Shown here piece after piece: positions 1-64,000 of a stretch of DNA of 64,000 nt; the first letter of the stretch is position 1, and each line of letters starts with the position of its first letter. The notes under the pieces are model-generated. The model did not search any database, was not told the origin of the DNA, and saw nothing but the letters and a program-made list of their open reading frames with translations. The position numbers and the translations under genes were made by a program. Location of the stretch: positions 2,168 through 66,167 of the forward strand of contig JBBAFB010000001.1 of assembly GCA_041655595.1 (NCBI GenBank), in the 5' to 3' direction. Source of the DNA: Bacillota bacterium (GTDB lineage: Bacteria > Bacillota > DULZ01).

Positions 1-707
1 ATAACGGGGATTTTCGAGCTAGAAATTTCTCTAGCAACAATTTCTGTATTAAAAGCCCATAACTCCTCCAGTGACCCGCCTCCTCTGGCAAGAACAATTA
101 AATCAACCTGCCCATGTCGATTCAAAAGTTTTATTCCTTTGACAATTGCCTCTGGAGCCTCCGGGCCTTGCACAGCAGCAGGAGAAACAATAATATTTGC
201 TTTTGGCAACCTTTCTCGAAATATTCTAAGCATGTCTTGTATGACCGCGCCTGTTAAGGAGGTAACGAGACCAATCCGCAAAGGTAATTTAGGTAAAGGT
301 TTTTTCCGATCGGTGTCAAAAAGACCCTCTTTTAATAGTTTTTCTTTTAATAATTCAAAGGTTTTGTGCAAATCGCCAATTCCCAAGGGCTGGACTTCTT
401 CTACATAGAGTTGATATATTCCATCCCTTTCGTAAATAGAAAGGGAGGCTCGCAACAGAACCTCCATCCCATTTTTTAAAGGCACTAACAAACTGCCTGC
501 CCGCGATTTGAACATTACAGCTTTAATAGAACTACCTTGATCCTTAACGGTAAAGAACAAGTGGCCGGAACCGGGCTTTTTTAAGTTGGAGATTTCACCT
601 TTTATCCAAAGATTATTTAAAAAAGGGTTACTATTTAATAATTCCTTTAGATAATTATTTAGCTCGGAAACTTGCCAACATCTCACTTTGTTAAACCGAG
701 GTTCCAT
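1..707 (-). CDS. xseA: Exodeoxyribonuclease VII large subunit, N-terminal 235 aa; 3' end lies beyond window start
   Basis: Reverse-strand translation reads MEPRFNKVRCWQVSELNNYLKELL...ARGGGSLEELWAFN (OB-fold plus conserved GGGS.E.LW motif). ATG at 707 with GAGG 9 nt upstream. xseA sits next to folD as in Bacillus. Confidence 0.8.
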   Translation of the reverse strand, partial: MEPRFNKVRCWQVSELNNYLKELLNSNPFLNNLWIKGEISNLKKPGSGHLFFTVKDQGSSIKAVMFKSRAGSLLVPLKNGMEVLLRASLSIYERDGIYQLYVEEVQPLGIGDLHKTFELLKEKLLKEGLFDTDRKKPLPKLPLRIGLVTSLTGAVIQDMLRIFRERLPKANIIVSPAAVQGPEAPEAIVKGIKLLNRHGQVDLIVLARGGGSLEELWAFNTEIVAREISSSKIPV

Positions 708-710
708 CTT

Positions 711-1355
711 TTAAAGCCTCTCTCTCACCTGAGCAACGGCCTTCTCTTTTAAATCTCTTGCCTGCACAATTAAAGCATACTTTTCCGCCTGAATTCTATC
801 TACATAGTCGGCATCCTTAATTCCCGGAAGATTTATGTCCACACTCAAAAGTACACTATTTAAGGCGGCTTCCGCCACGTAAGCCGCAACCCCCACATCA
901 CTGATTGCGCCTTTATTACCATACAGCGATAATTCTTCCGCCAAAACCAGCCCATCCAGACAAACCCTTGCAATTTCCATGGGGGTATCTGTGGCGGCTT
1001 TTAGGGCTTCCTGCATTTTTTGGGCTCTCCTGGATTTTTCCTCATCGGTCTCCCTAGGCAGTTTTAAAGCATCCATAAATTTTCCAAAGACCTTCATATC
1101 ATCTGCTACCAGTTTTTCTAGCTTCAGTAAGAGATCTTCAGTCTTCGCTAAAAGTTCTTTGGTCTGAGGTTCCACATCTTTATACTTTTCCTTACCGACA
1201 GTTAAATTTCCCACCATGGATACCATAGCAACCCCGAAGCTTGCCACCATAGCAGACACACTGCCCCCACCCGGAGTTGGTGCATCGGAGGCCGAAGCCT
1301 CCAACACCTGTTTTAAAGAAGAGTCGAAGATATTGTCCATTTCGTAATCCTCCAT
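711..1355 (-). CDS. fchA: Methenyltetrahydrofolate cyclohydrolase / formiminotransferase-cyclodeaminase-like (FchA family)
   Basis: Cyclodeaminase signature LEASASDAPTPGGGSVSAMVASFG. Directly downstream of folD. Start is ambiguous: the ORF track starts at 1400 and overlaps folD; the in-frame ATG at 1355 (or 1340, which has a GGAGGA RBS) avoids the overlap. Confidence 0.65.
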   Translation of the reverse strand: MEDYEMDNIFDSSLKQVLEASASDAPTPGGGSVSAMVASFGVAMVSMVGNLTVGKEKYKDVEPQTKELLAKTEDLLLKLEKLVADDMKVFGKFMDALKLPRETDEEKSRRAQKMQEALKAATDTPMEIARVCLDGLVLAEELSLYGNKGAISDVGVAAYVAEAALNSVLLSVDINLPGIKDADYVDRIQAEKYALIVQARDLKEKAVAQVRERL

Positions 1356-1359
1356 CAAT

Positions 1360-2217
1360 TTAATTATTTGCCCCTTGAAGTTTGATTCCCAATAAGACAT
1401 TTTTAAAAAGCAACGCAGTAGTCAAAGAACCAACTCCACCGGGTACCGGGGTAATGGCACCGGCCACTTCCCTGACGGCTTCATAATCCACATCTCCGGT
1501 AATGCCGCCTTCTATTTCATTAATTCCTGCATCTACAACAATTGCACCGGGTTTTATCATGTCCTTGGTAATCATGTGCGCCTTCCCTACCGCTGCTATT
1601 ACAATATCTCCTTGACGGGTATGGTAACCCAAATCCGGAGTTCGGGAGTGACAGATGGTAATAGTGGGATGATATTTCAGCAATAAAAATACCAAAGGTT
1701 TGCCGACAGTTTCCCCTCTCCCGACAATCACTGCATGTTTACCCTTAATCTCAACACCGGAGCGCAACAAGACCTCTACACAGCTTTGAGGAGTTGCGGG
1801 AAAAAGGCCCTCCTGCCCGCTTAAAATATAACCCCGATTAACAGGATGCACCCCATCAACATCTTTTAAAGGGTTTACCGCTTCCATTATCTTCTCTTTG
1901 GATAAGTGACCGGGCAAAGGTAGTTCAATCATGATACCGTGCACAGAGGCATCCGCGTTTAATTTGTGGATTAAAGTCAGAATTTCTTCTTCCGGAACAT
2001 CTTCCGCTAAAGTAAAGAGCTCAAAATCAATGCCAACTTTCTCCGCTGCCCTTTTTTTAGAATTTGCGTAGACTACTGATGCCGGGTCATCCCCTGCCAA
2101 AATTACCGCCAATTTTGGTGTAATTCCATTGCTTCGCAATTGTTCAGCTTCTAACCTTACTTCCTCCCTAATTTCCGCCGCTATGGCTCTTCCATCAATT
2201 AATTTTGCCAACAACAC
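1360..2217 (-). CDS. folD: Bifunctional 5,10-methylene-THF dehydrogenase / 5,10-methenyl-THF cyclohydrolase
   Basis: 285 aa. N-term MLLAKLIDGRAIAAEIREEV, GDDPASVVY and NAD(P)-fold VIVGRGETVGKP motifs typical of FolD. Confidence 0.9.
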   Translation of the reverse strand: MLLAKLIDGRAIAAEIREEVRLEAEQLRSNGITPKLAVILAGDDPASVVYANSKKRAAEKVGIDFELFTLAEDVPEEEILTLIHKLNADASVHGIMIELPLPGHLSKEKIMEAVNPLKDVDGVHPVNRGYILSGQEGLFPATPQSCVEVLLRSGVEIKGKHAVIVGRGETVGKPLVFLLLKYHPTITICHSRTPDLGYHTRQGDIVIAAVGKAHMITKDMIKPGAIVVDAGINEIEGGITGDVDYEAVREVAGAITPVPGGVGSLTTALLFKNVLLGIKLQGANN

Positions 2218-2260
2218 CTGCTCCTTTCAATTGATTCTTATGATAGTTTTACTTTCAAAC

Positions 2261-3673
2261 TTAAATTAGGTTGTTTTTTTGTTTTCCCTGCAAATAACGA
2301 TCTATTGCATTAGCTGCCTTTTTGCCTGCTCCCATAGCTAAAATAACCGTGGCTGCTCCGGTTACGATATCTCCACCGGCAAATACCCCCTCAATTGAAG
2401 TCTGTCCTGTTTCTTCATCTGCTATAATATTGCCCCATTTATTAGTTTCCAAGCCTTGTGTAGTGGCTGGCACCAAGGGGTTTGGACCTTGTCCTATAGC
2501 CATCACCACGGTGTCCATTTCCATCACGAATTCAGAACCTTCAATAGCTATCGGTCTCCTCCTCCCCGATGCATCCGGCTCCCCTAATTCGTATTTTAAG
2601 CATTTTAGACCTTTGACCCAACCGTCTTCATTGCCCAGGACCTCAACGGGGCTGGTCAGTAGTTTTAATTGTACCCCTTCTTCAATAGCGTGTTCCAATT
2701 CTTCACGCCTAGCGGGAATTTCAGTCTCAGAACGACGATAAACTATATATACCTCCTCGGCACCCAAACGCAAGGCTGTTCTAGCGGCATCCATGGCCAC
2801 ATTGCCGGCCCCGCAAACTGCAACCCGTTTGCCGATCTGAATCGGTGTTGCATATTCAGGAAACAAATATGCTTTCATTAAATTAACTCTGGTTAAAAAC
2901 TCATTGGCTGAATAAACACCATTGAGGTTTTCTCCCGGAATATTTAAAAAGTAGGGCAAACCTGCGCCAGTACCTATAAACACAGCATCAAAACCTTTAG
3001 CCAACAGCTCATTGACGGTATCAAGTTTACCCACAACGCTATTGACCTTAATTTCAACTCCTAAATCCCTGATCATATCTATTTCTTGTTGTACCACCGC
3101 TTTGGGTAAACGAAATTCAGGTATGCCGTACATGAGTACCCCGCCGGGCACATGTAAAGCCTCAAAAACTTCAACATCGTAACCCTTTTTACGTAGGTCT
3201 CCAGCACAAGTGAGGCCCGAAGGGCCGGCTCCCACAACAGCAACCTTCATTCCATTGCTAATTGGTTTTTCCGGTTTTACTTGATTATGTTTCATTGCAT
3301 AGTCCGCCGCGAAACGCTCTAAACGGCCAATTGCAACCGGTTCATTTTTTCTCCCCACCACACAAAGTTTCTCGCATTGACTTTCTTGGGGGCAAACCCT
3401 ACCACAAATTGCGGGCAAATTGTTATATTCCATAATACTAACTGCTGCACCAAAAAAATCATTTTCACGGATTTTAAGAATAAAATCAGGTATATTTATG
3501 TTGACAGGGCAACCTTCAATGCAAAAGGGTCTTTTACATTGAATGCAACGTTGGGCCTCTTTAATCGCCTCTTCCGGAGTATAGCCTAGAGCAACTTCGC
3601 TAAAATTTTTAATTCTGATCTCCGGATCCTGAGTTGGCATTGGAGTCTTATGTTTAATTATTGACATCCGCAA
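2261..3673 (-). CDS. nfnB: GltD-family NADPH-dependent oxidoreductase large subunit (NfnB / SudA-like; 2x[4Fe-4S] + FAD)
   Basis: 470 aa. N-terminal Cys clusters CIQCKRPFCIEGCP and CGRVCPQESQCEKLC, then VAVVGAGPSGLTCAGDL FAD/NAD(P) fold. Overlaps the upstream small subunit by 16 nt, as in nfnAB. Confidence 0.7.
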   Translation of the reverse strand: MRMSIIKHKTPMPTQDPEIRIKNFSEVALGYTPEEAIKEAQRCIQCKRPFCIEGCPVNINIPDFILKIRENDFFGAAVSIMEYNNLPAICGRVCPQESQCEKLCVVGRKNEPVAIGRLERFAADYAMKHNQVKPEKPISNGMKVAVVGAGPSGLTCAGDLRKKGYDVEVFEALHVPGGVLMYGIPEFRLPKAVVQQEIDMIRDLGVEIKVNSVVGKLDTVNELLAKGFDAVFIGTGAGLPYFLNIPGENLNGVYSANEFLTRVNLMKAYLFPEYATPIQIGKRVAVCGAGNVAMDAARTALRLGAEEVYIVYRRSETEIPARREELEHAIEEGVQLKLLTSPVEVLGNEDGWVKGLKCLKYELGEPDASGRRRPIAIEGSEFVMEMDTVVMAIGQGPNPLVPATTQGLETNKWGNIIADEETGQTSIEGVFAGGDIVTGAATVILAMGAGKKAANAIDRYLQGKQKNNLI

Positions 3674-4497
3674 TCACCCCCGCATTTATGATGTTCTATA
3701 ATTTGCTTTTCTTCTTGTTTATACATATTACTACGTCTTAGAGCCAATTGCCAGTCTACTAAATGCCCATCGAATTCCGGGCCATCAACACAGGCAAATT
3801 TTGTTTCATCCCCAACAGCAACACGGCAAGCACCACACATACCTGTCCCATCCACCATGATGGGATTCATACTTACAATGGTTTTAATTCCTGCCGCTTT
3901 AGTTGATTCAGAAACAGCCCTCATCATCACAACAGGACCGATTGCCCAGATTTGATCAATTTTTTCTTCCATCATAATTTCTTTTAAGATGTCAGTTACA
4001 AATCCTTGTCTGCCATAGGAACCGTCATCCGTAGCTACTAACAAACGATTACTGGCCATTTCCATTTCCTTTTCCCAGAAAAGCAAGTCGGCGCATCTTG
4101 CACCTATTATAGATATTACTTCATTTCCCGCTTCCTTGAGGGCCCTTGCAATTGGAAATACAGGAGCGATTCCAACACCGCCGCCTATGCAAATTACTTT
4201 GCCAAAGTTTTCAATTAAAGTCGGCTCTCCCAAAGGGCCTACAAAATCTAGCAAAGACTGCCCCGCTTCCAACTTGCCTAGTTCAGTGGTTGAGTGTCCT
4301 ACTTCCTGGAAGATAATAGTAATAGTGCCCAAGCTTCTGTCAAAATCTGCTACGGTCAATGGTATTCTTTCGCCTTGCTCATTAATTCTCAAAATTACAA
4401 ACTGTCCTGGTTTAACTTTTTTCGCTATTTCTGGTGCCTTTATGTCCATCAATTTTAGTGTAGGCGAAAAAACCTCTTTTTTTAAAATTTCGTACAA
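3658..4497 (-). CDS. nfnA: PyrK-like FAD/[2Fe-2S] electron-transfer subunit (NfnA / SudB-like)
   Basis: 279 aa. FAD-binding beta-barrel and C-terminal GMCGACRV...C [2Fe-2S] motif. Translationally coupled to the GltD-like gene. Confidence 0.7.
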   Translation of the reverse strand: MYEILKKEVFSPTLKLMDIKAPEIAKKVKPGQFVILRINEQGERIPLTVADFDRSLGTITIIFQEVGHSTTELGKLEAGQSLLDFVGPLGEPTLIENFGKVICIGGGVGIAPVFPIARALKEAGNEVISIIGARCADLLFWEKEMEMASNRLLVATDDGSYGRQGFVTDILKEIMMEEKIDQIWAIGPVVMMRAVSESTKAAGIKTIVSMNPIMVDGTGMCGACRVAVGDETKFACVDGPEFDGHLVDWQLALRRSNMYKQEEKQIIEHHKCGGDCGCQ

Positions 4498-4566
4498 AAT
4501 GCGTTCCCCCTGTCAACTTAAAATTTAGCTAATAGCTTATTCTATTTATTTTTGTTTAACCCTTTA

Positions 4567-5562
4567 TCAAAAATTTGTAAAAGCTCTTTTTAATATCCCT
4601 CTTTGCCGGGCAATTAAACCCGACAGTGCCGTTCCCACTGCATTATCTGTACTGTAATAAGGATCTGCAAAAAACAGCTCCCCTCCGACGGCAGCGTGTT
4701 CCAGTCTTAAAGATAGTTTCTTTCTTAGATGCCGATTTGCCGCCACCCCGCCTACCAGCAAAATTTTATTTAGACCTGTGTTCTTTATGCCCTCAAGTGC
4801 CACCTTTTCAATGGTTTTAGTTATACAATTTTCTATTGCTCTGGCAACCGTTTCAAAAGGATGGCCTTCCTCTATCAATTTTAAAGCGTGAGTCTCCCCG
4901 CCCGAAAAACTGAAGTTATAACCGCTGACATAAGAGGGGATGTATGTATCCTGACTCTTGGATGCTGTTGCCAGTTTCTCCAAATGCACTCCTGCCGGAA
5001 AAGGTAAACCCATAGCTACACCGATGCGGTCTACAAATTGGCCCGCGTGTAAATCCAATGTTCCCCCTAAATAGTCAATTTTAAAGATTTCTTCCCCTTT
5101 TGCACCGGAAACTCGTAGCAGCTCCGATGTTCCGCCGGATAAATGCACTGCTAAAAAATCAGCATCCCAATCCAACTCACTTGACCAAAGACCAGCTAAC
5201 AGGTGGCCTTCCTGGTGTGATGTTGCCCAAAAAGGGACCCCAAAAAACTCCGCTAAGACCCGCCCTTGTGATTCCCCGACTGTAAAAACCGGCATGTAGG
5301 AATCTTTCATTGGCCTAGGTCTTGTGCTGGCAGCTATCGCCAAAATATTCTCACTTTTAATAGCCTCTTTTATTCCTTGGAAAATGGTTTTCATGTTTTG
5401 CACATGCTGAAACACCGCCTGTGATTGCTGTAAACCTCTTTTCCCCTGAGGAACCTTCAGTACCAGACGGTGTTCCTTGATCAGCTTTAGTTCCTGATTC
5501 ATGATAGCTATGCTGGTAGTGTAACAACTTGTGTCGATGCCAACTATAATACCCACAATCAA
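4567..5562 (-). CDS. TsaD/Kae1/Qri7-family (ASKHA) protein, divergent paralog
   Basis: GIDTSCYTTSIAI N-terminus matches the TsaD GIETSCDDT motif. The second conserved block is SHQEGHLL rather than the HHxEGH metal-binding dyad of canonical TsaD (first His is Ser). Tail motifs GGVAAN and YSTDNA are present. Confidence 0.55.
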   Translation of the reverse strand: MIVGIIVGIDTSCYTTSIAIMNQELKLIKEHRLVLKVPQGKRGLQQSQAVFQHVQNMKTIFQGIKEAIKSENILAIAASTRPRPMKDSYMPVFTVGESQGRVLAEFFGVPFWATSHQEGHLLAGLWSSELDWDADFLAVHLSGGTSELLRVSGAKGEEIFKIDYLGGTLDLHAGQFVDRIGVAMGLPFPAGVHLEKLATASKSQDTYIPSYVSGYNFSFSGGETHALKLIEEGHPFETVARAIENCITKTIEKVALEGIKNTGLNKILLVGGVAANRHLRKKLSLRLEHAAVGGELFFADPYYSTDNAVGTALSGLIARQRGILKRAFTNF

Positions 5563-5570
5563 ACTCCTAC

Positions 5571-5996
5571 TTAGCTACTTGCTTCCCGCTTACAGGTCCG
5601 CCATATTTCGTCCAGCACCCCATTAACAAAGGCCCCTGATTCATGATCACTATAGGACTTAGCCAGTTCAATCGCCTCGTTAATTATAACTTTGTAAGGT
5701 GTATCTTTTGTAAATAGTAATTCATAAACAGCCAGGCGAAGAACACTTCTTTCCACACTTGCCATCCTTTTTAAATCCCATTCCGGTGACTTCCGGGCGA
5801 TTAACTCATCAATTGCATCTTGATTTTCCAAAACTCCCAGAACCAGTGAAGGCCCAAATTCATTAGCAAGGTCAGTTGCCCGCTCTGTATCAAAAGTATA
5901 GCAAAGAGCCTTTTCCGGACTAATGTGACCAACATCTATTTGAAATAATGCTTGCATCGCTTTTACCCGACTAGTTTTTCTGCTCAACTGTGTCAC
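5571..5996 (-). CDS. nusB: Transcription antitermination factor NusB
   Basis: 141 aa. RVKAMQALFQ...LAVYELL NusB fold, next to folD as in Bacillus. Confidence 0.9.
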   Translation of the reverse strand: MTQLSRKTSRVKAMQALFQIDVGHISPEKALCYTFDTERATDLANEFGPSLVLGVLENQDAIDELIARKSPEWDLKRMASVERSVLRLAVYELLFTKDTPYKVIINEAIELAKSYSDHESGAFVNGVLDEIWRTCKREASS

Positions 5997-6007
5997 CTCA
6001 AAGGAAT

Positions 6008-6235
6008 TTATTCATCAAACCAGCGATCAAGAAACCGTCTGAGGCTACCTTGTTCATCTGCCCTTTTACCAACAAGGTAGCCTAAAATAATGCAAATTGT
6101 GATAAAAAAGGTTTTCCAAAAACCTAACACCGCAGTGAAAACCCCGAAAAACAACCCAATTATTACGCCCAAAGCTTTGCCTCGGTGCTCCTGCCAAATG
6201 TACTTAATCATTTCTTCCCACTTCAAAAGTATCAC
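6008..6235 (-). CDS. Small integral membrane protein (DUF2273-like)
   Basis: 75 aa with two TM helices (GVIIGLFFGVFTAVLGFWKTFFITICIILGYLVG). Occupies the position of the small membrane-protein gene in Asp23 operons. Confidence 0.5.
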   Translation of the reverse strand: MILLKWEEMIKYIWQEHRGKALGVIIGLFFGVFTAVLGFWKTFFITICIILGYLVGKRADEQGSLRRFLDRWFDE

Positions 6236-6240
6236 CTCTA

Positions 6241-6777
6241 TCAGTTAACCCTTGTCCTATTTCCGGATGCCGTAGCCTCCACCACAACTTTTGCTTCCAG
6301 TAGATTAATGCCCGCGTGGGTCTCCAGATATTCTTTGACAGCGCCCTGAATTTGCTGGCTAATCTCGGGAATATTTGTTTCTGGTAGAAGCTGCATTTTA
6401 AGTAAGAGTGCCACACCTTCGGGTGTACATTTAATTTTGGGATTTACACCGGAGATTCCGTCAATTGATTGCAGGGATTTCCTGATCATGTTCTCAATAG
6501 CGTCCTGAGTTATATGAATTTCGCCCAAAGGCATTGGTTTAATGTAAGCCAACAGCCTTCCATCGCTACGAAAACTATCAAAAAACAGTTTTAGCGTCAG
6601 CAAAAAGACCAAAATAGCAACTGCCGCAACAACCCAACTGGTTTGTTGCTGAGCTAAGGCTGCTTCTATGGTTTTCATGGGCAAATCCCAACCCAAGGCT
6701 ACTAAAGTTACCAGCAAAGCTAAGGCGGCTATTAGCAAACTATAGATACCTATTAAAACGTTCTGATAATGCTTCAT
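6241..6777 (-). CDS. Alkaline-shock-operon membrane anchor (AmaP-like) protein
   Basis: 178 aa. Two N-terminal TM helices, soluble C-domain, sits immediately downstream of the Asp23 gene. Confidence 0.45.
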   Translation of the reverse strand: MKHYQNVLIGIYSLLIAALALLVTLVALGWDLPMKTIEAALAQQQTSWVVAAVAILVFLLTLKLFFDSFRSDGRLLAYIKPMPLGEIHITQDAIENMIRKSLQSIDGISGVNPKIKCTPEGVALLLKMQLLPETNIPEISQQIQGAVKEYLETHAGINLLEAKVVVEATASGNRTRVN

Positions 6778-6796
6778 CAGTTAAATCCCCCTTCTT

Positions 6797-7207
6797 TTAC
6801 CTAACTCGCTGTTCTTCCTCGGGCTTTTCGGCTTGAGGGAATTCAACTCCTTGTACATGAATATTTACTTCCACAACCTTAAGACCGGTCATGCCCTCAA
6901 TTGCTTGTTTAACATCTTGTTGAATCTTTAAACAAACATCGGGAATCCTTACTCCAAATTCTACAATAACAAAAATATCAACCGCTGCTTCCTTTTCACC
7001 TACCTCCACCTTTACACCCTTAGCTAAGTTTCTCCGGCCTAACATCTCCGCAATACCGCCTGCAATACCGCCGCTCATACCCGCCACTCCACTAACCTCG
7101 GTGGCCGCTAAACCGGCAACAATGGCAACCACTTCATCTGCAATTTTTACAGTTCCTTGCTCATTAACTTTCAGATCAGTTTTCTTTTCCGAATCAGCCA
7201 TAATCAT
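6797..7207 (-). CDS. Asp23/Gls24 family envelope stress protein
   Basis: 136 aa. TVKIADEVVAIVAGLAATEVSGVAGM is the hallmark Asp23 N-terminal motif. Confidence 0.8.
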   Translation of the reverse strand: MIMADSEKKTDLKVNEQGTVKIADEVVAIVAGLAATEVSGVAGMSGGIAGGIAEMLGRRNLAKGVKVEVGEKEAAVDIFVIVEFGVRIPDVCLKIQQDVKQAIEGMTGLKVVEVNIHVQGVEFPQAEKPEEEQRVR

Positions 7208-7239
7208 ACCCCTTTCTATTTATTTTTAACTGTATGCCT

Positions 7240-7269
7240 AGTATACCAAAGAGTAGTTTGTTTTGACAA
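7240..7269 (-). promoter_or_regulatory. Sigma-A-type promoter for the asp23 cluster: TTGTCA-N18-(TGg)TATACT
   Basis: Minus-strand TTGTCA at 7264-7269 and an extended -10 TGGTATACT at 7240-7248, about 35 nt upstream of the Asp23 start codon. Confidence 0.45.
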
Positions 7270-7331
7270 TGTTATCCTGAAAAAACGCTAATTAGCAATT
7301 GAAACAAAATTTTGACCTTCAGCTTTTGTCT

Positions 7332-8678
7332 TTAGGCACCGAGAACACGCCTTTGAATAAAGTTAGTATAGATATCCCCTTTTTGATAAAAGGCATTATC
7401 TAGAACTTGCAAATGAAAGCGGGCTGTAGTTTCAACACCTTCAATAATTAATTCGCTTAAAACCCGTTTCATCTTTTTAATAGCTTCTTCCCTGCTTACC
7501 CCCCAAACAATCATTTTGCCGATTAACGAATCGTAGTAGGGTGGTATTTTGTAGCCTTCGTAAATATGCGAATCGAATCTAACACCAAATCCCCCCGGTA
7601 CATAGAGCTTTGTTATAACTCCGGGATTCGGTTTAAATCCATTCTTTGCATCCTCCGCATTAATTCTACATTCAATAGCCGCCCCTCGAAAGGATACTTC
7701 CTCTTGTCTGATTGAAAGAGGTAAGTTACGGGCTATCTTGATTTGTTCTTTAACTAAATCTACACCGGTGATCATTTCCGTAATCGGGTGTTCAACCTGC
7801 AGACGTGTATTCATTTCCATAAAATAAAAATTGGCATTGCGATCCAATAAAAACTCTACCGTACCTAGACCAAAATAACCGACAGATCTGGCCGCAGCTA
7901 TGGCTGCTTTTGCCATTTCATTTCTAATTTCCGTGGAAAGCCCATAGGCCGGTGCTTCTTCTAGGATTTTTTGATGTCTCCTCTGCAAGGAACAGTCCCT
8001 TTCCCCCAAATGAATAATATTGCCATGCTGATCCGCTAAAATTTGTATCTCGATATGGCGCGGTTCTTCTAAATATTTCTCCAAATAAACGCTGTTGTCA
8101 GCAAAGGCGGCTTCTGCTTCTCTTTGTGCCATTTTTATTGCTTGGTCCAAACCATCTTCATTTTGTACAATTCGCATCCCTTTGCCCCCCCCGCCTGCTG
8201 AGGCTTTCACAATAACAGGATACCCCATTTTCGCCGCACAATTCGCTGCCTTGCTGGAGTCGGTCAAGATCCCAGTTGAACCGGGAACCACGGGTACCCC
8301 GGCTTGTTGCATTACTTCCCTGGCCCTAGCCTTTGCCCCCATTACTCTTATACTTTTGGGCGAGGGCCCGATAAAAACAAGGTCGGAATTTAAGCACATT
8401 TCGGCAAAAAAGGGGTTTTCGGACAGGAAACCGTAACCGGGGTGGATTGCGTCACTTTTAGTCATTTTGGCAGCTGTTATTAAGTTAGAAATATTTAAAT
8501 AACTGCTATTGGAGTTTGGTGCCCCGATACAAATGGCTTCACCCGCTAGTTTTACATGAAGGGCATCTTTATCTGCCTCGGAATAAACCGCAACAGTCTT
8601 AATTCCTAATTCGTGGCAAGCTTGAATTACACGTACTGCCACTTCACCGCGATTGGCCACTAATATTTTTTTAAACAT
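7332..8678 (-). CDS. accC: Biotin carboxylase (AccC / pyruvate carboxylase subunit A)
   Basis: 448 aa. MFKKILVANRGEVAVRVIQAC ATP-grasp biotin carboxylase. Sits directly downstream of a carboxyltransferase-BCCP fusion rather than a stand-alone accB. Confidence 0.85.
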   Translation of the reverse strand: MFKKILVANRGEVAVRVIQACHELGIKTVAVYSEADKDALHVKLAGEAICIGAPNSNSSYLNISNLITAAKMTKSDAIHPGYGFLSENPFFAEMCLNSDLVFIGPSPKSIRVMGAKARAREVMQQAGVPVVPGSTGILTDSSKAANCAAKMGYPVIVKASAGGGGKGMRIVQNEDGLDQAIKMAQREAEAAFADNSVYLEKYLEEPRHIEIQILADQHGNIIHLGERDCSLQRRHQKILEEAPAYGLSTEIRNEMAKAAIAAARSVGYFGLGTVEFLLDRNANFYFMEMNTRLQVEHPITEMITGVDLVKEQIKIARNLPLSIRQEEVSFRGAAIECRINAEDAKNGFKPNPGVITKLYVPGGFGVRFDSHIYEGYKIPPYYDSLIGKMIVWGVSREEAIKKMKRVLSELIIEGVETTARFHLQVLDNAFYQKGDIYTNFIQRRVLGA

Positions 8679-8681
8679 GGT

Positions 8682-10538
8682 TCAGACCTCTTCAATCAGA
8701 AATAATTCTTGCCCGTATTCCACCATTTCACCGTTTTTCACAAGCACATCCACGATATAGCCGGATACATCCGCTTCAACTTCATTCATCAATTTCATGG
8801 CTTCAACGATACAAATAGTTTGACCGGGCTTCACCAAATCACCTATTTTAACAAAGGGATTCTCATCGGGATTTGGGGCCTTGTAAAATGTTCCAACCAT
8901 AGGGGATTTCAAAACATGATGTTTGCTCGCGACTTCCTGCCTTTGCTCGTTTTTAACCCCCATGTTTATATTTTCACTAAAACTTTTATCTAACAGTTTT
9001 TGATTTACATCCTCATTTGAGTATTTTTTTATCAATAATTTTATCTCCCCGGTTTCTAAATTAAATTCACTCATGCCGGATATTTCCAAGGTTTTAATCA
9101 AGTCATTAATTTCTTTTAAATCCATCTTTATTTTCCCTCCCCTTTCTGAATCTTTCCCGAAAACTTCCTTGTTTACACCCTTCTCCGCTTTCATGCTATC
9201 TAACAAGCCTGACCTTCTATCCTCAAAAAACTTCATTGCTACTTGCGGAAACAAACAATAGGATAGAACATCTTCCTCGGTCTCTACTATTCCTTTTAAC
9301 TCTTGCCTTGCCCTTTCCAGCCTCGGTTCCAGTTTATCCGCCGGCCTTTGATAACAAACTTCACCTTCTTTAATAATCCGTCCCCTAATCTCCAGATCCA
9401 CTTCACCTGGTGGACGGCCATAGGCACCCTTTAAATAGGCCTTAACCTCACCGGGGACCAGCTTGTACCTTTCCCCTGTAATCACATTTAAAACAGCTTG
9501 TGTGCCTACAATTTGACTTGTGGGGGTGACCAGGGGAGGATAGCCCAGTTCTTTTCTCACTCTTGGAATTTCAGCCAAAACTTCATTTAATCTAGGCAAG
9601 GAGTTTTGTTCCTTTAGTTGAGAAACCAAATTTGTGATCATTCCTCCCGGTACTTGATGACCAAAAACCTGCATGTCGGTAATTCTGGTTACACCTCTCT
9701 CGTAACCCAATTCTTTTCTGAGTTCATCAAAATAGTGGGCTATTTCAAATAATAAATCGAGATCCAAGCCTGTATCATGGTCTGTATTGGACAATGCTCT
9801 TACAATTGTCTCCACCGGCGGCTGAGAAGCACCAAAGGCTAAAGGCACCGAAGCGGTATCAACAACATCCACTCCCGCACTTGCCGCTTCTAAATAGGCA
9901 CCTACCGCCAAGCCGCCAATATAATGGCTGTGTAATTGAATTGGTATCTCCAGCCTTTCTTTAAAAAGCTTGACGAGTTCAAAGGCATTATGAGGCGATA
10001 AAAGCCCTGCCATGTCCTTTAAGCAGATGGAATCCGCACCAATTTCCTGAAGCTTCAGAGCTGTGTCCAGATAATGCTCCACAGTATGAACAGGACTGAT
10101 GGTGTAAACTACAGTCCCTTGAGCATGCGCCCCGGCCTTTTTTATCGCTTCAATAGGTATTTGCATATTTCTGAGATCATTCAAAGCATCAAACACCCTG
10201 ATGATGTCCATCCCGTTATGAACGGCTTTATCTATAAAGGAGCGAACTACATCATCCGGATAATGCTGGTAACCCACCAGGGATTGACCCCTCAACAGCA
10301 TTTGCAATTTTGTATTTTTAACTCTTTTGCGAAGAACCCGCAGCCTATCCCAAGGATCCTCCCCAAGGTATCTTAAACAAACATCAAAAGTTGCCCCGCC
10401 CCAAACCTCTAATGAATAATAACCGACATTATCAATTTTTTCGATAATAGGCAACATGTCTTTTGTACGCATTCTTGTTGCCCACAAACTTTGATGTCCA
10501 TCTCTTAAAGTGGTATCCGTTAACCTGAGCCTTTTCAT
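8682..10538 (-). CDS. Pyruvate carboxylase subunit B / oxaloacetate decarboxylase alpha-like (5S carboxyltransferase TIM barrel + C-terminal biotinyl domain)
   Basis: 618 aa. N-term LRLTDTTLRDGHQSLWATRM (HMGL-like carboxyltransferase) and C-terminal biotinylation motif EAMKLMNEVEA. 3-nt spacing to the biotin carboxylase gene. Confidence 0.8.
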   Translation of the reverse strand: MKRLRLTDTTLRDGHQSLWATRMRTKDMLPIIEKIDNVGYYSLEVWGGATFDVCLRYLGEDPWDRLRVLRKRVKNTKLQMLLRGQSLVGYQHYPDDVVRSFIDKAVHNGMDIIRVFDALNDLRNMQIPIEAIKKAGAHAQGTVVYTISPVHTVEHYLDTALKLQEIGADSICLKDMAGLLSPHNAFELVKLFKERLEIPIQLHSHYIGGLAVGAYLEAASAGVDVVDTASVPLAFGASQPPVETIVRALSNTDHDTGLDLDLLFEIAHYFDELRKELGYERGVTRITDMQVFGHQVPGGMITNLVSQLKEQNSLPRLNEVLAEIPRVRKELGYPPLVTPTSQIVGTQAVLNVITGERYKLVPGEVKAYLKGAYGRPPGEVDLEIRGRIIKEGEVCYQRPADKLEPRLERARQELKGIVETEEDVLSYCLFPQVAMKFFEDRRSGLLDSMKAEKGVNKEVFGKDSERGGKIKMDLKEINDLIKTLEISGMSEFNLETGEIKLLIKKYSNEDVNQKLLDKSFSENINMGVKNEQRQEVASKHHVLKSPMVGTFYKAPNPDENPFVKIGDLVKPGQTICIVEAMKLMNEVEADVSGYIVDVLVKNGEMVEYGQELFLIEEV

Positions 10539-10552
10539 TACTTTACCTCCAA

Positions 10553-10580
10553 AAAAACCCTTGATGGATTATCAGGGCTT
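10553..10580 (-). terminator. Rho-independent terminator downstream of spoIIIAH
   Basis: Minus-strand hairpin CCCTGAT-aatcc-ATCAAGGG (one bulge) followed by TTTTTTT, between the spoIIIAH stop and the carboxyltransferase RBS. Confidence 0.45.
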
Positions 10581-10669
10581 CATAGTTTGATCTTTATTGT
10601 ACATTATAAGTTCGCTCTTACCCCGCCGCAACAGCTTTAGCCCATGTATACATAATTCCTGTCGAATTA

Positions 10670-11230
10670 TTAACTTTTAGCGAAAATGGTAATCTTGGAC
10701 AGGGGAATTCCTGTTGTTCTATGCACTAAATCCGCAATTTTAACGGCATCTTTGTTATCAAAGCCATCATCCTTTACCACCACTGTAACCTGATTTTCTT
10801 GTATAAAAGTTACTGCGTCCTCGTAGCCTTTGGCAATTATTAGTGTTTCCAACGTTAGTTCCTGATCAAGAGAGTTAGTTAACTGCAGCACCTTATGTAA
10901 AGCCTCCTGACGGACCTCATCAGCCACGCTTGCAGAATTAAACATAGTTTGCAACATCTCTATCTCTTGTGCACGTTGCCTGTCTCTTTTTAAACGGTAT
11001 TCCATAAAAAAATTATTTTCATCAAAATCTTCAAATTGATCATTTTCAATTTCATAGCTGCCTTCCGCCTCCAAACTAAATTCTTCGCCGCCAACCTCTA
11101 AACCGACAAGGCTATCAGCAGCGGATTCGTTTTTAAGCTTTTTCCCTTCTTCAAAACTAAGATATAAAAATACTAAAGCTAAAACTATTAACACAACAAA
11201 AACTGTGCGCCTACTGGTAATTATAGTCAT
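10670..11230 (-). CDS. spoIIIAH: Stage III sporulation protein AH
   Basis: 186 aa. N-terminal TM then acidic linker and YscJ/FliF-like C-domain. Last gene of an 8-gene operon with SpoIIIA order and sizes. Confidence 0.75.
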   Translation of the reverse strand: MTIITSRRTVFVVLIVLALVFLYLSFEEGKKLKNESAADSLVGLEVGGEEFSLEAEGSYEIENDQFEDFDENNFFMEYRLKRDRQRAQEIEMLQTMFNSASVADEVRQEALHKVLQLTNSLDQELTLETLIIAKGYEDAVTFIQENQVTVVVKDDGFDNKDAVKIADLVHRTTGIPLSKITIFAKS

Positions 11231-11240
11231 CTTATTTACT

Positions 11241-11837
11241 TTACCTCCTTGATAAGACTTGAATTCGATGTATTTCTAAACCCAAGGCTGTTTCCACTGC
11301 CCTGGTCAGCTTATTTTTTACCTGGGCATCCCTGGCTCCTTCCGCAACTACCAAGACCCCTAAAATCTGTGGCCTAGTTTCCCTTATAATTATCGGTTGT
11401 TCTAAACCGGCTTGATTGCCCCTGATCAACACATATTGATCTGAAGAATTATTTTCGGTTGTTAACCTAACACCACCTCCTTGGTCTTTTTCATCAATCA
11501 CTCTTTGATTGGCAGATACATTTATCGCATACTCATAACTGGTACCAGCAGCCAAAAAAACTGCCACCTCAACTTGCCCGGCCCCTTGGATCTGGGACAA
11601 AATTTTCTCCAACCTTAGCTCCAATTCTCTTTCCTCTTCCCTAATTAAGGTATCAACGGAAACCTCTGCCACGGAAACCAAGCCTTCATTTACTGGCGAT
11701 ACGCCTAGGCGGCTGGTCATAAAAAGTAAAACACCTATTAAAAAGATACCTGTCAGCAAAAAGATTGTTTGCTTTGGCTGCTCAAAAAAGTGATCCAAAA
11801 GCCTTTTTTTAGTTTCTTCACTGCCCAAGAAGAACAA
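11241..11837 (-). CDS. spoIIIAG: Stage III sporulation protein AG
   Basis: 198 aa, single TM plus soluble domain. Position 7 of the spoIIIA operon. Confidence 0.75.
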   Translation of the reverse strand: MFFLGSEETKKRLLDHFFEQPKQTIFLLTGIFLIGVLLFMTSRLGVSPVNEGLVSVAEVSVDTLIREEERELELRLEKILSQIQGAGQVEVAVFLAAGTSYEYAINVSANQRVIDEKDQGGGVRLTTENNSSDQYVLIRGNQAGLEQPIIIRETRPQILGVLVVAEGARDAQVKNKLTRAVETALGLEIHRIQVLSRR

Positions 11838-11848
11838 CCCCCGTTCCT

Positions 11849-12472
11849 TTATGGGTTTTCAATCAAAATATTAATCTTTTCAGGTTCCACATTCAGGTAA
11901 GCACCTACTCCCAACCGAATCTGTGCAATTAAATTTGAGGAAAGAGCATTTCCCCCGGTCCTTACCTCCTGTCCAACCAAAAGGTTTCGCTGATTAACCG
12001 TTACTTCTTCAACCGGTTCAACTTTTTTAAAACTTAAATTTTGTTGTAATTCATTAATGATTATTGTAACTTGGCAGACCTCTTGTTCTTTTAAGCTTTT
12101 ACCCTCTAAAGTTAACGCCACCTTCGGAGCAATTATGCCGTAGGTAAAAGACAGCATCCCTTCAATTTGATCCTCAAGATGTGCTTTTGTCATTTCAAGA
12201 GCGGCTTCTTCTTGCTTTTTCTCCAATTCTTTGCTTTGCTGGATAATTGATCCCAACTTACTTTCAGAACCTTCAGCCTCGAAGACCAATCTTATATCAA
12301 TTTGTTGATGTAATAGATTTAGCACCGGTGTTAACAAGGTGATTATAATAAATAAGCCGAGTATTACCTTTAAGTAGCCTTTAAAGCTATTGTTTGGCAG
12401 TAATAGCTCCATAAAAAAACCAAAAAACAATAATATTGTTAGATTAGCAATAATTGTTTGCAACCCTTGCAC
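11849..12472 (-). CDS. spoIIIAF: Stage III sporulation protein AF
   Basis: 207 aa (B. subtilis 206 aa), two N-terminal TM helices. Operon position. Confidence 0.75.
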   Translation of the reverse strand: MQGLQTIIANLTILLFFGFFMELLLPNNSFKGYLKVILGLFIIITLLTPVLNLLHQQIDIRLVFEAEGSESKLGSIIQQSKELEKKQEEAALEMTKAHLEDQIEGMLSFTYGIIAPKVALTLEGKSLKEQEVCQVTIIINELQQNLSFKKVEPVEEVTVNQRNLLVGQEVRTGGNALSSNLIAQIRLGVGAYLNVEPEKINILIENP

Positions 12473-12489
12473 CGTGCTACCCCCCTGAA

Positions 12490-13644
12490 TTATCTCAAAA
12501 AGACGGTCATGTTACCTAAACCGGCAATAATTGTAATTACAATAAAAAACATTAAACCAACGGCTACCACAGTCCCAAAAATTACAATCATTATCCCTGA
12601 TAAGCTCTCCAGCATCTTTGCAATCCCAACCTCGCCAAAGGGCTGCACTATGGCGGCCGTTAACCTATAGATAAGAAAGATGGCTATAATTTTTATTGCC
12701 GGCAAAAGACAAATAATAACTACAACGATAACACCTATGAGGCTGACCGCGCTTTTCAATAATAAGGTTGTACCTATGACTGTCTCTAATGCTTCGGAAA
12801 AAACTTTTCCGACAATAGGAATAAAACTGCCCGTTAGAAATTTGGCCGTCCTTAATGCCACGCCATCGGCCATCGCACTAGCCGTTCCCTGAATAGAAAG
12901 TATCCCAATAAAAATTGTCAGAAATAATCCAAGAACACCGATGCTGATTTCCTTTAGTAGGTTCGCAAAACTGCTAACTTGAAACTGTTCGGAAACAGAA
13001 GCAACAACCATCATCACGGAGGCAAAGTAGATTAACGGGAAAACGATCTTTATTATTAAACTGCCTAAAATACTGATACCTGCTAAAACAAAAGGGTGAA
13101 CAACAGTAGCGGTTGTAAAGCCTCCGATGGCTGCAATCAGGGTCAGTAAAACAGGAAGAAGTGCATAGATGAAGTCCATTACCTGTTCAATAGCTGTTGT
13201 GCCAATTTTGATTACATGATTAAAGGAATATAAAACTACTGAAACCACAGCTAAAAAAATTACGGAATTAGCAAGTTTACTGATAGTTGCCTGTTCAAAG
13301 GCGGAATTTAGGTTTTTTAGAATTGCGGACAAAATAACCAACACGAGTATTTGTCCCATAAAATGTGAATTAGCTAATAATTCCTTGAAGGAGTAATTAA
13401 GCAAAGTCTGCAGAATGGCAGCAAAATCAAATTTAAATTTGCCTTTTTTGAGATCCTCAAAAAGGTTACTAATGCTTAATTCAGGAAATTTTTCATCCAG
13501 CTCCCTATCCAGGTTTTTTAAAAACCCTTCCAATTCCCCTGTGTCAATTTCCGGTTGTTGAAAACCACCTTCCGCTAATGCATTATTAGCAGGTAATAAA
13601 AACAGCAATATAAAGAAAAAAAGAATTGCCCACCCCTTAGACAT
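12490..13644 (-). CDS. spoIIIAE: Stage III sporulation protein AE (polytopic membrane protein)
   Basis: 384 aa. Signal peptide plus multiple TM helices. Size and position match SpoIIIAE. Confidence 0.8.
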   Translation of the reverse strand: MSKGWAILFFFILLFLLPANNALAEGGFQQPEIDTGELEGFLKNLDRELDEKFPELSISNLFEDLKKGKFKFDFAAILQTLLNYSFKELLANSHFMGQILVLVILSAILKNLNSAFEQATISKLANSVIFLAVVSVVLYSFNHVIKIGTTAIEQVMDFIYALLPVLLTLIAAIGGFTTATVVHPFVLAGISILGSLIIKIVFPLIYFASVMMVVASVSEQFQVSSFANLLKEISIGVLGLFLTIFIGILSIQGTASAMADGVALRTAKFLTGSFIPIVGKVFSEALETVIGTTLLLKSAVSLIGVIVVVIICLLPAIKIIAIFLIYRLTAAIVQPFGEVGIAKMLESLSGIMIVIFGTVVAVGLMFFIVITIIAGLGNMTVFLR

Positions 13645-13655
13645 TTTGTATCACC

Positions 13656-14060
13656 TCATGGCAGCAACCGAATAATTGTTTCAAATACTGCAGTAAAAAT
13701 GGGAACAGCTAGAACTAAGATCAAAACTTTTGCCGCAAATTCAATCCTGCCTGCAATAGCAGTCTCTCCGGCATCCCGGGAAATTTGCGTCCCGAATTCA
13801 GCTATATAAGCCAGCCCGATTATTTTAAGAACAGTTGATAAATAAACTTGGTTAACTTTTGCCTTAACAGCTAACTCCTCTAAAGATTTCAGAATATAAG
13901 CAACATCATCCAAAAGAGCTACAAAAATTATGATGCCTACGACCACACTGACCAATAAAGCACTTGTATATGAATTGGTTTCCTTTAAGAAGACAGAAAC
14001 TATAGCAGCTACTAATGCTAACCCTATAATCTGCATAATATCCATCAAGCTCCACCTCAA
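13656..14060 (-). CDS. spoIIIAD: Stage III sporulation protein AD
   Basis: 134 aa (B. subtilis 133), 4-TM membrane protein. Confidence 0.8.
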   Translation of the reverse strand: MRWSLMDIMQIIGLALVAAIVSVFLKETNSYTSALLVSVVVGIIIFVALLDDVAYILKSLEELAVKAKVNQVYLSTVLKIIGLAYIAEFGTQISRDAGETAIAGRIEFAAKVLILVLAVPIFTAVFETIIRLLP

Positions 14061-14270
14061 TTAGTAGAAACTAAAAACCCTTTCAACTGCCTGAAACAAC
14101 TCCAATATATAGGGAATGGTCATCGTTAACACCACCGCAAGCCCTGCTAAGACAATCATGTAGGCATATTCATCCCGACCCGCCTGCTTTAAAAAAGTAA
14201 AAAATACGGAAATGATAATAGCGATGCTTGCAATTTTAAAAATAATTCCCACCTCGGACAAATTAAACAT
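14061..14270 (-). CDS. spoIIIAC: Stage III sporulation protein AC
   Basis: 69 aa (B. subtilis 68), 2-TM. Abuts spoIIIAD with no gap. Confidence 0.8.
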   Translation of the reverse strand: MFNLSEVGIIFKIASIAIIISVFFTFLKQAGRDEYAYMIVLAGLAVVLTMTIPYILELFQAVERVFSFY

Positions 14271-14280
14271 GTCGTCCTCC

Positions 14281-14814
14281 TCAACATAGAAGAATAATTA
14301 AGGCAAGTCCCCCCAAAAGACCCATTGAACGCCACATGCGCTGATTCTTTTGTTTCTTTGTAAGTGCATCCTGCTGCCTAATCTGTAACAATTCCTGAAT
14401 CAGTTTAAACTTTTTAAGTTGCTCCTGGCGACTGGTAGAACCTAGACCAAGGCCAAAATCTTTTAAAATCAAGATATCATCTTTAGTAAGGCTGGATTTT
14501 TGGCAAAAGATCTCCAAGGCCCTTCGCCATGCTTCTTCGGTTGAAATTCCTTCCCCATCGTTTAAAACGACTAAGAGTTTGTCCCATAAAGAGTTTGAAT
14601 CCTGTGCATTGATACTTTTTAACTTTTTAAATATCTGGGGTAAGGGTGTAGCATTATAATTAATCTCCATTTCCAAAAATACAAAATCATTTCTTAGGCT
14701 TTCAAGTTCCCTTACCCTGCGGGACAACTGCATTCCACCGAAAAAACCCAAGCCGGATGTGGCAATTAAGATCAGTATTGCCCCCAAAATTTTCAATTTC
14801 TTTACCTCTTCCAT
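14281..14814 (-). CDS. spoIIIAB: Stage III sporulation protein AB
   Basis: 177 aa (B. subtilis 171). N- and C-terminal TM segments with a GspF-like cytoplasmic domain. Confidence 0.8.
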   Translation of the reverse strand: MEEVKKLKILGAILILIATSGLGFFGGMQLSRRVRELESLRNDFVFLEMEINYNATPLPQIFKKLKSINAQDSNSLWDKLLVVLNDGEGISTEEAWRRALEIFCQKSSLTKDDILILKDFGLGLGSTSRQEQLKKFKLIQELLQIRQQDALTKKQKNQRMWRSMGLLGGLALIILLC

Positions 14815-15842
14815 AAATTTTTAGGACTTTTTTGAAAACCTTCCCCGTCCAGGATGGCCTCAATTGTTCCGGGGCCCGACCGCCGGCTTAAAATAACATA
14901 TCTTTCAAATACCTTACTTCTAAGCAAATCCCCCATCACAGGCCTTTCTTTTAGTTCATAAAAGTCATAACCATGCACAGTTGCCAAAATAGTAACCCCC
15001 GCATTAATTATTTCTAAAATTGCTTTAACATCGTCTGCTTTTCCCAACTCATCAACCGCAATAATTTTTGGTGACATGGAACGGAGCAAAATAATCATTC
15101 CCAAAGCTTTCGGGCATCCATCCAGCACATCTGTTTGGTATCCCAGATCATTTTGCGGAACACCACGGTAGGAGCCTGCCAGTTCTGAACGCTCATCCAC
15201 AAGGCCAATATTGACACCGCTTAACAAACCGGGAATACCATCGGAAAACTGCCTGATTAAATCACGTAACAAGGTGGTTTTACCCGCCCCGGGCGGAGAA
15301 ATAATTAAAGTGTGAAGTACCCTTTCCTGCCGACAATCAATTAGGCTCGGTATCAAATAATCGGCAGCTCCCACAATTTCTCTGGCTATTCTAAAATTTA
15401 ATCCGTTCAAATTTTTTAAGGTTTTTAAATTCCCGTTAGCAATTACTGCTTCCCCTGTAAAACCCACCCTATGCCCCCCGGGTAAAGTTAAATATCCCTG
15501 GGATAACTCTGTTTCAATAGCATAAAAAGAACCATCACTTATTAAAGCAACTACTTTTTGCAACAGTTCCGCGTTAATGAAAAAGGGTTCCCCCGTAAAG
15601 GGCTTTGCCAGTTCACCTGAGTTAGTGATCCAAAAAGTTTTTCCACCTATTTGACAAACTAAGGGCTTATCCACCCTTAGCCGAATCTCTTCCAATTCAA
15701 CCAGTTCCTCTGTTGGAAAGGATTTTAAAAGCTCCTTTAGCTGCAGGGGGAAAAAAGGTAAAATACTATTCAACTGACTATGCGCACTGATATGGATTTT
15801 ATTAAAACTCGTTAAAATATTAGTTTTAGAAGAACATTCCAT
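14802..15842 (-). CDS. spoIIIAA: Stage III sporulation protein AA (secretion-type AAA+ ATPase)
   Basis: Walker A ISPPGAGKTTLLRDL. The ORF track starts at 15905, but MECSSKTN at 15842 has a GGAGGA RBS 6 nt upstream and is preferred. Confidence 0.8.
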   Translation of the reverse strand: MECSSKTNILTSFNKIHISAHSQLNSILPFFPLQLKELLKSFPTEELVELEEIRLRVDKPLVCQIGGKTFWITNSGELAKPFTGEPFFINAELLQKVVALISDGSFYAIETELSQGYLTLPGGHRVGFTGEAVIANGNLKTLKNLNGLNFRIAREIVGAADYLIPSLIDCRQERVLHTLIISPPGAGKTTLLRDLIRQFSDGIPGLLSGVNIGLVDERSELAGSYRGVPQNDLGYQTDVLDGCPKALGMIILLRSMSPKIIAVDELGKADDVKAILEIINAGVTILATVHGYDFYELKERPVMGDLLRSKVFERYVILSRRSGPGTIEAILDGEGFQKSPKNLWKR

Positions 15843-15913
15843 CAAGATTCCTCCTTTCTTAATAAACATATTTTTCCTTTTTAATTTTATGCCCCCTAGT
15901 TGCAAAAGTTAGA

Positions 15914-15958
15914 CAACTAAAAAAGACCATTTTCGGCTTTGCCACTAAAAATGGTCTT
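15914..15958 (-). terminator. Strong rho-independent terminator between the acidic-protein gene and the spoIIIA operon
   Basis: 11-bp perfect stem AAGACCATTTT / AAAATGGTCTT with a 14-nt loop, followed on the minus strand by TTTTTAGTT. Confidence 0.6.
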
Positions 15959-16020
15959 AATTATTAAAGCTAAGTAAAAATTTTATCTAGTAAATTAATT
16001 TTTTTGCATTTGCTGTACTG

Positions 16021-16539
16021 CTAATCATCTTCTCCTTCATTTTTTTCCCCGTCCTCTTCAATGCTTCCGCCTTCTAAGAACTCATCGCCAGCCTCTGAGG
16101 AATCATCATTGACAAAAACAACTGCATTACAGTTAGGACAAACAACCTCAATTAAATCATCGTCAATTAAAATATCCGAGTCAAAGTAAACGATATCGTG
16201 GCATTCGGGGCATTCAACTTCTACATAGGAGATGTCATCGTTAAAATCCTCATCTTCATCATCACTGCTATCATAAAAATCATCGAAATCAAATTCATCA
16301 TCGCTGTCATCATAGTCATCACCATAAACTTCTTCTTCCAGCCCCTCCAAATCCTCGTCAATTACTGTTACGTATTCCTCAAGTTCAGTTTGGTTTTCCT
16401 GGAATTCTGCTAAAACATCCACCACATCTACCAAAACATCAATTAGTTCGTCAATTAATCTGCCGACTTTGGGATCCTCCACTTCAATTCCATCTGCTAA
16501 CCCCTGTAGATATGCTACTCTTTTTTCCAACCCTTCCAT
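16021..16539 (-). CDS. Highly acidic zinc-ribbon protein (CPEC...CPNC), unknown function
   Basis: 172 aa. About 40% D/E in the central region (DDYDDSDDEFDFDDFYDSSDDEDEDFNDD) flanking a CxxC-N29-CxxC ribbon. Sits between efp and spoIIIAA, a position that is variable in Firmicutes. Confidence 0.5.
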   Translation of the reverse strand: MEGLEKRVAYLQGLADGIEVEDPKVGRLIDELIDVLVDVVDVLAEFQENQTELEEYVTVIDEDLEGLEEEVYGDDYDDSDDEFDFDDFYDSSDDEDEDFNDDISYVEVECPECHDIVYFDSDILIDDDLIEVVCPNCNAVVFVNDDSSEAGDEFLEGGSIEEDGEKNEGEDD

Positions 16540-16606
16540 GACAAATCCTCCTTTTCTTTACTACTAATTTATTATTTCCAAGAAGCCGCCTGCTAAACAA
16601 AAAAGA

Positions 16607-17164
16607 TTATGCCCTTTGAATATATTGGCCATCTCTAGTATCTATAATTAAAACATCTCCGACATTTATAAATAAAGGCACCTGCACCACAGCCCCTGTT
16701 TCCAGTGTTGCCGCCTTGGTCGCACCGGTAGCTGTGTCACCTTTTATGCCGGGTTCAGACTCTGTTACTTCTAGTTCAACAGTATTTGGCAATTCAACCC
16801 CAAAAGATTGCCCTTTAAAAAACAAGACATGGATATTCATATTTTCCTTCAGATATTTAACGGCATCATCAAGTTGTTCGGCACTAAGCGACAACTGCTC
16901 ATAATTTTCTGTATCCATAAAAATATAGTTTTCACTATCAAAATAAAGATACTGCATTTCCTTTCTTTCTATATGGGCCCTAAGCACCTTTTCTCCGGCC
17001 CTGAAAGTTTTTTCAAGAACAGCACCGGTGCGTCTGTTTTTAATTTTTGATCTGACAAAAGCTGCGCCTTTGCCCGGTTTTACATGCTGAAAATCTACTA
17101 CGGTATAAACATCCCCATCAAGCTCAATAGTTAATCCGGTTTTAAAATCATTTGTTGATATCAT
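16607..17164 (-). CDS. efp: Translation elongation factor P
   Basis: 185 aa. [43 protein letters not shown], including the conserved KPGKG loop. Confidence 0.92.
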
Positions 17165-17200
17165 ACTACTCCTCCTTTGGGTTCTTACTTTAAGAAAAAG

Positions 17201-18283
17201 TTAAAGATTGATTTCCAGTAACTCCTTTGAGGTCTTAGTAAAGTTTTGATAACCCTTTTCGGTTACTAAAACCATATCTTCAATGCGCACCCCACCCCAG
17301 CCTTCTAAATATATACCCGGTTCTACCGTAACTACCATCCCTGCCTTTAACGGTAGCGGATTACCTTCAGCCAACCTGGGATTTTCGTGAATATCTAAAC
17401 CCACTCCATGTCCCAGACTATGTCCAAAATATTCACCATAGCCCTTTTTTCTGATGATATCCCTAGCAAGCTTATCAATATCATCGCACGTTTCGCCCGC
17501 TTTAATATGCTCTAGGCTGGCAAGTTGGGCTTCCAATACCAATTGGTAGATCTCTTTCTCTCTTGCTGTTGCTTTTCCCAATTTAATAGTACGTGTCATA
17601 TCCGATCGGTAGCCTTGGTAAATAGCACCAAAATCAATCACAACCAAATCCCCGGGCTCCAGCTTCTTTTCACTAGCGACTCCATGGGGCAAGGCACTTC
17701 GAAACCCCGAGGCGATAATAGTTTCGAAGGCAAAGCCGTTTCCACCTAAAAGCCGCATCTGATATTCCAATTCTGCTGCCAACTCTATTTCCCGGATACC
17801 GGGCTTTAAGAATGTTAAAATTCTTTGAAAAGCCTGATCAGCTATTGTAGCCGCCTTTTTAATAAATTTCACTTCAACCTCATCCTTACACTCACGCAAA
17901 GATTCGGTAACGTCCTTTGTTCCTGCTAGCTCCACCCCGTACATTTCCTTTTTTAACAGTTCAAACTGTGTATAGCTTAGCTGATCCTGTTCAAAGCCTA
18001 ACACCCTGATGTTATGCAGTTTAGTTAGCTCCAAAAGGGTAGTAGTCCACTTGTTGGCATGCTGCATCACCCGACAACAAGTTGCCTCTTTTTGTGCCTG
18101 TTTTATGTAACGAAAATCTGTCAACAGATAAGCATCACCTTCGGTAATTAAAAGGTAGCCCGCGGAGCCCGTAAAGCCCGATAAATAGTATCTATTTTTT
18201 TCATCGGTAACCAACAGGCCGTTTAAATTTTTTTTGGTTATTTCCACTTGAATCTGCTTACATCTGTTTTTAAATGGCATCAA
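17201..18283 (-). CDS. Xaa-Pro aminopeptidase / M24 family peptidase (YqhT-like)
   Basis: 360 aa. Creatinase N-domain plus pita-bread fold with metal ligands ([16 protein letters not shown]). Conserved efp neighbour. Confidence 0.8.
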
Positions 18284-18297
18284 CTACCAACCTAACC

Positions 18298-18747
18298 CTA
18301 ATTATTTTTTGTCTTGTGGAGATACAAAGCCGCAAAAAAGGCAGTAATATAACTAACTTCTCCAAAACCTGTAATCTGTCCCCCGGCAACCTCCGCAATT
18401 ACGGATTTATGTCGAAAATTCTCTCTTTGATAAATATTTGACAAGTGAACCTCAATCACGGGAATAGAGATAGCCGCAACTGCATCCCTTAGGGCATAGC
18501 TATAATGACCGTAGGCTCCGGGGTTAAAAATGATGAAATCAATTTTTTGTTCTGACTCCGTCCGCTGCAGGACATCAATCAAGACACCCTCGTGGTTAGA
18601 TTGAAAAAACTCAATTTCCACCTGGTATTCTTTACCTAAACCCCGGAGGGAATCATTGATCTCATCCAGAGAAATTGAACCGTAAATAGCCGGTTCTCTC
18701 CTTCCCAAAAGGTTCAGATTAGGGCCATTTAAAAATAGTAGCTTCAT
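18298..18747 (-). CDS. aroQ: Type II 3-dehydroquinate dehydratase
   Basis: MKLLFLNGPNLNLLGRREPAIYG is the classic AroQ N-terminus. The ORF track begins 13 codons earlier at 18786. Confidence 0.85.
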   Translation of the reverse strand: MKLLFLNGPNLNLLGRREPAIYGSISLDEINDSLRGLGKEYQVEIEFFQSNHEGVLIDVLQRTESEQKIDFIIFNPGAYGHYSYALRDAVAAISIPVIEVHLSNIYQRENFRHKSVIAEVAGGQITGFGEVSYITAFFAALYLHKTKNN

Positions 18748-18818
18748 TTTCACATCCCCATTATCTTTCTGTCTGCATTTTAACATAAGTTACCGAGCTT
18801 GAATAGTTTTTCTTTTAG

Positions 18819-20156
18819 TCAACTGCCGCTAATTGTCATGTTCGCTATTCTAATAGTAGGAGATCCACTACCGATGAAAAAAGTTAAATCATCCGCTACA
18901 CAATCTACTTGCTTAAGAAGACCAATTAAATTACCGGCAATAGCAGCTCCCCTGAAAGCTTTTGTTAGTTTCCCATTTTCGATCAACAAACCGCTTGCAC
19001 CGACAGAGAAATCTCCGGAAATGGGATTAGCAGTATGCATACCCATCACCTCTGTAATATAAAAACCTTGCCGAACCTCGCTTAATAAAACCTCCTTGCT
19101 GACCTGCCCTGCCTCAATATAAAGATTTGTTGCACCTACCTCAGGAGTTCCTTTATAACTTCTGATGGCATTTCCGGTGGAAGCAGTGCCGCCCTTATTG
19201 GCGGTGTAGCTATTGTGCAAAAGGCCGGTTAGAATCCCCTCCTTAACCAGGATTGTACGCTGCATTGCCACACCCTCACCATCAAAGGGAGAGGATACAA
19301 CTTTTCCCACTAAGGCTCCGTCATCAATAATTTCTACCAAGGGAGAACAAACTATCGTATTCATTTTACCGGCAAAAAATGATTTTCCCTTTTGGACATT
19401 TTCCGCGGAAAAAGCTGAAGCCAAAACACCCAAAAAATTAGTTGCTACATAGGGATCCAGTACAACAGTAGCCTTTTGGGTTTCCACATGCTTCGCCCCT
19501 AGGGAGCGAACCGCCTTATTAGCTGCTTCTTTACCGATTTTAACGGGATTCAAATCCTTGATTTTTAACTCAAACTGCAAATCAAAACCGGTTTGCGCTT
19601 CACTACCTTCTTCTGCGACCACAAAGGCATACATTCCGCAATAGGAACCTTCATTTGTCTTTTCAATACCTTTTGAGTTTACGATTGCAATTTGATAGTG
19701 AACATCTTGATATGTACAGCTTTCAATAATTTTAACTCTGGGGTCGTAGCCCCGGGCGGAGTCCTCCATAAGTAAGGCCATTTTAATTTTTTCTTCAACG
19801 GAAACCTTTGCTATTTCCGGATCATAAAGGTCAAGCTCCGGGTAAACATCACTTAACCTAGGAAGAATGTTAAAGCTGTCTTCAGCAGTTTTTTTTGCAT
19901 TAAAAATTGCCTTTGTCAGAGCTGTTTCCAAAGCAGTAGAAGAAAGATCCGATGAGTAGGCATAACCCAAGCGATTAGCAACAAAAACCCTGATGCCTAC
20001 ACCCTGCTCCTCTGCATTTTTCAAGGTTTCCACCTGTCCGTTTGCAACCTTGACAGTTAACTCCTGACCTTTAGTCACATAAACCTCTATTTGCTCAGCT
20101 CCCGTGTTCAGCCCTTTCGCCACCAATTCCCTCGCTAAACTTAAATTATCAGTCAT
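18819..20156 (-). CDS. pmbA: TldD/PmbA-family metalloprotease modulator (PmbA/TldE)
   Basis: 445 aa. PmbA_TldD fold without the HExxxH motif. Paired immediately downstream of tldD. Confidence 0.8.
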   Translation of the reverse strand: MTDNLSLARELVAKGLNTGAEQIEVYVTKGQELTVKVANGQVETLKNAEEQGVGIRVFVANRLGYAYSSDLSSTALETALTKAIFNAKKTAEDSFNILPRLSDVYPELDLYDPEIAKVSVEEKIKMALLMEDSARGYDPRVKIIESCTYQDVHYQIAIVNSKGIEKTNEGSYCGMYAFVVAEEGSEAQTGFDLQFELKIKDLNPVKIGKEAANKAVRSLGAKHVETQKATVVLDPYVATNFLGVLASAFSAENVQKGKSFFAGKMNTIVCSPLVEIIDDGALVGKVVSSPFDGEGVAMQRTILVKEGILTGLLHNSYTANKGGTASTGNAIRSYKGTPEVGATNLYIEAGQVSKEVLLSEVRQGFYITEVMGMHTANPISGDFSVGASGLLIENGKLTKAFRGAAIAGNLIGLLKQVDCVADDLTFFIGSGSPTIRIANMTISGS

Positions 20157-20171
20157 CTTAAAACCTCCTCA

Positions 20172-21554
20172 CTATAACAAACCGCCAACAGTTAAATTTG
20201 GTATCCGGATTGTCGGCTGAGCATCCGATACCGGAACACCCTGCCCATCTTTACCACAAGTGCCGATGGCAAAGCCCAGATCATTACCTACCATATCAAT
20301 TTTTTGCAAGACCTCCGGTCCGTTTCCAGTTAGTGTCGCACCTCTGACGGGAATTGTTATCTTTCCATTTTCAATTAAATAGCCTTCCTTCACATCAAAC
20401 ACAAAATCCCCGTTGGTAGTGTTAACCTGACCTCCTCCCATAGCTTTAACATAAAACCCTTTTGCAACGGATTTTATAATTTCCCGTGGGTCGGTTTTGC
20501 CTGCGGCTATAAAAGTATTGGTCATACGTGGAATAGGGTGGTCCTGGTATGACTCTCGTCTGCCGTTGCCCGTAGAAATTTTGTTTTCCTTCTTGGCAGC
20601 AAGATAATCATACATATAATTTTTAAGAATACCATTTTCTATTAAAATTGTTTTTTGCCCTTGAGTCCCTTCATCGTCAACTCCAAAAGAACCGTATTTT
20701 CCGGGAATGGTTGCATCATCAATAACAGTCACTAACTCCGAGGCAACCTTTTCTCCAATTTTTCCAGCATAAACGGATAATTGCTTTTGCACCAAATCCG
20801 CTTCCAGGCCGTGTCCGCAAGCCTCATGAATCATCGTGCCTCCTGCTTCACCATCCATTACTACAGTCATTTTCCCTGCCGGGGCAGGCTTGGCCTCCAG
20901 CATCAATAAAGCACGCTTGACCGCCTTTCTAGCAACCCCCTCAGGCTCCGTTTCCTCAAACAGCTCCAAACCCACATGGCCTCCGATAGCCTCATAACCG
21001 GTTTGTATGATATCCCCTTGGGCAGCTACCACATTTACCATAAAACGTGTGCGTATCCTCTGATCTTCAATCCAAAGTCCATCACTATTAGCAATCACTA
21101 CCTCCTGAACAACATCCCCATAAACCACTGTAACTTGCTTAATTCTATCATCCATTTTTCTGGCGGCATTGTTTGCCCTGGTCACTAAAGAAACCTTTTC
21201 GTCAATCTCAACTTCTCCAGGCATAATTTTTATATCTGAATTGGGTTGTACTTTCGCTTTAATCAATTCGATACCGGCCGGCGTATTGTCGCCGGTAGCT
21301 GCTTTTGCTACAGTCTCTGCTATTTTAAGTAAATTATCAGCGGACAAATCATTTGTATATCCGTAAGAAGTGTTTTCCCCAACTAGCACCCTTATTCCCG
21401 CCCCAACTTCAATGCCGGTAACAACCCTTTCAATCCTATCCGCTTCGCATGCTATTCCATTATTTGTTTTTCTCTCAATAAAAACCTCCGCAAAATCCCC
21501 TCCCAAGGCTTTTGCCTTTGCCAAAATATCTTCAATTACTTCTTTGGTTAACAC
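20172..21554 (-). CDS. tldD: Zinc metalloprotease TldD
   Basis: 460 aa with HEACGHGLEAD (HExxxH) TldD active-site motif. Confidence 0.85.
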   Translation of the reverse strand: MLTKEVIEDILAKAKALGGDFAEVFIERKTNNGIACEADRIERVVTGIEVGAGIRVLVGENTSYGYTNDLSADNLLKIAETVAKAATGDNTPAGIELIKAKVQPNSDIKIMPGEVEIDEKVSLVTRANNAARKMDDRIKQVTVVYGDVVQEVVIANSDGLWIEDQRIRTRFMVNVVAAQGDIIQTGYEAIGGHVGLELFEETEPEGVARKAVKRALLMLEAKPAPAGKMTVVMDGEAGGTMIHEACGHGLEADLVQKQLSVYAGKIGEKVASELVTVIDDATIPGKYGSFGVDDEGTQGQKTILIENGILKNYMYDYLAAKKENKISTGNGRRESYQDHPIPRMTNTFIAAGKTDPREIIKSVAKGFYVKAMGGGQVNTTNGDFVFDVKEGYLIENGKITIPVRGATLTGNGPEVLQKIDMVGNDLGFAIGTCGKDGQGVPVSDAQPTIRIPNLTVGGLL

Positions 21555-21682
21555 AATCTATCACCTCATTATCTTAACTTCTAGTATAAGCAGCTTATAT
21601 TTATATATTCCCTACCAATAGTCAGCTTCCTTCAAATTTTAGCCGGATATACTTATTTATCAAGCTAGCTTGAATTAAACCC

Positions 21683-22426
21683 TTAATAACAAACCCAATT
21701 AGCTAAAGCGGCCACCAACCTATCATCATCACCGATGTCTCCCTCTAACCATTTGATTCGGATGGTTAACCTATTAGTTTTAGCCACGTTTAGACTAAAA
21801 TTAAAGGGGTATTCCGAAGGCTTAACCTCCTTTGCTTCATAAATTGGCAACCCGTCTGCCAAGATAGTTAAGCTGTAGCCGGCCCTGCTGTTTCTAGTTT
21901 CATCGTCAACACCCAGGTAACCCTCCAGCCGGGTAAACTCGCCTTTTAAATCAACTACAGCTTCAGCTACTTTCACCCCTTCATTTTCAATATCCCTTTC
22001 CCCGGGAGCTAATTCCACTATTAAACCTCTTTCAAATTGCCTGCCTGCAATGATAATCTTTCTGCTTTGCAGATTATAAAAGGGGCCCACATTTCTTAAA
22101 ACGGGCAAATCTTCCAAGTAGCTGGGGTTGTAGGCAGCTCCTTCATCGAATCTTGAATCACCCCTTAAATACACAGTCTTTGTTGAAGGGTCCCACTCCA
22201 CATCGTAACCCAGTGCCTCTGACATAGCTCGAACCGGCACCATTACAGAACCATTTTCCAATTGAAAAGGCTCTACTGCGGAGGAAAGAAGCTTGCCATT
22301 GATGATTATTTTAAAATCCTGATAGATGGCCACAACATTTTCCCGTCTATAGACCTCTTTGGCGGTAACCGCCGTGCCGATAAGCAGAAGGATTGTTAAT
22401 ATACTAATTAAAGACATTTTGCGCAT
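21683..22426 (-). CDS. Secreted copper-amine-oxidase N-terminal-domain (stalk-like) protein
   Basis: 247 aa. Signal peptide MRKMSLISILTILLLIGTAVTA, then the GSVMVPVRAMSEALGYDVEWD motif of Cu_amine_oxidN1 domains, which are abundant in Peptococcaceae-type Clostridia. Confidence 0.6.
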   Translation of the reverse strand: MRKMSLISILTILLLIGTAVTAKEVYRRENVVAIYQDFKIIINGKLLSSAVEPFQLENGSVMVPVRAMSEALGYDVEWDPSTKTVYLRGDSRFDEGAAYNPSYLEDLPVLRNVGPFYNLQSRKIIIAGRQFERGLIVELAPGERDIENEGVKVAEAVVDLKGEFTRLEGYLGVDDETRNSRAGYSLTILADGLPIYEAKEVKPSEYPFNFSLNVAKTNRLTIRIKWLEGDIGDDDRLVAALANWVCY

Positions 22427-22439
22427 TTACGAAGCCTCC

Positions 22440-23156
22440 TTAAAGAATTGGAAAGTTGTATGAAGGCAACTGTGAACCCTCCGGTTCGCTGAGCTTTTTT
22501 GTTTCACTTTCCCTTCCTTGTTCTTCACTAAAAATAATTGTTTCTTCAAGATTCAAACCTGCACGCGGTAAAGTATTCGGTAAAAAGGGGGAATACAAAG
22601 TTGACGGCTCCTGCAAAACGGTGTTGACATCGTTTGAAATAAAGACCTGTTGCAACAAAAGTTCCCCCTCAACCAAATCCGGGTTGCCTGGCGAAAAATT
22701 AAAACTACACTCCTGGATTTGGACTCCCGCCCTTGCTTCCGTATCTTTTAAATATTCCAACAGCGATCCTATTGTCCCCCTTATTTTCATTTCAATCAGT
22801 GCAATTTGATAAAAATCCTCATCCATAATCATCAGGCGCTCCGCCTTAAGGATGTCCACTCTTCCAATAGCCTGCTGGCCTAAATTCGCTAATAGCAAAC
22901 TTACCGTTTGCGGAAACTGTTTTTTGATATTTAATAGCTCTTGTTCACCGGCTTTTAAATTTTGCACCTCCAGTTGCTTTACATTTTCCAACTCCTTTAT
23001 TTCTATACCGGTTGTAGGGCTTTCTTTTAAACAGTTTGCTAAAAGCTTATATTCAGGTAGTAAAATACCAAAAAAGAGTCTAGACCAAAAAACGAAACCG
23101 ACTGTTAATAATAGCAGATAAATGAGCTTCCTTTCCCTTATGGATAGATTAGTCAT
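22440..23156 (-). CDS. pilO: Type IV pilus assembly protein PilO (module 2)
   Basis: 238 aa. N-terminal TM, coiled coil and C-terminal alpha/beta domain. Follows PilM-PilN with overlapping stop and start. Confidence 0.55.
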   Translation of the reverse strand: MTNLSIRERKLIYLLLLTVGFVFWSRLFFGILLPEYKLLANCLKESPTTGIEIKELENVKQLEVQNLKAGEQELLNIKKQFPQTVSLLLANLGQQAIGRVDILKAERLMIMDEDFYQIALIEMKIRGTIGSLLEYLKDTEARAGVQIQECSFNFSPGNPDLVEGELLLQQVFISNDVNTVLQEPSTLYSPFLPNTLPRAGLNLEETIIFSEEQGRESETKKLSEPEGSQLPSYNFPIL

Positions 23157-23712
23157 TTGGGCTCACCCGGTTTTCCACCTTTGTAAGCAGCTTAATTTTA
23201 AAGCTACTTAAGCCGGTGTCTGGGTCATTTTTCAATTCAGATAAGGTTACCTCCTCAAAATACCGATGCCGCTCTAAATCAATTAGAAACCCTTCTAAAA
23301 GACCAAGGGATACGGCTTTACCTAGAACAAACACGTTATTGGTATTTTTGAACGCAATTTCGATTAAATCCAAGCCTTGAGGTAGAATAGTTTCAATAAC
23401 TTTTAAGGACTCATATGTATTGGAAGGGCTTTGTAAAATGTTTTTCAGGGCGGTCAGCTGGTTTTCGTTTCTTTTTTGTTGTTCGTGTAAACCCTCCAAA
23501 TCAATTTCAATATTGACAAATTTATCATTCATCAGCTGTTTTTCCATGACTTCCTGCTCTAGGCGACTCACCATGAGCCATAGTAAACCATTGGAAACCA
23601 TAAAAAAAATTCCATAAAAAATGACCACCCTGATATAAGTTGGTATGTTAAAGAAAAGCTTGTTACTACTTTTCAACTCTTTAGGCAACAAATTAATGGA
23701 CATCTCCCGCAA
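23149..23712 (-). CDS. pilN: Type IV pilus assembly protein PilN (module 2)
   Basis: 187 aa. MSINLLPKELK PilN N-terminal motif that binds PilM, then a single TM. Confidence 0.65.
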   Translation of the reverse strand: MREMSINLLPKELKSSNKLFFNIPTYIRVVIFYGIFFMVSNGLLWLMVSRLEQEVMEKQLMNDKFVNIEIDLEGLHEQQKRNENQLTALKNILQSPSNTYESLKVIETILPQGLDLIEIAFKNTNNVFVLGKAVSLGLLEGFLIDLERHRYFEEVTLSELKNDPDTGLSSFKIKLLTKVENRVSPND

Positions 23713-24637
23713 ACCCCCTTAAGGCGAGACCCAGTGCTATGGCAAATGATGGTTCAGGGAAGGGTTCCGCCAAGTAACCAAAACCCGGCACTCCTTTTTT
23801 AACTGCAATCCCCAGCTCATCTTGCAGTGAACAAAGCCCTCCCCAGTCCATACCAAGCCCGCCAACCACAATTTCCTTTAGAACAATTTCTTGTACTATG
23901 GTTTTTAAATACCCAACGGTTATCTGAATTTCAGTAGCCAATTTACCCGGAGTCAATGAGCGATTAAGGTAATTTTGAGTGATTACCCTAGCAAAAATAA
24001 CATGACCCCGTAAATGAAAAATCAACTGGGTATAATCAATATTTAACTCTAGAAATAAAACCAGGTCATTTCCCGAAAAAGTATCACTTGGCAAATTTCC
24101 TGCTAGGGATCTACTAAAGGCAAATGAAGCCACATCAATTGCCTCCAAAGCTAGTCCCGCCGCCATAAAAACTTCGTGTAAATCAGTAACACTCTTTTTT
24201 AAAACAGCAGCTAAAACTATTTCCCGGGTATCATTCCTTCCGACTGCAGTATTAGTCAAAATCGAGAAATCCAAGCTGTATTCATTTTTATCCAAACCAT
24301 ATTTTTGTTTAGCCTCCCAAGCTACTGCCTGACGGAGATCCTTTAAGGGCATCCCGGGCAATTTGAAAAAACGCAGAGAAACCTGTTTGCTTGGAAAAGC
24401 TATTACCGTTTTTCGTCTTTTCCACCCTCTTTCCATTTTTATTTTTACCAAGCTATCAACCAGCAGTGTTTTGTTTTCTAGTTGACCCTCAATATTAAAC
24501 ACCTGTGGGATAGGAATTTTTAAAGTTTTGCAGCTCGGCCCCCCTTGCTTCTTTTGAATTTCAGCTACTAATAATTCCTCGTTTTCCCAGGTCAAGCCTA
24601 TGGGATATCTGCCCAGTTTAGTTTTTAGCGAAAGCAA
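23693..24637 (-). CDS. pilM: Type IV pilus assembly ATPase-like protein PilM (module 2)
   Basis: 314 aa actin-like (ASKHA) fold. Translationally coupled to pilN. Confidence 0.65.
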   Translation of the reverse strand: MLSLKTKLGRYPIGLTWENEELLVAEIQKKQGGPSCKTLKIPIPQVFNIEGQLENKTLLVDSLVKIKMERGWKRRKTVIAFPSKQVSLRFFKLPGMPLKDLRQAVAWEAKQKYGLDKNEYSLDFSILTNTAVGRNDTREIVLAAVLKKSVTDLHEVFMAAGLALEAIDVASFAFSRSLAGNLPSDTFSGNDLVLFLELNIDYTQLIFHLRGHVIFARVITQNYLNRSLTPGKLATEIQITVGYLKTIVQEIVLKEIVVGGLGMDWGGLCSLQDELGIAVKKGVPGFGYLAEPFPEPSFAIALGLALRGFAGDVH

Positions 24638-24652
24638 AAACCCACCCCCTTA

Positions 24653-25777
24653 TCACAAAACCACAATTTCTAACCAATCCACTAGTTTAAATGTAAGCTG
24701 AGGGAGTTTCACAAGATTTTCCCCCGGCAAGGTATGAAATTGAAAGTTAAATGTTCCTGCAGGCAAGTCAACCGAGCCGGCTTGCAGCCCACCAAAAAGA
24801 TCCAAACCCCTACCACCTTCCTGTACCGTAAAACTTTTTTTGGCAATTAACCCCGCCCACAGTCTGTTTACCTGAGAATCAACAAGAATATTTTTAGCTA
24901 TTATCAGCAAAGCATCTTCACGAGAATCCTGCGGAGTTAAATTCTCGATTAGGGTAATAGCTCCCTCGGAAACTATAGCGATTTTACCATTATAACTCTC
25001 AGTGATACTATCTGCCGTTACAACTAAATCCCCTGCGGAAAAATATATGCCGGAATTTAATTTGCTTACATCAACAGTTGTCTCGGTTAATACCTCGTGC
25101 TTATTGTTTAGGTACCAGTCAAAATCTAAAGCAGGCACTTTGTTGCCATTTATTCCCTGGTAATATGGAAAACAGTTTTCACTTTTCTGCCAAACACCTT
25201 TGCAAATGATCTCCTTTGCAGCGACTAAGAGACCATTAATTATAGTGTCCCCATTAACTACTATCGATTCAGAGGCCGACAAAGAGCCGCCAAAAACCGC
25301 ATCGTTTAAGATGACTTGGCCATCAACCTCCACTCGCCCTTCCAAAGAGCTTGAAGGCGGGAAAATCAGATTGTCTGAAACTATAAGGCCTCCTTTAATA
25401 TTTAAACTTGTATACGATTTTAAATGCAAGAAATCCACCGTCACTGCATTATTAAAAGGTTGTCTTTCCTTCTTTAGATCCACTCTGATCCTTCTGTTTA
25501 TTCCATCCACCTCCCCTTGAGATTCAATTCTGACCTGGGGGTTATTTCCTTTGTTAGTTACAGTTATTACTTTTATTTTACCCGGCTCGAAGTCTATATT
25601 CTTATAGCTGCCCTCCCAAGCCGGATTAGCCTTTAATTGGTTTACAGCTATTTGAATCCCCGCCTCAGCTACATAGAGTGCCTGCACCGCTTTTGCTTGA
25701 TTTTGAGCAATTTTGCTTTCGGTAAAGGCTAATTCAAAGCTAAAAATTCCAAGAGTCAGAACAACTGCAAAAAACAA
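24653..25777 (-). CDS. GspK/PilX-like large pseudopilin
   Basis: 374 aa. Hydrophobic N-terminal helix with the conserved LAFTESKIAQNQAKAVQALYVAEAGIQ segment typical of GspK-like minor pseudopilins. Confidence 0.5.
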   Translation of the reverse strand: MFFAVVLTLGIFSFELAFTESKIAQNQAKAVQALYVAEAGIQIAVNQLKANPAWEGSYKNIDFEPGKIKVITVTNKGNNPQVRIESQGEVDGINRRIRVDLKKERQPFNNAVTVDFLHLKSYTSLNIKGGLIVSDNLIFPPSSSLEGRVEVDGQVILNDAVFGGSLSASESIVVNGDTIINGLLVAAKEIICKGVWQKSENCFPYYQGINGNKVPALDFDWYLNNKHEVLTETTVDVSKLNSGIYFSAGDLVVTADSITESYNGKIAIVSEGAITLIENLTPQDSREDALLIIAKNILVDSQVNRLWAGLIAKKSFTVQEGGRGLDLFGGLQAGSVDLPAGTFNFQFHTLPGENLVKLPQLTFKLVDWLEIVVL

Positions 25778-25845
25778 GATTGTCTGAAAGAAAAAAAAGC
25801 CTTCCTGCTCCGTTAATTTTTTCTTTACCCCATCCTGATCAACCC

Positions 25846-26346
25846 TTATTTCAACTTAAGTTGTATTGATGTTTGGTATTCCCACAAACCCTCGGCCTCA
25901 TTTAAACCCTTTAAAAATATAGTTACCAAATCGCTGTTTTCGAAGGGCACAGCATTATAAAAAAATTTCATTTCCCGGATTCCGCTAGCTACCGGATTAT
26001 GGGCATAAAAAACTTTTGTCCCTTTTAACATTATTGACCAGCGTAGGGTGTTGCCATTTAAATAGTACCAAATGACATCTCCTTCCCTACTTTCTAAAAG
26101 CAGATTGTCTTGGTCTATCCTAACAGCGGAAGCCTTTGCTAACAGGCCGTGACTTTTTCTTAAGTCTTGAGAGATGGCTTCCAAAGCAATCCTTAAGTTT
26201 TGCTGCCGATCCACGTTTTGCTCTAATCGGCTATAAGATTTTAAACTTAAATCCAAGGCACCATACAATGCAAACAAGAGAAGCAGGAACAAGGAAGAAG
26301 CAAGCACAACTTCGAGTAAAGTAAAACCCTTTTGCTCAGTAATCAT
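25846..26346 (-). CDS. Prepilin-type minor pseudopilin (GspJ/PilW-like)
   Basis: 166 aa. MITEQKGFTLLEVVLASSLFLLLLFA class-III signal peptide (G-F-T-L-L-E). Confidence 0.6.
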   Translation of the reverse strand: MITEQKGFTLLEVVLASSLFLLLLFALYGALDLSLKSYSRLEQNVDRQQNLRIALEAISQDLRKSHGLLAKASAVRIDQDNLLLESREGDVIWYYLNGNTLRWSIMLKGTKVFYAHNPVASGIREMKFFYNAVPFENSDLVTIFLKGLNEAEGLWEYQTSIQLKLK

Positions 26347-26734
26347 CTTTTTCCATTGTCCTTATAGTACTTAGAGTACAACTAACTCGCGAGTTAGTAA
26401 TTTCCTGAAGAGTAACAGTGATTTTAAACAAATTATTACCTTGATAGGGGGCAATGTCCACCCGATATTTATAATCCGTAAAAACGGGGTGATTTTGAAA
26501 ATCCCGATTTTCGGACAGGTATTGGAGATCTCGACCAAGGCTTTCCTCCAAAATTTCCTGGGCCAAAAAAATAGCTTTTGTCATTTCCCGGGAATTACTG
26601 AAAATTTTATTAGAACCAATAAATAAAGAAGTTAAAGGCATTAGCACAAGGGAAATCAGCAACAGGCTAAGCACAATTTCGATTAAAACTAAACCACTTT
26701 GCTCTTTCAGGCTTTGTCTTGTAACCATAATCAT
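26336..26734 (-). CDS. Prepilin-type minor pseudopilin (GspI/PilV-like)
   Basis: 132 aa. QSGLVLIEIVLSLLLISLVL prepilin N-terminus. Overlapping stop/start with both neighbours. Confidence 0.55.
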   Translation of the reverse strand: MIMVTRQSLKEQSGLVLIEIVLSLLLISLVLMPLTSLFIGSNKIFSNSREMTKAIFLAQEILEESLGRDLQYLSENRDFQNHPVFTDYKYRVDIAPYQGNNLFKITVTLQEITNSRVSCTLSTIRTMEKDDY

Positions 26735-27189
26735 TCCTCTTCCTGGTCCTCAAACGCCATTCTAATTCTACCCGTGGAGGGCATAAGATAGATATAGCAA
26801 AAATCATTATAGGAGTTTTTTAAGATGATGGTACCCGCTTGGCTCGGTGCACCTATTAAACTAAATGTCAGTTGGGAATTAGTTAAAGGCACTTGTAAGA
26901 AAGTAATACCTTTAGGTAGATCCCTCTTGACTCTCCTTTTTGTACCCTCCTCGATGGCGTAATAAGTATTGTTTTTTGCAAAATTTATTTTAATTACTCC
27001 CGCGCTCCCATAAATAGATTCTTGCCTAACCCAGCGCATATCAGCAACAAGTTGGTTGGCGGCACCTCTCAATTGATAACCGGCAAGAATTTTTAAAAAA
27101 TTGGGAAACGAAACGGCAAATAGGGTAAAGATAATTGCCATTACCAAAACTAGTTCAATTAGAGTAAAACCGTAGTTCTTTTTGTTCAT
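26731..27189 (-). CDS. Prepilin-type minor pseudopilin (GspH/FimT-like)
   Basis: 152 aa. MNKKNYGFTLIELVLVMAIIFTLFAV class-III signal peptide. Confidence 0.6.
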   Translation of the reverse strand: MNKKNYGFTLIELVLVMAIIFTLFAVSFPNFLKILAGYQLRGAANQLVADMRWVRQESIYGSAGVIKINFAKNNTYYAIEEGTKRRVKRDLPKGITFLQVPLTNSQLTFSLIGAPSQAGTIILKNSYNDFCYIYLMPSTGRIRMAFEDQEEE

Positions 27190-27211
27190 GTCTGCTCCAT
27201 TAAAAGAGTTT

Positions 27212-28426
27212 TTAAAATATTGCTAGCATATTAAACAAAGGCAGCATTAAGGCAAGCACAACAACCCCAATCAGGCCGCCCATTATCAAAATCAAAATCG
27301 GCTCTATTAGTTTTGTAACTCTGTCCAAGGCTGTCGTAACTTCTTTGTCATAGTAATCTTTTAGTTTAAGTAAAAACTGGGAAACCTGCCCCGTTGCTTC
27401 CCCCACCTCAATCATTTTTATTAATAGTTCAGGGAAAATTGCTACTTTTGCCAAAGGCTCAGCCAGTTGCAATCCTTCTTCAAGGCTTGCACCGGCATCT
27501 GATAAACCACGGCTAAGTAAAGCATTATTTAGGGTCCCTTTTGTAACTTCCAGAGCCGTTAAAATAGGCACCCCTTTATCCAGTAAAGTACCCAAGACAT
27601 GACAAAAGCGGGAACTCATTATCTTAACAAGCAAACTGCCTACCAAAGGCATCTTTAAACAGAATGCATCCCAAAACAATCTTCCCTTTTCGGTTTGAAA
27701 ATAACTAAAAAGACTTAGCAGCAACAATAAAAAAAACAGGACTAAATAAAAGCCCCATTGTGCCAAAAAATAACTCAGGCTAAGAATTTTTGCAGTTAAC
27801 ATAGGAAGGGATGCCCCCATCCCTTCCAGCATAATGGAAAAGCTAGGTACCACATAGGAAAGTAAAAAAACCAAGGCACCGATGGTTAACATAAAAAGTA
27901 AAAAAGGGTAAGCTAAAGCGGCGGCAATCTTTTGCTGTAATTGTGCTTCTTTATCATAATGTGAAGACAACCAATCAAAAACTTCTTCCAAAATACCCCC
28001 TGTTTCGCCTGCCTCTACCATACCGGTCATGAGGGGCGGGAAAACATGATTATGTTTCCTCATAGAATTTGCCAAGTTCTCTCCTTTTTTTAAATCCTCC
28101 ATTGCATCCCGGATGGCAGATTTAAATCTTGGTGTGGTTTTAGCTGCGCTAATTTCTAAAATTTTCAATAAAGGCAGACCGGCCTTCAGCATCGCTGAAA
28201 CCTGGTAAGAAAAGGCGGATAAATCTTTGCTACCTACTTTTAATTTAGAAAAGCCCGGTTGAAGATGCTTATTTAAACTTCGTTTATTTAACTCTAGAAT
28301 GAATAGTCTTTTCTTTTTTAGGATATTTTCCGCGTCTTTCTGGTCGGAAACATAAAGGCTTCCCTTAACCAGCCTACCTTCCATATCTCTGGCCTTATAT
28401 TGGAATTCTGCCACTTTAATCCTCAC
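27212..28426 (-). CDS. pilC: Type IV pilus / T2SS inner-membrane platform protein PilC/GspF (module 2)
   Basis: 404 aa. Two T2SSF repeats and three TM segments. Confidence 0.8.
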   Translation of the reverse strand: MRIKVAEFQYKARDMEGRLVKGSLYVSDQKDAENILKKKRLFILELNKRSLNKHLQPGFSKLKVGSKDLSAFSYQVSAMLKAGLPLLKILEISAAKTTPRFKSAIRDAMEDLKKGENLANSMRKHNHVFPPLMTGMVEAGETGGILEEVFDWLSSHYDKEAQLQQKIAAALAYPFLLFMLTIGALVFLLSYVVPSFSIMLEGMGASLPMLTAKILSLSYFLAQWGFYLVLFFLLLLLSLFSYFQTEKGRLFWDAFCLKMPLVGSLLVKIMSSRFCHVLGTLLDKGVPILTALEVTKGTLNNALLSRGLSDAGASLEEGLQLAEPLAKVAIFPELLIKMIEVGEATGQVSQFLLKLKDYYDKEVTTALDRVTKLIEPILILIMGGLIGVVVLALMLPLFNMLAIF

Positions 28427-28562
28427 TCTTTAATTAATAAGTTAATGTATTTAAAATATTCTCACATAATAAATTCTACCTTCCTGTGACCCATTCCTGC
28501 AATTTTTCCATAAAAAATATCATTTATTTACATCTGTAAGTCAACAAATTAACATTGGACAT

Positions 28563-29993
28563 TTATTTAATTGATTTTTCGCGGATTGGTGATTTAAATT
28601 CTAATACTTTTTTATTTCCGTTTTCCTCATTTCCCGGTGCCGAACCCGATGTGGAAGCAATTTTGAGAGGCCTTGGTTTATTTTCATCCCAATCCGGAAA
28701 AAAGTCTCTAATATGCAGTATGTTTAATTTTGTACCGCCTCCCAAGTATTGAAACCCATCCTTTGCTATTACTACGCCACTGAATTCGTTAAAATGTCCT
28801 AAGGTCACTCTACCTTCCAGTGCAATCAACAAACCCTTCATGGATAAGTTTCCCCAGGACGGATCTACCCTAATGTCGCCACTTTTACTAATTATTATAA
28901 CTTCCTTAGGGGAATTATTACCCGGAAAACTCCACGTGTAATCGCCTTCAGCTAAAATTCTCACAACATTAGAAAGCGGCGGGGTATCTGAACTGCTTGC
29001 CGCATGGTAGTAGTCACTCCAGTCAAACTTGTCATTTAAAGCGAGATTAATTGTGGGCACTATAAAATCGGGGTAACGATTTTCATCATCTAATTTTTGG
29101 GCTTTACTACTTATATTACCACTAGCATTACCTAAGTAATAAACATTTTTGTTAATTGTATAGTAGTTGCCAAAATGGACATTGCCTTTAACATACACAT
29201 CTCCATTAAATTTGGGGCCCGTCACTTCGAGATCACCATTTATTATCACATCACCGTAAACCTCTCTATCTCCACCTGTAAAACTCAGATCACCATTAAC
29301 ATAAATGTATCCCGGATGGCTTTTGCTACCTAAAGAAGTAGAACCACCTCCCATGTTAACGGAACCATCAATATATATTTTTGTTACATTAATTGCAGCC
29401 CCTTGATTGAATCTACCTGAATCTAAGCCTCCGAATACAATAGTCCCATTTTCTCCGTTAATTGCATTTCCTGCAAAACTTACTGCCGGGTTTTCCATGT
29501 AAAGAAATATATCATCCATATCATCCCCATTAGTCTCGCCACCCCTGTTTATAGTGATAACAGCGCCCACTTTTCTAGTACTATTGCCAATTTTACCGGT
29601 GGATTCGATTGCGTAATCCCTAGTATCTCCACTAGAGTCACCAACTTGAGCTAGTGTAATAATTGCCAGGGGTTCTTCTTTATTATACAGTCCAAAATCT
29701 TCGCAGATAAGGGTTCCATCCTGAAAAATGTTTTCCACACGATGGAAAAACAGATCTGCATCTACATGATTACTATCCTCGGTAATTACCTTGTAAATTT
29801 CATCCACTGCATAATGGATTCCGGATTCCGCTATATAGTAGGTACTTTGGCTTTGGCTGTCCAGTTTAGTTTGTTTTAAATTTGAACTTGTGGCGTTAAT
29901 GATGGCAATACCTAAAATGGAGACCAAAGCAAGGCCCAGCAATGTTGCGACTAATGCAAAACCTGTTTGGTTTTTTAGTATTTTTTTCACCAC
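28563..29993 (-). CDS. PilX-N-domain protein with C-terminal G/N/D-rich beta-helix-like repeats (candidate pilus tip protein or adhesin)
   Basis: 476 aa. N-terminus GFALVATLLGLALVSILGIAIINATSSNLKQTK (PilX_N-like hydrophobic helix), then about 12 short repeats of the type NGDLSFTGG / GDVIINGDLEVTG / NGDVYVKGNVHFGN. Confidence 0.5.
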   Translation of the reverse strand: MVKKILKNQTGFALVATLLGLALVSILGIAIINATSSNLKQTKLDSQSQSTYYIAESGIHYAVDEIYKVITEDSNHVDADLFFHRVENIFQDGTLICEDFGLYNKEEPLAIITLAQVGDSSGDTRDYAIESTGKIGNSTRKVGAVITINRGGETNGDDMDDIFLYMENPAVSFAGNAINGENGTIVFGGLDSGRFNQGAAINVTKIYIDGSVNMGGGSTSLGSKSHPGYIYVNGDLSFTGGDREVYGDVIINGDLEVTGPKFNGDVYVKGNVHFGNYYTINKNVYYLGNASGNISSKAQKLDDENRYPDFIVPTINLALNDKFDWSDYYHAASSSDTPPLSNVVRILAEGDYTWSFPGNNSPKEVIIISKSGDIRVDPSWGNLSMKGLLIALEGRVTLGHFNEFSGVVIAKDGFQYLGGGTKLNILHIRDFFPDWDENKPRPLKIASTSGSAPGNEENGNKKVLEFKSPIREKSIK

Positions 29994-30004
29994 AACACCA
30001 CCTC

Positions 30005-30412
30005 CTAACGAATCTTTAAAACTGATGCGAGTCTATATTCTTCACCGTTTCCATCCTTAACCAAGATTTCTACTTTAATATCCCTACTTGTTACTGCTTC
30101 AACAAATAATTGATAATTGCCTTCAACAGCTATCTCATTTCCTTTTAATAATTTTCCTTCTTCCGATCTATAAACAATATCATCCAAGATAAGGGTGTTC
30201 CCTTCTGTATTAACAATATCTGCCTTTCTTATTTCCCTTGTTAAATAGTCCATCGCAGTTCTGGCATCTATAATAATATTTGTTTTTTCACTTTGAAAAC
30301 CAAAATATTTAAAGGAATTAGAAATAGGGGTAAAGATAACTGCCAGCACTACCCCTAATATTGCTAAAACAACCAGTAACTCTACTAAAGCAAAACCTCT
30401 AGCGGTCTTCAT
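30005..30412 (-). CDS. Prepilin-type minor pilin
   Basis: 135 aa. MKTARGFALVELLVVLAILGVVLAV class-III signal peptide (RG/FALVE). Confidence 0.65.
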   Translation of the reverse strand: MKTARGFALVELLVVLAILGVVLAVIFTPISNSFKYFGFQSEKTNIIIDARTAMDYLTREIRKADIVNTEGNTLILDDIVYRSEEGKLLKGNEIAVEGNYQLFVEAVTSRDIKVEILVKDGNGEEYRLASVLKIR

Positions 30413-30845
30413 TTAAAATGCCCCTTCCCTTCCAGGAATACAAGGCCTCGTATTGTACATCCAGTTTGCTCTTACTGCTGTCCTCATAAATTTTTGCTAT
30501 TACTCTGATTAGATTGTTATCCCCAACTTCTGCAAAACTGAGTTCAAGAAATTTGTGATCCCCATATTCGCGACCGAAGATATTTGGCCCTAGCTTCTCA
30601 TAACCTTCTTTTATTAATTCACCCTCTAAACCTTCAAAATTTATTTCCCTGCTTATACCATAAGCAAACTCCATGACATCCTTTCCAAGGTAGGTAGCAT
30701 CCAAGGTTTCCTCAGATTTTTGATTAGTTCTTGCCGCCAGGGTGAATAAAGGGAAAAAGGCGACTGCAATCATGACAATTATGGCTAAAGCAATCAGCAA
30801 TTCTATCAAAGTGAGTCCTAAACTATCAGCTTTAAAACATTTCAC
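30399..30845 (-). CDS. Prepilin-type minor pilin
   Basis: 148 aa. SLGLTLIELLIALAIIVMIAVAFFPL prepilin N-terminus. Confidence 0.6.
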   Translation of the reverse strand: MKCFKADSLGLTLIELLIALAIIVMIAVAFFPLFTLAARTNQKSEETLDATYLGKDVMEFAYGISREINFEGLEGELIKEGYEKLGPNIFGREYGDHKFLELSFAEVGDNNLIRVIAKIYEDSSKSKLDVQYEALYSWKGRGILNEDR

Positions 30846-30890
30846 TAAGGCCCACCCCTTAACGAAAGCTAAATTTTATTTCCAGGATAA

Positions 30891-32585
30891 TTAAACGATT
30901 ACTCTTAGCAACTCATCCAGTGAAACTAAACCTTTAGAAACCGCCAAAAGCCCTTGTTGCCTGAAGGTAACCATTCCTTCTTCTACTGCAACTTTTTTGA
31001 TCTCCCCGGCGGAACGCCTTTCTATAGCCATTTGAGCAACCCTGTCGGAGACTACTAATATTTCAAAAACCCCGAGCCTTCCTTGGTAACCGGTATAACC
31101 GCATTGAATACAGCCTTCGGATCTGTAGAGCCGGGTTTGTTTCTCCCCTTCCTCTACGGGGAAATCAGGTACAGTTTTCAGCAAGTCTCCGTGAGTTATG
31201 GTATAAGGCTCCTTACAATGGGGGCAAAGAATTCGGACTAATCTTTGGGCAATGACACAGGCTAGGGAAGAAGCGGTCAGAAATGGTTCGATGCCCATGT
31301 CATTAAGTCTGGTAATGGCCCCCGCGGAATCATTGGTGTGTAGGCTCGATAAAACCAAATGGCCTGTTAAGGAGGATTCAATTGCTATCCTTGCTGTTTC
31401 CTGGTCTCTAATTTCACCTACCATTACTATATCCGGATCATTTCTTAAAATTGAACGTAAGCCCGTCGGAAAAGTCAAGCCGGCCTGGATATTAACCTGC
31501 ATTTGATTAACTCCATCCAGCCTTCTTTCAACCGGGTCCTCAATGGTGATAATATGCTTGTCTTTTTGATTCAAAGTATTTAGAATAGCATATAGGGTAG
31601 TGCTTTTGCCGCTACCCGTGGGCCCTGTTGCCAGAATCATTCCATAGGGTAGCTTGATGACATTTTCCAACTTTGTATAATCATCACCCGAAAAACCCAG
31701 ATCCATAATGCTGAGCTGTTTAGCACCGCGATCCAAAATGCGCAAGGTCAATTTTTCTCCGTAAGCGGTGGGCAAAGAGGCCACACGTATATCTACCACA
31801 TTACCATCAACCTTTAAGGTGGCACGGCCATCTTGGGGAATTCTTCTTTCCGCAATATCCATATTAGCCATAACTTTAATTCTAGAAATCAAGGCTGGCA
31901 AAAGATGCCTGGGAGGAGTCATCACTTCATGAAGTACGCCATCTATCCGAAAACGAACCCTAAGACCTCTCTCCAAGGGCTCTATATGAATATCACTGGC
32001 CCTATCTGTGATTCCTTGCCCGATTATCATATTGGCTAGCTTTACGGCGGGTTTATCCCCCATTTCGGCAAAAGAAATTAAATCATTATCAAGTTCCTCA
32101 TCCGGAATATCTTCAATTTCCAATTGTGGCCGGATGTATTGTTCTATGAATAACATCAGTTCTGTGTCAGTTACCAAGACGGGTTTAATTTCCATACCCG
32201 ATAAAAGCCTCAGATCCTCCAAGGCAATTAAATTTCGTGGCTGGTTCATTGCTACCACTAAAGCCCCGTCCTCGAAGGCAACGGGTAGCGCTTGATAACG
32301 CTTTATTACAGCGGGGTCCAAAATACTAACAGCTTTTTTATCGACAGGAAAACTTTCTAAGGTAAGAAAAGGCACTCCCGACTGAGCAGCTATCGCCCTT
32401 GCCACCGATGCTTCCGTAGTAAAGCCCATTTCAACCAGCACTTGTCCTAAAAACAAGTCTTTTCCCTTACTTTGCTCTTGCTTAATTAAGGCAGCCTCCA
32501 GTTGGGCCATTGTAATTTCACCGGTCTCAACTAAAAAGCGTCCGGTATAATTGTGCTGTAGCTTATCCTTCAATGAGCAGTACAC
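30891..32585 (-). CDS. pilB: Type IV pilus assembly ATPase PilB/GspE (module 2)
   Basis: 564 aa. N-terminal T2SE_Nter domain, Walker A GPTGSGKSTTL, Asp box, tetracysteine CPHC...CIQC zinc motif. Confidence 0.85.
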   Translation of the reverse strand: MYCSLKDKLQHNYTGRFLVETGEITMAQLEAALIKQEQSKGKDLFLGQVLVEMGFTTEASVARAIAAQSGVPFLTLESFPVDKKAVSILDPAVIKRYQALPVAFEDGALVVAMNQPRNLIALEDLRLLSGMEIKPVLVTDTELMLFIEQYIRPQLEIEDIPDEELDNDLISFAEMGDKPAVKLANMIIGQGITDRASDIHIEPLERGLRVRFRIDGVLHEVMTPPRHLLPALISRIKVMANMDIAERRIPQDGRATLKVDGNVVDIRVASLPTAYGEKLTLRILDRGAKQLSIMDLGFSGDDYTKLENVIKLPYGMILATGPTGSGKSTTLYAILNTLNQKDKHIITIEDPVERRLDGVNQMQVNIQAGLTFPTGLRSILRNDPDIVMVGEIRDQETARIAIESSLTGHLVLSSLHTNDSAGAITRLNDMGIEPFLTASSLACVIAQRLVRILCPHCKEPYTITHGDLLKTVPDFPVEEGEKQTRLYRSEGCIQCGYTGYQGRLGVFEILVVSDRVAQMAIERRSAGEIKKVAVEEGMVTFRQQGLLAVSKGLVSLDELLRVIV

Positions 32586-32590
32586 CCCCC

Positions 32591-33130
32591 CTAATCAATA
32601 TAATAAGCAGTTGCATTTAAATCCGCTTTTATTATGCCCTCCCCCTCAGCTAATTTTTGGTTAGTGATGGAGATACTTTGTAAGGTCGTTAAATGGGGCT
32701 GGTCATAGAGATTACGAATAAATTTTAACAAACCTAAATAGTCCCCTTCAAAAACCACCCTTAGGGGCAACTGATAATAATTAGAGCCTTTCAAGGTGTC
32801 AAAAAAACGAATTTCAGATACTCGGCCCCCCGTTCCCAAAGCAGAATCTTGAACAGCGATGATTAAATCTTGTTCAGAAAGATTTTCGGGCAGAAGTTTT
32901 GTTAAAATATCAGACCGATCAATTAAATCCGGCACCCGTTCCTTCAAAAACAATAAACGAGTCACCCTTCCTTCCAAAATTGATATTTCTTGCTCCGTAA
33001 GTACGATATCGGTTCTCAATTCATCAAGGTACCGAAATTGCTGATAAAATTTAAATAATGACAGGACAACTAGGGTAACAATTACCAACAAAATGACTAT
33101 ATTTTGTCTCTTTATACTTTCAAAATCCAT
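32591..33130 (-). CDS. pilO: Type IV pilus assembly protein PilO (module 1)
   Basis: 179 aa. N-terminal TM (IVILLVIVTLVVLSLF), coiled coil, C-domain. Directly after pilN. Confidence 0.55.
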   Translation of the reverse strand: MDFESIKRQNIVILLVIVTLVVLSLFKFYQQFRYLDELRTDIVLTEQEISILEGRVTRLLFLKERVPDLIDRSDILTKLLPENLSEQDLIIAVQDSALGTGGRVSEIRFFDTLKGSNYYQLPLRVVFEGDYLGLLKFIRNLYDQPHLTTLQSISITNQKLAEGEGIIKADLNATAYYID

Positions 33131-33153
33131 CTGTTACACCCCTAAGTCAAATC

Positions 33154-33708
33154 CTAATTTCTTTTAGAAAACACTAAGTTGATTTCAAATTGGGTTTCCA
33201 TGTTTACACTGTCAGTGGAAAGATAACGACAGCGTAAATCGGAGACCCCCGGTAGTTGCTCTAAACCAGTTAAGTAGCCGGCGACCGTATTTTTATTATT
33301 TGCCCTACCCCTGATTCTAACTTCGCCGACTCGGTCCTTTTGGGAACTGTTGGCATTTAAATCGGTAAGCGTAATTTCTTGAGGTGTTAGTCGTCCAAAC
33401 TCGGCCAAAAACTCAAACCAATTCATTTCGCCTTCCTTCGCTGCTACTAAAATTCCACTCTTTTTTTCAACCTGCCCATAAATGTTTTCATAGGGTGCCA
33501 ATAATTTTATCTGTTCATTTAAGGTTTGCCGATAGGCTAGGGAGCCCTCCAATTGGTTTTGTAAAATGCTGTTGTTTAATAGAAGAAAACCATAAATCAG
33601 CAAAAAAGCAACTAAAATTACCGCGCCTGATAAAAGAAGAATCCTTTGCCACCGTTTAAAGGCTGTGCGTAATCGGTACTCCCTTGGAAGCAAACTAATT
33701 GATATCAA
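33154..33708 (-). CDS. pilN: Type IV pilus assembly protein PilN (module 1)
   Basis: 184 aa. MISISLLPREYR PilN motif, then TM. Confidence 0.65.
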   Translation of the reverse strand: MISISLLPREYRLRTAFKRWQRILLLSGAVILVAFLLIYGFLLLNNSILQNQLEGSLAYRQTLNEQIKLLAPYENIYGQVEKKSGILVAAKEGEMNWFEFLAEFGRLTPQEITLTDLNANSSQKDRVGEVRIRGRANNKNTVAGYLTGLEQLPGVSDLRCRYLSTDSVNMETQFEINLVFSKRN

Positions 33709-33714
33709 TTTTTA

Positions 33715-34662
33715 TCACTCCCATCCCCTGCAAGCCAAACATGAAGCCAAACTGTATTCGCTGGAAACAGCCTTTAAATCACCAACATAATTTAGCATTT
33801 CTGCCGGCCTAACTACATCAATCATTAAACCGATTTCCTGCTTAAATTTATCTGACAAACTTTTAGCAATTGGCTCTATACCGCTTAATAATATTTTTTC
33901 CACGTTCTTGACACCGCGACTAGATTGGTAAAAGCCTATAGTGGATCTAATATTTCTGTTCAATTCCTCAACGATCTTTTCACTGTGAATAAAATCTTTC
34001 TTTACCCCGTCCTGCCAATACAGGGGCATTGTCCGTGCCAAACGTGGGAGTAAATTATCTGCTACGAGCATATTACCAAAACCCAGGCCGATGTTTAAAA
34101 TAGCAACTGCACTTTTTTCTCCGATCTTTTTTAACAATCTCAACAAGGTTAAGTTAAGAACCTCTATTTCAAGGGGGTTTAATTTTGCTTTTTCTAAAAC
34201 CCATAAAAAGTCCAGCAGCATCTCCTTGTTACCGGCAACCAAAATTAGTTCCAACATGGTCTTTTCGCCATCCTTCCTGCTACCGATAATGCTGTAATCC
34301 AATTCTACGGATTCAAGCGGTACAGGCAGGTGTTCCTGCGCTTGAAAACGCACTAGGGAATCCACCCGGTTTAAAGGAACATGGGGAAAGCTGGCAAAGC
34401 GAATCAAAACATCTTGGTTTGAGATGCCAATCACAACATTACGGCTTCGGAAGTCTCCTTTTTGCCACAAAGCCTTTAAGCCCTGGACCACCAGGTCCCG
34501 ATTGGTTATCAGTCCCTCCCGCATCCCCCCCCGGGGAAGGGTAACCTCCGCAAATGAGGCAAGGGACAATTGTTTGTTTCTCTTATATAATTCAACTCCC
34601 CGAATAACCTCCGTGTCAAATTCCAGACCAACAACGCTTTTGCCCTTTAAAACACGCCTCAT
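33715..34662 (-). CDS. pilM: Type IV pilus assembly protein PilM (module 1)
   Basis: 315 aa actin-like ATPase fold. Precedes pilN by 7 nt. Confidence 0.7.
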   Translation of the reverse strand: MRRVLKGKSVVGLEFDTEVIRGVELYKRNKQLSLASFAEVTLPRGGMREGLITNRDLVVQGLKALWQKGDFRSRNVVIGISNQDVLIRFASFPHVPLNRVDSLVRFQAQEHLPVPLESVELDYSIIGSRKDGEKTMLELILVAGNKEMLLDFLWVLEKAKLNPLEIEVLNLTLLRLLKKIGEKSAVAILNIGLGFGNMLVADNLLPRLARTMPLYWQDGVKKDFIHSEKIVEELNRNIRSTIGFYQSSRGVKNVEKILLSGIEPIAKSLSDKFKQEIGLMIDVVRPAEMLNYVGDLKAVSSEYSLASCLACRGWE

Positions 34663-34678
34663 ACTCCCACCTCTTATC

Positions 34679-35392
34679 TTAACTTCGCAAATAAACAGCT
34701 AATTGATCTAGGGCCCTTTTTAGCAACCGCGAAACTTGCCTTTGATTTGTGCCGATTTCTGAAGCAATTTTATTTTGAGTTAACTCCTGAAAAAAATTCA
34801 TATAAATGATTTTTTGTTGTAAACCCGACAATTTGCTGATTGCCTCCTTGAGAAGCAGTTGATCTTCAATAGGCAACTTAAAACTTTCGTGATATAAGTT
34901 TTTTATTTGTGAAACATCAACCTCTTCCAAGGTAATAGTACCTGCTAACATGGCCTCTACGATACCCTCTTCTTTAATATTCATAGCCTCGGCAACCTCA
35001 CTTAAATTAGGTTCCCTCTGCAAAGTTTGCCGCAAACTATCAGTGACAGCTAAAATTTGAGTTTTCAACTTATTCAGACCCGGAGGTAAATCAAAGCTGA
35101 CTTCCAACTGCAGTTCCCTTTGTATTTCTCCAATAATATAATAAGTTGCATAGGTTGCAAACAGGACACCCCTAGCTGGATCATAATTTTTTAAGGCTTT
35201 TAAAACCCCCTCATATCCTGCTTGGGTCAAATCCTGCCAGGAAGCAGTTTTAACATACCTGTTTGCATAGTGGTAGACTAAGCCGGTGGCCGCATCCACA
35301 ATCTCATTAACCAAACCCTCGTGGGGATTATAATGGTACTGCAAAACTAAGGCTTCTAATCTTTGGTTTTTTCTATCAGCCATTGCAGCCAC
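34679..35392 (-). CDS. Sigma-70 family (group 3, SigB/F/G/FliA-like) RNA polymerase sigma factor embedded in the pilus operon
   Basis: 237 aa. Region 2: YANRY...DLTQAGYEGVLKALKNYDPARGVLFATYATYYIIGEIQREL. Region 4 HTH: QNKIASEIGTNQRQVSRLLKRALDQL. Lies between pilC1 and pilM1 on the same strand with short gaps. Confidence 0.7.
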   Translation of the reverse strand: MAAMADRKNQRLEALVLQYHYNPHEGLVNEIVDAATGLVYHYANRYVKTASWQDLTQAGYEGVLKALKNYDPARGVLFATYATYYIIGEIQRELQLEVSFDLPPGLNKLKTQILAVTDSLRQTLQREPNLSEVAEAMNIKEEGIVEAMLAGTITLEEVDVSQIKNLYHESFKLPIEDQLLLKEAISKLSGLQQKIIYMNFFQELTQNKIASEIGTNQRQVSRLLKRALDQLAVYLRS

Positions 35393-35406
35393 TTTTATCC
35401 CCCTTT

Positions 35407-36618
35407 TTAGATTCCTGATTGCACTACGGCATTAAAAATAGGCAGATATAAAGAAATAACCATTAATCCAACGACTAGCCCTATGCCAACCATTAACATC
35501 GGTTCCAACATCGCCGATAAGCCCTTGGTAATGATGGTAACTTCTTCTTCAAAGAACTCAGAAACTTTATTCAACATTTCCGAAAGAGTACCAGATTGCT
35601 CTCCAACTGCAACCATTTGCACAACCATCGGCGGAAACAAATTGCTTTCTTTTAAAGGCTCGGCCAGGCCTGCCCCCTCTTCAATCTTTTCTTTGGCCGC
35701 TGCCAAGGCATTAACTATAAGCTGGTTGCCTGTGGCCTTCCCTGAAACATCCAAAGCCTGTAGGATTGGAATTCCGCCATTTAATAAGGTTGCAAGGGTC
35801 CTGGTAAATCTGGCGGTACTGGCTTTCTGTAATAAAGATCCAAAAACCGGCAACCTGAATTTTAATTTGTCCAGCCAAAGAGTGCCGGCAACGGATGCAG
35901 ATAAATATTTTATACCGCCAAACAAACCGCCTGCAATTAAAATCCAAAAATACCAGCTTCCCCTTAAGGAATTTGAAGCAGCCAAAACCATTTTAGTAGG
36001 TAAAGGCAGCTCCGTTCCCGGCGGGAACATCTTTACAAAAACAGGTACTATGAATACAAGCATGGCGATGATCATTAAAAAGGCAAATCCGCCGATCATA
36101 CTGGGATAGAAGGTAGCGGAACGAATATTATCCCGTAAAGTTTTATCCTTTTGTAATTGCTCGGAAAGATGTACTAAACTAGTATCCAATGTCCCCCCCA
36201 ACTCTCCTGCCTTGACCATTCCGGTAAATAAGCTGGGAAAAATCTTGGATTGTTCTTCCAGGGCCTCCCCAAAACTCATTCCCGCCTCCACATTAATTGC
36301 CACTGCCTCAACCACTTTTTTAAAACGAAGGTTGACCGTTTGGTCCTCCAAAGCAAAGAGACATTGGGTTAGGGGAATGCCTGCCTGTAGCATAGAAGCT
36401 AATTGGCGACTAAAAAGGCTGATTTCCCCTAAAGTGACCTTCTTTTCTTTTTTAAAAAAACTCAAACTTGCAATGGTTGTCCTTTTTTCCCTTATATCAA
36501 TAATGAAATAGCCCATATCCTTTAAGTGGGTTATTGCTCGGTTAAGATCCCCCGCCTTTAATTGGCCCACAGAAATTCGGCCTTGGTTGTCCAGTATTTC
36601 ATAAGAGAAAGTTCTCAT
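35407..36618 (-). CDS. pilC: Type IV pilus inner-membrane platform protein PilC (module 1)
   Basis: 403 aa. Two T2SSF repeats and TM helices. Confidence 0.8.
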   Translation of the reverse strand: MRTFSYEILDNQGRISVGQLKAGDLNRAITHLKDMGYFIIDIREKRTTIASLSFFKKEKKVTLGEISLFSRQLASMLQAGIPLTQCLFALEDQTVNLRFKKVVEAVAINVEAGMSFGEALEEQSKIFPSLFTGMVKAGELGGTLDTSLVHLSEQLQKDKTLRDNIRSATFYPSMIGGFAFLMIIAMLVFIVPVFVKMFPPGTELPLPTKMVLAASNSLRGSWYFWILIAGGLFGGIKYLSASVAGTLWLDKLKFRLPVFGSLLQKASTARFTRTLATLLNGGIPILQALDVSGKATGNQLIVNALAAAKEKIEEGAGLAEPLKESNLFPPMVVQMVAVGEQSGTLSEMLNKVSEFFEEEVTIITKGLSAMLEPMLMVGIGLVVGLMVISLYLPIFNAVVQSGI

Positions 36619-37826
36619 TTTGCCTCGTCCTTCTTTTTATCAAAACTTGCCACCAGCTCTTGCAACATTTTAATCCGATCCGGTGTTTCCTCTGCCCACA
36701 AAATATAGTGGGGATTGGCCGAGTCTCCAGACAAGTTTTCTGAGATATGCATACTTGTTGAAATAACAGGAGACATTTCCGTTAAAATAGTTCTTAAGGC
36801 TTTTAACCTTTCCATAGCATAACTACCGGAGGCTGAAGTTATGGTAGCTTTAATTTTTTCTCTGGCAACATCAATGGCCTTCAAGCTGATGTAAATCTGC
36901 GGTTCCAACTCTGGAGGGCAAATTACAATAATTTCCCTACTTAATTCCGGAAAATTAAAGGCGAGCAACTCTAACCCGTCGTAACCGAAGGAATCCATCC
37001 TGGTAACCGCATCTTTTGCCACTAAATGCTCAAATCTGTAAATAAAAACGGTCTTATTTCTCCCCTCCAACCGATCAAGCTCCATTGCAACTCGCTGAAG
37101 CTGACTCCAGCTTTCAATGATGGCTTCATCAAAAACCAACAACCTGTTGCCAATGGTTACGTATTTGTTTAAAGGAATACCTGTTTCTTTAATCAGCTCC
37201 ACCAAGCGACTTGGCTCAACTACATAGGTTTTTAATTCTTTAAAAGCGAAGTTAATTATTTCACCATCATCTAAATAAAAATTTTCTACGATATCCACCG
37301 CTGCAATTAATTCCTTAATTTTAATTAAATCATCCGGAGTGCCTTGAACCCAAATAGAACGCGGATTTGATTCCAGCACAAAACTTTTTACAGGGATTCC
37401 CAAGGTGTTAATCAAGGTTTGCAATTGATTTCCTCGAATATATATAAAATCAAATCTTGTTAAGGTAGCCGTTGTAAAACCGACATCCCGCAATTTTTGT
37501 TCATTACCCACCACCAATATTTTTCCATCTTTAATGTAGCTTAGGCCCTCATTTTTAAGAAGTAGATCCAGGGCCTCCATGGGACTGACATTCTCCACCG
37601 AAAAAGTTACCTTGACCGGTTTTTCAATTAAAACAATATTGGTATTAGTTTTAATAGCCAATGCGGATAAAACGTCTCTTAAATCCGCTTCTCTGACATC
37701 CAAGGAAATGATCTCTTCCCGGGCACTGACACCGACTGTGCCCGTACTAAAAGCCGGAAGCAGCAAGCCGATAAAAACCAAACAGATTATGTAAACCTTT
37801 TTACTGTTTTTCATTCTGCAACCCAC
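36615..37826 (-). CDS. Secretin N-domain-only protein (STN/N0 plus at least two Secretin_N repeats; no secretin pore domain)
   Basis: 403 aa. Signal peptide. ISLDVREADLRDVLSALAIKTNTNIVL...VKVTFSVENVSPMEALDLLLKNEGLSY matches the secretin N0/STN consensus. Later SIWVQGTPDDLIKIKELIAAVD and NRLLVFDEAIIESWSQLQRVAMELD resemble Secretin_N (N1/N2) repeats. The C-terminal ~150 aa show no secretin core. Confidence 0.55.
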   Translation of the reverse strand: MGCRMKNSKKVYIICLVFIGLLLPAFSTGTVGVSAREEIISLDVREADLRDVLSALAIKTNTNIVLIEKPVKVTFSVENVSPMEALDLLLKNEGLSYIKDGKILVVGNEQKLRDVGFTTATLTRFDFIYIRGNQLQTLINTLGIPVKSFVLESNPRSIWVQGTPDDLIKIKELIAAVDIVENFYLDDGEIINFAFKELKTYVVEPSRLVELIKETGIPLNKYVTIGNRLLVFDEAIIESWSQLQRVAMELDRLEGRNKTVFIYRFEHLVAKDAVTRMDSFGYDGLELLAFNFPELSREIIVICPPELEPQIYISLKAIDVAREKIKATITSASGSYAMERLKALRTILTEMSPVISTSMHISENLSGDSANPHYILWAEETPDRIKMLQELVASFDKKKDEAK

Positions 37827-37834
37827 CTGTTTTG

Positions 37835-38326
37835 CTATTTTCTTGGAGCAAACGCTATCGTTATTTCCCTAGTTTCATTATTTAGAACAATATAATCCCT
37901 GTTGATCTCTGTTAACTCCCATGTGTCAGCTATCTTATCGCCTATCGCCAAAATATAACTGACTTGTTGCGCTTTTATAATTGCCAAATCCTGTTCACCC
38001 TTAATCACTCCTAAAAGCTCAATAGGTGCACTAAAAGGATCAACAACTGCCTCTAAATAATCTTGGGAGGGAGTCAATTGCCCGCCTTCCTGCCTTTCTA
38101 GCTGAGGGAGAATTTGGGCAAGTTCATCTTGCAGTTGCTGCTCCGTTAAACCTGGAATACCGGGTATGACAGGTGTTTGGGTTGAGCCTTGCAAAAAAAA
38201 CCTAATACCGAAAGCAACTAAAATAAGGGTTAATAAAACTCCTATTAAAATATACAACCTAAGTTTTCCCTTTCCCGCCTCTTCCTTTGAAAAACCAGGC
38301 TGGGACCAATTAAATGGTAGTTTCAT
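37835..38326 (-). CDS. PilP/GspC-HR-like single-TM protein
   Basis: 163 aa from the ATG at 38326 (GGAG RBS). The ORF-track start at 38383 is a TTG inside a terminator. TM LYILIGVLLTLILVAFGI, Pro/Gln-rich linker, C-terminal beta-domain DPFSAPIELLGVIKGEQ...YILAIGDKIADTWELTEINRDYIVL with PilP-like pattern. Confidence 0.5.
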   Translation of the reverse strand: MKLPFNWSQPGFSKEEAGKGKLRLYILIGVLLTLILVAFGIRFFLQGSTQTPVIPGIPGLTEQQLQDELAQILPQLERQEGGQLTPSQDYLEAVVDPFSAPIELLGVIKGEQDLAIIKAQQVSYILAIGDKIADTWELTEINRDYIVLNNETREITIAFAPRK

Positions 38327-38370
38327 TTTCGGCTCCGCCAATCTTTTACCCCCTTTAATTGATAATTTGC

Positions 38371-38406
38371 AATAAAAAACCAAGCTGATTTAGCCTGGTA
38401 GCTTGG
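38371..38406 (-). terminator. Rho-independent terminator downstream of pilT
   Basis: Minus-strand hairpin CCAAGCT-(13 nt)-AGCTTGG followed by TTTTTTATT. Confidence 0.5.
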
Positions 38407-38613
38407 CGATCCTAGCCCCTACGGCGGGACTTTAGACCCATAGCTTTGCAGTCATCATCTTTCAATGACTTTGCCTTTAACTGCTAAAATTCTTATATCT
38501 TGCATGATATCTAAATCATAGCAATACCTATGTGCTGTCCTATTTTTCTCTTAACTTTAAATTTCGACAGAAAGAGTCCATTCCCTGCAAATATTATTAA
38601 TATTTATTAATTA

Positions 38614-39708
38614 TTATTCCCAATAGCTTGAAGAAGCAAAGGAAGCTCTTTGCATTAATCTATCGAGTTCCACCTTATCCACGGAATGTTCAAGCGCCGT
38701 TTCTCCGGAAATTTTTCCCGAACTGTAAAGTTCGGCTAAAGCTTGATCCATAGTATGCATGCCGCTGCTTTTCGACGTTTGCATGGTATTATAAAGTTGA
38801 TGTTCTTTTCCCTCTCTGATTAAATTTCTAACAGCAGGGGAATCCAGTAAAATCTCCGTCGCCAAAACCCTGCCCGCCCCGTCCTGAGTGGGTAACAATT
38901 GTTGGGAAACCACTGCCTTTAAAGTGTTGGATAACTGCTGCCGCACTTGTTCTCTGCTCTGATCTTGAAAAACATCAATAATGCGGCTGATAGTTAAGGG
39001 GGCTGTTTGTGTATGTAAGGTCGAAAATACCAAGTGACCGGTTTCTGCCGCCGTTAATGCAATAGAGATACTATCCAAATCCCTCATTTCTCCGATGAGA
39101 ATCACATCGGGGTCGTGTCGAAGAACATGGCGCAAAGCATGTGCAAAGGAATGGGTGTCTATACCTACCTCTCTTTGTTTGACGATGGATTTTTGATGTT
39201 TATGCAAAAATTCAATAGGATCTTCTATGGTAACGATGTTTACATGCCTTTCTCTGTTAATTAAATCAACCATTGCAGCTAAGGTAGTAGATTTACCGCT
39301 GCCCGTAGGTCCGGTGATCAAGACTAAACCCCTTGGCAAATAGCACAATTCTTTAATTTGGGCAGGAAGTCCTAATTGATCTATATCAGGAATTTTAAAA
39401 GGCACAATCCTAAAAACAGCCGCTAAACTACCCCTTTGTCTCATGATATTGCCCCTAAACCGTGCAACCCCGGGTAAGGCATAGGATACATCTAATTCTA
39501 ATTTTTCATTAAACTGCTGAAAATCATTTAACAGTGGGGATAAAAATTCTTCCATGCCTTGAGGAGTAAAGGGTGGCGAATCTAAGGCAATCAGCCTACC
39601 TTGCACCCGGATCATCGGAGGAATACCTACGGCAACATGTAGGTCTGAGGCCTGCAGATGGGTAGCCTGTTGTAGCAAAAAATCCAAACTGGGCACAAAA
39701 TCAGACAT
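38614..39708 (-). CDS. pilT: Twitching-motility retraction ATPase PilT
   Basis: 364 aa. Walker A GPTGSGKSTTL, AIRNLIRE-like C-terminal PilT motif (AVRNLIREGK), no N-terminal extension. Confidence 0.85.
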   Translation of the reverse strand: MSDFVPSLDFLLQQATHLQASDLHVAVGIPPMIRVQGRLIALDSPPFTPQGMEEFLSPLLNDFQQFNEKLELDVSYALPGVARFRGNIMRQRGSLAAVFRIVPFKIPDIDQLGLPAQIKELCYLPRGLVLITGPTGSGKSTTLAAMVDLINRERHVNIVTIEDPIEFLHKHQKSIVKQREVGIDTHSFAHALRHVLRHDPDVILIGEMRDLDSISIALTAAETGHLVFSTLHTQTAPLTISRIIDVFQDQSREQVRQQLSNTLKAVVSQQLLPTQDGAGRVLATEILLDSPAVRNLIREGKEHQLYNTMQTSKSSGMHTMDQALAELYSSGKISGETALEHSVDKVELDRLMQRASFASSSYWE

Positions 39709-39889
39709 CTTTCCACTCCCTAGTTAAAACAATTTTTTCTCTATTACAAATATAGCATAAAATAAGGAAATGGGGAAGATATTGTTGAAAAAGCTGAAGG
39801 CTGAAAGCGAAAGGTTAAAAACCAGTTAAGAGGAGGATAGAGGTTTTTGTAGCCTTTATCTTGGTTTGGGGTTGGTGGGTTTTTAGCAG

Positions 39890-39945
39890 GTAGAAAGTAG
39901 AAGGTAGAAAGTAGAAAGTAGAAGGTAGAAGGTAGAAAGTAGAAA
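39890..39945. repeat. Tandem heptanucleotide repeat (GTAGAAR)x8 in the pilA-pilT intergenic region
   Basis: Eight perfect head-to-tail copies: GTAGAAA GTAGAAG GTAGAAA GTAGAAA GTAGAAG GTAGAAG GTAGAAA GTAGAAA. The last copy merges with the pilA terminator U-tract. A G/T-rich tract GGTTTGGGGTTGGTGGGTTTTT precedes it at 39862-39883. Confidence 0.9.
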
Positions 39946-39972
39946 AAACCGGTTGGAAGGGACCAACCGGTT
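39940..39972 (-). terminator. Strong rho-independent terminator of the major pilin gene
   Basis: Perfect 10-bp stem AACCGGTTGG / CCAACCGGTT with 6-nt loop, followed on the minus strand by TTTTTTCT. Confidence 0.75.
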
Positions 39973-40061
39973 ATAGCACCTTTTTAAAATTACCAAAGAC
40001 AATGAGCCATCTCATTATGTTATTTCGTCAAACAGGGAACCGTCCCCCTGTTTTCCCTCGC

Positions 40062-40424
40062 CTAGGCTTCCGGTTCGCCTAATGTTACTTTGTAATTATC
40101 ACCATCCTTGGTAATAACATACTCTCTTTCATCATCAGATCCATATGGGTTTTTAGGTTCCTCCATTAAATATTTTGGTACTAAACCATAAAAATCGGTA
40201 CCTTTTCCAGGAAGGGTCCCTTCTGTAGCTTCATATAGAGAGATTGCACCTTTTATGGTTCTGATATTGGCATCGTTTGCGACATTTGCTGCTTTTTCGG
40301 TTGCGTTATTGTAGACCGGGATAGCTATTGCTACCAGGACACCTATAATACCTACTACTACCATTAGTTCAACCAAAGTAAAACCTTTTTTGTTTTTCAG
40401 TTGTCTTTGGATGTAAGAAATCAT
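40062..40424 (-). CDS. pilA: Major type IV pilin (PilA-like, class III signal peptide)
   Basis: 120 aa. MISYIQRQLKNKKG/FTLVELMVVVGIIGVLVAIAIP has a consensus prepilin peptidase site (G-F-T-L-x-E). Strong RBS AAGGGAGGA. Followed by its own strong terminator. Confidence 0.85.
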   Translation of the reverse strand: MISYIQRQLKNKKGFTLVELMVVVGIIGVLVAIAIPVYNNATEKAANVANDANIRTIKGAISLYEATEGTLPGKGTDFYGLVPKYLMEEPKNPYGSDDEREYVITKDGDNYKVTLGEPEA

Positions 40425-40508
40425 TTTTATTCCTCCCTTTTAGTTGTTTGAAATCCTCTATTTAATGTTATGGTATAAAGGGAAAGGTTTTAGACATTTT
40501 TCGTAGAA

Positions 40509-41252
40509 TTATTTTAAAAAATTTAAATAAAAACCAATAATTTGGTGTCCCCATAAAGAAGAAAGGGTTATGCCCAAGGCTAAAAAGGGGCCAAAGGGGA
40601 TGGGAGTTTTTTTAGTTTTTCGTCCTGTCGCTAACAAAACGGCCCCGACTAGGCCACCTGTTACAAAGGCTATAAATAGTGCCAATAGGGTGCCCAACTG
40701 ACCCAGAGAAAAACCGGCCGCAAACATGAGTTTTATATCCCCACCGCCCATACCCCCTTTACTTAAGATGGCTATTGCCAATAATAAACCACCGCCGATA
40801 ACAGCCCCCAAAACCGCCTGCCACCAAGTTTGCTCGGGCAAGAAAATTTGCCATAGAATGGACCAGCCCAAAAGGCTGATCACCAGGGAATCCGGAATAA
40901 GCTGCAGCTCTAAATCAATCATCGTAATCACAATTAAAAGGCTTAAGATAATTAAATATTTAATTAACAAAAACCGAAAGTCTACAGTTAAAAAGGCAAT
41001 TAAAAAAACAAAGCCGGTCAAGAGTTCCACCAAGGGGTAACGAAGTCGGATAAGTTCATTACAATAGCGGCATTTGCCCCTTAACAATAAAAAACTCAAA
41101 ACAGGAATTAAATCCAAAGGTTCCAGGCCGGTATGGCAATGGGGACAATGGGAAGTGCCGGAAACAATATTTTTATTTTTAGGAATACGAAAAATACAAA
41201 CATTTAAAAAAGAACCGATCACCAATCCGAGGATAAAAATTAGTATTGCCAA
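40509..41252 (-). CDS. pilD: Prepilin peptidase (A24 family) PilD
   Basis: 247 aa. CPHCHTGLEPLDLIPVLSFLLLRGKCRYC zinc-binding tetracysteine N-domain and a polytopic peptidase domain with catalytic Asp residues. Confidence 0.85.
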   Translation of the reverse strand: MAILIFILGLVIGSFLNVCIFRIPKNKNIVSGTSHCPHCHTGLEPLDLIPVLSFLLLRGKCRYCNELIRLRYPLVELLTGFVFLIAFLTVDFRFLLIKYLIILSLLIVITMIDLELQLIPDSLVISLLGWSILWQIFLPEQTWWQAVLGAVIGGGLLLAIAILSKGGMGGGDIKLMFAAGFSLGQLGTLLALFIAFVTGGLVGAVLLATGRKTKKTPIPFGPFLALGITLSSLWGHQIIGFYLNFLK

Positions 41253-41272
41253 CTAGTACCACCTGCCAAGTT

Positions 41273-42952
41273 TCAAAGATCATTGCTGTAAGCCACTCTC
41301 ATCACTTCCTTGATCGTGGTTAAGCCCCTAAAGGCTTTTTCGATACCGTCTTCCTGTAAAGTAAGCATACCACTTGCCAGCGCAATAGTCTTTAACTCAC
41401 TTCTAGACATTCTTTGCAAAATGCCTTGCCTGATATCGTTATTTACAGGCAATATTTCCGAGATAGCTATCCTCCCCTTATAACCGGTGTAATCACAATG
41501 ACTGCAGCCTTTACCTCGCACCGCCTGTCCTAGGGGATAACCCATTTCTGCAATAAAAATTGCTTCCTCGGAAAATTTCTCCGGGCCGTAGCTTTCCTGA
41601 CAATGGGGACAAATCCTTCTAACTAGGCGCTGGGCCACTACCGCCTTTGTAGCGGAGGCGACTAAATAAGGTTCACTTCCCATGTCCAACAAACGGGTAA
41701 TGGCACTTGAAGCATCGGCAGTATGTAAGGTACTGAAGACCAAATGGCCTGTGATTGCCGCCCGGATAGCAACCCCCGCTGTCTCCTGATCCCTGATTTC
41801 CCCCACCATAATCACATCGGGGTCCTGACGTAGTATTGAACGCAATCCGGTAGCAAAACTTAGTTCCGGCTTAGAACTCACATTTATTTGATTAACACCC
41901 GTTAAAACATACTCCACAGGGTCCTCTATAGTCATAATATTTAAGTCGGCAGAGTTCAGATAATGCAAGCTGGAATAAAGGGTTGCAGACTTACCGCTAC
42001 CGGTAGGCCCCACTACTAAAATCATTCCTTCGGTATTTTTTAAAAGCCGTTTATATTGCTGCAAATTTTTAGGGGAAAAACCTAGTTTTTCTAAAGCTAT
42101 TAAGGATTCCACTTGTTCCAAAATCCTTGCCACTAACTTCTCCCCTAGTACAGTGGGCGAGATTGAAAGGCGCAGATTAACAAAACGATCCTTAATTTTT
42201 AAACTCATTCTGCCATCCCGGGGCAATCTTTTTTCCGTAATGTCCATTCCGGCCATGATTTTAATCCTGGAAATTAAAGGGGGCAAATATTCCAAGCCCA
42301 GTTCCATTACCCCCCTTAAAATACCATCCACCCTATACCTAATTCTTACCCTATTAGTTAAAGGTTCAATATGTATGTCACTGGCGCCCAAGCTGACACC
42401 TTGACGGATAATAGTATTCACCAAACGAATTAACTGATTTTCATCTACCGAGCTTTCAGCTATTTCCCAGGGTTTTTCCGCCGGTATTCTTTCTCCGGCG
42501 GTTTTATAAGTAAACTCAGTTTCCAACTCTCGAAAGCCGTAATACTTTTCAATATAGGCCGCAATTTCTTGCTCGCCGGCTATGGCAGTTAAGACATTTA
42601 AACCTGTTGCTTCGCTAATTTCATCAACAGCTAAAATATTTAATGGATCGGCCAAAGCAATTTCTAGCGTCTGATTTCCATAATGAAGGGGAAAGGCTTG
42701 ATATTTTACTGCCAAAGCGGCAGGCAAATGTTGGAGGGCCTGATTATCACCCTTTAACTTGTCAAAATCCGCCAAAGGTATTTTCAATTGCTCCGATAGG
42801 GCCTTAGTTAAATCCTTTTCCGCCAACAAACCCTTTTTGAACAAAATTTTACCCAACCTCTCCCCCGATGCTTGTTGATCATTTAAGGCCTCTGTCAAAT
42901 CTTCTTCCTTCAACAAATTAGTGGCAATCAGGATTTCACCCAAAAGTTTCAT
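41273..42952 (-). CDS. pilB: Type IV pilus assembly ATPase PilB/GspE (module 1)
   Basis: 559 aa. T2SE_Nter domain, Walker A GPTGSGKSATL, CPHC...CSHC zinc motif. Confidence 0.85.
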   Translation of the reverse strand: MKLLGEILIATNLLKEEDLTEALNDQQASGERLGKILFKKGLLAEKDLTKALSEQLKIPLADFDKLKGDNQALQHLPAALAVKYQAFPLHYGNQTLEIALADPLNILAVDEISEATGLNVLTAIAGEQEIAAYIEKYYGFRELETEFTYKTAGERIPAEKPWEIAESSVDENQLIRLVNTIIRQGVSLGASDIHIEPLTNRVRIRYRVDGILRGVMELGLEYLPPLISRIKIMAGMDITEKRLPRDGRMSLKIKDRFVNLRLSISPTVLGEKLVARILEQVESLIALEKLGFSPKNLQQYKRLLKNTEGMILVVGPTGSGKSATLYSSLHYLNSADLNIMTIEDPVEYVLTGVNQINVSSKPELSFATGLRSILRQDPDVIMVGEIRDQETAGVAIRAAITGHLVFSTLHTADASSAITRLLDMGSEPYLVASATKAVVAQRLVRRICPHCQESYGPEKFSEEAIFIAEMGYPLGQAVRGKGCSHCDYTGYKGRIAISEILPVNNDIRQGILQRMSRSELKTIALASGMLTLQEDGIEKAFRGLTTIKEVMRVAYSNDL

Positions 42953-43039
42953 GTTTTACCCCCCGACCTTTTATTAATTCTGCTTCACGAACCGAGGGGA
43001 ATTTGATAAAATAGATATTTTTGCTACCAAAGATCCGCC

Positions 43040-43552
43040 CTAGCGCTCGGGTTGACATAATTGATTTTTGTCAACAGTCCCCATTTTGTCCGATTCCTGA
43101 TTCCCCTGCAACTTAGTTTTAATAAATTCAAAAATATTTTTATTTTGTTCCTCGTAAAGCCTTATTTCTATTATCTTTTTTAATTCAGTTAAATGGTAGA
43201 CCTCATTTGCCAGCCTCTTGCTTTCCTCTTTTGCCTGCTGCAGTTCCTCCATAATAGCAGAAAACATTTGAAAAACCGTGGTTTTTAAGTTATGTTCCAC
43301 TCCCATAGCACAACTTAAGGTCCTATCCAGTTCCAAGCGTCTTTTGGCTCCCTTGGTAGTATATTGCTCTGTGTGCAAGAGTTCTTTAATTTGACTGAAA
43401 ATCTCCAACTGGTTTTCATCAAAACCTTCCGGCTTAGCCTCTAAGTTTCCATTCCATAAAAAATTACTAAACTCTCTCTCCCAATTGCGAATTGTTTTAA
43501 TATCCACTCGCAAAATTCTGCTAACTTGCTGCGGGCTTAACCTCTCCCTCAT
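43040..43552 (-). CDS. MerR-like HTH DNA-binding protein with coiled-coil C-terminus (putative pilus-operon regulator)
   Basis: 170 aa. N-term LSPQQVSRILRVDIKTIRNWERE resembles the MerR/excisionase-type HTH. First gene of the minus-strand pilus transcription unit. Confidence 0.45.
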   Translation of the reverse strand: MRERLSPQQVSRILRVDIKTIRNWEREFSNFLWNGNLEAKPEGFDENQLEIFSQIKELLHTEQYTTKGAKRRLELDRTLSCAMGVEHNLKTTVFQMFSAIMEELQQAKEESKRLANEVYHLTELKKIIEIRLYEEQNKNIFEFIKTKLQGNQESDKMGTVDKNQLCQPER

Positions 43553-43684
43553 AATTTCCCCTCCATTATTTCCTTTTATTTACTATTATTAGGGAGGGCC
43601 TCTTAATTTCCTGCCTGATTCAAAATTTTTTCTTCCACTGGCCGCTAAAAACAGGCCGCAAACTTTCTTAGTAGCAGCTTAAGT

Positions 43685-44191
43685 CTAGTTCGAGTGTTCG
43701 TATTTTGTAACCTTTTTTAAAACTAACTTTTCTAATTGTCTCATAAAACGAGTGCCTATAAATTCGTTTCTATCAAGAGGCATTACCAAGATTGTTAAAA
43801 GTCTTGATCTGTTCCCGCCTAAAACATCAGTAAAAATTTGGTCTCCGATGACTGCAGTTTCAGCAGCTTCAGTATTTAAAACTTCCATCCCTTTAAAAAA
43901 GGCCTTGCGAAACGGTTTGCCCGCACTGGGCACAAAGGGTATCTTTAGCTGCTCCGCAACTTTTGAAACCCTTTCATGGTTATTATTGGAAACAAGACAG
44001 GGCTTAAACTCAAACTTTTTTAACTCCTTAAACCAAGCAAAAATATCCTGATTAAGATTATTGCTGTTCCAATGGGTAATCGTGTTATCCAAATCAATGA
44101 TTAAACCTTTAATACCCCTATCCCTTAATTTTGCCAAGGGTACATCCTTTAGCTGGTCCACATAGTAGGCGGGCATAAGACTTTTAAACAT
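43685..44191 (-). CDS. HAD-superfamily phosphatase, YqeG subfamily (IIIA)
   Basis: 168 aa. GLIIDLDNTI (DxDxT motif I), VSNN (motif II), K...GDQIFTD (motif III/IV). Confidence 0.7.
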   Translation of the reverse strand: MFKSLMPAYYVDQLKDVPLAKLRDRGIKGLIIDLDNTITHWNSNNLNQDIFAWFKELKKFEFKPCLVSNNNHERVSKVAEQLKIPFVPSAGKPFRKAFFKGMEVLNTEAAETAVIGDQIFTDVLGGNRSRLLTILVMPLDRNEFIGTRFMRQLEKLVLKKVTKYEHSN

Positions 44192-44348
44192 GGCAGTTCT
44201 CCTTCTTTTCCATCATCATAAGCATTATAGCAAAGGAGATGCTTTTAATAAAGCCGCACAGACCCTTTTGCCGAAAATTCACTGGTACTAGCAATAGTTT
44301 TGATTCCACTCATATATATTAAAGTAATAAACAAAGGGGGTTTACAAG

Positions 44349-45059
44349 TTGCTGAATTATCTCCTTTTGGGAGCATTGGCTTTATCAATTATAAAAGGCA
44401 TCTCCATGCTGGTTTCCTATATAGGAAATAACGCCTTTCCCCACCCTCTTTCAGAGGAGGAAGAAACAAAATACCTGACCTATCTGCAAGAGGGAGATAC
44501 AGATGCCCGTAATATATTAATAGAACACAATCTACGCTTGGTGGTGCACATTACCAAAAAGTTTGAAGGCACAGGTGAGGATAATGAGGACCTGATTTCC
44601 ATCGGTACCCTGGGATTGATCAAAGCAATTGACACCTTTAAGCCGGACAAAGGTACAAGGTTAGCTACTTATGCCGCCCGTTGCATTGAAAATGAAATTT
44701 TAATGCACTTAAGATATTTAAAAAAAAGTAAAGGTGAGGTATCAATTCACGATCCTATTGGCATAGATAGGGAAGGTAATGAAATTAGTTTAATAGATGT
44801 ATTGGGAACGGATCAAGATATTGTGGCGGATACAGTTGAATCTTTGTACGAACAAGAAAGGGTTTTAAATAAGCTGAATTCTTTAACCGCTAGGGAGAAA
44901 AAGGTAGTGATCTTGAGGTATGGTTTATTTAATAACTTCCGCAAAACCCAAAGGGAGATAGCAAAAAAACTGGGTATCTCCAGGTCGTATGTTTCAAGAA
45001 TTGAAAAAAAGGCTTTGGAAAAATTAATTAAAGAGATCACCGGAGAAAACCACAAATAA
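44349..45059 (+). CDS. sigK: Sporulation sigma factor pro-sigma-K (uninterrupted)
   Basis: 236 aa from a TTG start. [23 protein letters not shown]...[45 protein letters not shown] is near-identical in pattern to B. subtilis SigK including the pro-sequence. C-terminal [15 protein letters not shown] region 4. Confidence 0.88.
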
Positions 45060-45062
45060 ATT

Positions 45063-45761
45063 TTAAAAAATCAAATAAATTAAATAAACACCTAAAGCAA
45101 TAAGAATAATTGCACTAATATTAGTAATGATTTGGCTATATTTTTGAAAACTACCCAGGTTTTTAATGACCCCGGTAAAGGTGCCTGCCACCAGTAAGGG
45201 CAAGCCGTGACCCAAACCATAAAAGAAAAGGGATACACCCCCCAAAACCAGATCTCCTTGACTAGCTAAGTATGTTAAAATGACCGCTAAAACCGGGGTA
45301 GCACAAGGCGAAGCCACCAGCCCAAAAAACAAACCCATAAAAAAGCTGCCGAAAAGACCCCTACCCTTAACAGGCATGGTTTTTAAACCCGGAAAATTGA
45401 TAGTGAAAACTCCTAATAAATTTAACCCCATTAAAATAGCCACTACGGCCATGATAAGGTACCAATAGTTTCCGACCCTTCCGAATATTTGGTTTAAGGA
45501 AGCTGCAAGAATACCTAGGATGGCAAAAGTTACCCCCAACCCTACTACGAACGTTAGGGACATCCAAAAGCCCTTTAAACGGGAACTGCTGCTGTAACCA
45601 CCTACATAACCTACCATCACCGGCAACATGGACAGAATACAGGGGCTAAGACTGGTTACAACCCCTGCCGCGAAAATTATGGGTATGGCAAAGAATAAGT
45701 TGCCGGAGAGGGCTTGGGATGCCATCTGGGTAAAGGTTTCTATCAAGTTTGTTCCCTCCAA
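45063..45761 (-). CDS. ccdA: Cytochrome c-type biogenesis / thiol-disulfide transmembrane electron-transfer protein CcdA (DsbD core)
   Basis: 232 aa, 6 TM, conserved Cys in TM1 (SLSPCILSMLP) and TM4 (ASPCATPVL). Confidence 0.8.
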   Translation of the reverse strand: MEGTNLIETFTQMASQALSGNLFFAIPIIFAAGVVTSLSPCILSMLPVMVGYVGGYSSSSRLKGFWMSLTFVVGLGVTFAILGILAASLNQIFGRVGNYWYLIMAVVAILMGLNLLGVFTINFPGLKTMPVKGRGLFGSFFMGLFFGLVASPCATPVLAVILTYLASQGDLVLGGVSLFFYGLGHGLPLLVAGTFTGVIKNLGSFQKYSQIITNISAIILIALGVYLIYLIF

Positions 45762-45826
45762 AAATAAACATAGTCAACCCATGCTGACATGAGCTTTACC
45801 TTATAAATAAACCCCGCTGTCTGCCC

Positions 45827-46243
45827 CTATAACAATTCTATTAAAAGGCTTTCCAATTGATTTTTGGACATTACCCCTGAAAGCATCTGACCGCGCTGCT
45901 GCCCGTCGGCATCAACAAAAACATAGCTGGGAATATACATAACTTTTAATTGCGCCGCCAAATTATAGCCCTCATTATCGGTATCAGCTAAGATAAATTG
46001 AATTTCCGTGCCGTAGGCCTTTTGTAATTCCTCAATAATGGGTTTCATTTTAACGCAGGAAGGGCAGCGATCCGCATAAAACTCAATAAATATAGGCCTG
46101 CCTTCCGCTAAAGCTTGATCAATTTTTTCTTCCGGGTTAATCGTTGCTTCTATAACGGTATTTCTGGCTTTAAGAGCTGGTAAGCCAATGGCTACGACCA
46201 AGGCGAGGCCAATTATAATTGTGATTACTAAATTTTTTTTCAT
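45827..46243 (-). CDS. Membrane-anchored thioredoxin-fold thiol-disulfide oxidoreductase (ResA/TlpA-like)
   Basis: 138 aa. N-terminal TM anchor, Trx fold with CPSC active site (FYADRCPSCVKMKP). 65 nt upstream of ccdA. Confidence 0.75.
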   Translation of the reverse strand: MKKNLVITIIIGLALVVAIGLPALKARNTVIEATINPEEKIDQALAEGRPIFIEFYADRCPSCVKMKPIIEELQKAYGTEIQFILADTDNEGYNLAAQLKVMYIPSYVFVDADGQQRGQMLSGVMSKNQLESLLIELL

Positions 46244-46265
46244 CTAAATCTCCTTCCTTATCGGT

Positions 46266-46288
46266 GTTCGGTGATTGCTGAGCAATCA
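46266..46288. promoter_or_regulatory. Perfect inverted repeat CGGTGATTGC-tga-GCAATCACCG immediately 5' of the Trx-like gene RBS
   Basis: 10-bp arms, 3-nt spacer, no flanking U-tract, so operator- or attenuator-like rather than a terminator. The half-site CACCGA is repeated once more at 46258-46263. Confidence 0.5.
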
Positions 46289-46369
46289 CCGATAAAAGCT
46301 ACGGATTTTAGTATCATTTTGAAAACCGACTAATAAATATCAAATAGCGACCAAACAATAATCAAGTAA

Positions 46370-46663
46370 CTAGTATAATACAAAACCATCTACCACTAAA
46401 CGTCTGAATTTGGTGGACCCTTTTAATAGTACCTTCAAACCATCGGGGTTTATCGGGTTTCTTTTATCCACATAAACACTTATTCCGGAGATTTCCTGCT
46501 TTTCGAAATCTTCCGCTTCGGCTTTTTCCGGTTTTCCCGCAAACACGGCAGGAATTTTATAAGCGCCCCCTCACCCACGGCTGATTTCAACCAGCAAGGT
46601 TATGGTATCCGTCTTTTCTTTGATGTACTCCAATGCGTCCTCAGCAAAATTTACTTCTACCAA
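46370..46663 (-). CDS. Small ORF (97 codons) with one in-frame UGA at codon 31: candidate selenoprotein, or a very recent nonsense pseudogene
   Basis: Minus-strand TTG start at 46663 (RBS GAAGGTGA). Frame is open for 30 codons (MVEVNFAEDALEYIKEKTDTITLLVEISRG), then TGA at 46571-46573, then 66 more codons in the same frame (GGAYKIPAVFAGKPEKAEAEDFEKQEISGISVYVDKRNPINPDGLKVLLKGSTKFRRLVVDGFVLY) to TAG at 46370. Own promoter upstream, terminator-flanked, not in the ORF track. Confidence 0.35.
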
Positions 46664-46735
46664 TATAATCACCTTCTTTGTTTGTTGTTTTGGAAAATCT
46701 AAAACCGATCCGGAGTCTGCATTAAATTTGTTTCA

Positions 46736-46765
46736 ATTGTACTATATGTGATAATTAGCTGTCAA
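46736..46765 (-). promoter_or_regulatory. Sigma-A-type promoter TTGACA-N18-TACAAT upstream of the UGA-containing small ORF
   Basis: Minus-strand TTGACA at 46760-46765 and TACAAT at 46736-46741, about 70 nt upstream of the TTG start. Confidence 0.45.
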
Positions 46766-46813
46766 TGGATTTAGCGTAACATAATCTTTAGATATTGCAT
46801 AAATTTATTATAA

Positions 46814-46846
46814 CAAAAAAAGACCCGCTGTTGAACAACGGGCCCT
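46814..46846 (-). terminator. Rho-independent terminator downstream of the 8-TM membrane protein gene
   Basis: Minus-strand hairpin GGGCCCGTTG-ttcaa-CAGCGGGTC (one mismatch) followed by TTTTTTTGTT. Confidence 0.5.
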
Positions 46847-46865
46847 TTCATTATCAAAAAATACT

Positions 46866-47741
46866 TTAATTGTTTTCTTTAGCTGCTGAACCCAAAGATA
46901 GTAGCGGTCTGCGATCCACTAAGGTGCCGCCGATCTTTGGTGATAACAATAACAGCAAGGTAAAGAGACCGGCGGCAGTTCCTACATAAAATTCTGCCTG
47001 ATAGTAATTTCCCGTTAGAATTGTTCCTGTCCCCACGGCAAATAAAGCATTAGCTATAACGGCCAGCCAGTATCCCTTGACAGTGCGCCCCGCAAGCAAC
47101 GGTATGCTTACCAAGGCCAGGAATACACCCACTATTACTATTGGGGTGCCGATGGCATTGGAATAGCCCATATATCTGGGGTCGGTCATTAATAAACTCC
47201 ATAAGATCCTAAAGGCTCCGTGAAAATTTGCAAAATTCCAGGCGGCGGTTAATCCCAGCGCCATAAATACCACAATGCTGATTGCCTTTTGTTTACCCGA
47301 GGCCTTTTCCAAGAGTAAAATCATCAAAAAAGGTATTAAGCCCAAGGTCATCATTGCCACGGCATTCATGACATAGTCCGTTGCAAATTTTACCATGGGA
47401 CCAATTAAAGCTGCACCTGAAATACAGGGAATAGCTGCCATGCCCAATGCAAAGGGTCTGGCCCAATAATCACCTCTGTTAATCGGACCGGCAAGCAGAA
47501 GTAAGATAACACCGGCAATTATAGAAAGGGCACTCCAAAAAGGATACCAAAAGGTTACCATTTTTGGAGCAGCCACTATAGCCGGGTTACCTGCCTCCGC
47601 AATAAATTTATAAGCATTTAACAAAATTACCCCCTGTGCATTCATGGCTAACTTTGGTATAACAAAAATACAAATTAAACCTCCAACAATGGCAGTAATA
47701 GCCCCTATTTTCCGTTGACCGGCTGTAGTGTTATTAGTCAA
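46866..47741 (-). CDS. Polytopic (about 8 TM) membrane protein of unknown function
   Basis: Hydrophobic throughout. Preferred start is TTG at 47741 with an AGGAGGG RBS 7 nt upstream. The ORF track starts 12 codons earlier at 47777, also TTG, with no RBS. Confidence 0.5.
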   Translation of the reverse strand: MTNNTTAGQRKIGAITAIVGGLICIFVIPKLAMNAQGVILLNAYKFIAEAGNPAIVAAPKMVTFWYPFWSALSIIAGVILLLLAGPINRGDYWARPFALGMAAIPCISGAALIGPMVKFATDYVMNAVAMMTLGLIPFLMILLLEKASGKQKAISIVVFMALGLTAAWNFANFHGAFRILWSLLMTDPRYMGYSNAIGTPIVIVGVFLALVSIPLLAGRTVKGYWLAVIANALFAVGTGTILTGNYYQAEFYVGTAAGLFTLLLLLSPKIGGTLVDRRPLLSLGSAAKENN

Positions 47742-47927
47742 TTGATTTCCCTCCTGTCTTATTATCCAATCAGACAAAAAAGGTTGCTGAAGGGAGGCTG
47801 CTCATTACTTATTCATATTAAATGCATCCCCGAGGGTCCTGCCGGCCCTTCAAAGCCTGAAATAGCCCCGGTGGCATTCCAATAATAAATCAGTTAAAAA
47901 GCATTTCAGCAACCAAAATCATTTCAG

Positions 47928-48698
47928 CTAATTTAGCTTTTCTACGTGGAAAAAACCAGCTAATTTATCTGCATTATCTAACACAAAAGCTGCCCTTTGA
48001 TTCCAAGTTTTTTGCCAACTCTTTAATTGGGATTCGGTTACACTGGGATCGTCAGCCCCGATCTTTGCCTGTAACACTTCTAAATCGGGAGTATTAGGCG
48101 GTTGAGCCAGCATTAAATTATAAATAACTTCAACCTTTGCACCAGTGTCTCTCCTTTCCCAAATCCACTTCATTTGCGGTGGCGGAGTACCCGATGGCGC
48201 ATCGGGATAAATGAGCAAATCCCTTCTATTGTATTTTTCTCCGAAGGAAGACCCCGGGAAGCCCGAGTCGGCAGTGGCCCCTGTTATAAACTCAAAGATA
48301 TCTCCAAAAACCCCCACATACCACTCGTTCGCCGGTCCCGGCGCATGAATGATAATTTGTCCCCTCTCGGGAACCTGCCCATCGGGATACAAAGCCGCCA
48401 GGGCCTTTTTTGTGATACTCCAAGCCCCCGCGGTAGCCGCACAATGGTGGCCGGCAAATTTAACTACCTCTTGATAAAAATAAGGTATGGGCCCATCCAC
48501 TTGTCCCATAATCTCAAGAAATTGATCTCTCATCATAATCGGCTCTTCCTGATTAATTGCGGCTACCTTAAAATAACTGTAGGGTGCCTCTTGGCCGCTG
48601 CCCACTACGGGAGCTTTTGCTTGCGAACTGCAACCTGTAACCGCTAAGGCCAAAACTAACATGCAGGCAAACAGGACTGATAAGCTGTTTCTTTTCAT
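47928..48698 (-). CDS. Lipoprotein of unknown function (possible FmdE-like GHHC motif)
   Basis: MKRNSLSVLFACMLVLALAVTGC lipobox with AAGGAGGGG RBS. The track start at 48743 is 15 codons upstream. Contains FAGHHCAATAGAW, reminiscent of the GH-C-G motif of FmdE-domain proteins. The FmdE assignment is uncertain. Confidence 0.45.
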   Translation of the reverse strand: MKRNSLSVLFACMLVLALAVTGCSSQAKAPVVGSGQEAPYSYFKVAAINQEEPIMMRDQFLEIMGQVDGPIPYFYQEVVKFAGHHCAATAGAWSITKKALAALYPDGQVPERGQIIIHAPGPANEWYVGVFGDIFEFITGATADSGFPGSSFGEKYNRRDLLIYPDAPSGTPPPQMKWIWERRDTGAKVEVIYNLMLAQPPNTPDLEVLQAKIGADDPSVTESQLKSWQKTWNQRAAFVLDNADKLAGFFHVEKLN

Positions 48699-48798
48699 AA
48701 AAAACCCCTCCTTATTAAGTAAACTTTTACTTTTTTTGATCATTTTTTAATTTCACCTCCTTTTTTATAAGCTAAATTTTCATCGCAGCGATGCAATT

Positions 48799-49590
48799 TT
48801 AAATTTTAGATAACAACTCCTCCCCCTTGTTTTGGGGCGGCTTCTTTTTGTCAAACACGCTGACAACTTCGATGGCATTTTTTGTACAACTTTCTACACA
48901 CTGCAGGCAAAAATTACATTCATCATTTCTAACTAAACCAACTTCAAAAAGTTCCGGACATAAAATGTCCATTTGATTATTTTTACATTCTTTTAAGCAT
49001 CTTTTGCACGTAACACATTTGTCCGGGTTTATCTTCAAACGATAGATCTTAAATTTAGCGATTAATCCCAAAAGGGCTCCCACCGGGCATAAATACTTGC
49101 ACCAAAAACGCCTTTCATAGGCCTCGGCCAATAGTAAAAAAAGTAATACCAAAAGCTCAGGGCTTAGAACTAAACCACGGAAACTAACCGCTCTACAAGC
49201 TACCCCTATTGGACAGATCGAGCAAAACACTGCATATCTAAAAATTGCAGCACCCAGTATAATCGCGGCTAACAATCCGTATTTGATATTTCTGCTTTCC
49301 AAGGGCAGCCTTCTGCTTGTTCTCGGAACCAGTTTGCCCCCATGTTCCAGGATTGTTCCTATGGGACAAATCCAGCCGCAAAAGAGTCTGCCGGTTAGGA
49401 TTGTCACGATTATTAATACCAAGGAAGAAACAAGGGCTGCCAGTAAAAATAAACGGGTAGCTGCCATTGTTTGCAAAACTCCCAAGGGACAGGAGACAAA
49501 GATTACTCCCATTTTCAAAGAACAAAATGCTCCCACGGCAAACAGCATTATAAATAAAAAGATCAACTGAACACTGTGTCGAAACTCCAT
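48799..49590 (-). CDS. NapH/MauN-like membrane-bound polyferredoxin (4 TM + 2x[4Fe-4S])
   Basis: Four TM helices with the cytoplasmic motifs CPIGxxxxxxxxxxxxC... and C-terminal CVTCKRCLKECK / CNFCLQCVESC ferredoxin motifs. Start moved to the ATG at 49590 (MEFRHSV), which removes a 95-nt overlap with the upstream gene. Confidence 0.65.
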   Translation of the reverse strand: MEFRHSVQLIFLFIMLFAVGAFCSLKMGVIFVSCPLGVLQTMAATRLFLLAALVSSLVLIIVTILTGRLFCGWICPIGTILEHGGKLVPRTSRRLPLESRNIKYGLLAAIILGAAIFRYAVFCSICPIGVACRAVSFRGLVLSPELLVLLFLLLAEAYERRFWCKYLCPVGALLGLIAKFKIYRLKINPDKCVTCKRCLKECKNNQMDILCPELFEVGLVRNDECNFCLQCVESCTKNAIEVVSVFDKKKPPQNKGEELLSKI

Positions 49591-49594
49591 TTTG

Positions 49595-50218
49595 TCATCT
49601 CCTTGATTGCCTTTTACTTGCATCCAGCCTAAGCTCAAAGGCAGGGCAGGTATAAGCACAAAGCCCGCAACCGTCGCAAACATCTGCAATGATCTTTGGA
49701 AATCTTAATTTTAGATCACCGGAAACTGAAAATCTGCCCGTTTCGAAAATGTGATCCTCATCCTCAATAATGGCTTCCAGTTCACATAAATCAAAACACC
49801 GATCACAAAATTCCCCATTTGAAAGCACACATTTTTCCGGATCAAGATATGCAGTTCCAATTCCCAATTGGTCAAGGGTAGTTCTTTGCAGAACTCGGGT
49901 AGGACAAACAAGAGTACATTCCAGACATCTGGCACAATAATTATCCGGGGAAGCGAAATATGGTAAACCCACATTGCTATAGCCATCCCGCAAGGTCATC
50001 GCCTTTAAAACGCCTGTTTGGTGGTTTCTGCAGACATCAATACAAATTCCGCAGCGAAGGCAGCCGGTAGTAAAAGCTTCCTCATCTATCGCCCCCGGAG
50101 GCCGCAAAACCGGTTCCTCGGCACCGGCAATCTTCTTTTTGGATAAAGCGAAAAAGCCTAAAAAAAATAAAGTTGTGCTACTTGCAAATCGCAAAAATAC
50201 GCGCCTTGAAAAGTCCAT
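49595..50218 (-). CDS. NapG/MauM-like ferredoxin-type protein with Tat-like signal
   Basis: 207 aa. N-term MDFSRRVFLRFASSTTLFFLGFFALS (SRRxFL twin-arginine-like). Four Cys clusters: CLRCGICIDVC, CARCLECTLVCP, CDRCFDLC, CDGCGLCAYTCP. Confidence 0.65.
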   Translation of the reverse strand: MDFSRRVFLRFASSTTLFFLGFFALSKKKIAGAEEPVLRPPGAIDEEAFTTGCLRCGICIDVCRNHQTGVLKAMTLRDGYSNVGLPYFASPDNYCARCLECTLVCPTRVLQRTTLDQLGIGTAYLDPEKCVLSNGEFCDRCFDLCELEAIIEDEDHIFETGRFSVSGDLKLRFPKIIADVCDGCGLCAYTCPAFELRLDASKRQSRR

Positions 50219-50369
50219 TGTTTACTTCCTCCAATAATTAACTCGCCAAGGGAATTAAATGCATACTTCCCGCTTCTAAAAAACCTTGCCGATCAGCTTA
50301 GTGACAATCCGCACAAGCTTTTTGATAGCTTACCTGACCTAAGAGTATGCCAAGACAAAGTCATGGACC

Positions 50370-50383
50370 TTGATCCAGATCAA
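50370..50383. promoter_or_regulatory. Perfect FNR/CRP-type palindrome TTGAT-CCAG-ATCAA in the divergent napG-like / crp-fnr intergenic region
   Basis: 14/14 match to TTGAT-N4-ATCAA. On the minus strand a -10-like CATACT (50344-50349) puts the box centre about 40 nt upstream of the predicted TSS, which is class-II spacing. About 235 nt upstream of the Crp/Fnr gene on the plus side. Confidence 0.6.
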
Positions 50384-50616
50384 GTTGAGTTTAAAAGTTT
50401 TAATAATTATCTGTGCAGTTTGTTTGACTTTACGATCATCAAAAATTATTTCCTAAATCTTGAAATAGATGTTATAATAGTTTTAAGTTTCACAATATAT
50501 TTATCCTCACTTCGGAACTATTATAAAAATTGATTGCTTTGCTTTCTGTGCCGGCTAAAATAGCGATCGAATACTATATTAGCTTGGAAAAATAAGTAGA
50601 GAAACGGAGTGGTATC

Positions 50617-51300
50617 TTGAACAGTGAGCTTGTTTTAAAACTATCCCAATCTGCTGTTTTTAGAAAGGTTAGAAAAAGCGACTTGGAAGCCTTGAGCAAA
50701 CTGGCTATTAAAAAAACGTACCAAGCAAGACAAGTTATCTGTTCCTGTAATGATTTTTTCCCTTATGTTCTGGTGGTGGATCAAGGTTGTGCCCATGCTT
50801 CAATGATTTCCGACAAGGGACAATCTTTAATTGTCCGCTCACTTAAATCCGGTGATACCTTTTGGGGACACGCGGTAATTGATGGAGGACCTACACCGGG
50901 AACTTTAGCGGCCGCGGTGAACGACACCAAAATTTATTTGTGGCACAAAAACCATCTGATACCAATCCTGAAACAAAACCCTGATGCCCTTTGGGAAACA
51001 CTAGAGGTCCTTATGAGAAGGATGAGACAAGCTGCTTCAACTATTGATCAGTTAGCCTTTAATGATGTGTTAACAAGACTTGCTAACCTCATTCTTAACG
51101 AGTACCGTCACGCGGGGGGAGTGGCCAAGCTGCGTCGTTCTTTAACACTCGAGCAGATGGCCGCCATGGTTAACAGTAACCCCGAGGTGGTCTGCCGCCT
51201 GTTGTATCGGATCAGTGAAGAAGAAATCATTGATATTAATAGAAATGAATTGCTTATTCGGGATGTAAAAAAACTACAGGATTTGGCCGGAATCCCCTAA
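50617..51300 (+). CDS. Crp/Fnr-family transcriptional regulator (effector domain + C-terminal HTH)
   Basis: 227 aa, TTG start. cNMP-binding-like beta-barrel (RSLKSGDTFWGHAVIDGGP), C-terminal HTH RSLTLEQMAAMVNSNPEVVCRLLYRI. No N-terminal Cys cluster, so it is not a canonical oxygen-sensing FNR. Confidence 0.85.
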   Translation: MNSELVLKLSQSAVFRKVRKSDLEALSKLAIKKTYQARQVICSCNDFFPYVLVVDQGCAHASMISDKGQSLIVRSLKSGDTFWGHAVIDGGPTPGTLAAAVNDTKIYLWHKNHLIPILKQNPDALWETLEVLMRRMRQAASTIDQLAFNDVLTRLANLILNEYRHAGGVAKLRRSLTLEQMAAMVNSNPEVVCRLLYRISEEEIIDINRNELLIRDVKKLQDLAGIP

Positions 51301-51320
51301 CAAAATTGCGAAAAACAAAA

Positions 51321-51354
51321 AACCGCTTCCGGACTAAGGAAGCGGTTTTTTCTG
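51321..51354. terminator. Bidirectional rho-independent terminator after the crp/fnr gene
   Basis: Perfect 10-bp stem AACCGCTTCC / GGAAGCGGTT with a 7-nt loop, A-run on the 5' side and TTTTTTCT on the 3' side. Confidence 0.75.
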
Positions 51355-51362
51355 ACATTGCC

Positions 51363-51809
51363 TTAAACAAGGCATTGGCTCTTTAGGGAAAATTCCATTG
51401 AGCAACCCTCATCAGTAGGTTTTACATCCACAAACCAGACATTACAAGCCAACCCTCGACTGAGAGTAAACATCAAGAAAGGATCAATGGGACATAGACT
51501 GTAACCGTTCTTTTTTTTACAACTGCCGTTAGCTTCTTTTAATTGACAACCCTTAATATTTACCAAAATATCACTACTATCAATTATATTTAGCTCTAGG
51601 TTTTGGCAAAAGGGAAATTCCTTTAAAAATGCCTCGTTTAATAAGGCACTTATTTCTTCGTAAGACAAAGGAACCCCGAGCTCTTCCTCAAACAGCTCCT
51701 CTGTTAAGACCCAGGCCATTTTTGCCCTGATATTGTCTATTTCCTTACCCGTTGCACAACCTAGAACCTTTAAATATTTATCCATCAATACCCTTTCTCG
51801 CCCTTCCAT
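51363..51809 (-). CDS. Cys-rich small cytoplasmic protein, unknown function (possibly V4R-like)
   Basis: 148 aa, 7 Cys. No strong motif recognised by eye. The V4R assignment is speculative. Confidence 0.3.
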   Translation of the reverse strand: MEGRERVLMDKYLKVLGCATGKEIDNIRAKMAWVLTEELFEEELGVPLSYEEISALLNEAFLKEFPFCQNLELNIIDSSDILVNIKGCQLKEANGSCKKKNGYSLCPIDPFLMFTLSRGLACNVWFVDVKPTDEGCSMEFSLKSQCLV

Positions 51810-51897
51810 GGCTACCCCCCTCTAAACCGGTTATTTTTTCGGTTTTTATAAAATACGCTACTATTTTGAATTTATCCTTGTTTTGATATTAAAATAT

Positions 51898-53127
51898 TTA
51901 CAAATAACGCCTTAAAAGAGTATTAGCCGCCAAGGGAACGGGAGCTTCAATATAAACCTTTTGTTGAGGGTGACGGGCCGCCTCCAAAGGTAGCCCACCT
52001 TCATCAAGGAGACGACCCAGTTCAAAAACAATATTTTCACCTTGCGGTTGAAGCAACTCCAATTTATCTCCTAATTTAAAAAAGTTTCTCTGTTCCACTA
52101 AAACTTCGCCCTTGTTTTCCCCATTTAGAACTATTCCCACAAAATCAATTACTTTCCCCTCTTTAGTGGTTTTTTCGGCACCCTGAGGTCCCTTAGCTTC
52201 ATTAAAATAGAAGCCTGTGGTAAAGCCCCGATCCGATACCTTCATCAATTCTTCATGCCAAAGGGGATCAAATTGATAGGCCTCCCTCTTTTCCCAAAAC
52301 TGATCCAAGGCCTCTCGATAGACCTTAATTACAGTTGCTACATAGTGAATGCTTTTCATCCTGCCTTCTATTTTCCAGCTTGTCAGTCCTAACTGAGCCA
52401 GCTCGGGGATATGATGAATCATGGCTAAGTCTTTGGAACTTAAAATATAAGTTCCTCTTTCATCCTCTTCTATAGGCAGAAGCTCACCGGTTCTGGTCCC
52501 CTCAACCAGGCTGTAACGCCAGCGACAGGGATGGGTACAGGCACCCCGGTTGGCACTTCTGCCTGTCCAATAACTGCTTAAAAGACATCTCCCGGAATAG
52601 GCCATGCACATTGCTCCATGAACAAACGCTTCTATTTCAATTTCTGCCCTTTTTTTAATTTCTTTAATTTCTTGAATTGCCAACTCCCTGGCCAGAACAA
52701 CTCTGCTGACACCAAGGGTTTGCCATAATTTTATACTTGCCCAATTGGTAGTATTAGCTTGAGTACTTAAATGTATTTTTAAACCCAGATTTAATTCTTT
52801 AGCAAGTAAGATGATACCCGGGTCCGATATTATCAAACCGTCAACTCCCAGATCCGCTAATTTTTTGAGATAAGCCGGTAAGTGCACCAAATCATGGTTA
52901 TGGGCAAAGATATTGATAGTCACATAGACTTTTTTACCATAACGATGGGCAAATTCTATACCTGAGGCCATTTCATCGTGGCTAAAATTGCCTGCACCTG
53001 CACGCAAGCTATAAAGTTGCCCTCCCAGGTAAACAGCATCGGCACCATAAGCGAAAGCAATTTTTAATTTCTCCGAGTTTCCCGCCGGCGCTAATAATTC
53101 CGGTTTTTTCAAATTAGTTTCCTCCAC
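51898..53127 (-). CDS. Peptidase U32 family protein (YrrN/YrrO / RlhA-TrhP-like)
   Basis: 409 aa. N-term KPELLAPAGNSEKLKIAFAYGADAVYLGG is typical U32. Conserved position next to mltG as in B. subtilis yrrL-yrrMNO. Confidence 0.8.
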   Translation of the reverse strand: MEETNLKKPELLAPAGNSEKLKIAFAYGADAVYLGGQLYSLRAGAGNFSHDEMASGIEFAHRYGKKVYVTINIFAHNHDLVHLPAYLKKLADLGVDGLIISDPGIILLAKELNLGLKIHLSTQANTTNWASIKLWQTLGVSRVVLARELAIQEIKEIKKRAEIEIEAFVHGAMCMAYSGRCLLSSYWTGRSANRGACTHPCRWRYSLVEGTRTGELLPIEEDERGTYILSSKDLAMIHHIPELAQLGLTSWKIEGRMKSIHYVATVIKVYREALDQFWEKREAYQFDPLWHEELMKVSDRGFTTGFYFNEAKGPQGAEKTTKEGKVIDFVGIVLNGENKGEVLVEQRNFFKLGDKLELLQPQGENIVFELGRLLDEGGLPLEAARHPQQKVYIEAPVPLAANTLLRRYL

Positions 53128-53133
53128 AGTAAA

Positions 53134-54219
53134 TTATTTTTCGTTGGCGATTCTTTTGGCGGCACTTTCGTGTTCAGCTAAAGTCTTGGAAAAATAATGA
53201 GAACCATCTTTTTCAGCTACAAAAAACATATAATCTACTTCAGCGGGATACAAGGCCGCTTTCAAAGACGATTTTCCGGGGGAGGCAATAGGCCCCGGAG
53301 GTAATCCGCCGTACTTATAGGTGTTATAAGGGGATTCTATTTCCAAATCGCTATACAGCAAAATTTCCTTAGGCTCATCCAGCAGATACTGGACTGTAGC
53401 ACAAGATTCTAGTAACCATTTTGCCTTTAAGCGATTATAAAATACCCCGGCAATTATTGACCTTTCCTCATCAAGCTTTCCTTCCTTCTCAATTATGGAG
53501 GCCATGGTTACTAGCTCTAAAACCGATAAACCTAGTTCCCGCGTTCTTGCCTGCATCTCGGCATCATAAATTTCCCCAAAACGCCTAAGCATGGTATTGA
53601 TAATTTCTTCTGGCGGGGCATTTTCTTTAACTTGATAAGTATCGGGAAACAAAAAGCCTTCCAACCATTGTTCACCTTGAGGCAAGTCCTCTAAAAACCC
53701 ATAAGCAAATCGGCTGCTGTTTACCGTCTTAAAAAAGTCCTTGCTGCTTACCAGTCCCTTATCCTCCAGCCTGGCCGCTATTTGTTTTAAATTAAACCCT
53801 TCGGGTATGGTAAAGGAAATCGAAGGCCCTTGGGTAGATTTGGTCAAACTAAGAGCTATTTTCTCTAATGACCAAGAAGCATCCAGGTTAAAAATGCCCG
53901 CCTTTAAATCCTGATCCAAACCCTTAAAACGGGTAAAATAATAAAATAAATTTTGACTACGGATTAATTTGTGGTCCGCTAATATTGCCCCAATTTTTTT
54001 AGAGCTAGCCCCTTTAGGTATTTCAACCTGCACTAATGCAGAACTTGCGGAAACAGGCTTTAACTGATTGGCAATAATTAAAGACCCACCGAGGGCACAA
54101 GTAAACAGCAACAACAGCCCGAGTAATATAATAGTTGTTTTTTGGGCTTTTTCTTTTCCAGCACCTTTTATTTCATGTTTAATTAGTTGTTTGCTTGTTT
54201 CCAATTTAGAAACCTCCAC
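53134..54219 (-). CDS. mltG: Endolytic murein transglycosylase MltG (YceG family)
   Basis: 361 aa. N-terminal TM then YceG-like domain (…GLPPGPIASPG… near the C-terminus). Confidence 0.85.
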   Translation of the reverse strand: MEVSKLETSKQLIKHEIKGAGKEKAQKTTIILLGLLLLFTCALGGSLIIANQLKPVSASSALVQVEIPKGASSKKIGAILADHKLIRSQNLFYYFTRFKGLDQDLKAGIFNLDASWSLEKIALSLTKSTQGPSISFTIPEGFNLKQIAARLEDKGLVSSKDFFKTVNSSRFAYGFLEDLPQGEQWLEGFLFPDTYQVKENAPPEEIINTMLRRFGEIYDAEMQARTRELGLSVLELVTMASIIEKEGKLDEERSIIAGVFYNRLKAKWLLESCATVQYLLDEPKEILLYSDLEIESPYNTYKYGGLPPGPIASPGKSSLKAALYPAEVDYMFFVAEKDGSHYFSKTLAEHESAAKRIANEK

Positions 54220-54304
54220 ATATGTAGTCTGGACTAATTATAACAGTTCTTGTCAAAATTAAACAGTTAATTAGCAAAAAACCGCCTTTTGGCGGTTAAA
54301 TGTA

Positions 54305-54589
54305 TTATTCTTTGCTCATGGCATCCCAAACTTGGGCCACCATACTCCATTCCTCGTCATCCTCTATCTCATAAAGCACCTCTTCGCCATTATCATCTAC
54401 TTCAATTTTAAGCACCAGGGCCTCCTCTGTGTCTTCTTCTTCAGGCATCAGAACTGCATATTTTTGTCCCTCTACTTCAAAGGCCTCAATTAAAATAAAA
54501 TTAAAGGTATTACCTTCCTCATCAACTAATTCAATGATATTTTCAAAATCCTCAACCATATTAATCACCCTTTCGGCTAGCTTTATCAT
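54305..54589 (-). CDS. DUF1292 (YrzB-like) acidic protein
   Basis: 94 aa. ...FNFILIEAFEVEGQKYAVLMPEE... matches the DUF1292 pattern. Conserved neighbour of ruvX. Confidence 0.7.
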   Translation of the reverse strand: MIKLAERVINMVEDFENIIELVDEEGNTFNFILIEAFEVEGQKYAVLMPEEEDTEEALVLKIEVDDNGEEVLYEIEDDEEWSMVAQVWDAMSKE

Positions 54590-54637
54590 ATCATACTTAA
54601 TAAATCACCAGCATGTCAAACCATTTTTCTGTTGGTG

Positions 54638-55054
54638 TTAAACTTTACTATTTAAATAGCTTTGTAAAATTACAGTGGCAGCCATTTTATCTATTACCTT
54701 TTTCCTTTTGGCCCTTTTCACATTAGCATCAATTAATACCCTTTCAACCTCCATGGTGGATAATCTTTCGTCTTGCAAAATGACTTCTAGATCAAGGGCC
54801 GACTCCAATACTTTTTTAAACTCCAAGGTCCTTTCCCCCTGGGGACCAATGGTGCCATTCATATTTTTAGGAAAACCCAAAACTATTTGTTCTACCAAAT
54901 AATTTTCAGCCAAGCTTTCTAATTCCTTCAAGTCTTTTTCTAAATCAATCCTTTTAATAGTAGTTACACCCTGAGCAGTCAACCCCAAGGGGTCGCTGAT
55001 AGCTACTCCAATTGTTTTTTCTCCCAAATCTAAACCCATATAACGCATTCCCAA
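54638..55054 (-). CDS. ruvX: Putative pre-16S rRNA nuclease / Holliday-junction-resolvase-like YqgF
   Basis: 138 aa. [19 protein letters not shown] RNase H-like N-terminus. Confidence 0.85.
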
Positions 55055-55105
55055 CCGCCTTTAATCATAAAACCCCGACACTGAAAGCATAGGGGTTTTT
55101 AAAAT

Positions 55106-55339
55106 TTATTCGATGTGTAAATATTCCTTCAGCAACTCCTCCAGCAATTCATCTCTTTCCATTTTTCTAATTATATTTCTTGCATTATTATGACTGGTAA
55201 TATAAGCGGGATCACCGGACAGAAGATAACCCACCAACTGATTAATAGGATTATAGCCTTTTTCTTGCAAGGCTTCATAAACCGTTACCAGAACATTTTT
55301 GGCCCTGGATACCTCATCCTTACTGACCTTAAACATCAT
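55106..55339 (-). CDS. ireB: UPF0297 / IreB-family protein (YrzL-like)
   Basis: About 78 aa from [48 protein letters not shown]. The track ORF at 55459 has a 40-codon N-extension unlikely to be translated. Confidence 0.65.
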
Positions 55340-55481
55340 TGTATGCCCAAAATCGTCTTTTGCCACAGTGCCACCCCCATTGTCTGTAATAGTTTCTCCA
55401 ATTAGCAAAGATTTCTCCACTAAAAAACAAATACCTTTTTCTTTTAGGTTAATAAACAATTATAATTTTATCTTCAATCTA

Positions 55482-58202
<2,721 letters not shown>

Positions 58203-58262
58203 TCAGTGGGCAATTATCTGTGCTGATGCTTACCCATTTTAAATACCTTTTACATAAAATTT

Positions 58263-58292
58263 ATTATACATATAAGTATTAAAGCTTGTCAA
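58263..58292 (-). promoter_or_regulatory. Consensus sigma-A promoter TTGACA-N18-TATAAT upstream of alaS
   Basis: Minus-strand TTGACA at 58287-58292 and TATAAT at 58263-58268. Leaves a leader of only about 120 nt to the alaS ATG. Confidence 0.55.
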
Positions 58293-58438
58293 TTAAAGGT
58301 AGCAGATACATTGTAAAGTGTTTTAGTTCACCTTACTTCAGCTGATCCAACAGTCTGTTAATTAGCACCGTCAAATTTAACTTAATGTTATAATATCACA
58401 AAAATACCCAAACTTCTAAACATTTTCTCGCCAAAAAC

Positions 58439-59500
58439 TTATCCTTCATCTACTTTCGACTCCTTTTTAAACCAAACCGGTATTACCAATTGCAGCCAAA
58501 AAACGCGTAGAATTAAAATCATTGGAATTGCAAGTAAAAGACCTATAATCCCAAAAATTTTCCCACCCAAAAATAGTGCCAAAATCACTAACAGCGGATG
58601 AAGTCCTATCCTGGAACCGATAATTCTGGGTGTTAAAATATTGCTTTCTAGTTGTTGAATGGTTACCATTAGTACCAAGGCGTAAAGGGCTTTAATTTTT
58701 GAATCAAGTAGGGCAATGCCCAGAGCAGGTATTGCACCTATCACGGGACCGAAGTAGGGAATGATTTCTGTTATGCCCACAATCAGGCCCAATAAAAAAG
58801 GAAAATCTAAATTTATGATTAAAAAGCCTATTGACGTACCAATTCCAACTAAAACCGCTACCAATAAGTGCCCTTTTATGAAACAGTTTAACTGCACATC
58901 AATTTCCCGCCAAAGTTTTACCAGTTTTTCCGCCCAATTAACGGGGAAAAAACTTAGAAACCTTTCGGAAATAAGTTTTTGGTCCCTTAAGACGTAATAA
59001 GCCAGCACGGGGGCTATAATGATACTGAGGGCGTGGGTAAAGACAGAGATGATACCGTTAACTACCTGGGCAATTGCTCCTATTACAATTAATTCAAGCT
59101 GCAATAAAGCCAAATCTATTTGGTTTCTCAAGGCATTCGGTATGGCAATTTTTTTATAATTATCATTAAAGTTTTGGAAAAAGGACTGTAACCGGTGAGT
59201 ATATTGGGGAATAGACATGGCGAGCACTTCAAGCTGCCGCCAAAAAATCGGCAGCACAAAACAGGAGAACAATATAATGGCGGTTATAAAGAAAAAATAC
59301 GTTAAAAAAATACCGCCCACCCTAGAAAAACCCTTTGCTTCCCAGAGTTTCACAATGGGGTTTAAAAGATATGCCAAAACAAAGGCTAACAAAAAGGGTA
59401 AAAATACCCCCCCCACCCAGTATATAAGCAGCAATAAAGCTAAAAGCAAAAGGATGATCTGAGCAATACGTTTTACCTTGGCAACTAACTCGTTGGTCAT
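58439..59500 (-). CDS. AI-2E family transporter (UPF0118, PerM/YtvI-like)
   Basis: 353 aa, 8 TM with the characteristic long loop. ...IPYFGPVIGAIPA... motif. Confidence 0.8.
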   Translation of the reverse strand: MTNELVAKVKRIAQIILLLLALLLLIYWVGGVFLPFLLAFVLAYLLNPIVKLWEAKGFSRVGGIFLTYFFFITAIILFSCFVLPIFWRQLEVLAMSIPQYTHRLQSFFQNFNDNYKKIAIPNALRNQIDLALLQLELIVIGAIAQVVNGIISVFTHALSIIIAPVLAYYVLRDQKLISERFLSFFPVNWAEKLVKLWREIDVQLNCFIKGHLLVAVLVGIGTSIGFLIINLDFPFLLGLIVGITEIIPYFGPVIGAIPALGIALLDSKIKALYALVLMVTIQQLESNILTPRIIGSRIGLHPLLVILALFLGGKIFGIIGLLLAIPMILILRVFWLQLVIPVWFKKESKVDEG

Positions 59501-59551
59501 CAGCTTTTTACCCCTAAATCTAAAGTAAAAAAAAGAGGGTCTGAACCCTCA

Positions 59552-59746
59552 TTACTTCTTATATAAATCCTTAAAACCCTCTCTAACGCCTTCTACCGCT
59601 TTTTTCGCCTGTACCCCCATATGGTTCATCTGTTTTTTCAGTTTTTTGTCATCCAAGATTTTTCTTTGGGGGCGCTTCATGAACTTGTCTATTAGTCCGC
59701 CTACCAGACCTCCCGCAATTATCCCTCGCCAAAAGCCCTTTGCCAT
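59552..59746 (-). CDS. Small basic glycine-zipper membrane protein
   Basis: 64 aa. GFWRGIIAGGLVGGLIDKF glycine-zipper helix then a K-rich tail. Confidence 0.4.
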   Translation of the reverse strand: MAKGFWRGIIAGGLVGGLIDKFMKRPQRKILDDKKLKKQMNHMGVQAKKAVEGVREGFKDLYKK

Positions 59747-59766
59747 GACTAACCCTCCTGTCAGTA

Positions 59767-59922
59767 TTAACTATCATTTCCTATTGCTACTAGATTCCCG
59801 TCTTCTTCAACTTGATAAATCCTGTTATCAATATCATATTCCACGAAACAATTCCAACAATAGTATTGATCTTGGTTGATTTTACCTACCTGCCTACTGC
59901 CGCAAACCGGACAATTAATCAT
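59767..59922 (-). CDS. Unannotated 51-aa zinc-ribbon protein (CPVC...CWNC)
   Basis: Minus-strand ATG at 59922 with AAAGGGGG RBS 8 nt upstream. Translation MINCPVCGSRQVGKINQDQYYCWNCFVEYDIDNRIYQVEEDGNLVAIGNDS. Below the 60-aa cutoff of the ORF track. Confidence 0.4.
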   Translation of the reverse strand: MINCPVCGSRQVGKINQDQYYCWNCFVEYDIDNRIYQVEEDGNLVAIGNDS

Positions 59923-60003
59923 AACCTGGCCCCCTTTGTTCACAGGATAAACAAATACTTTTCAATAATATAATTTCCAGCGAATCAGAAAATAATACCC
60001 TGC

Positions 60004-60038
60004 AAACAAAAAAACCGACCTGAAAGTCGGTTTTTGTT
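60004..60038 (-). terminator. Rho-independent terminator downstream of the fatty-acid-CoA ligase gene
   Basis: Stem AACCGAC / GTCGGTT (6-nt loop) followed on the minus strand by TTTTTTTGTTTG. A-run and T-run on both sides, so possibly bidirectional. Confidence 0.65.
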
Positions 60039-60061
60039 AAGAAAAAATAAATTTGTGGGCA

Positions 60062-61894
60062 CTATGCTTCAACAAAAAGCTCTCCGATAATATCTGAATA
60101 TTTTTCTTGCACAAACTTTCTTTTTACTTTCAAAGTAGGTGTTAATTCACCGGTGTCGGATGAAAATTCTTCACTTAAAAGAGCAAACTTTTTGATTTGT
60201 TCATAAGAAGGCAAATCCTTAATAGTTTCCTTAATACGGTTGTTATAAAGCTCTACAATTTTCGGATCACTTACCAAGTCCTGATAGTTTGCAAATTCAA
60301 TATTGTTTTCTTGGGCGTAGGCAGTTAAGGCTTCAAAATTAGGTATAATTAAGGCGGCTAGGTATTTTTTCTTATCACCCAAAACAACGGCTTGACCAAC
60401 TAAGGGATCTGTTCCAAGCAAACCTTCAATATTCTGGGGAGCAACATTTTTACCGCCGGAAGTGACTATGATGTCCTTTTTGCGATCTGTGATAAATAGG
60501 TAACCTTCATCATCAATATAGCCGATGTCTCCGGTATAAAACCAACCATCTTTAAATACTGCCGCTGTTTCCTCCGGCTGCTTGTAGTAGCCTATACTGA
60601 CATTGGGGCCCTTGGCTAAAATTTCACCGTCATCGGCAATTTTGAGCTCCACATTGGGCAGCGCCGGACCAACACTTCCCAGTCTGAGTTTTTCAAAAGT
60701 GTTTACGCTTAGGACAGGAGCCGTTTCGGTCAGACCGTAACCCTCTAAAATCGTAAGTCCCACCGCATGAAAAAATTCGTTAATATCCTTGGCTAAGGCG
60801 GCACCGCCAGAAATAAAAAATCTCAATTTGCCGCCCGTTAGTTCTTTCAGCTTAGAAAAAACCAATTTATCCGCTATGCCATGTTTCATTTTTAAGCCCA
60901 AGCCGGGGGTTTTCTGCTCAAGATTAGTATAGAACCACTCTTTGCCGACTTCCACCGACCAATAAAACAGCTTTTTCTTTAAGCTGCTGCCTTGGTTCAT
61001 TTTATTTAAGACACCGGCATATATTTTTTCATAAAGTCTTGGCACACTAACCATCACATCCGGTTTAACCTCCGGTAGGTTTTGCGCCACCTCATTAACC
61101 CCTTCGGCATAGGCAATGGTTCCCGCCTTATACAAAATCAGGTAATAACCGGCCATTCTTTCCAGTACATGACTGAGAGGTAAAAATGATAGGGCGACTT
61201 CTTGGGGGTAAAGCTCTACCACTTGGGTAGCTCCCTTCACATTTTCCAAAAAGTTTTTGTGTGACAGCATTACACCCTTCGGATTTCCGGTGGTTCCGGA
61301 AGTATAAACATAAGAAATAATATCATCCTCTGCTGAACTGTCAATCAGTTTTTGTACTTCCCCGGAGTGCTCCTTTTTATATTCCGCACCAAGTTGAAGA
61401 AGTTCCTCAAAAGGCCGAACACCCTCAGCCGCGCCATGCCCTTCTTTCCAATCCATTAAGAAAATGTGTTCCAAATTGTCTAAATTTTTGCGAACCTGCA
61501 AAACCTCTTCCAGCATACTTTTCTGAGAGACAATTAAAATTTTAGATTCGGAATGGTCAATTACATACTCAATCTGCTTTGCCCTGTTTGTGTGGTAAAT
61601 AGGTACCACTACACCTTTAATGCTAATAATTCCTAAGTCTGAAATTGCCCACTCCGGTCTGTTTTCGGAAAGAATAGCCACCTTTTCTCCGGGCTTAACA
61701 CCCAAGGACAATAAACCGTTTGCCAGGTTTTCTATTCTTACTCCAAATTCCGTCCAGCTAATATCATGCCAACTACCATCTTTTTTAAACCTTAGCACAG
61801 GAAAATCACCGTAAGTCCCAACCCGATTAAAAATCATTTCCCCAATTGTTCTGTCCAATAATATTGCCTCCCTTCTAATTGCTTGAATGTTCAT
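60062..61894 (-). CDS. Long-chain-fatty-acid--CoA ligase (AMP-dependent synthetase/ligase, FadD-like)
   Basis: 610 aa. AMP-binding signature YTSGTTGNPKGV and C-terminal GELTPTLKVKR motif. Confidence 0.8.
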   Translation of the reverse strand: MNIQAIRREAILLDRTIGEMIFNRVGTYGDFPVLRFKKDGSWHDISWTEFGVRIENLANGLLSLGVKPGEKVAILSENRPEWAISDLGIISIKGVVVPIYHTNRAKQIEYVIDHSESKILIVSQKSMLEEVLQVRKNLDNLEHIFLMDWKEGHGAAEGVRPFEELLQLGAEYKKEHSGEVQKLIDSSAEDDIISYVYTSGTTGNPKGVMLSHKNFLENVKGATQVVELYPQEVALSFLPLSHVLERMAGYYLILYKAGTIAYAEGVNEVAQNLPEVKPDVMVSVPRLYEKIYAGVLNKMNQGSSLKKKLFYWSVEVGKEWFYTNLEQKTPGLGLKMKHGIADKLVFSKLKELTGGKLRFFISGGAALAKDINEFFHAVGLTILEGYGLTETAPVLSVNTFEKLRLGSVGPALPNVELKIADDGEILAKGPNVSIGYYKQPEETAAVFKDGWFYTGDIGYIDDEGYLFITDRKKDIIVTSGGKNVAPQNIEGLLGTDPLVGQAVVLGDKKKYLAALIIPNFEALTAYAQENNIEFANYQDLVSDPKIVELYNNRIKETIKDLPSYEQIKKFALLSEEFSSDTGELTPTLKVKRKFVQEKYSDIIGELFVEA

Positions 61895-61949
61895 TCATTT
61901 TTACTCTAAGGTAAATAGTACTAAAAGTCAATAGCATAACCCGAAAATT

Positions 61950-61994
61950 CCAAATTTTTTTACAAAATAAAAATGGTCTTTAAAGACCATTTTT
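61950..61994 (-). terminator. Rho-independent terminator overlapping the mnmA stop codon
   Basis: Perfect palindrome AAAAATGGTCTT-TA-AAGACCATTTTT (61969-61994) containing the mnmA TAA, followed on the minus strand by TTTTATTTTGTAAAAAAATTT. Confidence 0.6.
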
Positions 61995-63071
61995 ATCAGT
62001 TATAATCCCTCCGCCCACCACTAAATCTCCTTGGTAATAAACTACAACTTGTCCAGGGGTAACTGCGGGTTGAGCTGCATCAAAGACAACCGCTACTTTA
62101 TCTTCCTTCGGCATGATAGTGGCGGGAACCGGCTTAAACCTATATCTTATTTTCACAGCCACCTTCATCGCCGATTTAAGTTCCTCTATTAGAATAAAAT
62201 TATTTTCTTCACTGAGCAGACCTTTGCTATAAAGGCTTGCTTTTGGACCTAAGATAACAGTGTTTCGCTCCACATCAAGTTTGATTACATAAACAGGGTA
62301 TCCAAGGGAAATGCCTAGGCCCTTCCTTTGCCCTATAGTATAATTGGTTATCCCCTGATGTTCTCCCAAAACCCGACCTTCCTCATCAAGGAATAGTCCC
62401 GGTCTTTGCGGCTTTTCTAGTCTTCCTTCCAAAAAATTTCTATAATCATTATCCGGAATAAAGCAAATTTCCTGACTATCAGGTTTTTTTGCAACTGCTA
62501 AACCCAGGGCTTGAGCTTGCTCCCTAATTTCAGTTTTAGCATATTTCCCTACGGGCAGTAATGTTCGCGCCATCTGTTTTTGGGTAAACCCATAAAGAAA
62601 ATAACTTTGATCTTTGCTGGGGTCCGCACCTTTAGCTAAAAGATACTTTTGATGAAAATTATCATAGTATATATTTGCATAATGGCCGGTAGCTACATAA
62701 TCAATCTCTAGTTCGCTAGCCTTTTTTAAGAGCGCATCGAATCTAAAATAGCGATTGCAAGCCATACAGGGATTTGGAGTTCTGCCTCTTTGATACTCAT
62801 TGACAAAGTAATCTACCACCTGCTTTTCAAACAGGCTTTTATAATTCAATACATAATGAGGAATCCCTAATTTATGTGCCACTCTTCTGGCATCCTCTAT
62901 AGCTGATAAAGAACAACAACCAACTTCTCCATCAACCAGGGGGGTATCTTCCGGCCAAAGCTGCATAGTGGCCCCAATTACCTCATATCCCTCTTTCAAC
63001 AATAAGTGGGCAGCAACGGAACTGTCCACACCACCACTCATCGCTACAAGTACTCTAGGCCTAACAAACAT
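61980..63071 (-). CDS. mnmA: tRNA-specific 2-thiouridylase MnmA
   Basis: 363 aa. PP-loop VLVAMSGGVDSSVAA, catalytic Cys motifs. Confidence 0.9.
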   Translation of the reverse strand: MFVRPRVLVAMSGGVDSSVAAHLLLKEGYEVIGATMQLWPEDTPLVDGEVGCCSLSAIEDARRVAHKLGIPHYVLNYKSLFEKQVVDYFVNEYQRGRTPNPCMACNRYFRFDALLKKASELEIDYVATGHYANIYYDNFHQKYLLAKGADPSKDQSYFLYGFTQKQMARTLLPVGKYAKTEIREQAQALGLAVAKKPDSQEICFIPDNDYRNFLEGRLEKPQRPGLFLDEEGRVLGEHQGITNYTIGQRKGLGISLGYPVYVIKLDVERNTVILGPKASLYSKGLLSEENNFILIEELKSAMKVAVKIRYRFKPVPATIMPKEDKVAVVFDAAQPAVTPGQVVVYYQGDLVVGGGIITDKNGL

Positions 63072-63094
63072 TTTTTCAACTCCAAATAACTACT

Positions 63095-63460
63095 TTAAGG
63101 TTTTGACTGGTAATCCTCTATTGCCTTTTTTAGCGCATCAGCAGCTAAATTTGAGCAATGCATTTTGGCAGGTGGCAAACCGCCCAAAGCCTCCGCCACA
63201 TTTTTATTAGTGATTATTTTTGCCTCTTCTATGGTTTTGCCCTTGGCCATCTCGGTTACAATACTGCTGGTTGCAATAGCCGCACCGCAGCCGAAGGTCT
63301 TAAACTTAATATCCTTGATTATATTGTCCTCAACTTTAATACTGATACGCATTATATCTCCGCAGTTAACATTACCTAATTCACCAACCCCGTCTGGGTT
63401 ATCAATTTCCCCTACATTCCTGGGGTTAGCAAAATGCTCCATTACTTTTTCGCTATACAC
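63095..63460 (-). CDS. iscU: Fe-S cluster assembly scaffold IscU/NifU-like
   Basis: GTG start (MYSEKVMEHFANPRNVG) with AAAGGAG RBS. Conserved Cys in NVNCGD, FGCGAAIATS and HCSNLA. Confidence 0.85.
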   Translation of the reverse strand: MYSEKVMEHFANPRNVGEIDNPDGVGELGNVNCGDIMRISIKVEDNIIKDIKFKTFGCGAAIATSSIVTEMAKGKTIEEAKIITNKNVAEALGGLPPAKMHCSNLAADALKKAIEDYQSKP

Positions 63461-64000
63461 CTGAACAAGACTCCTTTCTTTCACATTGTCCCGCTTTCTC
63501 ACAACAATATAAAGGGGACATGGCTCTTAATCTTTCAACAATAATTGGCAATTCAGTCAGAACATAATCTATATCTTCTTCCGTTGTGCCCTTCCCTAAA
63601 GTTAATCTAAGGGAGCCATGAGCTATTTCGTGGCAGATACCCATGGCTGTGAGCACATGAGAGGGGTCCAAAGAGCCGGAGGTACAAGCCGAGCCGCTGG
63701 AGGCGGCAATACCTTTCATATCCAGGCTTAACAAAATAGATTCCCCTTCCAAAAATCGAATGCTGACATTAACATTAGTCGGGATCCTTTTAGTAGGATG
63801 CCCATTTAACTGACAATCAGGAATTTCCCTCATTAAACCCGTCAAAAGCTTATCCCTCAACTTGGTGATTTCTTGTTCTTGTGGTAAATTAATTAAAGCC
63901 AGTTCAGCAGCTTTACCAAAGCCAACTATTCCGGGCACATTTTCTGTGCCGGGACGTCTTTTGCGTTCCTGCCCGCCACCAAAATGCTGAGGTTCAAGAC
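63453..64000 (-). CDS. iscS: Cysteine desulfurase (NifS/IscS family), C-terminal part; 5' end beyond window
   Basis: ...IAASSGSACTSGSLDPSHVLTAMGI... contains the active-site Cys loop. The frame remains open to the window edge. Overlaps the iscU start by 8 nt. Confidence 0.8.
   Translation of the reverse strand, partial: LEPQHFGGGQERKRRPGTENVPGIVGFGKAAELALINLPQEQEITKLRDKLLTGLMREIPDCQLNGHPTKRIPTNVNVSIRFLEGESILLSLDMKGIAASSGSACTSGSLDPSHVLTAMGICHEIAHGSLRLTLGKGTTEEDIDYVLTELPIIVERLRAMSPLYCCEKAGQCERKESCSGV

What the first reader, a model, noticed from the sequence alone, without database searches (positions are those of the whole stretch)
46370..46663. Promoter- and terminator-bounded small ORF with a single in-frame UGA (candidate selenoprotein) upstream of the Trx-like and ccdA genes
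On the minus strand a 97-codon frame runs from TTG (46663, RBS GAAGGTGA) to TAG (46370). It is interrupted only by TGA at codon 31 (…LLVEISRG-UGA-GGAYKIPAVFAGKPEK…). The 66 codons after the UGA stay open in this roughly 40% GC DNA and read like protein, which is unlikely for non-coding sequence. A consensus-like sigma-A promoter (TTGACA-N18-TACAAT at 46736-46765) lies upstream and an intrinsic terminator (46814-46846) insulates it from the upstream gene. Beginning 16 nt after the UGA there is a 7-bp stem-loop (UUCCUGC-cguguuu-GCGGGAA), in the position where bacterial SECIS elements lie. It sits next to a CxxC thioredoxin-fold protein and CcdA. Small redox selenoproteins, including Sec versions of thiol-disulfide carriers, are common in anaerobic Clostridia and Deltaproteobacteria. 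I could not assign a family, and the single residue could equally be Cys in homologs.
Basis: seen in the sequence. Interest (0 to 1): 0.7.

Follow-up and report, generated by a model that had tools for sequence, protein, structure and literature searches.

The report
Small selenoprotein gene, known CC/Se family

Summary
The minus-strand frame 46663..46370 has one in-frame TGA (46573..46571), followed 16 nt later by a 7-bp hairpin (46554..46534).

With Sec written as Cys, the product matches NCBIfam NF041239, "CC/Se motif family (seleno)protein", end to end: 80 bits against a cutoff of 40. Pfam has the same family as PF28096. A 2026 review lists it as a selenoprotein of unknown function.

Thirteen reconstructed homologous genes (36-88% identity) all keep TGA at this codon. 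Both halves are under purifying selection. TGA is a normal stop elsewhere in the window.

The hairpin meets the published bacterial SECIS criteria. It shows compensatory changes, and its loop is frozen at synonymous sites.

Beyond the catalogue entry:
- The window's clade has no cysteine at all, so the name-giving Cys/Sec pair is absent.
- No Cys-for-Sec homolog was found.

Linkage to the Trx-like and CcdA genes holds only in close relatives. The Sec machinery could not be checked, because the window is a metagenome fragment. Function remains inferred. Interest is low to moderate.

The parts
46736..46765 (-). Sigma-70-type promoter-like site, TTGACA-N18-TACAAT
   Evidence: Consensus scan gives 11 of 12 matches. 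Function is inferred, not shown.
46669..46676 (-). Ribosome-binding site GAAGGTGA, 5 nt upstream of the TTG start
   Evidence: Read directly from the sequence.
46370..46663 (-). Selenoprotein coding sequence: 97 codons plus TAG stop. Member of the CC/Se motif family (NF041239 / PF28096).
   Evidence: Translation. NCBIfam E = 9.9e-23, 80.1 bits against a cutoff of 40, profile positions 2-90 of 91. Thirteen homologous genes share the same architecture. dN/dS is 0.12 and 0.05 on the two sides of the TGA.
46571..46573 (-). In-frame TGA, the inferred selenocysteine codon (codon 31)
   Evidence: TGA sits at the aligned codon in all 13 reconstructed homologs. TGA also ends 11 of 58 long ORFs in the window, so it is not a reassigned codon.
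46534..46554 (-). SECIS-like hairpin: 7-bp stem UUCCUGC/GCGGGAA and loop CGUGUUU. It begins 16 nt after the UGA, and the loop begins after 23 nt.
   Evidence: Folding energy is -7.9 kcal/mol. It meets the four bSECIS criteria quoted in PMC13188914. 90.1% of cells are paired, three pairs change on both sides, and slid controls give 26-44%. Third-codon positions in the loop are invariant in 12 of 12 sequences.
46817..46849 (-). Terminator-like hairpin with a T-run, ending the upstream 303-aa membrane-protein gene
   Evidence: Consensus scan finds 15 pairs followed by TTTTT.
45827..46243 (-). Downstream gene for a membrane-anchored thioredoxin-like protein with a CPSC motif, probably co-transcribed
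   Evidence: Sub-threshold thioredoxin-family matches. It is 51% identical to the gene at the same position in L005. No terminator-like site lies between it and the selenoprotein gene.
45063..45761 (-). Downstream gene for a CcdA/DsbD-type transmembrane thiol-disulfide electron transporter
   Evidence: It matches the DsbD transmembrane region. The orthologous gene in L001 and L008 carries Pfam DsbD_TM.

Best explanation
This is a real gene for a 97-residue cytoplasmic selenoprotein. During translation, the UGA at codon 31 is read as selenocysteine. The hairpin 16 nt downstream, with its conserved CGUG loop, acts as a bacterial SECIS element that recruits SelB carrying Sec-tRNA(Sec).

The protein belongs to the catalogued CC/Se motif family (NCBIfam NF041239, Pfam PF28096). 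It adopts the IscA/HesB (A-type iron-sulfur carrier) fold. The Sec sits at the tip of a beta-hairpin, at the position that appears equivalent to IscA ligand Cys35. The C-terminal Cys-x-Cys that IscA needs to hold a cluster is missing.

The gene, the recoded codon, the RNA element and the fold are shown or strongly supported. The biochemical role is inferred. The exposed Sec is most likely a reactive redox or relay centre. This clade has no cysteine at all, so the Sec would have to act through an intermolecular Se-S or Se-Se bond, with a partner protein or across a dimer, and not through an internal selenenylsulfide. The neighbouring CcdA and Trx-like pair is a possible partner system.

The confidence of 0.88 applies to the identity and the decoding mechanism. 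I would put only about 0.3 on the functional inference.
For: - Family: full-length match to NF041239, 80.1 bits against a cutoff of 40. All 12 reconstructed full-length relatives also match. Database fragments carry PF28096 CC_Se_fam.
- Catalogue: the family is listed as a selenoprotein in PMC13188914.
- Conserved TGA: it is kept at the aligned codon in 13 of 13 homologous genes of 36-88% identity from different metagenomes and MAGs. Three database proteins that show W at this site are TGA in the DNA or have the same context.
- Coding on both sides: dN/dS is 0.12 before and 0.05 after the TGA against L004. In more distant pairs pN is 0.2-0.3 on both sides while synonymous sites are saturated.
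- TGA is a normal stop in this organism, ending 11 of 58 long ORFs.
- Hairpin: it meets all four bSECIS criteria. 90.1% of cells are paired against 82.5% in shuffles (1 of 500), three pairs change on both sides, and slid controls give 26-44%.
- RNA-level constraint: in the loop, Val40 is GTG in 12 of 12 and the third base of codon 39 is C in 12 of 12. Other invariant four-fold residues show 1.3-1.9 bits of third-base entropy.
- Remote sequence links: 9 of 12 members give weak PF01521 hits, and 2 of 12 hit NF038090 IscA_HesB_Se at 3.6e-6.
- Sec position: hhalign places Sec on IscA Cys35.
Against: - No selA, selB, selD or tRNA-Sec lies in the 64-kb window, and the rest of the genome is not available. 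The organism's ability to make Sec is therefore inferred from relatives. The closest homolog locus is from an uncultured Moorellales MAG, and Moorella thermoacetica is a known Sec user.
- The hairpin overlaps the conserved peptide P-A-V-[FY]-A-G, which by itself encodes four of the seven pairs. Its energy is no better than shuffles.
- No Rfam SECIS model matches.
- The alignment of Sec to IscA Cys35 is weak at sequence level (hhalign probability 12%), and I could not inspect the structural superposition.
- The structure model is of a homolog with Trp in place of Sec, not of the window protein itself.
- Linkage to the Trx-like and CcdA genes sits inside a larger block of conserved housekeeping gene order. 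It is absent in the more distant members, so it is weak evidence for a functional link.
Confidence: 0.88

Rival explanations
1. Two separate small genes. A 30-codon upstream ORF ends at the UGA, and an independent 58-residue protein starts at the GTG at 46546. Automatic gene callers annotate the locus this way.
For: Database entries P0001, P0002, P0004-P0010 and P0013-P0025 are all called as 52-61-residue proteins that start just after the UGA.
Against: - The eight codons between the TGA and the GTG are conserved as protein, with no nonsynonymous change against L004 and dN/dS of 0.08-0.19 in three of the four other calculable pairs.
- The internal start is GTG, ATG or absent at varying positions in homologs.
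- The frame is continuous across the TGA in 13 of 13 genes.
- The NF041239 profile and the IscA-fold model both need the two halves as one domain.
Confidence: 0.04
2. UGA is read through as a standard amino acid (Trp, Gly or Cys), either by a reassigned genetic code or by near-cognate suppression, without selenocysteine.
For: Three homologs are stored in databases with W at this site. The Sec machinery could not be found in the window.
Against: - TGA terminates 11 of 58 long ORFs in the window, and no other gene is split by TGA.
- The W calls come from TGA read under an alternative code on short contigs of about 0.5-1.3 kb.
- A conserved hairpin with a GU-containing loop at SECIS distance, and frozen synonymous sites, are not expected for simple read-through.
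- The family is curated as a selenoprotein family.
Confidence: 0.05
3. A pseudogene: a once-intact gene inactivated by a nonsense mutation.
For: A single premature stop codon is what a recent nonsense mutation looks like in one sequence.
Against: - The same TGA is present in every homolog down to 36% identity.
- The part downstream of the stop is under strong purifying selection (dN/dS 0.05).
- No homolog with a sense codon at this site was found in two large searches.
Confidence: 0.01

Closest known systems
CC/Se motif family (seleno)protein: NCBIfam NF041239 'Moor_selen_rel', Pfam PF28096 CC_Se_fam. [quoted passage not shown]
   Same: The HMM match is full-length at twice the cutoff. The length is the same at about 91-97 residues. 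Sec is at the same conserved position, and the P-A-V-x-A-G-K-P and C-terminal motifs are the same. Function is unknown in both.
   Different: The window protein and its clade (L004/L001, L002, L005, P0011, P0012) contain no cysteine at all. The pairing of Sec with a nearby Cys is therefore missing. Other members have it as U-C, C-x-x-U or U-x-x-x-C.
HesB-like selenoprotein (NCBIfam TIGR01911, motif UxGP) and IscA/HesB family selenoprotein model NF038090
   Same: Both are small proteins of about 90-100 residues with an IscA/HesB fold, and Sec stands at the position of the first conserved Cys. Some CC/Se members read G-U-C-G-P, which fits UxGP. Two of 12 relatives reach NF038090 at 3.6e-6 and TIGR01911 at 0.011.
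   Different: The window protein does not hit either model at E <= 1. It belongs to a separate curated family.
A-type iron-sulfur carriers IscA / SufA / ErpA (Pfam PF01521; PDB 1r94, 1x0g, 2d2a)
   Different: The protein lacks the C-terminal C-x-C (Cys99 and Cys101 of E. coli IscA) needed for cluster binding. The Pfam score is below the gathering threshold, 13.5 against 26.3. Identity is only 16-20%.
Cys-poor IscA-fold proteins: DsrR of Allochromatium vinosum (2k4z) and YneR of Bacillus subtilis (9a4q_B)
   Same: They are short IscA-fold proteins without the three-Cys cluster site, and both appear among the structural matches. From general knowledge, they act through protein-protein contacts and not as cluster carriers.
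   Different: No sequence similarity was detectable, and neither is a selenoprotein.

Membership tests
CC/Se motif family (seleno)protein (NF041239 / PF28096) | Score above the curated whole-protein cutoff of the family HMM, over the full profile | tested here: met
   80.1 bits against a cutoff of 40, profile positions 2-90 of 91. The C-terminal fragments of the same gene carry PF28096 in the database.
CC/Se motif family (seleno)protein (NF041239 / PF28096) | Sec (or Cys) at the conserved position after the third strand, in the context G-[U/C]-x-G | tested here: met
   TGA at codon 31 aligns with TGA in all 12 other reconstructed genes.
CC/Se motif family (seleno)protein (NF041239 / PF28096) | The name-giving pairing of that residue with a nearby Cys (CC or C/Sec dyad; CxxU in PMC13188914) | tested here: not met
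   The window protein has no Cys anywhere. The same holds for L004, L002, L005, P0011 and P0012. Other HMM-positive members have U-C, C-x-x-U or U-x-x-x-C. The motif is therefore not universal among sequences that pass the HMM. I could not read the curators' own definition.
Bacterial selenoprotein gene (SelB/SECIS-dependent UGA recoding) | In-frame UGA conserved among homologs, with coding constraint on both sides | tested here: met
   13 of 13 genes keep the TGA. dN/dS is 0.12 and 0.05.
Bacterial selenoprotein gene (SelB/SECIS-dependent UGA recoding) | bSECIS model: apical loop of 3-9 nt, upper stem of 4-16 bp, G in the first two loop positions, 16-37 nt from UGA to loop, MFE <= -7.5 kcal/mol (PMC13188914, Fig. 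2) | tested here: met
   The loop CGUGUUU is 7 nt with G at position 2 followed by U. The stem is 7 bp, the spacing is 23 nt and the energy is -7.9 kcal/mol. Covariation and frozen synonymous sites support it.
Bacterial selenoprotein gene (SelB/SECIS-dependent UGA recoding) | selA, selB, selD and tRNA-Sec present in the genome | not testable with these tools
   The window has no tRNA, and none of the ten size-matched ORFs is SelA, SelB or SelD. The source is a metagenome contig of about 70 kb that could not be retrieved.
Bacterial selenoprotein gene (SelB/SECIS-dependent UGA recoding) | Selenium actually incorporated at the UGA position | not testable with these tools
   This needs 75Se labelling or mass spectrometry.
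A-type Fe-S carrier, IscA/HesB (Pfam PF01521) | IscA/HesB fold | tested here: met
A-type Fe-S carrier, IscA/HesB (Pfam PF01521) | Pfam gathering score reached | tested here: not met
   13.5 bits against 26.3. 9 of 12 relatives give only weak hits, the best at 8.8e-5.
A-type Fe-S carrier, IscA/HesB (Pfam PF01521) | Three conserved Cys ligands: Cys35 plus the C-terminal C-x-C | tested here: not met
   Only the first position is occupied, by Sec. The protein ends without any Cys.
HesB-like selenoprotein (TIGR01911) | Match to the family HMM | tested here: not met
   The window protein gives no hit at E <= 1. Two relatives reach only 0.011.
   No thioredoxin-fold protein appears among the structural matches. 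No Trx family hit was found. There is no Cys to form the motif.

The most novel reading that the evidence does not exclude
The Cys-free clade may be a mechanistically distinct single-Sec branch of an apparently obligate selenoprotein family, since no Cys-for-Sec homolog turned up in two very large searches. In this reading, an IscA-fold scaffold presents a lone Sec that works only through intermolecular Se-S or Se-Se chemistry. It could, for example, be the cytoplasmic partner feeding or sensing the adjacent CcdA and Trx-like electron-transfer pair near sigK in spore formers. Alternatively it could be a selenium, sulfur or metal relay across a dimer interface. That would be a new use of the A-type carrier fold.
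Probability: 0.2. Interest if true: 0.55.

Novelty: new variant of a known kind. Interest (0 to 1): 0.3.

Why it matters
For genome annotation, this is a textbook case of a selenoprotein gene that standard gene callers break. In public databases it exists only as a 58-residue fragment (P0001). Relatives appear as fragments, or as full-length proteins with a false Trp at the Sec position. The family itself is already catalogued, so the gene is not a discovery.

Three modest points might interest a selenoprotein specialist:
- The family has the IscA/HesB fold, with Sec at what appears to be the cluster-ligand position and without the other ligands.
- The cysteine that gives the family its name shifts position among members and is absent from a whole clade, including this gene. 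That constrains possible mechanisms.
- The family has one strongly conserved SECIS hairpin embedded in, and probably shaping, the conserved peptide P-A-V-F-A-G-K-P.

None of this settles the function.

Tried and rejected
- **Hairpin stability alone.** It is not better than shuffles (z = +0.61), so I rejected it as evidence and replaced it with covariation and synonymous-site tests.
- **Rfam.** No match at gathering thresholds over the whole window or permissively over 46440-46640. This is uninformative, because Rfam's bacterial SECIS models are family-specific.
- **Word-indexed protein search.** With the full product it returned only two C-terminal fragments.
- **Exhaustive search.** It would not accept the Sec-to-Cys sequence or a reference containing a stop, so it ran on the 66 residues after the UGA.
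- **Source contig.** The look-up of P0001 failed, so the source contig and the Sec machinery could not be examined.
- **Locus scans.** The tighter alignment gave only two loci each in genomes and metagenomes.
- **PDB.** The sequence search found nothing relevant.
- **AFDB.** The afdb50 library was unavailable.
- **Other Sec genes.** A scan for other TGA-split genes in the window found none.
- **Literature.** The main texts of the review's references 61 and 62 do not mention Moorella.
- **Intergenic palindrome.** The palindrome at 46292-46268 is not conserved in relatives and is not part of the system.
- **Rival readings.** Pseudogene, two-gene and reassigned-code readings were considered and rejected; see the rival explanations.

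Full report
**Observation.** On the minus strand, a TTG at 46663 is preceded by GAAGGTGA at 46676-46669. It opens a 97-codon frame that ends with TAG at 46372-46370 and is interrupted only by TGA at 46573-46571. The promoter-like site at 46765-46736 (TTGACA-N18-TACAAT, 11 of 12) and the terminator-like hairpin at 46849-46817 are both found by the consensus scan. The hairpin UUCCUGC-CGUGUUU-GCGGGAA lies at 46554-46534, 16 nt after the TGA.

**Family.** With Sec written as Cys, the product matches NCBIfam NF041239, "CC/Se motif family (seleno)protein" (short name Moor_selen_rel). The E-value is 9.9e-23 and the score 80.1 bits against a curated cutoff of 40, over positions 2-90 of the 91-position profile. 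The local Pfam copy gives only a weak Fe-S_biosyn hit. The database fragments of this gene, however, carry the newer Pfam family PF28096, CC_Se_fam. [quoted passage not shown] It is the only paper in the searchable library that names the family. The family is therefore known and its function is not.

**Is the TGA really decoded?**
- An exhaustive HMMER search with the 66 residues after the TGA found only eight cluster representatives in 1.84 billion. A profile search found 20 in 5.8 billion.
- Nearly all hits are fragments of 52-61 residues that start just after the TGA position. The three full-length ones (P0003, P0011, P0012) show Trp there. For P0003, the DNA has TGA at that codon.
- I rebuilt the full frames from the DNA of 13 distinct homologous genes of 36-88% identity. 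They come from an uncultured Moorellales MAG, a Clostridia MAG and several metagenomes. All 13 have TGA at the aligned codon, with conserved protein on both sides.
- Against the closest relative, dN/dS is 0.12 before the TGA and 0.05 after it. In more distant pairs the synonymous sites are saturated while pN stays at 0.2-0.3 on both sides.
- TGA is an ordinary stop in this organism, ending 11 of 58 long ORFs. No other gene in the window is split by a TGA.
- These results exclude a pseudogene, a pair of separate small genes and a reassigned code. No homolog with Cys in place of Sec was found.

**The RNA element.**
- Alone, the hairpin region folds no better than shuffled sequence (z = +0.61). 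It also overlaps the conserved peptide P-A-V-[FY]-A-G, whose codons (CCN GCN ... GCN GGN) by themselves encode four of the pairs.
- The informative positions are the free ones. On a TGA-anchored alignment of 13 sequences, 90.1% of cells pair, a value reached by 1 of 500 shuffles. Three of the seven pairs change on both sides (U-A to G-C, U-A to C-G or G-C, G-C to A-U). Sliding the 3' arm by 1-3 nt drops pairing to 26-44%.
- At synonymous sites, Val40 is GTG in 12 of 12 and the third base of codon 39 is C in 12 of 12. Other invariant four-fold residues (A10, G43, P45, G60, L80, G82, G93) show 1.3-1.9 bits of third-base entropy. The loop CGUG is therefore constrained as RNA.
- The element meets the four criteria of the published bacterial SECIS model (PMC13188914 Fig. 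2). The loop is 7 nt, the stem is 7 bp, G is at loop position 2 and is followed by U, the UGA-to-loop distance is 23 nt, and the energy is -7.9 kcal/mol.
- Rfam has no matching model.

**The protein.**
- An AlphaFold2 model of P0011, a Cys-free relative 54% identical to the window protein, has pLDDT 91.2.
- At sequence level, 9 of 12 members give weak PF01521 hits. Two reach NCBIfam's IscA/HesB selenoprotein models.
- A profile alignment to E. coli IscA is weak (probability 12%). I wrote the IscA sequence from memory and verified it against PDB 1s98. The alignment places Sec ("SRG-U-GG") on the cluster-ligand Cys35 ("TSG-C-SG").
- The C-terminal C-x-C of IscA is absent. The family is thus a distant IscA/HesB branch that keeps only the first ligand position, as Sec.

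**A variant within the family.** Across HMM-positive members, the cysteine that should pair with Sec moves:
- U-C in L012, L018, L018b and L021
- C-x-x-U in L015 and L020
- U-x-x-x-C in L007, L008 and L011
- absent in the window protein, L004/L001, L002, L005, P0011 and P0012

This last group contains no cysteine at all. An internal selenenylsulfide is therefore impossible in this clade.

**Context.**
- The gene is followed by a membrane-anchored thioredoxin-like protein with CPSC (46243-45827) and a CcdA/DsbD-type transporter (45761-45063). Next come convergent sigK and then yqeG. No terminator-like site separates the first three genes, so one operon is likely but not shown.
- The same order is kept in L001, L004, L005, L007 and L008-L010. 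It is part of a larger conserved block: RuvX, DUF1292, MltG, peptidase U32, a 150-aa ORF, CC_Se, Trx, CcdA, SigK, YqeG.
- The linkage is absent from the more distant members, whose neighbours are PTPS, YlmH, HutP or methyltransferase genes. Linkage is therefore weak evidence for a shared function.
- Relative to L005 and L008, the window carries an extra stretch of about 4.4 kb (46866-51300) between the 150-aa ORF and the selenoprotein gene.

**Limits.** No tRNA and no SelA, SelB or SelD are in the window. The source contig could not be retrieved. The ability to decode Sec is inferred from the Moorellales affinity of the closest homolog and from Moorella thermoacetica being a known Sec user.

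**Verdict.** This is a genuine selenoprotein gene with a well-supported SECIS, in a family that NCBI's pipeline would name automatically. The fold assignment, the Cys-free clade and the apparent lack of Cys homologs are modest additions.

Noticed in passing
window 38394-38485 (-): A c-di-GMP-I riboswitch (Rfam RF01051, 65.8 bits, full length) lies just upstream of the 182-aa ORF at 38383-37835. That ORF heads a long minus-strand gene run and sits next to a PilT-family ATPase gene at 38614-39708.
   Followed up: no
window 46866-51300: The window has about 4.4 kb of extra sequence compared with relatives L005 and L008, where the 150-aa ORF directly precedes the selenoprotein gene. It holds a Crp/Fnr-like regulator (50617-51300, +), NapG-like and NapH-like ferredoxins (49595-50218 and 48799-49689), a 271-aa ORF (47928-48743) and a 303-aa membrane protein (46866-47777). 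The last two have no NCBIfam match.
   Followed up: partly
window 46268-46292 (-): A perfect 10-bp palindrome, TCGGTGATTG-CTCAG-CAATCACCGA, lies between the selenoprotein stop and the Trx-like start and has no U-tract. A second copy of CACCGA abuts the Trx RBS. The palindrome is not conserved in L001, L004, L005 or L008.
   Followed up: partly
window 51363-51809 (-); L005 5417-5875; L007 322-777; L008 3292-3741: A conserved ORF of about 150 aa with several conserved Cys (FPFC...C...LCP...GC) has no Pfam hit on record in relatives. It always lies just upstream of the CC_Se gene in the close relatives. The window copy is 42% identical to the one in L005.
   Followed up: partly
L018 3884-4165 and 4399-4680; L019 likewise: Two CC/Se family genes sit in tandem, each with its own in-frame TGA (U-C type). 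The second copy has a 3-nt shorter spacer and a hairpin with a compensatory G-C to A-U change.
   Followed up: partly
P0003 (L002 563-847, L003 73-357), P0011, P0012: Public protein databases hold full-length family members with Trp at the Sec position. For P0003, the DNA has TGA there. On short contigs the gene caller evidently chose a code in which TGA is a sense codon.
   Followed up: yes
L012-L014, L018-L019: In the U-C type members, the gene immediately upstream is always a PTPS (6-pyruvoyl-tetrahydropterin synthase/QueD-like) gene. This is a different conserved neighbourhood from the Trx/CcdA one.
   Followed up: no
window 44349-45059 (+): The sporulation sigma factor SigK gene is intact (236 aa, 364 bits) and converges on ccdA. 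Together with YtvI (58439-59500), it marks the source as an endospore-forming Firmicute.
   Followed up: no

What the first reader, a model, noticed from the sequence alone, without database searches (positions are those of the whole stretch)
48799..51300. Crp/Fnr regulator facing a NapG/NapH-like ferredoxin operon across a perfect TTGAT-N4-ATCAA box at class-II spacing
The 14-bp palindrome TTGATCCAGATCAA (50370-50383) is a perfect FNR/CRP-type site. On the minus strand it is centred about 40 nt upstream of a -10-like CATACT, and about 150 nt upstream of the Tat-signal NapG-like gene. It is also about 235 nt upstream of the divergent Crp/Fnr-family gene, which has no N-terminal Cys cluster, so its effector is unknown. 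The target operon encodes a periplasm-facing ferredoxin and a 4-TM polyferredoxin, a NapGH-type quinol-oxidising electron-transfer pair. No catalytic reductase follows. The next minus-strand genes are a lipoprotein (possible FmdE-like GHHC motif), an 8-TM membrane protein, the UGA-ORF, a ResA-like thioredoxin and CcdA. The whole 45.0-50.2 kb minus-strand stretch could be one regulated extracytoplasmic electron- or thiol-delivery system whose terminal acceptor is not obvious.
Basis: partly seen in the sequence, partly recalled or inferred. Interest (0 to 1): 0.65.

Follow-up and report, generated by a model that had tools for sequence, protein, structure and literature searches.

The report
Conserved FNR-type box controlling an orphan redox operon
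A perfect FNR-type DNA palindrome between a Crp/Fnr-family regulator gene and a four-gene membrane electron-transfer operon is a real, evolutionarily conserved operator, but the operon's substrate and the regulator's signal remain unknown.

Summary
TTGATCCAGATCAA (50370-50383) is the only perfect TTGAT-N4-ATCAA site in the window. It lies in the divergent intergenic region, 20 nt upstream of an extended -10-like TGgCATACT, and there is no -35 hexamer.

All five distinct Firmicute orthologous promoters keep C-TTGAY-N4-RTCAA-G at the same place. The same regulator subfamily in 75 metagenome loci, mostly Anaerolineae-like, has a TTG[AC]-N6-[GT]CAA box upstream in 37. That is about 16-fold over background. 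A recognition-helix residue co-varies with operator position 4.

The regulator has an FNR-like E..CR helix (PEVVCR). It has no FNR cysteine cluster and no CRP cAMP-binding Arg-Ser.

The operon has four genes:
- a Tat-exported NapG-like 4x[4Fe-4S] ferredoxin;
- a NapH-like membrane polyferredoxin;
- an unannotated 8-helix membrane protein, the most constant genomic partner of this regulator subfamily.

The operon ends at a strong terminator. The CC/Se selenoprotein-thioredoxin-CcdA genes have their own consensus promoter and are a separate unit.

The regulatory reading is well supported. The NapGH-type electron-delivery function is inferred, and the acceptor is unknown. This is a new variant of a known kind, of moderate interest.

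The parts
50369..50384 (.). Operator: CTTGAT-CCAG-ATCAAG. The core TTGATCCAGATCAA lies at 50370-50383.
   Evidence: It is conserved as C-TTGAY-N4-RTCAA-G in L002, L171, L172 and L173.
50344..50352 (-). Extended -10-like element TGgCATACT of the operon promoter. No -35 hexamer is present; the box's promoter-proximal arm sits where it would be.
   Evidence: Orthologs have AATAAT, TATGAT or CATAAG/TAAGAT 20-23 nt after the box. The transcription start was not measured.
50299..50316 (-). Conserved leader motif TTGTGCGGATTGTCACTA (GTG-N8-CAC). It starts exactly 60 nt downstream of the box centre. It is either a second operator or an RNA hairpin loop; this is unresolved.
   Evidence: It occurs only in the Firmicute orthologs with a long leader.
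50617..51300 (+). Crp/Fnr-family regulator, 227 aa, TTG start. It has a cNMP-binding-like barrel and an HTH_Crp_2 domain. The recognition helix is NPEVVCRLLYRI.
49595..50218 (-). NapG-like ferredoxin, 207 aa. It has a twin-arginine signal (SRRVFL) and four Cys clusters for [4Fe-4S].
   Evidence: NapG model 93.6 bits against a cut-off of 269.
48799..49590 (-). NapH-like membrane polyferredoxin, 263 aa. It has 4 TM helices, CxxxCP motifs and two C-terminal [4Fe-4S] motifs.
   Evidence: TIGR02163 115.6 bits against a cut-off of 213.
47928..48743 (-). FmdE-fold lipoprotein (lipobox VTGC, motif FAGHHC). NCBI calls the start 15 codons later.
46866..47777 (-). 8-helix integral membrane protein of an unannotated family (the called start is 47741, giving 291 aa).
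46817..46849 (-). Intrinsic terminator that ends the four-gene operon.
   Evidence: 15 pairs followed by a T-run.
51317..51351 (.). Hairpin with A- and T-runs between the regulator gene and the convergent orf148. It is a likely bidirectional terminator.

Best explanation
The 16-bp palindrome is the operator of the divergently encoded Crp/Fnr-family regulator. A dimer of the regulator binds it. Because the site is centred about 40 nt upstream of the start of a promoter with a weak extended -10 and no -35, the bound dimer most likely activates transcription in the class-II manner of FNR, FixK and CprK.

The regulator belongs to a previously undescribed subfamily. Its recognition helix is (P/R)-E-V/M-V-C-R. 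It has no Fe-S cysteine cluster and no cAMP-binding Arg-Ser. Its signal is therefore not oxygen sensed through an FNR-type cluster and not cAMP. I infer a small-molecule ligand in the beta-barrel, or a redox effect on the near-invariant Cys193 in the recognition helix.

The transcript covers four genes and stops at a strong terminator. The proposed working model is as follows:
- The NapH-like membrane polyferredoxin oxidises menaquinol.
- It passes electrons to the Tat-exported NapG-like 4x[4Fe-4S] ferredoxin on the outer face of the membrane.
- That ferredoxin reduces a site or substrate held by the FmdE-fold lipoprotein (conserved GHxC) together with the 8-helix membrane protein.

What is shown: the operator, its conservation, the co-variation between regulator and operator, the operon limits, the protein folds and motifs, and the gene linkage. 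What is inferred: activation rather than repression, the direction of electron flow, the acceptor and the effector. The stated confidence of 0.6 is a blend: about 0.85 for the operator/regulator assignment and about 0.35 for the electron-delivery function.
For: Operator:
- It is the single perfect site and it is intergenic.
- C-TTGAY-N4-RTCAA-G is invariant in five distinct orthologous promoters whose flanks have otherwise diverged. Mean column identity is 47%, and the invariant columns cluster in the box.
- A -10-like hexamer follows 20-23 nt after the box in all five.
- Across 75 metagenome loci of the same regulator subfamily, 37 have TTG[AC]N6[GT]CAA within 300 bp upstream. The density is 1.81 per kb against 0.116 per kb elsewhere in the same loci.
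- The residue before the conserved Glu co-varies with operator position 4. With Pro, 15 of 16 half-sites are TTGA. With Arg, 46 of 64 are TTGC.
- E190 and R194 align with FNR E209/R213 and CRP E181/R185.

Module:
- The layout Crp <-> NapG-NapH-lipoprotein-8TM recurs in L002, with fragments in L004, L006, L171 and L172.
- Chloroflexi loci L010-L013 and L016 keep Crp, a tandem FmdE-like lipoprotein, the 8TM protein and the NapH-like protein.
- At least 25 of 80 regulator homologs sit divergently next to an 8TM homolog.

Proteins:
- Tat motif and Fe-S motifs.
- GHxC is conserved in about 95% of 131 family members.

Operon end:
- Terminator followed by a new promoter.
Against: - No transcription start, binding or expression data exist. 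The -10 is weak (CATACT), and the -39.5 spacing is 2 bp shorter than the canonical -41.5.
- The NapG-like and NapH-like proteins miss every curated NCBIfam threshold.
- The Chloroflexi modules keep NapH but not NapG, so NapG is not a universal partner.
- The FmdE-type metal site is incomplete. The first His is Ala and no distal Cys is present.
- No residue in the sensor domain points to a cofactor.
Confidence: 0.6

Rival explanations
1. The box is used by a different, global FNR-type anaerobic regulator encoded elsewhere in the genome. The adjacent Crp/Fnr gene is only a neighbour.
For: The site is a 10/10 match to the classical FNR consensus (established knowledge). Only 64 kb of the genome is visible, so other Crp/Fnr paralogs cannot be excluded.
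Against: The regulator and the box stay adjacent across two phyla and dozens of loci. Operator position 4 tracks a residue in the adjacent regulator's recognition helix.
Confidence: 0.08
2. The regulator is a repressor. By sitting over the -35 region it blocks RNA polymerase until a ligand releases it.
For: The box overlaps the -35 position. Close 8TM homologs elsewhere are paired with a TetR-type repressor (L008).
Against: There is no recognisable -35 and only a weak -10, which is the signature of an activator-dependent promoter. From established knowledge, Crp/Fnr proteins bound near -41.5 are activators in nearly all studied cases.
Confidence: 0.1
3. The signal is nitric oxide or anaerobiosis, in a DNR/NnrR/NssR-like way. 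The operon would belong to a nitrogen-oxide or anaerobic stress response.
For: Distant cytoplasmic relatives of the lipoprotein occur in denitrifiers and Campylobacterota. TTGA[TC]N4[AG]TCAA boxes are concentrated just upstream of them: 6 of 20 sites in 1.2 Mb fall within -160..-60. Their neighbours are DUF2249, DUF59, YgbA_NO, nrdDG, Moco genes and a Crp/Fnr gene. DUF2249 proteins act in nitrate respiration under a CRP-like regulator in Thermus (PMC6282519).
Against: Those relatives are only 33-37% identical, lack the signal peptide and have different partners. The window shows no nitrogen-oxide reductase within +/-10 kb. The regulator has no conserved His or Cys in the sensor domain that could bind heme.
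Confidence: 0.2
4. The operon is a redox-assisted transporter. The lipoprotein binds a solute such as a metal or oxyanion, the 8-helix protein is the permease, and the NapGH-like pair changes the redox state of the cargo. This is analogous in composition to FtrABCD, where FtrD is a NapH-like polyferredoxin (from memory).
For: Lipoprotein orthologs are followed by other transporter-like membrane proteins where the 8TM protein is missing: an MFS gene in L001 and ABC-2 permeases nearby in L009. The 8TM protein has invariant or near-invariant Arg190 and Lys164 and no cofactor ligands. The lipoprotein family keeps His, Cys and several Arg residues.
Against: No transporter family matches the 8TM protein. 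Metal uptake systems are not usually controlled by Crp/Fnr regulators.
Confidence: 0.2
5. All minus-strand genes from 45.0 to 50.2 kb, including the selenoprotein, thioredoxin and CcdA, form one regulated thiol/electron delivery system.
For: The two gene sets are adjacent in the window and in L004. Both act outside the cytoplasmic membrane.
Against: A strong terminator separates them, and the second set has its own near-consensus promoter. No box precedes the second unit. The second unit is absent in L002 and in the Chloroflexi loci.
Confidence: 0.08
6. The palindrome is a chance occurrence with no function.
For: 14 of 100 shuffled windows contain at least one perfect site somewhere.
Against: It is conserved in five orthologous promoters at fixed spacing. 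The box class is about 16-fold enriched upstream of the regulator subfamily.
Confidence: 0.01

Closest known systems
FNR / FixK2-type class-II activation (TTGAT-N4-ATCAA; FixK2 box TTGA(C/T)-N4-(G/A)TCAA)
   Same: The operator core and geometry are the same. The Glu and Arg of the recognition helix are conserved. The box sits over the -35 region of a promoter that lacks a -35. Like FixK2, it has no N-terminal Cys cluster (FixK2 detail from established knowledge).
   Different: There is no [4Fe-4S] ligand set. Cys replaces FNR Ser212 in the helix. No curated family threshold is met; the best NCBIfam score is 34.5 bits against a cut-off of 266. The effector is unknown, and the target genes differ.
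CprK / RdhK regulators of organohalide respiration (dehalobox TTAAT-N4-ATTAA)
   Same: It is a ligand-type Crp/Fnr protein in Firmicutes and Chloroflexi, encoded next to its target and often in tandem paralog arrays with paralogous membrane targets. It uses a 14-bp palindrome at about -41.5.
   Different: The half-site is TTGA(T/C), not TTAAT, an 8/10 match. No rdhA or rdhB gene is present in any locus examined.
NapGH, NosGH and MauMN quinol-dehydrogenase / ferredoxin pairs
   Same: There is a Tat-exported four-cluster ferredoxin plus a 4-TM protein with CxxxCP motifs and two cytoplasmic clusters. These are the best family hits for both proteins.
   Different: The scores are far below the NapG, NapH and MauM cut-offs. 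No NapA, NosZ or methylamine dehydrogenase partner is present. The Chloroflexi versions lack the NapG-like subunit.
FmdE family (PF02663; structures 2GLZ, 2GVI, 3D00)
   Different: The window protein itself gets no Pfam hit. It is exported and lipid-anchored, and it lacks the first His and the distal Cys of the 2His-2Cys metal site. It has no zinc-ribbon domain and is tandemly duplicated in Chloroflexi.
FtrABCD iron transporter (recalled from memory, not tested)
   Same: The composition is similar: an extracytoplasmic binding protein, a permease-like membrane protein and a NapH-like polyferredoxin.
   Different: Homology is limited to the polyferredoxin. No P19, cupredoxin or FTR1 domain is present, and the regulation differs.

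Membership tests
FNR-type operator at a class-II promoter | Palindrome TTGAT-N4-ATCAA | tested here: met
   10/10 match at 50370-50383.
FNR-type operator at a class-II promoter | Centred near -41.5 relative to the transcription start | tested here: inconclusive
   Centre is about -39.5 from the start inferred from TGgCATACT. Orthologs give -39.5 to -42.5. No mapped start is available.
FNR-type operator at a class-II promoter | Conserved upstream of orthologous operons | tested here: met
   Present in 5 of 5 distinct Firmicute loci. A variant, TTGCN-N4-NGCAA, occurs in Chloroflexi.
FNR proper (oxygen sensor) | N-terminal Cys cluster plus a central Cys that bind [4Fe-4S] | tested here: not met
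   No counterpart appears in the alignment with E. coli FNR. No Cys is conserved in the sensor domain.
CRP (cAMP receptor) | Arg82-Ser83 cAMP contacts and a TGTGA half-site | tested here: not met
   CRP ERSA aligns with PTPG. The box matches TGTGA-N6-TCACA at only 6/10. NCBIfam CRP scores 34.5 bits against a cut-off of 266.
CprK/RdhK | Dehalobox TTAAT-N4-ATTAA and an adjacent reductive dehalogenase gene | tested here: not met
   The half-site has G at position 3. No rdhA is present in the window or related loci.
NapG (NF007012 / TIGR00397) | Curated model score | tested here: not met
   93.6 bits against 269, and 64.6 against 178.85.
NapG | Twin-arginine signal and four [4Fe-4S] Cys motifs | tested here: met
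   SRRVFL and four CxxCxxCxxxC-type groups are visible in the translation. Multiple Fer4 hits support this.
NapH (TIGR02163 / NF007013) | Curated model score | tested here: not met
   115.6 bits against 213.05, and 110.4 against 234.
NapH | Four TM helices, CxxxCP motifs and two C-terminal [4Fe-4S] motifs | tested here: met
   FCGWICPIG, WCKYLCPVG, CVTCKRCLKEC and CNFCLQCVESC are in the translation. Fer4_5 is hit twice.
NapGH system | Genetic linkage to a periplasmic nitrate reductase (NapA/NapB) | tested here: not met
   No molybdoenzyme lies within +/-10 kb or in orthologous loci.
FmdE (PF02663) | Pfam model above threshold | tested here: not met
   The window protein has no hit at E <= 0.01. 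A distant relative, L057:9971-10564, scores 39.9 bits against a cut-off of 22.9.
FmdE (PF02663) | alpha+beta core fold | tested here: met
FmdE (PF02663) | FHGHxC motif plus a distal Cys forming a 2His-2Cys metal site | tested here: not met
   The motif here is FAGHHC. Only His99 and Cys101 are conserved family-wide, and there is no distal Cys.
CC/Se motif (seleno)protein (NF041239), for the neighbouring UGA-ORF | Curated model score and an in-frame UGA at the CC/Se position | tested here: met
   80.1 bits against a cut-off of 40 with U modelled as C. The L004 ortholog keeps the UGA.

The most novel reading that the evidence does not exclude
The locus is the Firmicute form of an undescribed membrane system that spans Bacillota and Chloroflexota and is controlled by a ligand or redox signal. 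It would comprise a new Crp/Fnr subfamily with a cysteine in the DNA-recognition helix and its own operator code (Pro with TTGA, Arg with TTGC). This subfamily would drive two protein families with no annotation, the 8-helix membrane protein and the exported FmdE-fold protein, powered by NapH-type quinol oxidation. That would be a new kind of extracytoplasmic quinol-dependent reductase or processing system for a substrate not yet known.
Probability: 0.3. Interest if true: 0.7.

Novelty: new variant of a known kind. Interest (0 to 1): 0.52.

Why it matters
- It gives a concrete, testable operator and regulator pair for a Crp/Fnr subfamily that no curated model covers. The pair includes a simple specificity rule linking one helix residue to one operator position.
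- It ties two unannotated protein families, an 8-helix membrane protein and an exported FmdE-fold lipoprotein, to quinol-linked electron transfer in uncultured Bacillota and Anaerolineae.
- It provides the first genomic-context clues for the FmdE fold outside methanogens. Distant relatives recur behind FNR-type boxes in denitrifiers.
- If the effector and acceptor can be found, this may reveal a new respiratory or detoxification activity. If not, it remains a well-defined regulon of unknown function.

Tried and rejected
- I tested whether Thermus DrpB, which lies next to the DUF2249 gene drpA, belongs to the lipoprotein family. It does not: DrpB is DUF1858 plus two DUF2249 domains.
- Rfam search of 45000-51400 found no family, riboswitch or SECIS model.
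- Folding the 122-nt leader gave z = -0.43. The four-sequence consensus fold gives an 8-pair hairpin with 2 compensatory pairs, which is too few sequences to decide.
- orf148 (51363-51809) is conserved only in the syntenic MAG L171 (68% identity) and not in L002. It is not part of the module.
- The other one-mismatch boxes in the window all lie inside coding regions.
- Pfam and NCBIfam searches of the Chloroflexi partner genes (c1, c3, c4, c6) returned nothing.
- Literature searches for NapH with FmdE, and for NapGH with Crp/Fnr, found no description of this system.
Full report
**1. Observation**

The + strand at 50370-50383 reads TTGATCCAGATCAA. With one more base on each side it is CTTGAT-CCAG-ATCAAG. 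It is the only perfect TTGAT-N4-ATCAA in the 64-kb window. Dinucleotide shuffles expect 0.14 copies, and 14 of 100 shuffles have at least one. With one mismatch allowed there are 8 sites against 3.7 expected, and all of the others lie inside coding regions. Of the 30 TTG-N8-CAA strings in the window, this is the only highly palindromic one (12 of 14 positions) in the 8% of the window that is intergenic. On its own the site is suggestive. The comparative data below make it solid.

**2. Local anatomy**

Read on the minus strand, the order is: the box; a 20-nt spacer; TGgCATACT, an extended -10-like element at 50352..50344; a leader of about 120 nt; a GGAGG ribosome-binding site; and the ATG at 50218.

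- No -35 hexamer is present. The promoter-proximal arm of the box occupies that position.
- The box centre is 27.5 nt from the first base of the hexamer, about -39.5 from an inferred start near 50337.
- The consensus promoter scan found no full sigma-70 promoter in the intergenic region. That fits an activator-dependent promoter.
- The regulator gene starts with TTG at 50617, 240 nt from the box centre. It has its own TGTTATAAT-type element near 50472-50480, seen directly in the sequence. The box is therefore positioned for the operon promoter, not for the regulator gene's promoter.

**3. The genes**

- *Regulator (227 aa).* It has cNMP_binding (29.3 bits) and HTH_Crp_2 (41.7 bits) domains. 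No NCBIfam equivalog comes near its cut-off.
- *NapG-like (207 aa).* It has an SRRVFL twin-arginine signal and four Fe-S Cys groups. The best model is NapG, at 93.6 bits against a cut-off of 269.
- *NapH-like (263 aa, starting at 49590).* It has two Fer4_5 segments, CxxxCP motifs and two C-terminal clusters. TIGR02163 scores 115.6 bits against a cut-off of 213.
- *Lipoprotein (271 aa, lipobox VTGC).* No Pfam or NCBIfam hit.
- *Membrane protein (291-303 aa).* No family assignment.
- A 15-pair terminator lies at 46849..46817. It is followed by a TTGACA-18-TACAAT promoter at 46765..46736.
- The genes after that promoter are:
  - the UGA-containing ORF (46663..46370; Sec codon at 46573-46571);
  - a membrane-anchored thioredoxin;
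  - CcdA.
- The UGA-ORF is a CC/Se motif family (seleno)protein (NF041239, 80.1 bits against a cut-off of 40). Its L004 ortholog keeps the in-frame TGA.
- The flanking genes are housekeeping genes: alaS, ruvX, mltG/yceG, a U32 peptidase, a sigma factor and pilus genes.

**4. Conservation of the box in orthologs**

Orthologs of the lipoprotein, the 8TM protein and the NapG-like protein are rare. The searches found 7, 10 and 6 clusters among 5.8 billion proteins. Their contigs gave four further distinct promoter regions:

| Locus | Box | Centre to ATG |
|---|---|---|
| L002 | cTTGACTTAAGTCAAg | 77 nt |
| L171 | cTTGACCGGGGTCAAg | 126 nt |
| L172 | cTTGACCTGGGTCAAg | 285 nt |
| L173 | cTTGACCTAGGTCAAg | 198 nt |

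- In each, a -10-like hexamer follows 20-23 nt after the box.
- In the five-way alignment the only long invariant block is CTTGA...TCAAG. Mean column identity is 47%.
- The distance from the box to the regulator gene varies from 130 to 449 nt. The distance to the operon's -10 does not vary. The box therefore belongs to the operon promoter.
- L002 shows the full layout: Crp <-> NapG-NapH-lipoprotein-8TM, followed by unrelated genes.
- L171 has the same chromosomal synteny as the window.

**5. The regulator subfamily and its operator code**

A genome scan with the lipoprotein profile found Anaerolineae loci (L010-L013, L016). These carry a divergent Crp homolog (30-36% identity), a tandemly duplicated FmdE-like lipoprotein, one or two 8TM paralogs and a NapH-like gene. 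Upstream of them sits TTTGC(G/C/T)TTAAGGCAAAGAC, again about 27 nt before a -10.

A metagenome scan with the regulator alignment returned 80 loci at 33-65% identity.

- In at least 25 of them, an 8TM homolog is the immediately divergent gene.
- In 37 of the 75 loci with enough upstream sequence, a TTG[AC]N6[GT]CAA box lies within 300 bp upstream. The density is 1.81 per kb against 0.116 per kb in the rest of the same loci. The consensus is TTGCCTTAAGGCAA.
- The residue preceding the conserved Glu of the recognition helix tracks operator position 4. P-E-V-V-C-R goes with TTGA in 15 of 16 half-sites. R-E-M/V-V-C-R goes with TTGC in 46 of 64. These counts are not phylogenetically independent, but at least three separate P-type lineages agree.
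E190 and R194 match FNR E209/R213 and CRP E181/R185. C193 takes the place of FNR S212, and P189 that of FNR V208 and CRP R180. The FNR Cys cluster and the CRP ERSA cAMP contacts have no counterpart.
- No Cys or His is conserved in the sensor domain across the subfamily.

The effector remains unknown.

**6. The lipoprotein**

An AlphaFold model built from seven sequences has pLDDT 78.8 and pTM 0.74.

- Foldseek against PDB found nothing.
- A profile search found 571 representative relatives, most about 200 aa and without an N-terminal extension. One of them, L057:9971-10564, passes the Pfam FmdE threshold.
- Canonical FmdE proteins bind Zn or Ni through the FHGHxC motif plus a distal Cys (PMC2954224). 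Here the motif is FAGHHC.
- Family-wide, Gly98, His99 and Cys101 are kept in about 95% of members, together with Arg127, Arg173 and Arg197. The first His and the distal Cys are absent.

The protein is therefore a divergent, exported, lipid-anchored FmdE-fold protein with a partly retained His/Cys site.

**7. The 8-helix protein**

The model has pLDDT 80.7 and eight long helices.

- In the 22-sequence alignment the invariant residues are Pro41, Gly89, Trp105, Leu147, Gly175 and Gly235. Pro117, Lys164, Arg190 and Pro280 are at least 90% conserved. No His, Cys or Met is conserved.
- Eight of 22 members give sub-threshold DUF7144 hits.
- A more distant homolog sits next to a TetR gene.
- This protein is the most constant partner of the regulator subfamily and often occurs as two or three paralogs beside two or three regulator paralogs.

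**8. What the system probably does**

The regulatory logic is well supported: a cognate activator bound at a class-II-type site. For the encoded function the evidence is anatomical only. The components are:

- a quinol-oxidising membrane polyferredoxin;
- an exported four-cluster ferredoxin;
- an exported His/Cys protein;
- a cofactor-less membrane protein.

The most economical reading is that electrons are delivered from menaquinol to a site or substrate held by the lipoprotein and the 8TM protein. A redox-assisted transporter, similar in composition to FtrABCD, is a serious rival.

There is a hint toward nitrogen-oxide or anaerobic physiology from distant cytoplasmic relatives of the lipoprotein.

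- They occur in Rhodanobacter, Castellaniella, Campylobacterota, Brocadiaceae and Nitrosospira.
- They are preceded by FNR/DNR-type boxes far more often than chance allows. Six of the 20 sites in 1.2 Mb lie within -160..-60 of the gene.
- Their neighbours are DUF2249, DUF59, YgbA_NO, nrdDG, Moco-biosynthesis genes and another Crp/Fnr gene.

That link is indirect, because those relatives share only 33-37% identity, act in a different compartment and have different partners.

**9. What does not belong**

The selenoprotein/thioredoxin/CcdA genes are a separate transcription unit. A terminator precedes them and they have their own promoter. L004 has a 12/12 consensus promoter at the same place. 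These genes are not linked to the module in L002 or in the Chloroflexi loci.

**10. An unresolved extra**

Four of the five Firmicute leaders share TTGYGCNNNNTNTCACTA. In every case it starts exactly 60 nt downstream of the box centre, and it is absent from all other fetched loci. It contains a GTG-N8-CAC core, which is the geometry of Rex and CRP sites (from memory). It is flanked by short complementary arms with two compensatory changes. The leader as a whole is not unusually stable (z = -0.43). It could be a second operator at about +20 to +37, or a small RNA hairpin.

**11. Verdict**

- The regulatory interpretation is supported.
- The wide 'one system' reading is not supported.
- The protein labels NapG/NapH and FmdE hold as resemblances, not as family memberships.
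- The finding is a new variant of a known kind: a new Crp/Fnr subfamily and operator variant that controls an orphan quinol-linked extracytoplasmic module.

Noticed in passing
window 50299-50316 (- strand); L171 7935-7952; L172 1219-1236; L173 263-280: A conserved leader motif, TTGYGCNNNNTNTCACTA with a GTG-N8-CAC core, starts exactly 60 nt downstream of the box centre in four orthologs and is absent from the other 168 loci. It may be a second operator (Rex/CRP-like geometry) or the loop of a small RNA hairpin.
   Followed up: partly
window 46370-46663 (- strand), Sec codon 46571-46573: The UGA-containing ORF is a CC/Se motif family (seleno)protein (NF041239, 80 bits). It heads its own operon with an anchored thioredoxin (45827-46243) and CcdA (45063-45746), behind a near-consensus promoter at 46736-46765. 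The L004 ortholog keeps the in-frame TGA and has a 12/12 consensus promoter.
   Followed up: partly
L011 8892-18262 (also L010, L012, L093): The Anaerolineae version of the regulon is one long operon: 8TM, a tandem FmdE-like lipoprotein, 8TM, NapH-like, a 265-aa membrane protein, a 500-aa His-rich 12-TM protein (LYH, GHLH and GHWH motifs; no Pfam or NCBIfam hit), an FGE-sulfatase-like protein, a UbiA prenyltransferase and a 200-aa membrane protein. A small Cys-rich lipoprotein (130-150 aa) is another frequent first gene.
   Followed up: partly
L010-L016 (for example L011 9824-11383): In Chloroflexi the FmdE-like domain is tandemly duplicated within one ~520-aa lipoprotein. Each half is 46-50% identical to the window protein.
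   Followed up: no
L057 1-12558; L025; L019, L040, L070, L081: Cytoplasmic ~200-aa relatives of the lipoprotein in Campylobacterota and Betaproteobacteria sit behind perfect TTGA[TC]N4[AG]TCAA boxes. In L057 the gene lies in an island with five such boxes, nrdDG, moaA/mobA/moeA, a cytochrome c, two DUF2249 genes, DUF59, YgbA_NO and a Crp/Fnr gene. In seven Alcaligenaceae loci the gene is divergent from an aconitase gene, and in Brocadiaceae it lies next to mqnC/mqnA-type genes.
   Followed up: partly
window 51193-51195 (codon for Cys193 of the regulator): A cysteine sits in the DNA-recognition helix, at the position of FNR Ser212. It is conserved in at least 90% of the aligned subfamily members. 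This could make DNA binding sensitive to oxidation or nitrosation.
   Followed up: no
window 51363-51809 (- strand): orf148 is a Cys-containing 148-aa protein with no Pfam or NCBIfam hit. It is 68% identical to the syntenic gene in L171 and absent from L002. It is convergent with the regulator gene across a bidirectional-looking terminator (51317-51351).
   Followed up: partly
L008 9213-10831: A distant 8TM homolog (33% identity) directly follows a TetR-family regulator gene. Members of this membrane family therefore tend to be paired with one-component regulators.
   Followed up: no
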